A stretch of DNA of 64,000 nt from Podarcis gaigeae (Eukaryota): the NCBI GenBank assembly GCA_964106915.2, contig OZ066914.1. The stretch is one strand, 5' to 3'. This document shows positions 1-64,000 of the stretch, one piece after another. The position numbers and the translations under genes were made by a program. How positions within the stretch are numbered: position 1 is the first letter of the stretch; each line of letters begins with the position of its first letter. The notes beneath the pieces are model-generated. The model saw only the letters and a program-made list of their open reading frames with translations. It ran no database searches and was not told the origin of the DNA.

Positions 1-66
1 TGCCCCATTGAGTGCTTCTACCCTTTGCATCTACAAGCAGAGACGCCAAATCGACGAGGAGACTAA
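1..66 (+). CDS. FN1: Fibronectin 1, 3' part of last coding exon (partial; gene continues left of window)
   Basis: Frame 1 reads CPIECFYPLHLQAETPNRRGD*. CPIECF is the FN1 C-terminal interchain-disulfide motif. It is followed by an FN1-like 3' UTR and lies tail-to-tail with ATIC, as in other vertebrates. Confidence 0.93.
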   Translation, partial: CPIECFYPLHLQAETPNRRGD

Positions 67-742
67 CACCAGCCAAGGAAAGTCTTTCTTGCCAAGACCA
101 TCCACTCTAGAATGCTGCTAGAGGAAAGCAGGTCTGCTTCGGGTGGCCAGAGTGCCTTTCTCGGCTTTGCTCAACTCACAGCTTCTCCAAGGGAGGCCAC
201 TCTTGGAGCGTCTCAAGACTTCTTTTCACAAAGGATAGTTGTATACTGTCTTCTCTTTTGCTCAGTGTTTCAATACCATTCAGTATTTTCCCTGAAGACG
301 ACTCATACTAACTCATAATTTGCTCAGCAACCAGTATCCATAAGGGATTAAGGGGAGGGGCTCTCCTGCCATAGGGAATGAAGGAAAATCCAAAGTTCTG
401 TGTTCATCTAATTGTGCAGCTACCAATAGGGACTGCAAACCCCATCACTGTGATATCTAAAAATATGCACAGTCCTAATCTTTCTAAATTATCCTAATTT
501 CTTTCCCTAGCGGTATGTTTGTATCTCGTACTGTTATTTATCAACATTGTTCTTCCTTTCCCTGCTCCCTCCCCTCCCCCTCAGTGTTTTTTTAACAGGA
601 AAATATATTAAAGACACTTAGTACACCATTGACAGAGGAATTTGGTATAATTATGATCAGTGATTATTTTTTATACTGTAAGTGCCAAAGCTTTAACTAC
701 TGTGGGAGACAACTCTTTTAATAAAAAGATTTACAATCCAGC
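67..742 (+). other. FN1: FN1 3' UTR
   Basis: The terminal block GAGGAATTTGGTATAATTATG...TGATTATTTTTTATACTGTA.GTGCCAAAGCTTT...GACAACT...AATAAAAAGATTTACA resembles the conserved vertebrate FN1 3' end (recognised from memory). End position is approximate. Confidence 0.85.
720..725 (+). terminator. FN1 polyadenylation signal AATAAA
   Basis: AATAAA followed about 15-20 nt later by a GT/T-rich downstream element (GCTGTGTGTCTCTTTCTTCTTTGG). Confidence 0.85.
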
Positions 743-1482
743 TGTGTGTCTCTTTCTTCTTTGGATTGTGTAGCTCATCCCTGGAACTGGAACATGGAGC
801 TCTTCTACATCCCCCTTCTAGGCACTGAAACAGGTGCTGTTTCATTGGTGAAAGCGTGGATCTATCACAACATAAAAATACATCTCCTTTATATTTTTTG
901 AGCTTTTTATTTTTCAGAACATCACCAGCCATGTCTCCCCTGCTCATTACCTCCCTCAGATTAGGCTGTTAGGTGGCAACTGGCATTAGGCTGCCCAAGG
1001 AGCTTTGTGAAAATTGAAACTGGAATCACTAATTCATACAGCAAAGGAAATTCTCTCTCTTAGGCTTTATTGTTATTAGACACCTGTCTTACGAAACAGG
1101 TGAAGAAAGCCCACCCTGACTTTATCATGGGGGTGAGGCATCTTTAGCCTACCTTGATGGCCTTTTCTCTACTCTTGCCCCATTCTGATCTAGACCATTT
1201 GAACTAGTCAGGGGCGGAGGTGATGGTATGGAAAGATTTTGCTTTAGGGCAACAAGAGAGGCTGGTGCTGAATGTTGATGCTCTACGCCCAGTGATTCCG
1301 ACCCTATTTTTAAAGCATTTGGCAGAGGTACTCCCTGAGATCTTAACCATCTTCAGTCACAACATGAAACACAAGGCTAAAAACATACAGAACCCAAGAC
1401 TGCAATGATTACAACAACAAAATGCTAATACTGTAATACAGCTTTTGTTACACAATATGGCTTGCAATACTGTTAATGTCGA

Positions 1483-1826
1483 GGGACGCGGTTGGCACTG
1501 TGGGTTAAACCACAGGGCCTAGGACTTGCCGATCAGAAGGTCGGCGGTTCGAATCCCCACGATGGGGTGAGCTCCTATTGTCCCTGCTCCTACCAACCTA
1601 GCAGCTCGAAAGCACATCAGGTGCAAGTAAATAAATAGGTACCGCTCTGGCGGGAAGGTAAACGGCATTTCCATGCGTTGCTCTGGTTTGCCAGAAGCGG
1701 CTTAGTCATGCTGGCCACATGATCTGGAAGCTGTACGCCAGCTCCCTCGGCCAATAAAGCGAGATGAGCGCCACAACCCGAGAGTTGTCCGCAAGTGGAC
1801 CTAATGGTCAGGGGTCCCTTTACCTT
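1483..1826 (+). mobile_element. Sauria SINE, full length
   Basis: tRNA-like head with B box GGTTCGAATCC, (ACCTTT)-type tail, and TSD TACTGTTAATGT(C/T)G at 1468-1481 and 1827-1840. Confidence 0.9.
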
Positions 1827-2744
1827 TACTGTTAATGTTGCTATCATGAAAATTGCTGTTTGCAGTCTTTATTGCAGGCCAGAAGAAGAAGAGCCAGTTG
1901 TTAGTGAAGTTACTCAAGGCAGCAAACAAATTCAACAACACTCTGAGTAGGTCTTGCCAGGACTGATTGTCCCCACCTTCTACCCCCTCTAAGGCTCCTC
2001 TCTGCCAGATGTTTCCAAGCAGTCTCAAACTGCATCTGGGCATCTTTAATCTTTGTTCCAGCCTACGCATCACTCTGCCTGTCCTTGGAGACAAGGGGGA
2101 GGGGGACTTGTCACAGTAGATGTTAGCTATTTGTGATCAAAAATAGTTGAATACATAAATGGTTGAATATAAATCTTTACTTTGTGAAATACATTACAAA
2201 TACTAACAGGAGAGGCAGGCTTCCTGTCGTCTTCTGCAGCCTCTTTCTTGCCTGCCCTCCTCTGCTTCAGCCTCGCTGTCACCAACTTGCCCTGCTCACT
2301 AAATCCTGTTGACCCAACAGCATTCCACTCCTTGAACTCTCCGCAGTGTCCCATCACCAATCCCTGGGCTCTGAGCCTTCCTCTTCTGGGGTTTCTCTTG
2401 GTGGTTCCTCAGCTGATGGCTCCCACCACTGCTTGTCACCCAGCCGTTCTCTGACAACAGGAAACTTCCCGGGGAACAGGGAGTATGTTACGGGCCCTGT
2501 GTGCATAAGCGAAAGTGGGGAACCCACTGCAGCTTTCCACCCAACAGCTGTTTAAAGGTTTGGTTGATTGGTGGCAGGGATGTTGGGTCCAGAGTGGGAG
2601 AGGGAAGCGGTGGGCAGGGAGGGAGACTGTCTTGCCCCTTCCTACCATTTGCATGGCTGGCGCTGAAGCCACTTTGTGGCTGGACTTCCTCTTTTCCCTC
2701 CAAGAGGACAGGTTGTTTTCACCTCCTCTTTTTTCTGCCTCATT

Positions 2745-3150
2745 CAGGGGTAGGCAACATAAGGCCCATAGGCCACAAGCAGCCCATGGGGGTTGTTTAA
2801 CCGGCCCATGAGTCACCCCCAAACCAAGCCACCCGCTCGGCAAGTTCCCATGCGCTGCGCTAAACCGGCGCAGCACGATGTGGTGACTCGCTTCTGCGGT
2901 GCCAGAAATTGCATCTGCAGACGCCAGAAATCACAGGGACGTGCACTCAGGCATGTGCGCAATCCAGCCCAGAGAGGGATCTCTGCTGGAGTGAACCGGC
3001 CCAGACGAGGTAAATCTTGCCGACCCCTGGTCTCATTGTTGGCGTTTTTAGCACGGTTCCATATGTGGGGGTAGCGGGATTTGTTGGATAGCGTGGGAGG
3101 GTCTCAGAGTGAGCTCTTTCTAGCCCACCATCTTCCAAGACGTCCCTGTC
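2745..3150. mobile_element. Degenerate hAT (Charlie-like) non-autonomous fragment
   Basis: Starts CAGGGGTAGGCAAC...GGCCC...GGCC with a CpG-rich interior. The other end was not resolved. Confidence 0.45.
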
Positions 3151-5630
3151 ATTGAGTGGGAGAGCATGGCAGCAGTGAGAGCGTCCGCACACCATTTTGG
3201 AGCCCTTGGCGTCTTTTTTTCTGGACTTTTGGCTCACTGGCGTACTCTATGGCCTCTGAGGAGCGTCTCCTTAGGGGCCAAAAGGACTTTCCAGCTCTAA
3301 CCCACCGTTTCAGGTTAGAATTGTATTATTTATTTCACAATGCTGCATGTATGCAGTCGCATGTGACTCAATCGTGTGAAAGTAAGGGGATGACTGTATT
3401 TGCTCCTAGTAAAACTGTCCTAAAAGGCAGTTTATTTTTTAATCAATGCAGGCCACCAATTCAGTATGTTTGGCACCAAGCTGGTGCCACACGTATTGTC
3501 CTGCCTTTCCTTTGGGCCACATCAGTGAGGCAGAGAGGGGTCTTTTTGTCTGGGCAGCACAAGACCTCCATACACACTGCCAAGGCTTGTGCCCTGGGGA
3601 GGTCACTCAGTGCTGCAAATGCAGCCGTTTGACTTCACCCCTGGAGGCACACTCCATCGTCCCTTGAGACAGATGGATGCCAACAGGAGAAACCACCAAG
3701 CACATTTTCCTACCTTCATTTGTCATCCAAGGCCAGTTCATACAACCACATATTTGCAGGGTCACAAATAGCACGAAGCATTCCCTTTGTAGGCTGCGCC
3801 ATGTTGAATCTTGCTTTCAGAGAGATTCATTCAAGTCGCACCACCTCCAGTGGAGATTCCCCTCAAGTATGATTACAGAAGTCTTTGTTTTAGCACTTCC
3901 AAACGAGCAACTTGTTAGGCAGCGCTGCTTGAACAGGTTGTGTCCCTCTAGCCAACTGCAGCACAACTTGAAATGAGCCAAGAGGCAGGGAGGTGGATGC
4001 TCTTCGTTCTCCTTCACTTGAATACAGCCAGCGTAACTTGGGGCTCTAGATTGCACCACACCTGTCTAGCAAGAGCCTATGAAGGGTTTTTCTCCAGCAG
4101 CTGCAGTTCATTCTCATCTACCACTGCATCTCAACTACACTGAGTGTTAGATGAGCTGGACAGCACCATCTCTTCAACACTTGCCATTGGCTAAATTAAA
4201 AATTAAAAAGCTTTAGCTTGCCAGCTATTGACTTTGTTTTTGGTATAGAAAGTAAAGTAAAATCAAAAGCTCTGGTCTATTTAGATTAAAGTGAATTACC
4301 GTACCCAGGTGAACATACCCACACTGAGCATATGCCCAAAATGTTTCTTTCTCCAGGCAAATTAAAGGCTTTCCTAAAGGAGACAGAAGTGCTGACCCAA
4401 CTCCCTAAAAAAACAAACAATTCTCTCTTACACTTTGGGGAAAACCCTTTAGAAATTGAGTCAATTTTGTTGCTTGGTCACTTTCATGCCTGTAACAAAT
4501 AACTTCTGACACCAGGAGCCCTTTGTTTAAACTGCACATCTGATCTGACAAGCGCAGCAAAATATGCTTCAGAGTATTTCACAGTGGAGTTATTTTTAAT
4601 AAACCACCAAACATGCAGAAACCATGCTGCCAGTTTCCTCCCCTTTGGCAGTGAAAATTACCTACTCTTACCACATATTCTGCTGTCAGCATGGCAGAAG
4701 TTATTTCCATCACTTTATAATACACCTCCCCAAAGACAGTTCACATTAAATAATTCCAACTAAGCATAAGGCAAATCTTTTTAAAGCAGCAGATTGAAGC
4801 ACCACTGCTCCATATTGTAGCTCACTGTTTTGATTTCAGAGTTTTGAAAACGGAAACAAACATTTAGGAAAATGAGGCTGCAGCTTTTGTAAGTCTTTAT
4901 CTCTCCTGCTCTTATGTGAGAGTATGTAGGGTAGAAGAAGCTGCACAGAGCATCTTGATATACATATTTATAGTCAGACCACAAGTTGGTGTCCAGGTAC
5001 CTAGTACAGGATACAGAGAATAAGCATATAGGAGCCCGATAAAAGCTTCAGACACTCCCGCACCAAAGTTGTTGCAGATCCTCCTGCAGTTGTTCCCCAA
5101 CCCTTGTTAACAAAAGAATGTATTGTGGTTGCTTATAACGGCATGGCTACAAACTACTACATTTATTCTATAAATTTACTCAACATGTATTATATTACTT
5201 GTGCTGGACCCCCCTGAAATTCTCACTTATCGGTGTGAGTGCAGCTTCTCCCATGCTTGTAGGTCTATAAATCCTTCCATCTCTTTAAAAAAGAGGTTTA
5301 GCTGTTGTGGAGGGAACGTGTGCTGAGGGCGCAGAGTAGGTTTTGTAGCTGCCAGTCACCTCATCATATTTAACCAGGATAGGAGAAACAGCAGAAGAAG
5401 TTGCAATCGGAGTGGCCAGTGAACATCACAAGGGGCCAGGCACCCCAAATTCAGAATATCCTGTCTGTACAGTGCTAAGTTTTTGGCACCGATTTAAAAC
5501 CAGCACCACCCAGGCCTTTGCCTCTATTCCCACTGCTGTGAAGATTACTTATCTTGCTACCATTTTATTTTGTTAATGCTTGCTGATGAATTACATTTTG
5601 TTTTACCTATTTTATTAGCAATTGTAACTT

Positions 5631-5690
5631 GCTCTGGTCCATGGGGTCACGAAGAGTCGGACACGACTAAACGACTAAACAACAACAGCA
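5631..5690 (+). mobile_element. BovB/RTE LINE 3' tail, severely 5'-truncated
   Basis: GCTCTGGTCCATGGGGTCACGAAGAGTCGGACACGACTAAACGACTAAAC(AAC)n, with TSD AACTTGCTCT at 5626-5635 and 5691-5700. Confidence 0.85.
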
Positions 5691-6170
5691 AACTTGCTCT
5701 TCGAAGAGTGCAATAGAAATACCACATTTCACCGCATCATTGTTGCATTTTTAATGCTCTCCCCCCAACCCCCATTATGTAGTGAATTATGGTAATGGCT
5801 GGAAGCAGTCAAGGTGGGTGGAAGCTGTCGTGTCCCAGAGTGTGGGCAGGAGGAGACGTAGACCTCAGTGGTTGGGTGTGAGCCAAGTTGTGGGGTGCTG
5901 GAGTTCCACGCCTGCCAAGTTTGCACGGGCCTCCGCCCCCCCCCCCAGGCAGGAACAGATGGGGGGACCCAGAGAGGCAAAAGCAATCTGGTGCCCGGGT
6001 TGAATGCCCTTCCCAGTCAATAGCCAGCAATTAAGGCCATCGGCAGCCCAGCTCCACAGATCCTCCTGCTGTCGAATTATACCCTGCAACTATTATGTGG
6101 GGAAAGTACTGGAACCAACTTTAGAGCTGCAAAAATGGGGGTGAGACTATTACGAGATTAAATGTGGTAT

Positions 6171-6176
6171 TTTAAT
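6171..6176 (-). terminator. Candidate ATIC polyadenylation signal ATTAAA
   Basis: ATTAAA on the - strand about 360 nt past the ATIC stop codon. An alternative AATAAA lies at 5564-5569. Confidence 0.45.
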
Positions 6177-6531
6177 ATCAAAGTACAATGATTATCTGCT
6201 TCCCATACATACAATGCCCAGCTGATTATCTGCATACTGCAAAAGCCAATAAAACTAATGTCCACACCTTGAATGCATAAAGGATTTGACTTCAGACACA
6301 TTAGTGACAAATACTTTTGTCCATTAATTTTTCAAGAAATGCATCAAAGGCTAGCTACTTTAGTTTTCTCAAAACAATGGGTATTATATGTAGAATATAA
6401 AGAGAAATGTTCCCATGAAGACTGGCTTTTTAGAAAGCAAGCAAGAACCCGTTAATGAGGATGCTTCCACTGCCTGAAGCAGAGAGACAAGCCAATGAGC
6501 AAAGAGGAATGTCTGGCAACGTAGGGAAGCT

Positions 6532-36273
<29,742 letters not shown>

Positions 36274-36968
36274 GTTCGCTGCCCTCCGAGGCGCCGCGGG
36301 AGAAGGCTCGGCCCCCCCGGGGGGAAGCGTAAATGGGGCTGGAGGGGGGTGGGCCCAAAAGGGGGTGGGGAGGGGAGGGCTCCAGGGGTGCATGCCGGGA
36401 AGCGGGGCCGGGCTCGAGCCAGGTTTGGCGGGCGGGCGCGCCTCCCGCGGAGGAAGGGCCGGTCCTGCAAGCGCCCGGCAAGGGGGGCGGGAGGCGCGCG
36501 GGGCCTGAGCTGCTTCTCGGCGGGGTGCATTGGGCGCAGGCTGCCCTGCTGCTGCTCCCTCTCTCTAGAAGTGAAGCGCGTGGCCAAACTTAAAAGGGCG
36601 GGCAAGAAGCAGGCAACACCCACCCCCGCGTTCAAAACCGCGGCTCAGGCGGCCCCCCCGAAATGCATGCCCTGTTGCGGGGGGGGGGGGCACAGGGCGC
36701 CAGGCGCACTGCCGCGGGCGGCTTCCTTTTCCTCCTGGGGAGCTGCCCTAGGAACGTAGAATTAAAGGCAAGGTTCAAGAATGGGGCGGGGCTGGAGCCC
36801 CCCCCCCCCGGATGCCAGAGGCGCCCTGAGCTGGCAGCGGAGCGGGGCCAAAACCAGCGGGGCTCTGGGGGAGGGAGCTCTGGAATTGGTGTGTCGCCTG
36901 AAGGGGGAGGTTTTTTAAAAATCTGCCCTAAATCTTCCAACATTACTTTGCTAACCCTAATTAAAGAA

Positions 36969-37209
36969 AAAACAAAAAAAATTCCTTCCAGTAGCACCTT
37001 AAAGACCAACTAAGTTAGTTCTTGGTATGAGCACCTTAAAGACCAACTAAGTTAGTTCTTGGTATGAGCTTTCGTGTGCATGCACACTTCTTCAGATACA
37101 AGAAAGCTCATACCAAGAACTGACTTAGTTGGTCTTTGAGGTGCTACTGGAAGGAATTTGTTTTGTTTTGACTATGGCAGACCAACACGGCTACCTATCT
37201 GTAACTGGA
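36969..37209. mobile_element. Penelope-like element remnant (inverted terminal segments)
   Basis: 13-bp TSD CCTAATTAAAGAA (36956-68, 37210-22). PLE-type end TTAGTTGGTCTTTGAGGTGCTACTGG...CAGACCAACACGGCTACC. The left part is an inverted copy of the right, and there is a 37-bp tandem duplication (36994-37030 / 37031-37067). Confidence 0.85.
37062..37099 (-). ncRNA. Minimal type I hammerhead ribozyme motif (Penelope-associated)
   Basis: The - strand reads GUAU-CUGAAGA-A-GUGUGC-AU-GCACAC-GAAA-GC-UC-AUAC: stem I GUAU/AUAC, CUGANGA box, 6-bp stem II, GAAA box, palindromic AGCU mini stem III and a UC cleavage site. Confidence 0.8.
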
Positions 37210-38026
37210 CCTAATTAAAGAAGGTGCAGTTATAGGGGCTGCATCTAAATTTCTGTCAACTGCCTCATTTGGCTTCAGCTCACCCATAATAATCCTCTCT
37301 TCACCTAAGAGAATATTGACTGAATGCTACCTCAGGATGCCATTTAAAAAACCGTAAGAGTCCAGTTAATATAATAATATATTTACACTGCACCTTTTCC
37401 CCTGACAGAGACTGAAGGTGGCTTACAGGTAAAATAAGCAGTCAGATCCCAAAATACTGTTCCAAGGAAGTCCTCACCTGCTGGCGGAAGGCCAGTCTGG
37501 CTTCTCCAAGAAGGGAGCAGCCACCAAGAAGGCCCCGTTCTTGTTGCTGCAGAACCAATCACAGTTTGATGATCAGGTCGTGGTTCTTCTGGTCCTGGAA
37601 AGAGGAATGACTCTGGCCACAGGTCTGTGGGACACCTGTGGGGCCCTCCAGATATTCGTGGACTCCCGACGTACACCAGCCCCAGCCAGCAGGACTGGTG
37701 CTCAGGGATGTTGGAGTTGTATGTCATCTTGAGCTCCATGGAAGAAAAGTGGATAGAAGTGTAGTGTGATATAATCTGGAGCATTGAATGTTTCCCTGCG
37801 TCAAGGCACCGAAAGCCACTAAGCAGCTTACATTTGCAGTTGCAGTGGCACTGCTCTGTCACTTTATATTACTATGACTAAACCACATTAGAAATTTAAG
37901 TGGAAAACTAATCCATCCTCAGCAAGGAAGTGGAGTTGCTTTTAGACTGAGATTTAAACTGAGCTGCCCAAGTTACTGACACTGGAGCAAGATACAGGAT
38001 GTGCAGCTGAGTAACTATTCTGGTGG

Positions 38027-38352
38027 CAGGGCCGGCCCAAGATACTTTGGCACTGAGATGAACCGTAAAAATGGCACTGCTCCTGCCAGGGGAGAGGGGG
38101 TGAGGGAAGATCTACATCAGGAACAAGGGTGGGAGGAGACCAGCAGCACCTCCTGTTTGCCCAGAAGCCATGGTAGAGGTGGCCAGGGGGTGGGGATGCT
38201 GAGGACGAGGACCATCCGGCCTTCAAGGAGCGCACCGCAACTGATAAACCAGCATGGCGGCAGCAGCAGCAAGGAGGAGAGATCTGCTGCCCTTGTGGCT
38301 CTTGCTGCCTGAGACGGTGGCCTCACCTTGCCTCATGGACGGGGCAGTCCTG
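38027..38352. mobile_element. Degenerate hAT-type MITE
   Basis: Ends CAGGGCCGGCCC... and ...CCTTGCCTCATGGACGGGGCAGTCCTG; no clear TSD. Confidence 0.5.
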
Positions 38353-39493
38353 GTTAGAGACAACCATAGAAGCCCAATGCAGCCCTGTTTCATGTGACTT
38401 TTGAGCCTGAAGAGGCCTGGAACCTGAAGGGTCGGAGCCTGTGCATCTTGTTATGTGCTCAGAAGTACACAGCCTGAACTGGGGGGTGATCACGTACCTC
38501 TGCTGATGAATCGGAGCTCTCAAAACAAAAGATTATTCACAACTGCATTTGATTACTTCAGCTATCCTCCTAATTGGCCTTCACTGTAATCTTCCCTGAA
38601 ATAAATGGAAATGGTTTGAGGATTGCATGTTTAGTACAGTATTGCTGTCCCAGTTCATCTGGGGAAGGAAGAGGCAGGCCTGAAATCTGAGCCAGGAAGC
38701 AAGTACCGGCATGTGCTTGATTCTATGAGGAATGCCTGATGCCTTTTGACCCTGACTTCACATAAACTCAGGAGGACTACTGTTTCTTTTCTTTTTGATA
38801 CAGCAAAAACAGCTTGTGACCTGCCTCCTCTTTGCTCATTTAATGTTTTTCTGTTGCCAGCGATGGTTTTTTTGCTTTTGAATTTGCTACATTAGACGAG
38901 CCCTGCTGGATCAGGCCAAAGGTCCATCTAATTCCACATTCTTTTCTCACAGTGAGAAACCCCAAATCAGGACACAAGTGCAGCAACACACTTCCCATTT
39001 GCAATTCCCAGCAACTGGCCTGCAGAGGCAAAACACAGCCATTGGGGTTAGCAGCCGTTATAGCCTTACCTTTCTGGTCTAATCCTGATTTAAAGCCATC
39101 ACTACTTGTGATACTGTTCTCTTTTAAATTATATTTGTTTGAGTGGCCAGATCTGGACTTCAGTCTGCCCAGTCCCTTAATCTCAGCCCCACAGTCTGCT
39201 TCACTTCTTGAGCTGCAAAGGCCTTTGCCTGAGACCTTGCCCAGGTGCCAGGATGTCTTTTGTTTCTTTGAGGAGCAGATTTAAATAATTGGGAGATGCT
39301 AACCCCGTACTATCTCAGCTTTAAACCTGGCTGCTATCCTTGTGTTTGAGCCAAGCGAAAACGTACAATTTATGGACATTGCCCTTCTCCAAATAACAGG
39401 ATAGATTAGAAAGAAAAAGGTCAGAGCCAATTGGAGAAATCAGTCATCCATGAGACAATAGGATTATAACCCAAACCTTTATTTTATTAGATA

Positions 39494-42119
39494 CATAGGC
39501 GCCGACTCCATGGGGCCTGAGGGGGCCCGAGCCCCCTCAAAAATTCGTTTAAGAAAATTATTACCGTAAATTTCGCTCTATAACACACAGATTTTTTCTC
39601 CTAAAAAGTAAGGGGAAATGTCTGTGTGTGTTATTGAGCGAATGTGTGGTCCCTGGAGCTGACTCGCCGGAGCGCAGGGGCAAAAATAGGCAAAAATCAG
39701 GCAAAAATAAGATCGGGCGGAGGGAAGGCGGAAGCTGCTGCTTTCCTGCATTCTGCCTCAGGGTCTTACTGCCCACCTGCTTCTGTTGCTGCGTTTGCTC
39801 AAACTCAACAAAGAGCAGGGAATCCTCTGCCCTCCTGGCAAGCAGAGGGTTAAGGAAAGGATCGAGTCCTTCCTTCTAATTCTTTCCTAGTCACACTGCG
39901 TGCAGGCTCCAGCCCACCACCTCCTCCTCTCCGTGCTCTAGGGACTCGCAGGTGGGGGAGAGAGAGAGAGGGCTGGCTTGGGGGGGGGGGACTTTTGCCT
40001 TCCTTTCCTCCCCCCCACCCCGTTAAACTCCTCCCCTGCATTCTTAGCCAGCTGCTTCTCGGCACATCCCTCTTGTGCTTCTTGTCCCTTCTGTGTTTTT
40101 CCTTCCCTCCCCATTTAAAACGTGGTGACAAAGCACGGATCCACATGGATCCTCAGGATTTTTGCATTGGGTCACCCCAAATTCACCATCAGATCACATT
40201 ACATGTCCATGGCTACAGTCTGTACCAAAAAAATCACGCACCCACTGTTGCCTGGGGCTGCAATGGTGCAAAAACGTGGTTACAAAGCATGGATCCACAG
40301 GATCTTTGCACTGGGTCACCCCAAATTCACCATCAGATAACATAGCATGTCCATGGCTACAGCCTGCACCAAAAAAATCACGCACCCACTGTGGCCTGGG
40401 GCCACAATGGTGCAAAAACGTGGTTACAAAGCACGGATCCACATGGATCCTCAGGATTTTTGCATTGGGTCACCCCAAATTCACCATCAGATCACATAGC
40501 ATGTTCATGGCTACATCTTGCACCAAAAAAATCACGCACCCACTGTTGCCTAGGGTCACAGTGGTGCAAAAACGTGGTTACAAAGCACGGATCCACATGG
40601 ATCCTCCGGATCTTTGCATTGGGTCACCCCAAATTCACCATCAGATCACATAGCATGTCCATGGCTACATCTTGCACCAAAAAAATCACGCACCCACTGT
40701 TGCCTAGGGTCACAGTGGTGCAAAAACGTGGTTACAAAGCACGGATCCACATGGATCCTCAGGATCTTTGCATTGGGTCACCCCAAATTCACCATCAGAT
40801 CACATAGCATGTCCATGGCTAAATCTTGCACCAAAAAAATCACGCACCCACTGTTGCCTAGGGTCACAGTGGTGCAAAAACGTGGTTACAAAGCACGGAT
40901 CCACATGGATCCTCAGGATCTTTGCATTGGGTCACCCCAAATTCACCATCAGATCACATAGCATGTCCATGGCTACATCTAGCACCAAAAAAATCACGCA
41001 CCCACTGTTGCCTGGGGTCACAGTGGTGCAAAAACGTGGTTACAAAGCACGGATCCACATGGATCCTCAGGATTTTTGCATTGGGTCACCCCAAATTCAC
41101 CATCAGATCACATAGCATGTCCATGGCTACATCTTGCACCAAAAAAATCACGCACCCACTGTTGCCTAGGGTCACAGTGGTGCAAAAATGTGGTTACAAA
41201 GCACGGATCCACATGGATCCTCAGGATCTTTGCATTGGGTCACCCCAAATTCACCATCAGATCACATAGCATGTCCATGGCTACATCTTGCACCAAAAAA
41301 ATCACGCACCCACTGTTGCCTAGGGTCACAGTGGTGCAAAAACGTGGTTACAAAGCATGGATCCACATGGATCCTCAGGATTTTTGTATTGGGCTACTCC
41401 AAACTCACTGTCAGATATTAAAAATCTTTATAAAATAGAGAATTAAATACATACAGAATGTTAATTTTTCAGTTTTGAAATATTAGTACTAGTTTAGTAC
41501 TGTATTTCTATATTACTATAGTACTGTATTAGTTATTTTCAAATACTTAAATATTTTTAGGGTGTAAGACCCAATTAAAGCCCGTTATTTACATACAGTA
41601 TTACAGTATTTACATACAGTATTAGGCATACTGTATTAACTTTATTAACTGTATTAAAGCATTAACTTTGAGATATTATTTTTATTTAATGAACCCTCAG
41701 CCTTATTCAAAGTAAGCTTAAATTAGCTATTTCACTTATTAATCAAATGCTATTACTGTGCGACAGCAATATTTTATGTTTTATTCTTTTAATGATAGTT
41801 TAGGATTTATTTAAATATCATTTCAGTCTTTTCAGAGCTATATATTCACTGCTCTGTAATAGTCTATAAGCATAATTGTTAGTGTAAATTAAATTAGCTT
41901 TTTACGAAAATACCGTGCGTGTTTATGTTTTGTTTCTTTTTTCAAAGCCAAAAAGTGTTTCAAGCTTGTCGAGTTTCCCGGAGTGTGGAGTTATAGAGTT
42001 TTCGGGGTTCTAATGTTGATCATATGACTCTAAAATACTTTTTAAAAACTTTAAAACTCACTAATTTTCATCTAAAATTTAGAAAACTTCCCAATATTTT
42101 TTATAAGTCGGCGCCCCTG
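39494..42119. mobile_element. Non-autonomous hAT DNA transposon (2.6 kb) carrying a tandem array
   Basis: Perfect 8-bp TSD ATTAGATA (39486-93, 42120-27). TIRs CATAGGCGCCGACT / AGTCGGCGCCCCTG (12/14). No transposase ORF. Confidence 0.92.
40117..41415. repeat. 154-bp tandem repeat, about 8.5 copies
   Basis: Unit AAAACGTGGTTACAAAGCACGGATCCACATGGATCCTCAGGAT...CACAGTGGTGC; ORF starts recur every 154 nt (40614, 40768, 40922, 41076). Confidence 0.97.
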
Positions 42120-44145
42120 ATTAGATATCTTACCCACATTTCAACACAAGGCTCCAGAGTTGGTTGCAACAATAAAATGCACAGTTCTAAAACAAACAAA
42201 TCCTGTACATTCATGAAACAAACGAACAGATAGTTAAACCAGGTCCATATCTCGCTGTATACAAGTTGTACAAGTGACAATAAAGTATTTAAGTTCAATT
42301 TCAATTTTCAATTCAATATGTTTAACAATTAAAAACCATTCCATCTGCAAAAAATAACACATTTTTACAACAACAACCCGACATAAAAACAGTTAAAATA
42401 GTTCCGGTACAGAATCAGACTGGGATAAAGATCTCCATTTAAAATTTTCATTGAAAGAAAAACTCTCAGCAGGCACCAAAGAGACAAGAGGGACAGAACC
42501 TGTGTGCCATGTAATGGGAGGGAATTCCACCGCATGAAAAAGCTGAATCCTCTATCATGAGGAATGTAGCTCCTGTTAAGATGGCATCTGGAGGAGGTCC
42601 TCTCCTGTAGTGATGGAGCTCCTGTAGACAGCTATTAGCCCAGCATCCTGGTCCCAAGCTAAACATACCAGCACCTGGTACTATTTAGAGAACACTATCA
42701 TATCTACGCACGTGACAGCAAGCCAATAACCTATGCATAGAACACCCTTTGTAGCTCCTGTTTTTGGTCTCCACTGCTCCACGCACACGTCCCTAAATCA
42801 ATTAATACATTTGACTTATTAGCAAGCGACTTTGGGAAGGATCAAAATGTTGTGCCAGAGCACAGAATGGGTATGTCAAAGTTCTGGTGCTGAGTTGTGT
42901 GTGCTCCTTTTCCTTATAACGAGGTTGCAGGGGGCGTGTCACTGTTGGATCAGCAATTTGATTATGTATTGCAATGACTTGGGAATTAAAGATTTTGGTA
43001 GAAAATGCAACATAAGTTCAAGTTCTCCATTGAGTGGGAGCCACAACAATGAATTTTAATACTAAGGAAAAACAATGGGGATGGGGAAGTCATATATATT
43101 GTTTGCAGATTGACAAGAACACCGCAGGATGCTGGGAGTGGTTTCCATTCTGGACCTAGGATGAGTAAGACAACATTAACAATTTCCATTTCCACTGGAA
43201 TACCCACTGCCAGGACACAGCCTCCAACAGAGCACCACTGATGGAATGTGACCCTTGACAGAAGTACAAAGGTGTTCCCATTCCTGCTTAAAAGAGTAGG
43301 TGAACACATAGTTGATGGAATACATGGACTGATTCTGGCAAATGATTAACATCAGTTGAGGAATTTGCTTCTTCCTCTGGGCCAACACAACACAAAGAAA
43401 TACAGAGAAATAAAGAGAAACAGCTCACACAACTATGCAATTATATTAAACTTCCCAAAGACCAAAAATAAAAATAAGACATTTATATTCCAAGTGTCCC
43501 GTTTCTTTAAATACAGCTTTTACATTATGCATGCAATACCAAAATCATTTAAGTGCATAACAAGATGTCTCAAAGCCAAAGTTCCATCCAAATATTAATT
43601 TGTTCAATAAAGAATCTCCTTATTGTTAAAGGATAATCCACAGACTGGGAAAAACTGTCCGCGTCTCTGGGAGTGTTGTAGCTTTGCTCTCCATCACTCA
43701 AACCGCAGTGGCAGTGCCCCGGCTGAGTGGAATCCTAAGCGAATTTCCTTACAAAATGAGTAGAGTGCCTTTTCACTGTTATGGAGCTGACTTTTCTATT
43801 TTAGCATGTGTTTTGCTGTCATATCATCCCATTGCAGACTGACCAGAGGAAGACATTTGAAACAGAGATTTGCATCCAGCAATCTTGCTTAGGATTTCAC
43901 ACAGCTGGGACACAGCTATATTTAAAGAAGCATACACTTGGAGGAATATAAATGTCTTATTTTTATATTTGGTCATTGGGAAGTTCTAGATAATTGCATA
44001 CAGAGTTGTGTGAGCTGTGTTTATCTAGGCCAACAATTTGCTCTTTTTGAGGATGTGTAGCAAGACCTCTGTTCAAGCCGTGTTTGATGGCATGGATCCA
44101 ATGAAGTTGACTCTGGTTCACTGGTTAACCTGGTTTAGAAAAATT

Positions 44146-44373
44146 GTTAGGATTAGGGTTGGGATTAGTGTTAGATTTAGGGGTTGGGATTTAGGGTTAG
44201 GAGTTTGGGTTGGGGTTAGGGGATGGGGGTTAGGGGTTGTGGTTTAGGATTAAGGGTCCGGGTTATAGGTTATGGGCTAGGGTTAGTGGTTAGGGTTAAG
44301 GTAAGTGGTAAAGGTTAGGGTTAAGGTTTGGAGGTTAGAGGGTTATGGGTTGGGGGTTATGGGTTAGAGTTAG
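44146..44373 (+). repeat. Degenerate interstitial telomere-like (TTAGGG)n tract
   Basis: About 230 bp of TTAGGG, TTGGGG, TTATGGG and TTAAGG variants. Confidence 0.8.
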
Positions 44374-47282
44374 ACTTTATATACCGTAACTCCTGACTGA
44401 GGAAAAACCTCAAATAAAAAAGGATTTTTTATAAAAAAAAGGATGGCAGCCTAAAATGTCTTATTTCCTTTTTTCTTTTTATTCATATTTTAAAACAGGA
44501 AAATTCAGTCTGAGCTGCTGTTCACAGTGAAGGTGCAGGATACAGGATTCCTTTATTTGTGTCCAAGGAAACGAAACATTGCACTCCACTGGAGACTCTT
44601 CACTTTTTTAAAGCTCATTTTGTATTTTTTTTTTTAAATCAAGCAAATGGAAAAGCTGACGGTCAATCCCTTAGAGGGAGGTCTTACTTAAATCAACGTG
44701 AAATGCTTCCAAGTGGTGAGTGTTTAGGGCTGCTTGTCACATTCGTTTCCCAAAAAGAAGCAGGTAGTTTCATTTTTAAAACTGTAATAATAGAGCTTCA
44801 ACACAAGAGTGTGCCAGTGCATTTGAAAGCTGAACTGGATTTCATTTTCAGGTTTCACCTCCAAATTCAAGCAACATCAAAGCAGCTGGGATGCCTGTCC
44901 AGCCCAGCAATGTATCACAGATGAAAATGCATTGGCAATCTTGCAGCACCTCCCTCTTCATAAGGAGGATCCCTGTGAACCCTCCTATTAGGACACATTG
45001 CTGAAGGGTTTTCTACTCTTTGGTGGCCATTGCCTCTGCAGTAGCCTGTCCTCTTCTGACTTAAAAGCCAAGAGGGTAATACAGCAGTTCCTTTTGCTAA
45101 AGACATACCAGAAAAACCTAATTGGCTTGCAATGACTTTTTGACAATTAGAAAATATGCCTTTGTATGTGAAATGGCAGACTGTATGCTGCATGGTGCTT
45201 TGTGTGATGTGCCTGCATTTATATGCATGTGCTCTAGACACAAGGAAGGGAGGAAGGGAAAGAGAAAATAATTCTAGAGACTCTGGATACAGCATATCTG
45301 CATTAATTCTCCATTGTTCATACCATGTACTCTAAATCACTGCCTTCTCACACTTATCCCTCCCTCCATATGGATTTCCTCACACTCACTCCTTTTTCAG
45401 TATCCCTGGTACAGTATTAGAAAATCTGGACCGAGGGAAGAGAAAGTGTAGGAAGGCAAGGAAGAAGCTCCTAAGAATGGTTAAAAGGCTTCCTATAGAA
45501 AAAGACAACTGGGGAACCAGAACCTAAGGCTCTTGGTCATTGTTCTTAGTCACCTGTATGACACTCATGCATGTAAATGAGCTCTAAATCCTTTCCTTGG
45601 AGAGGAAGAGGGGTGGTTGTAATTCTTTTTTTTTCTTGTTGATGGAACAGGTGAGTGAGCATCTCCAGGTGATCAGCCAGGCCTCCATGCTCACAGCATA
45701 GCAGCAAGTGCAAGGCGATCCTAAAAGCTGTCACCCATTATTGTTGACACCTGGCACCCGTCTGTCTTGAGAGACAATGGAGTGTGCCTCCAGGGATGAA
45801 GTCCAAGTGCCTGGGCAGTGTGTCTGGAGGTCCTGCACTGCCCAGACGACAAGCTGAGCTGAGCTAAGATGGGGAAACTGAGGACTGCTTTTTACAAATA
45901 GCTGTAATTTCGAAAGACTTTTATGCAGCCACCATATGCTTAGCTGTCATCTGTTTCCACCTACAGACTCTTAGCCAACAGGTGGAGGCTCACCCCACCC
46001 TTTCTAGTTTGTTTCCCAAACTGTTCTATAAGAAGTTGCCTGAGAATCACAAGAAAAGATACCAGGGGAATTAATTAAATATGGTTTTTCACCTTTGGAC
46101 CTTTTGAAAATATATCATGTGTTTGAAAATCACATCCATGGAAGTCTGCAATTAAGTCCCATATAGATGATACATATTGGATGATACACTTCTGAGATGC
46201 ATAGTACAGGTAACTTGCAACTTACCTACATTTATCTTGCGTGTGTTCAGCTTTACATGCTTGGCAAATAAGGCACCTGTCTTATTGCCTTTTAAAAAAG
46301 CCCTGTAAAGGCAGATAATTTTTCTGGAAGAGGGATTTAGCAAATTTCTAAAGTTTTGATCATTTCCCACTTCTTGTAATATCCCAATACACCTAGGTCT
46401 CATGCTCAGGTTCTGCAGTTCTCCTAGTATCAGGCTAATGTTTGAGATCAGGCAACTTTAAGAAGAGGAAAAAGGAGGCAGGACAAAGGAGCTTTGGTAA
46501 GTGGCAGGTTCATTAGCATTTGATATCTGACTGTGTAAATTCCATAAACATGTAACTTAAGAAGATTAAAACCCCGAGCAGAAAGAGCTACAACTTACTG
46601 TATTATAACTAATTCCCTTTGCGTGTCCAGGGCTTTGAAATGTTAATAAACCTGTTGCATAGAACAGTTCTGCTCGCTGCCTTGACTCATCTCACAATTA
46701 CCTAGTTTTTCCTCATACTATGTCTAAAAGAGATAGAAATAAACCTCTGATCCAATGTTTGAAAAGACTTGCAGGCACGACATGATGTCTGTATGATTTA
46801 CTGCAGGGATGGGGAATCTGTGACCCTGTGGCCACTTCCTATGCGTTGTCAGTTTGAGGTGGTCAAGGTGGGAAATGGGGCATAACAGCTCCCCCCTCCC
46901 TCCTGCCCCATCAATTAATGAATTGATTTACAGTATTTCAGTTGCTGACCAGAGTGCAAACATATACAACAACAGTGAGCATACAGCTATAAATAGATTA
47001 AAATTAAACTATGAGCTGATACACGAGAAATAATTCACATATAAATATATATAAATTAAAACCTTAATCACTAATTTAAAACATTTTAAGACATTGGCCA
47101 TTAGATTCATTCAAAGCTTGTGTCCTTAAATTTATAGCAGCAGCACAGAATTTAGCCACTTTTAAGGTAATCTCCCTGTCCTCTATTAAGTATTTTAAGT
47201 AGTAATCATCAGTTCTTCTTGGGGTTTGCTGCATGATTGGAGTGATAAATATATAATGTATAGCCTTGTAATAATAACAGTG

Positions 47283-47645
47283 TAAAGGTAATGGACCCCT
47301 GGACGGCTAAGTCCAGTCCAAGATGACTCTGGGGTTGTGGTGCTCATCTTGCTTTCAGGCCGAGGGAGCCGGCGTTTGTCCACAGACAGCTTTCCAGGTC
47401 ATGTGGCCAGCAGAACTAAACCACTTCTGGTGCAACGGAACACCATGATGGAAACCAGAGTGCACAAAAATGCCGTTTACCTTCCCGCTGCAGAGGACCT
47501 ATTTACTTGTACTGGAGTGCTTTCGAACTGCTAGGTTGGCAGGAGCTGGGACAGAGCAATGGGAGCTCACCCCATCGCAGGGATTCAAACCACCAACCTT
47601 CTGATCAGCAAACCCAAGAATGGTTTAGACCACTGCGCCACCCAC
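47283..47645 (-). mobile_element. Sauria SINE, near full length
   Basis: Reverse-complement AAAGGT tail on the left and B-box remnant GGATTCAAACC on the right. Confidence 0.88.
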
Positions 47646-47970
47646 ATGTGACAGTGTGACAGGGCATGTGTAGCAGTTTCAACTTCCTTCAAACCACATA
47701 AGCATATTTGCTCTGAATATGGCTTGCCTTCAAATTTCACCAGCAGTAAAGCAGATGGAAGGACACTGAATCTGGCAAGAGTAAAAATCTCTTCTAAATT
47801 TAGGTATTTCTATTTTGGCTAAACACCTTGCTGCAGTAACCCCCCTCTCATTATCTTTAATTTCTGGATACCTGGTCATTTCACTCACGTGGCATTGCAA
47901 CTCAGCATCCCATATCCACTGGTTATCAGAGCCTAACTCCTGCTCCATAAACATTTCCATTTCAGTAATT

Positions 47971-49959
47971 ATTATTTTTTAAATGAATATTTATTAGCAT
48001 TTTCAAAAAAGGACAAAACACATAAAAACAAAAACAAAAACAAACAAAAAATACAAAAACCCAAAACTTAAAAACAATTAAAAACACCTAAAAGTTCAAA
48101 TACTTACTTTCTTTTAACTTGTTTCTCAGACCTCCTCACACCTCCCCTTCTTGTATTCCAATTTAAATTATTAGCTCAGCAAATCCTTAACTTACTTCTC
48201 CATTTTAACTTAATTTAATTTACTCTGACATGTTATTATTTTACTTTTCTTCTTTCTTCCGTTTCCTCAATTTATATTTACAAACCTTATTTTCATTTAA
48301 TTTAGGCCATTTTAAAAACCAATTTTAACTTATCCAAATTTACACATCAATATTTATACCTCATTATTTTTTCTTAAACATTTTTCCTAAAGTCGACCAA
48401 AATTTCCCTTCCACGACTTTCCCAATTTCCATACCAATAGCAAAACAAAATAAAAACAAAGCAAACTATATTTATATACCCTTTGGATTCCCAAACTCCA
48501 CCCACCCTTTTCCTGGTTTCAGTCCTCAACAAAAATCCATCAGTCTCAATATACTGTTTAGCCTGGAGATCTCACGTCCGAGGCTCTCAATTCTCTCTCA
48601 GTTCCTCTCTGCCGGTCTTTTTGATAGTCTTTAATGTTAAACTCCAAATCTTGAAGAAGCTCCGGCCCAACAGGATCCATGTTTCTACCAGCCAGACCTC
48701 CATATTTAAAAATAAAGCTTATGGGGTACTTCAAATCTTGTTTTATACTCCTTTCAGGTTCAAAGGTCCCCCAAGCTCCAGCTTCCACCTCCAATTCAGG
48801 CCAGGCTCTCCACATCAGATTTTTATTTTCCTTTTTTGTCATCATGTCAGGCCTCAAAATGTAGCTCTCCTTTAACTTCTGCAAAGTTTCAGCTCCTCCT
48901 TCCTTTTCTTCAGGAACAACATCTGTCACCTGCTCCATATTGTCAAAGCTCTCCGTTTTCTCTATTTGTTCAGTTGGATAGGCTCCTTGTTTCAAGTCCT
49001 TATCAGGTTCAACAATGTTCTTTACTGCTAAATCCAGAGTTGTAACATTTGTAGCCAAAACATCAGTTTGGCCTTGTAACTTTCCCAAGAGAACCAATGC
49101 TCTGTCCAATTCAGCCTGGATTTTCCTTCCTCCAGCCATTCCTGTAATGTCACTAAACCCCTCTAGGGTGATTTTAGTTCCTTAATATTCCTTTCAGCTC
49201 AAGTCCAAAAGTCAGGTTATTTTGTATCAGCCCTTCCTTATTTTCAACAAATTATTACAAATTAACCAACAGAAGCAACAAAAACAAGGTTCTCCTTTTC
49301 CGTCTCAACAGCCAACTTGACAGCTGTCAAACTTTTCAGTCTTTCATCAACAGGCTCTCTCGTGGGACACTCCCGGGTCCGGGGGGGTGAAACTTCAGCT
49401 CTCAAAATTAATCTTATTACCCTCCAGCAAAAATTCTTATAATGTCAAAACCGTGAAATTAAAATCTTTTACTAAAAAAGAAAGAAAGAAAAGATTCTCT
49501 CGACCTTAGCTAGCAGGTCCTTTGCTTTAAATTGTTTACAAAGGGGGGGGTGGACTTCCTTTTTAACCCTTCCCCGCTCGTTCCTGATCCGCCAAATTTT
49601 TCTTTAAAATTCCAATTTCCGTATTACTCGCGGGTTGAAGTTTTAGAGTCCGAATGTCCCAAGGAAAAAGTCAGCACTCTCTGATAATGGCTTGCAGCTT
49701 CACTCCGCAGATGAAGGAGTACTCTCAGCACTGCGCCGCACCCCCTTCCCCATTCCGAAGCCTTTAAAAAGGCTCCTTCACGGATTGGGGGGGCGCAAAT
49801 GGTGCCCGCCGAGTCACTACGCTCACAGGCTTCTGCGCCTGTGATTTTAAGGGTCCCCGCGTCACCGCAGCGGTAAGACCCAGTCTCTGCAGAGCCAATT
49901 CCCTCCGGAGCTCGGAGGGAATCCGCCATTAATCGATGGCGCCAACCCGGAAGTCCCCC
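47971..49959 (-). mobile_element. Complete short L1-derived non-autonomous retrotransposon (ORF1-only, HAL1-like)
   Basis: 15-bp TSD TCCATTTCAGTAATT (47956-70, 49960-74). 5' end GGGGGACTTCCGG...AATGGCGG with a CpG-rich 5' UTR, one 193-aa ORF, an L1-type 3' UTR, AATAAA (47990-95) and an A-rich tail. Confidence 0.85.
48558..49139 (-). CDS. Shortened L1 ORF1-like protein (193 aa) of the element
   Basis: N-terminal heptad/coiled-coil segment (LDRALVLLGKLQGQTDVLATNVTTLDLAV). KQDLKYPISFIFKYGG loosely resembles the ORF1p C-terminal domain. Position matches L1 ORF1. Confidence 0.6.
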   Translation of the reverse strand: MAGGRKIQAELDRALVLLGKLQGQTDVLATNVTTLDLAVKNIVEPDKDLKQGAYPTEQIEKTESFDNMEQVTDVVPEEKEGGAETLQKLKESYILRPDMMTKKENKNLMWRAWPELEVEAGAWGTFEPERSIKQDLKYPISFIFKYGGLAGRNMDPVGPELLQDLEFNIKDYQKDRQRGTERELRASDVRSPG

Positions 49960-52900
49960 TCCATTTCAGTAATTCTTGGCTGTCTTTAAGAGGGGAATGC
50001 CCAGAGCAGGAGAGAACTCTGCATACTGTTGTAGACCCAAAGCTGATTTGCTGACAGCTCCCACTGAGGTGCATCTTATGTGCCTAATGAATCTCAAGTT
50101 TCTTTTATTCAATGTATGATAGCAAATATTGGTTGAAAGAAAAGATGGTAATGGATGATACCCAAATATATCATAGGAAGTTACCTTATATACCTTATAA
50201 GGTATATACCTTGTACCTTTGGTCTGTTGAGCCTTGTATTGTCCATACTAACAAGCAGTAGTTTTGGTTCTGGAATAGGCAGTCAGTCCATGGAAATCCC
50301 ATTGTGTAACCAGAAGTCTGTTCCACTAGCAGATGGACACAATGGATATTTATTTATGCTATTTATTTATAAAGATTTCTGATTTACAACCACAAAATTG
50401 TCATAAAAGTATGAATACAACACACATATAAAAATCATCAGAAACTTTAAACACAAATAAGGCTATTGGGGAAATATCTCTGGGTAGATTTGCTTCAGCA
50501 GGCATCTAAAACAGCTTAGCAAGGGTGCTTGCCTAATATCAATATCACAGTATTACAAATATCCCTGGTATAGTTAAGACCACCAATATTGGTACACAAG
50601 GCATTTACTATCAAAAATATATATAAATTATATACAATCACTATATTGTTAAACATTTCTGATGATAGACTCAAAAGAAAGTGGAAGAATTCTATATAAC
50701 TTGTTAAAAGTGGGCAAAGGTTTGCATACCTATTAGCTTCAAAGCAATAGCTGGATGTAAAATCGAATGAAAACTGCATCCAGGTGGTGCACACATAGCA
50801 TTGTACACCATAGTAACTATAAAAAGGATTCACAGCCAGTTCTAGGCAATTCTTAGTTCTGGAAGTATAAATAACAGTATTCTAACCTCAAAAAATGTCT
50901 TCATGTAAATCTACAATGACTTTTTGGAAACATTATTAAAGTTATTAAATGAAACAGCAGGTAAAAATGAACCCATAAATCTTCTTGTCTCATTATTAGG
51001 ACTGTTGCAGCAACCTATAAAAAACACAACTATTACATGATTATACATTTGATTGTGACACCTTGGATACAGATTGCAAAAGAATGGAAGAAATCAAGCT
51101 TATCTACAACAGATGAATGGCTTTGAAGTGCCAGGCATACGTCAATAATGATAAACATCACACCCTTCAAAATACTCTGAGACAACAGAAAACCCGCACT
51201 TATAGGCAACTGTACAAATAAAATAGTGGTTGGAGAAAAGGAAAACGGGGGTCTTTTGTTATGTTGGGATCAAATTAAACCATACAAATATGTATGGAAG
51301 AGAATACAAATATTGTTTAATCTTGTTGAATTTCAAGTCCCAATTAATTTTTAAATAGAATACAGCAGGAATTTTTGTGGGGGTTTTTTGTAGAGATGTT
51401 TTTTGAAAAGTCAAACACCACCCCTTACTGTATCTTGGTAAAAATACAGCAGCTTACAGAATTGACAATATGCCTGTTAAAAATATCTCCAAATTTACTA
51501 CAGGTGGAAATGATTTGGGTGTCAAGATTTAATATAAGTTTTAGAATTGAAGTTTGATCTTTGACCTCAAATGTAAACTGCTTTTTTTCCTCTGAATCCT
51601 TATTTACATTTATTCACAAACTTACACCTTCATTTTTTGAGTGATTTTTTTTTTACGTTGTGCTGCTCCAGCATCTTTCACATGTGCTCATTCATTTTCC
51701 ACATCATGAAATCAGAGCAGTCTAGAATCCATTTCATAATGTGCCATAATAATCCTAGATTGGATTTTGTTTTGTTTTCTCTGTTCAGCAATTTAGGGTA
51801 GAATTTGGAATAGGAATTACCAATTGTGTTCCCCATTTGTTGTTTCTGTGATTATTTTTTATAAATAGTTTACACCATTGTTTTGTCACAGTCTAGCCCC
51901 ACTGCTTTGGCCATGCGGATTTTGGATCAAAAGTTAATACAATGTGACGTATTATTGATTAGGAATGGCTCCCACCATCATGACCGCCTGCACTGCAACT
52001 CTTGTCAGTCTGGATTTTGTTTATTTAAACTGAGATCTCATTAGTATTTACATATGCAAGAGCACAATATCCTATAGTCATTTGTCAAATGTTCTGAAAT
52101 TTGGTCAAGGTGCAAACAAGCTTGCAGCAATTAGGGAAAAATATACAATCTACATGAAAGTCACATTGAAGGTAGAAAAGACGGTGGACACAAGAATCAA
52201 ATTCACTGAATTCAAATGCTAACTAGTTGCTGAGAAGTTATTCTTTTGGGATTCAGTCATTTGGGGCATGGCAGCTCATCTCTCACTTTGAATTAATGTG
52301 ATGAACAGTCATTACTTAAATATAATTAAATATGTATGACTCACAGAAATTATTGGTGCAGCCAACCACTTCCCCTCCACAAAGCATTGAACCAATGCCT
52401 AACCACCAACTTTACAAAGTTGTGACGATTTGCTACACGGTAGGCAAAAACCAAATGGCATCAGCCAATCAGCCAAATGGCAAAATTCCTACTGGGCCCC
52501 TGCTCCAAAACAGACGACCCCTAGACAGGCATAGCAAGGCCAAAGAACAGCCCCAAATAAAGGGTGGGAGGGTGGGTGATCCGATGCACAGCGCAGGAAA
52601 GAGAAAGCTCCCAGCAACGTGCAGCAGCTTAAATAGCCCCTCGGTAGCCAATAGACGACCCAACAGGCCAAATTTCTGCCCCAGCAACCAAGGGGCAACC
52701 AAGGGGGTGTTGTGGCTATCCAAACAGTCCCGCCCCACAACAGGGAGGCAGTTTAGGTGATCTCACCGCAATACATGCCCTCCATGATGGAGGACACGAT
52801 TAAGCAAAATTTTGTAAAGCCAGAATGCCCTCTATAAAATGGGAAGAAACCCATTAAATCATTCCAACCTCTTCAGAGGACTCTCCAATGTCCTCCACAA

Positions 52901-54017
52901 GTCTCTCCTGCTTCTTCTGATCTCTCTCTACACTCCACCTCCTCTCCAATCACACCCATAAGTGAAATCAGTGTAAGGTGTGGTCTACCTGTACAGGAAA
53001 GTGCAAATGTCCTTGCTAATTATCTATTTTTGCTAGGGTTCAAAGTTTTCAGTCTCAGTATCCCATCCCTGGTAGGCTAATAAGGAACTGGAGTTGCTTC
53101 CTCATTTAGGACAGGTGGTTTAGAGAAGATCCTGTGTTCCTTTCCTTAGAGTCATGCTCTGTAATGGAAGTTCTTATGGTTATATCAGTAATTAACACCT
53201 GCCCTTGTCCTTGTATAGTTTATTAAGTTGGGCATTTTTAGTTAATGATTTCAGTCATTAGTAAAAAGAAGATTGCTGCAGCTTGTTTCAGCTTTGCATT
53301 TTCACTTAAGTATATAATGATACAAAATTATGTCAATGTTTTTAAGCTTTGAAGCAATATACATTATATATATATTTAATGGTTGAAAGCTTAAATGCTT
53401 GTTTTTGGAACTTGTGTGATGTATTTAGCCTCCCCCTGCAATACAGTCCCTGATGAAGGCTTAAATTTTAAATAGGTCAAAACACATTGGGCTTCTTTGT
53501 AAAGAAAGTGTGGCATTTTTACGTGCCATCCCAATCTCCAGGAACAGTGCAAGATTCCAGGGGTTCCAGGTGCACTGACCAGGGTCTGTGTTCCCTTTGG
53601 GGGCAATGAGGCACAGCAGAGACTGTTGTGTCTTTATGATATATGGTTTTACTTACACATATATACAGCCTGCACCTGGATGAAGGGCTTGCAGAGCTTT
53701 CACATCTTACAGGGTCCTGAACCAGGTAAGTCCTGATAGTGCACACAGTCCCAAGGGCAACACAAGAGAGAAGTCAGACAGTGCAAATGGTCAAAAACCA
53801 GTGCAGGTCCAATACAACAAGCAAGGTCCAAAGTCAATCCACACAGTCAGGTTCCTGCCTCTGCAGAAGATCCAGGGTTGGAACACCTGAGGTCAGCCCC
53901 AAAATGTGAAAGTTTGGATTTCCATTTCCATAATATTTCCATTTTTGCTTAGCAAGGCTAGGGAAATGTTTGTGGTTTTTGTGTTTCTCTGGGAACTGTT
54001 AAATCCTGCAGGCTCAG

Positions 54018-54031
54018 TATATATATATATA

Positions 54032-54062
<31 letters not shown>
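54018..54062. repeat. (TA)n/(TG)n microsatellite
   Basis: Direct inspection. Confidence 0.9.
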
Positions 54063-54926
54063 AGTCTGCAAAAGTTTGTCATATTAAATTGGTTAGTCTT
54101 TAAGATACCACATTCCTCCTAGTCCCCAATTAAAGTGTAGCGGATAGTGAATAATAAAAGGGTAAAAGTGAACCAAAATGGCTCCCAAGCAGGGCTGTGC
54201 TCAGGGCTCTGCAGACCATAAACCCACCACTGATTCTGCTCTTTTATAACAAATATATACCGTTCTATCTTCTGTGCTTAAAAGGAAGCTAAAATATATC
54301 TTTAAAATTGCAAAAGAGAGAGGCTTGGGAAGAGCTTTAAGGATGTAGATTAGATTGCATAATAGCTATTGATTATGCAATGCTTCCGGCCACCTCACCA
54401 TTGCTTGGAAAGCGAGGATTACATTTCACGTCTCCTGTTACCGAACAATCTCATTTATTTTGCAACAAACAAAGCTAGCAGGGAAACGGAAAAGCTAAAG
54501 AAACCTTCCAATCTAGTAGTATTACAAAAGAAACAGTGCACCAACAGCTATTAGCCCAGGATGCGTAAGCGGCCAATTTGGGCAATCAAGTGTGATGCCA
54601 TTGATGACACATACTGCTCTAATTGTGTCAACTTTCACACAGACACAGATTAAGCATCAGGCACTCATCACATCAAAGCTATTGGCATCTTTCTAGCACC
54701 TGGGTGTAACGGCATATTTAGTTTCCCTTTCTATTTAGCAAAAGGAAAAGTGACCTTCATAAGCTACAGGTAGCAAATGAAGACTAACAGTGAGACAGGA
54801 AGGGACAAACAAAAAGGTGACAAAATACAAGAGACACTTGTAAGGACAGACCTTTTTTTTCCTCACTCTCTGGCCTGGCCTACAAATCCAACCAACAGAG
54901 ATGGGAATGAAATGGGAGTTATGACG

Positions 54927-55095
54927 TTGTGTTGTTGTTTGTTTAGTCGTCTTAGTCGTGTTCGACTCTCTGTGACCCCGTGAACCACAGCATGCCTTGG
55001 AAACTCTCACTTTCTTCTCAAAGATTCTCCTTTTTATGCCCATGGAGTTTTCGTGGCAAAATACTGGAGTGGTTTGCCAGTTCCTTCTCCACATG
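54927..55095 (-). mobile_element. BovB-related 3' fragment
   Basis: GTTGTTGTTT..TTTAGTCG...GACTC..TGTGACCCC..GAACC and GGCAAAATACTGGAGTGGTTTGCCAGTTCCTTCTCC. Confidence 0.7.
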
Positions 55096-55229
55096 ACGTT
55101 GTAGAATGGTCTAAAAAGAAAAAGGTAAAGGACTTCTGGATGGTTAAGTCCAGTCAAAGGCGACTATGGGGTGCGGCACACATCTGCATACCACTCCTGA
55201 CTGCTTGGAAGCCCCACCTACCCCGCTTT

Positions 55230-57270
55230 TAAATGTCCTTGCAATTAGAAAACTAGAGCAACAGGGAATGGGCTGACCTCGAACAGTTCTCCCTCAGGTG
55301 CATTTTCCTGCAGCATATTTTTTTTTTAAAAAAACATAAGGTCATTAAAAAATAGTGTGTGCCAGATTATAATAAAAGACATGGTTTATAAACCACTGGT
55401 AGCATGAAAAAAAGAAAGGAATCTATAAAAAATAACTGGACAAGGGTTATCCAAGCTGCTAAATCCAATAACTTTGCTCTGTTATGGAACCCCATAGTGC
55501 TCTCCCAAACCAAAAGACCACCCATGGCAGACTGCCATATCTCCCCAAGGATTCGGGAGGTGTATTTTCAGGAGCCCTATAGGGATACCGATGGTGGGGT
55601 AGCAGGGCAAATCTGCTGTCTCACTTGCACCATTAACTACTAGAGAGTTGGGTTGAGGAAAAAGTCCAAAATTTATATACTGCAGTAAATTTTTGTTTTA
55701 GCAGGATTGCTCCACAAAGGCTGAATGTGGGGGGTGTTGTCCACCTGGACTTTTATAGGGTTTACAGACAAAGGATTCATTTAAAACCCAATCAAAAATC
55801 TCCAGACATCTGCAGAGTGTAGTTGGCAAAATACTTATTGGATACAACTCTCTGTGAAGTCCGGTGTGCACCCTGACATGGCATCTCTTCAAGGGCCCCT
55901 CGCTTCTTAGTAAAGTTCTGAAGTCTTCATAAATACAAGCCTACATACTAAAAGGGAGAATTGTAGCCTGAGATTTATGTTTACATAGATAACAAGCCTA
56001 CATAAGGGCAAGTCGTCCTTGGTAAGCTGGGACGGCCGGACTCCCAATGGCCAGACTCCCCTAAATTTACTTCTTCAGAAGTTCACTCCCCAAATGCCTT
56101 ATCTTTGGTATTTCCAGCAACTGGACTTTGTGTCTTTTATGTACCAAGGATTTCAACAGAACCCAGATGTCTCATTCAAAGGGGGCTCTTTATAGGTTTC
56201 TCACACAAAGCATATTTTGGGGGGGGGCAGGCCCTTGGGGTCCCCCCACAGTGGAAGTGGCCAAAATATCCAAAACATAGAAAGTCTTCCAAAGTGGGAT
56301 CCTGTGACAAGAACAAAGACTGGCAATCTTATAGCTCAACAAAATCAGGGGAAAGCCCTGGGAGAAGATTTAATTCCTGATGAGACCATCAAAAACAACT
56401 TGGATTTTGGAGGCCCTATCCTATAACACCCCAACATTTTCTGAGAAAAATTCGGGCCACCTCACACTCCCTGTCACTTGCCCCCTCCCTGCCTCTGACC
56501 CCTTCCTCATCCGTCTGCTTGCCCCCCCTTGTTGTCTTCAGCATCCGAAAGTGGTCCCCACAGGAAGCTTCATCTCCTGACACTACGCTGCCTTGAGTGG
56601 CCTCCAGGAGGTCTCTCCAGCCGGTGAAGCGTCGTGAAATGCTGAAGGTTTCTGGGAGGTTGCGGTGTGTCCTGGTGCAGGAAAATTGGGGCATCCTGGG
56701 TTGCTTTCAGAAGCCGGGGTAGCTTCTGTAATTTTGGGGTGTCACCTGCATCAATACCTATTGACCCCCCAAAGATTTTGGACTTTCAGTCATTATCCCA
56801 ATATATAAAGAAGGGAAGAAAGATGATCCTGCTAATTATAGGCCAATCAGCCTCCTCAGCATAATCAGCAAATTGTATGCAAGGCACCTGCAATGGAAAT
56901 TTCAGGACTGGCTGGAACAAGAAAACATCCTTGCAGAGGAAAATCCGGATTTAGGGAAGGCTGCTCCACCACTGACCAGTGTTTAGTACTCCAACACTGA
57001 ATCGAGAAATACTCCTCTCGCAGCACAGTCTCCCTTTATGCTGTCTTTATTGACTTTAAAGCAGCCTTTGACTCCATATCCAAACTATGGAAAAAATTGG
57101 AGGCCTCCCCACTTGACAGGTGCTTATTATATTTAATATGCATGTTACATGACGGGACCTCGCTAAAAGTGTGATGTAACCCCCTGGGGCCATCTCTCCA
57201 ATGCTATTGGAACTGAGAAAGGTGTCAAACAAGAGTGCATACTGGCCCCACTCTTATTTAACTTCTTATG
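55230..57270 (+). mobile_element. Decayed LINE reverse-transcriptase fragments (RTE-X-like), split by about 1.1 kb of unrelated sequence (~55640-56780)
   Basis: Frameshifted motifs IYKKGRK.DPANYRPISLLSIISKLYAR, FIDFKAAFDSI and GVKQECILAPLLFNF. Confidence 0.75.
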
Positions 57271-57490
57271 CTTGTTCACTGTAACTAAGAGTATGAGTAT
57301 GCACACCCTCTACTTCTGCAGCTGCCCTATTGACTATCAAGCATGTTTTATTTATGTATGGAGGTGCTTTTATCTTATGCTGTCCTTAGGACCATAATAA
57401 AGATTTGGATTTGGAGATATGGTTTAGAACCAAAGCAGAGTTATGAGTTCACAATGTACTGATATTTATGAAGAAGCATTATGGTAAATA

Positions 57491-57598
57491 TGAGTTTGAC
57501 CAAACTGCGGGAGGCAGTGGAAGACAGGAGGGCCTGGCGGGCTCTGGTCCATGGGGTCACGAGGAGTCGGACACAACTAAACAACTAAACAACAACAA
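57491..57598 (+). mobile_element. BovB/RTE LINE 3' end, 5'-truncated
   Basis: AAACTGCGGGAGGCAGTGGAAGACAGG...GGGGTCACGAGGAGTCGGACAC...(AAC)n, with 14-bp TSD CATTATGGTAAATA (57477-90, 57599-612). Confidence 0.9.
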
Positions 57599-59368
57599 CA
57601 TTATGGTAAATAGAAATAGATATCCTTTCTTTATCTTGAAAAGTATTAGTGAAATTGGTGAAATCATGTTCTTCATGTGTTCATCATTTGAGATTATTAG
57701 TATGTACAGGTAGTATAGCCTTATGTTAGGCTACCATGAAAATTTCTGCTCATGGATGAAGCATTATAGCTTCTTTGCTTATTCTTGTTATGAGCAATCA
57801 TTTTAATTATCTTTTCTTTCATATGGAAATATTTATATTGCAATAATAAAAAATAAAATTGATGTGCTTCCTGCAACAATGAAAAGTTAAGCTCCACCTT
57901 TAGTCTGAAGACATACAATCCTCTTAACCTCCTCAAGATATACTGCATGTGCAAAATTTGCTCTGCATACAAATCTCTCAGGGAGATTTGGCTGAAGGTT
58001 CCACATACATTTTTATCCTCCCTGTTGTTTATCTGGGTCTGTGTTATCCAGAATTGGCTAGAGGTTGGGGTCTGGGAATTGTTTCACAATAATATGACAG
58101 GTAATTTCCAGAAACAACTGAAGGCATTTTCATTCTGCCAACCTTTGCAGCTGAATGAATAGGTGTCTGCCACAGGTGTTGCACTGTTTTAAAACTTGTA
58201 TACATATATACAGCATGAGTCGGATGGAGAAAGGTCAGAACTTGCACATTCCAAGAGGGTCCCTTGCTTCTCCCGTAGATGCAGCAGGCTTGAGTGCAAG
58301 AATAGAGCCTTCCGCACAGCCTACATAATCCAAACTGAAATCCTAAAGCCTTTTTTTTTTTGCCTCTGCCCACTAACACACAGCTGAAGTGGGGATCCAT
58401 CCCTCTTTGTCTGGCAGAGAGTAACCACTTTGTTAATCGCCCATTATCTTTCTTTTGTTCTACATAATGGCTCTTCTGCCAGGTGATCTCCCAATCAGGA
58501 AAAACTAGTGTAGCCTGAGGCTGTTAAATCCAACATCTGGCACCTTCTCTTAATGCTCCAAGTATTGGTTAAATTCTAACATTTACGGTACTAATTCTAG
58601 GAATTATAAGGAGGATCAGGCAGCCAGGAATTGAGAGGGTCCTTACCCAACTAAACTTAAAACGATACTATCAGATTGCTTTCATTTTAAAGTTCCCCAT
58701 AGGTAAATCACTCATGGGCATCATGACCACACTTTTTCAGAATTCTGAGTAACCCATTTTCTTCTAACCTTTGATTAAAACTAAGGCACTAGACATGGGC
58801 CTTCTGACAAACCACCCTACTTACATTGTCTCTGATAAGGGTCCCTGACAATGACACATGCCTGGATCATCATTGGCTCGAGATAATGATAGGAAAGAGC
58901 AAGGCATCACTGTTTTTGTGGTTAGCGAAGGTGTGTACAAGCATTACTCAGTGAAAGGTTCTTAAGACGGCTCACAAGCGACATTCCAAGCATCTAGATT
59001 TTCCCCATAACTTCTCAACAGCCACAAAAGAAAAGTCAATGTTTATTGCTCAAACTAGCTTATGCACATGAAAATGAGGACAGAATGGCAGAGCCACATA
59101 ACAAACCCAGAACTAGTATACTGTATGTGATAAAAAAAAACCCAAGTTTAATCCTCCTCTGAACTACGTGCCATGCTGTATTCTGGACTAATTCTTCTGA
59201 TCACTGTATTTGATTGTTGTTGTTCTTGTTCCTGCGAGATAATAATTTGTTCCTGGTGCTAAAACTTATCTAGATCCCAATTACTGCTTTGAAAAGCATA
59301 TATACTCAGTCTATAATCTTGTAGTATTGCTATCATGTGTTCTGCTCTTCAAGGACAGACTTAAGAAT

Positions 59369-59704
59369 CAGCGTCTAGGACTTGCCGATTGAAAGGTCGG
59401 CGGTTCGAATCCCTGCGGCGGGGTGCGCTCCCGCTGCTCGGTCCCAGCGCCTGCCAACCTAGCAGTTCGAAAGCACCTCCGGGTGCAAGTAGATAAATAG
59501 GGACCGCTTACCAGCGGGAAGGTAAACGGCGTTTCCGTGTGCAGCTCTGGCTCGCCAGATGCAGCTTTGTCACGCTGGCCACGTGACCTGGAAGTGTCTC
59601 CGGACAGCACTGGCCCCTGGCCTCTTAAGTGAGATGGGCGCACAACCCCAGAGTCTGTCAAGACTGGCCCGTACGGGCAGGGGTACCTTTACCTTTACCT
59701 TTAC
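59369..59704 (+). mobile_element. Sauria SINE (young, slightly 5'-truncated)
   Basis: GGTTCGAATCC B box, CpGs retained, (ACCTTT)n tail. Confidence 0.9.
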
Positions 59705-60039
59705 TTTAAAGCTTCTAAATAGATACAGGCAGGTTCTTTGTGTTGGTAACAGCCAAGCTATTGTCATATAATTTAGGAGGACTGATTCTTCCTGAATTAG
59801 TCCAATACTTGCGCACCTTCTTTTTCTGGGGGTTGTCTATAAAGGATGACAAACCAGCAGTGCACCCCATTTGCAGAATGGCTTTTCGTTTGCTCAGTGA
59901 CATTTTTATTCCCCCCCCCCCCTACAGTCCCCCACTTTCAGTTTGTTGCAGAGGTGGACACAGCAGGGAGGAGATGAAGGGAAAGTTCTGTTGTATCAAA
60001 AGGCATAGCATTGGATATTGCCCAGTATCATTATATAGT

Positions 60040-61077
60040 GTTGTGAGTTTGAGGGGGGGGGGTGTACGTGTGCCAGACTCCTCTAATCTCTGGATCCAGC
60101 AAGTGTTAAAAGTGACTCAAGCCTTCTAGTTCCGGAAGGTGGCCAATCTAGCTTCCTGGTGAGGTGATGGGGGATTAAGGGGCTCAGTGTGGGGTGGCAA
60201 ATGGGTAGGGCCCCCTTCCTCAACAGATAAAGCCAGTGCTGAGAGCAGAGTTGACAGTGATGTGAACAAAAATCAAAGCAGCAAGCATGGGAGAGAGCCA
60301 TGCTGGATCTCAGTTTGGATCCAAAGCTATGGCTATGGGAGAAATGAGACCCTTTGAGGGGTGTTAATGCTGTGAAGCCCTCCATCGTAGGCTGATAGAA
60401 TCATAGCATTGTAGAGTTGGATGGGACCCTGGGGGTCATCTAGTCCAGCCTCCTGCAATTCAGGCATCTCAACTAGATCATACATGACAGATGGCCATCC
60501 AACTTCTCCAATGAAGGAGGGTCCACCACCTCCCAAGGGAGTCCTTTCCACTGTTGAACAGCTCTTACTGTTCTCCCTGATATTTAGCTGCAATCTGCTC
60601 CTTGGTTCAAGTGTCCTGCCCTTTGGAGCAGAAGAAAGCAAGCTTGGTCCATCTTCCATGTGATAGCCATTGAGATATCTCCTCACAGTCTCCTTTTACT
60701 CAGGCTAAAGATACCCATCTCGGGCTTAAGGACAACTTTTACAAATAGGAGACATTTGCTATAAGAATTCAAAATTTCTGCTTTGTTAGTCACTTCAGTA
60801 AAAATATGGTTTTAGTGATTAACTGCATTCTATCAAGATCCAGAAAAAACATGTCAGAAGTGCTGTTTGATGCTTTCATTGGTATCTATCTATACATACA
60901 CATTCCCAAGTGAGAGAGAAAGAAAGTTGTATAGATGTGTAAATAAGCCATATATCATAAAGACACCACAGTCTCTGCTGTGCCTCATTCCCAAAGGAAA
61001 CCTGAATGCTGGGTGGGTGCCTGGACCCCTTGGTATCTCACACTGCTCAGAGATTGGGATGGCATGCGCCAATACCA
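60040..61077 (+). mobile_element. LTR-like repeat copy A, interrupted by a CR1 3' fragment (~60396-60720, - strand)
   Basis: Shares the blocks GGTGTTAATGCTGTGAA.CCCTCCATCGTAGGCT and GTTGTATA.ATGTGTAAATAA.CCATATATCA.AAAGACACCACA with copy B. The CR1 tail ATAGAATCATAG sits at the break. Confidence 0.6.
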
Positions 61078-62099
61078 AAAGTGGTGAGACGGCTGGCCAA
61101 AAGGCTTTCTTATTTCAGTGCTTTCCCTTGGGTAACATTTCCCTTCTCACCTGCCTTTACTTCCCTTTCATCTATTTTCTAATATCATTTGAATTAGCTG
61201 CAGTTTGCAGAGTCAGTACAATTTTTTCAAATGTAGGTTGAAGGCAACTGCTCCCTTTGCTGCTGGCTGAATGCTTTGCATGCTGAGACTGGTTTCATTT
61301 CTTCTCCAGGTGAGACCAAATGGCAGCCAAGCGCTTTCCATGTCTGCTACTTTGCATTTAATTTCAAAAGATACTCCTCTGCATTTTCTTTCATCGTTTA
61401 TACTCTTATAGAGTAAATAGCTTTTTAGGGTGTTTTCACAATGGACACCAAGATTGGCTGTTCAGTCTGGAATTGGGTGACTTGTGAAGGTGGCTAAAGT
61501 TGAATGGAAAAGCAGTGAGTTTTGTCTATTAGCCGTTTATATAAAGAATTTGCATGTGCATCACACAGCTGTATGGCACTCAGCCTGTGTCTGAAAAGCA
61601 TTGTGTAATTTCATATAGTTCATTCAGCATGCAACCTTGGGTTGAAAGAGCTGGCATTCTGCAGAACTTGCCTACATCCTGTTCTGCTCACATGAAAGAG
61701 GTGCAGGGCACTTCTCAGAAGCTGAGCAGACTTTGCTGATGTCTGATGGCAGAGATCCAATGGGCTGCTTCATAAGCCCAGTGGCAGCAGCTGGTACAAG
61801 CTCTCTGGAGTACAGCAATCCATATTTCTCCTCTAGTTTCTCAAGGAATGCTGCTGTTTGATACATTTCCCCTCAAACCAGCTTACTTCCAATCTGAAAA
61901 TGTGAGGCACATTTATATTGCAATTAAACTGAGTTGTGCACATTTCAGACAGTTATTAGTTTTATTATGGAATAAAGTCTCTGTTGTTCAAGATGTATTT
62001 CATTTTATTTGCCTTGCAACAACTGTGAGTTCTGTTTCTGCTCCTAATATGATTACACCTGTTCTCTTGCGGTTTTGGTTGCTTACAGTATGCTTTTCT

Positions 62100-62285
62100 C
62101 ACTCTCGTCTTTTCCCTGGCAGAGTGGAAGAGGCGCCAGAAGCGGTTTAGTCCTGCTGGTCACATGACCACATGCTGTCTGTGGACAAATGCCAGCTCCC
62201 TTGGCCTGAAAGCAAGATGAGTGCTGCAACCCCATAATCACCTTTGACTGGACTTATCTATCCAGGGGTCCTTTACCTTTTTACC
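62100..62285 (+). mobile_element. Sauria SINE 3' half
   Basis: GCCAGAAGCGGTTTAGTC.TGCTGG.CACATGACC...GGGGTCCTTTACCTTT. Confidence 0.75.
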
Positions 62286-62294
62286 TAGCCCAAT

Positions 62295-62761
62295 ATATTA
62301 GAATTTGGGAAATTCGGTGGTTGAAGTAGCCAAGCCAGATTCTTGGTGAGTTAAGGAGCCTAAGCGGGGTCATTAGTATAACAAAAGGAAGTAGCTTTGT
62401 GCCAGAGGGCAAATGGGTGGGCATGGCTGGTAGGGAGAAGGACAATAGGCATAGTTGAGTTGTGTGAGCTGCGCTAGAAGTAGGCACAAGACAGTGAGTG
62501 AGAGCCATGCTTGATTTCTGCTGAAATCCAAGGCTGTGGTTATGAGGGAAGCACGGCTCTCTTGAGGTGTTAATGCTGTGAACCCCTCCATCGTAGGCTC
62601 ATGTTGTATATATGTGTAAATAAACCATATATCACAAAGACACCACAATCTGTTGTGTCTCATTTTGATGGAAACATGAACCCTGAGTAAGTGCCTATAA
62701 CCCCAGGAAGCTGACACTGCTTGGAGATTGATGTGGAAGGCAGCAGTAGCATCCGATAACA
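62295..62761 (+). mobile_element. LTR-like repeat copy B
   Basis: Homologous to copy A, with an internal AATAAA and ending ...GATAACA. Confidence 0.6.
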
Positions 62762-62947
62762 TTTTTGGGCTAAAGCATACTTTGGACAGAAATAGCCTCT
62801 GCATGCTATTTGCATCTCATAAGTTTATAAGGAGTTGATGCAGTGGTGCCAGATTCAAAACCACTTTCAAAATCAACATGACTAACTTGGGCCTTTTAAA
62901 TTTAAGGAAAGGGGAGCAGCAAATTGCACTTGGATGTTCAAACAGAG

Positions 62948-63076
62948 CAGTGTTTCTCAAACTTGGGTCTCCAGCAGTTTTTGAACTACAGCTTCCATCA
63001 TTCCTAGCTAGCAAGGTCAGGGATGATGGGAATTGTAGTCCAAAAACAGCTGGAGACCGAAGCTTGGGAAACACTG
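62948..63076. mobile_element. Palindromic hAT MITE (129 bp)
   Basis: CAGTGTTTC.CAA.CTT.GGTCTCCAGC.GTTTTTG.ACTACA... folds on its own reverse complement ending ...GGGAAACACTG. Confidence 0.85.
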
Positions 63077-63806
63077 AACTAAAGCTTCCAACCTTACAAA
63101 GGGATTCAAATGCCGAGCTGTCATCTTCCCTTTATTGCTGAAATCCTCTTTGAAGTTCATGTAGATCTTGAACCAGAATGACAATGTTTTGGTATTAAGA
63201 CTTGGCCCTGAGAACACTTCCAGATCCATGCTTGTTTCTTCTTTTTCCTACAACCAATCAGCTACCTACCTCTGTTTAATCATTAGCATAATTCAACTGT
63301 GGAGAGGAAATTAATTAATGTTGAAGTAGTGTTACTGACCTAATGTCAAACTCTTATAGCCAACCTACATTAATTTAACAAAATTAATCAATTCTATTCA
63401 TCTTATAGAAACAGTAAATTAAATTTACTTGCCACACTCCATTCAGGACAAAATATGTTGTATGAATGAAGAGTGCAAAGACTTGAAGAGTTAAAAGAAA
63501 AAATTGCAGTGCCTATATCCTTTGAAAGGGAGCTCTGAGAAATTGCGCCAGCATGACACTCCCACAGTGTGTTGCAAAATTACCACGCCGTCCTCCACCC
63601 CTGCGTGGCCTCTCCACTTGGAACATTCGTGGCTTGGTGAAATGAATATTATTGATTGGCCACTGTGTTACCACAGTAACTTATGACTAAGGCACACATT
63701 CAGGGCTTAGCCACACTTACCTTTGCTCTGTGCCAAAGGAGTAGCCAGGATTTTTGTTGTTGGGGGGCAGAACCTCAGATTCGTATTGATTTGTATTGCT
63801 TTTTAT

Positions 63807-63976
63807 CAGTGGCATAGCGTGGGTTGTCAGCACCCGGGGCAAGGCAAGTAATTTGCACCCCCTAACCCTTGGATTTGCGCCCCCTAACCTGTGGATTTGC
63901 GCCCCCTAACCCTAACCCCCCGATGTTGCGCCTGGTGCGGCCGGCCCCCCCCTGCACCCCCCACGCTACGCCACTG
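63807..63976. mobile_element. hAT MITE (170 bp)
   Basis: Perfect 8-bp TSD CTTTTTAT (63799-806, 63977-84); TIR CAGTGGC(A/G)TAGCGTGGG. Confidence 0.92.
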
Positions 63977-64000
63977 CTTTTTATTGATTCCCCTCTTCCC

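Follow-up and report, generated by a model that had tools for sequence, protein, structure and literature searches.

Insertions of Penelope-like elements that carry an endonuclease (EN+ PLEs) have been described as 5′-truncated, with an inverted copy lying at the 5′ end and a tail of 30–40 bp at one end (PMC8557442; PMC3846280, on Pen2a of Adineta). For PAc, a Poseidon element of the lizard Anolis carolinensis, both DNA strands were found to be cut and extended in vitro at AT-rich sites, and two reverse-transcription starts define the tail (Frangieh et al. 2024, PMC11167929); the inverted junctions have alternatively been modelled as self-priming on an antisense template (PMC3846280). A CX2-5CxxC motif between the reverse transcriptase (RT) and the endonuclease marks the Neptune/Nematis elements and is absent in Penelope/Poseidon (PMC8557442). 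The minimal type I hammerheads of metazoan PLEs have a 4-bp helix I, a long helix II, and no stem III, and single genomes hold solo copies of them in the thousands (Cervera and de la Pena 2014, PMC4209133). As monomers they were reported to have no activity and as dimers low activity (PMC4209133, PMC6765202); the Anolis PLE hammerhead needed the protein of the element for cleavage, and its cut site showed no ends in RNA-seq (PMC11167929). Non-LTR retrozymes (bioRxiv 10.64898/2026.07.22.740005) are short, non-coding, PLE-derived sequences with a type I hammerhead, arranged as tandem arrays in which the hammerhead is complete in at least two consecutive units.

Here, we describe a 241-bp insert upstream of ATIC in a 64,000-nucleotide stretch of DNA from Podarcis gaigeae (the window). 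With a probability of about 0.9, we read it as a young, doubly 5′-truncated, head-to-head PLE insertion whose hammerhead is likely an inactive passenger without a role in ATIC expression. It has in common with the inverted-pLTR EN+ insertions the 5′ truncation, the inverted copy, the target-site duplication (TSD), the microhomology junction, and a tail of 30–40 bp confined to one end; it differs from them in its length of 241 bp, its lack of coding sequence, its one complete hammerhead core, its 37-bp duplication, and a TSD of 13 bp against the 8–10 bp of the rotifer examples (PMC8557442, PMC3846280). Like PAc, it carries a hammerhead in its pLTR, and it appears to share the two RT starts that define the tail and the cutting and extension of both strands at AT-rich sites; the present family, however, encodes a CX4CX2C motif of the kind absent in Penelope/Poseidon. 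The general traits of the retrozymes (short, non-coding, PLE-derived, type I hammerhead) are likewise shared, but the insert holds a single core, the only one in the window, where retrozymes have tandem units with at least two complete hammerheads. Moreover, unlike a retrozyme, this type of insert would be made anew at each insertion, with junctions that vary.

Among the papers listed for exaptation and for template switching or conversion, none dealt with the present case. As it stands, the locus is one among thousands of stubs of a known type and matters little. If its core were cut in vivo at this place, a transposon ribozyme would, as has rarely been seen, be coupled to a housekeeping gene of purine synthesis, and minimal PLE hammerheads would be shown to work beyond the element that bears them. 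Of more use is a by-product, the family itself, with thousands of young, near-identical insertions whose arms can be scored.

Layout of the insert and its parent family

The features of the locus, in window coordinates, are the following.

About 35923–36828, no strand: CpG island with the ATIC promoter and exon 1 (ATG at 36273 on the − strand).
36956–36968, no strand: ATIC-side copy of the TSD (13 bp, AT-rich), from the repeat search; a single copy stands at the empty site of organism C.
36969–37099, − strand: sense arm, the 3′ end of a PLE pLTR, its 5′ truncation falling on the hammerhead's first base, tail-less, with the 37-bp duplication.
36993–37069, no strand: perfect 37-bp tandem duplication with 3-nt microhomology at its bounds; the junction occurs at two genomic places.
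37062–37099, − strand: minimal type I hammerhead core, by direct reading; 9,021 exact genomic copies.
37098–37105, no strand: junction of the head-to-head inversion, with short microhomology; one base is substituted compared with siblings.
37098–37169, + strand: second, inverted pLTR end (the antisense arm on the hammerhead strand), with the 3′ half of the hammerhead only.
37170–37209, + strand: 40-nt PLE tail, confined to the inverted arm, from genome comparison and published tails (PMC8557442, PMC11167929).
37210–37222, no strand: distal copy of the TSD, from the repeat search.

The repeat search agreed with the first-pass annotation, made from the letters of the window, on a 241-bp insert (36969–37209) bracketed by a perfect 13-nt direct repeat (36956–36968 and 37210–37222). 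That annotation had also read the insert as inverted PLE terminal sequence, and the arms indeed proved to be copies of the element's 3′ end: the outer pair (36969–37032 and 37106–37169) spans 64 nt at 95% complementarity, and the inner pair (37030–37077 and 37098–37145) spans 48 nt at 94%. The fold z-score is −13.3. Two features had been absent from the earlier description, namely the 37-bp duplication at 36993–37069 and the 40-nt PLE tail at 37170–37209. An ATTAAA hexamer (+ strand, the direction of divergent promoter transcripts) lies in the TSD and was doubled by the insertion (36960 and 37214).

The complete minimal hammerhead core that had been claimed on the ATIC-sense strand, running from 37099 to 37062, was borne out base by base. 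On the − strand, stem I (4 bp) pairs 37099–37096 with 37065–37062, and between its strands follow CUGAAGA (37095–37089), an extra A (37088), stem II (37087–37074), GAAA (37073–37070), a palindromic AGCU, and C17 at 37066, which places the predicted cut between 37066 and 37065, where the annotation had put it. The conserved bases C3, U4, G5, A6, N7, G8, and A9, then G12, A13, A14, and A15.1, and finally U16.1 and H17 are all present, as are helices I and II, the additional nucleotide that separates positions 9 and 10.1, the G10.1–C11.1 pair, and the palindromic 15.2/16.2 positions. These traits, together with the 4-bp helix I, the long helix II, the missing stem III, and the thousands of solo copies, are those of the metazoan PLE hammerheads (PMC4209133). 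Helix II has 6 bp with a 2-nt loop here, compared with 7–8 bp in Schistosoma, and unlike the hammerheads of that study the core is flanked by its own antisense arm and has no tandem partner. The core matched the window once, with 0 matches expected from 100 shuffles; the insert's + strand holds no CUGANGA..GAAA pattern, which is confined to the − strand. A search with hammerhead models, as proposed in the first-pass annotation, drew no such family: the Rfam scan gave nine matches at E ≤ 10, comprising sub-threshold hairpins of miRNA models and one snoRNA. Silence of the hammerhead models is what one would expect of a motif that lacks helix III. The miRNA scores lie below threshold and reflect the hairpin.

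Across the 1.51-Gb genome, exact copies of the 38-nt core number 9,021, or one per 168 kb, and those of its reversed control 0. In the first 30 of these copies the same 3′ sequence continues from the core, and many of the 30 are preceded by the element's native sequence, in which a TATA-like motif lies about 30 nt upstream of the core. The native upstream sequence of the element encodes a GIY-YIG domain (one of two frames tested). One long copy (L073) retains an uninterrupted 813-aa frame (L073:1282–3723, − strand) with matches to RVT_1 (4.8e-12) and GIY-YIG (2.4e-05), both over the cut-off, and this frame ends about 180 bp from an identical core. Its translation has a CX4CX2C motif between the RT and the endonuclease, which points to the Neptune/Nematis type. 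A first look yielded 5,429 candidate endonuclease ends, and the 150 that were scored are 97–100% identical; the family is therefore young. With thousands of near-identical endonuclease ends it appears to have been recently active, and its near-intact frames may supply a helper protein and partner RNAs in some cells. The insert itself has no coding part, and its link to the RT and GIY-YIG frame runs through L073. Given this link, the inverted pLTRs with 5′ truncation, the tail at one end, and the TSD with its empty site, the insert is, on sequence grounds, an insertion of an EN+ PLE.

The head-to-head layout recurs across the genome: at 449 places, 10 nt or less separate the end of an antisense arm from a core. 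Among the first 30 of the 449, all on contig C1, exactly one arm carries a tail in 25 and a direct repeat of 12–17 nt flanks the insertion in 23; one further repeat match is element sequence and was not counted. A retrozyme or MITE-like unit replicated whole was rejected, as the junctions differ from place to place. From the published PLE biochemistry we infer that the element's protein would have cut both strands at the AT-rich site, that reverse transcription would have been primed from the two known start points, and that both cDNAs probably ended after 110–130 nt and were then joined head to head via microhomology. Joining of two cDNAs and self-priming fit the present junction data alike, and we make no choice between them. 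In siblings L037, L048, L052, L060, L061, and L076, short repeated restarts (9–25 nt) lie at the inversion junction or close to it, which would fit repeated jumps between templates as the ends were joined.

Age of the insertion and its place at the ATIC promoter

The site is empty in the related organism C, where contig 25 of run X5 joins 36955 straight to 37210 with a single copy of the TSD; across about 1,870 bases of flank, this contig and the window differ at 45. Contigs from two studies of organism A (X1 and X3) reach into the insert from both flanks and break inside it. A contig of organism B (X4) runs from the right flank into the tail, and organism B probably carries the insert. Because the site is empty in organism C, the insertion is lineage-restricted, and an intact core in a lineage-restricted insertion can be explained without selection. 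Conservation at the orthologous site, by which an exapted ribozyme would be recognized, is thus contradicted by the empty site. The core would owe its integrity to the youth of the copy rather than to local selection, although the point that it is unmutated and lies on the ATIC strand counts against a mere passenger. The first-pass annotation had ranked the locus as the best RNA-level lead in the window. A special standing of this copy is not supported, given the 9,021 exact cores genome-wide, about 90–150 of which are expected by chance within 1 kb upstream of some gene, assuming 15–25 thousand genes.

The neighbouring gene was identified as ATIC by profile matches to PF01808 on the − strand at 25866–26012 and 26079–26210. 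Its first exon reads MASRQQL before a GT donor, with the ATG at 36273 (−), and the insert lies upstream, its edge 696 bp and its predicted cut 792 bp from the ATG. GC boxes (36430–36784) and CCAAT boxes (36529 and 36885) lie in the island and, read along the ATIC strand, downstream of the insert. The insert had been placed directly beside the CpG island and about 0.8 kb upstream of the ATG; the distance holds for the cut site, and the TSD starts about 130 bp beyond the island's edge. In the left flank, the X1 and X3 contigs have about 31 gap positions relative to the window at 36502–36539 (in X1 at 36505–36539, inside the CpG island), and this gap in the ATIC promoter is either an indel polymorphism or an assembly difference.

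No TATA-like motif of the element was found in 36200–37700. Upstream, none of 90 frames of at least 70 aa matched Pfam, a search that exons shorter than 70 aa would escape; the frames numbered 98 in total, and the eight inside a tandem array were left out. This array, about 3 kb past the insert (40117–41416), consists of about 7–8 copies of a 154-bp unit with 94–96% matches. With the TATA-like motif missing, no coding gene detected upstream, and the site empty in organism C, the earlier proposal of a role at ATIC is not sustained. A far-upstream ATIC start or a non-coding read-through transcript that crosses the insert is possible.

If the insert acts on ATIC at all, it may do so as DNA or as a hairpin and not as a ribozyme: a young repeat could attract methylation, form a cruciform, or yield a long dsRNA hairpin from a divergent + transcript of the promoter that runs across it. 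Divergent transcription occurs at CpG-island promoters. The insert adjoins such an island (130 bp), its + strand folds into a hairpin of −124 kcal/mol that has no catalytic core, and the ATTAAA of the + strand was doubled with the TSD. We nevertheless give this reading little weight: the same hairpin is present in hundreds of siblings, and the CpG content of the adjacent island appears undepleted, with an observed-to-expected ratio of 0.55–0.83. A silent passenger remains the reading that we prefer.

The 37-bp duplication and a second locus with the same junction

The two units of the duplication are 100% identical. The second copy again contains the cleavage triplet and stem I's 3′ strand and is without CUGANGA and GAAA. 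Small internal duplications were found in 5 of 60 sibling arms, which makes them ordinary copying slips. The identical junction occurs at two places in the genome only, the window and a locus 586 kb away on the same contig (L032:1327–1622; C1, about 135.535 Mb); the probability of such closeness for a random pair is about 0.0008, a value computed after the fact. L032 is an independent insertion with unrelated flanks and its own 16-nt TSD, and its sense arm differs from that of the window at 2 of 130 bases. A segmental duplication that would contain both loci was rejected, as their flanks have in common just one other old repeat. An apparent third junction on C26 (L076) was rejected as a chance match of the element's end plus TSD.

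The two arms of the window's insert are discordant at a diagnostic dinucleotide, at which 24 of 25 comparable siblings are concordant. The discordance and the common junction would alike be accounted for by gene conversion or by a template that was shared or local, judging from the sequences of a single pair. We put forward tentatively that two RNA templates were used for the insertion, of which one was a stub nearby, or that such a stub converted it; this account is more doubtful than not. This rare 37-bp marker, common to two neighbours, could be used to test two templates per insertion against the copying of a nearby stub by the Penelope protein.

We also considered an assembly error as the source of the duplication, in which case the true locus would be an ordinary, locked inverted stub. 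As assembled, the units of the duplication are fully identical, and the X1 and X3 contigs break within the insert. The same junction stands, however, in the independent L032, for which a shared template or conversion is an easier explanation than two errors, and we regard an error as improbable. Were it true, the reading of the hammerhead as a silent passenger would be strengthened.

Predicted folding and cleavage

Every fold given here comes from nearest-neighbour predictions, which leave out Mg2+ and tertiary contacts. The isolated core is predicted to form stem II with a pairing probability of 0.98 and stem I with 0.64–0.73; the monomer has no helix III. In the growing − strand RNA the antisense arm emerges first and is predicted to cover GAAA and the cut site, and with 3′ ends from 37062 to 37000 the hammerhead fold costs 10.2–22.5 kcal/mol. 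The first-pass suggestion that the arms may sequester stem I was supported by prediction, in which the arms sequester the core. In the complete insert, the cost is 2.7 kcal/mol, with a stem I probability of about 0.1. Among 30 siblings, the 20 whose core is exact have costs of 21.6–40.2 kcal/mol (median, 27.6). As the value of the complete insert is far below theirs and near the copies in native context (median, 3.8 kcal/mol; n = 16, including the outlier L019 at 61.6, which has an inverted neighbour), the core would not be permanently locked.

This predicted release depends on the duplication. The antisense arm can pair in two near-equal registers (−123.1 and −123.7 kcal/mol), and about 73% of the ensemble has it paired with the duplicate; formation of the outer stem lowers the cost of the hammerhead from 22.5 to 2.7 kcal/mol, so that later branch migration onto the duplicate could free the core. 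The conformational switch raised in the first-pass annotation has thereby gained a computational basis, but one that works via the 37-bp duplication, and no trigger is evident. A core freed in this way would reach just the ordinary state of a lone copy, without stem III, in need of a partner and probably of the element's protein as well. The duplicate as an in-cis substrate strand (3-bp stem III) was rejected: in the full insert it lies 21.7 kcal/mol above the ensemble. Such a pseudo-dimer costs 11.4–17.0 kcal/mol in RNAs starting at 37105–37110, 51.4 in the nascent RNA, and 3.5–4.7 without the arm.

The active pairing of two cores is predicted at −11.1 kcal/mol, a lower stability than that of two monomers (−13.6) or of an inactive duplex through stem II (−30.6). 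The annotation had assumed that such hammerheads cleave efficiently as dimers, and here the papers differ from it, with cleavage that is either low in dimers (PMC4209133, PMC6765202) or dependent on protein (PMC11167929). Cleavage at the locus would have to combine − strand transcription, a free fold, and a partner.

A delayed two-register switch would bring these together: the core would be locked when transcribed, freed by branch migration 70–90 nt later, and cut with the help of PLE protein or of another PLE RNA as partner, so that rare ATIC transcripts started upstream would be trimmed. The two registers, the fall in cost, and the intact core on the ATIC strand speak for it; against it stand the monomer without stem III, whose in-cis substrate fold has a cost even without the arm, the inactive monomers and weak dimers in print (PMC4209133), the empty site in organism C, the ordinariness of such duplications, and L032, where the hammerhead fold costs 35.8 kcal/mol and the duplication leaves the core locked. 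We thus consider it very improbable that the 37-bp duplication, derived from or common to the tiny PLE copy 586 kb off, made a timed RNA switch by which PLE activity would, in this lineage, trim ATIC transcripts that begin upstream, and we retain the inactive passenger as our reading.

Stem II (37074–37087) is a perfect 14-nt palindrome, and it is there, not via the short stem III palindrome, that two cores are predicted to pair. Such duplexing may help explain the weak activity of dimers.
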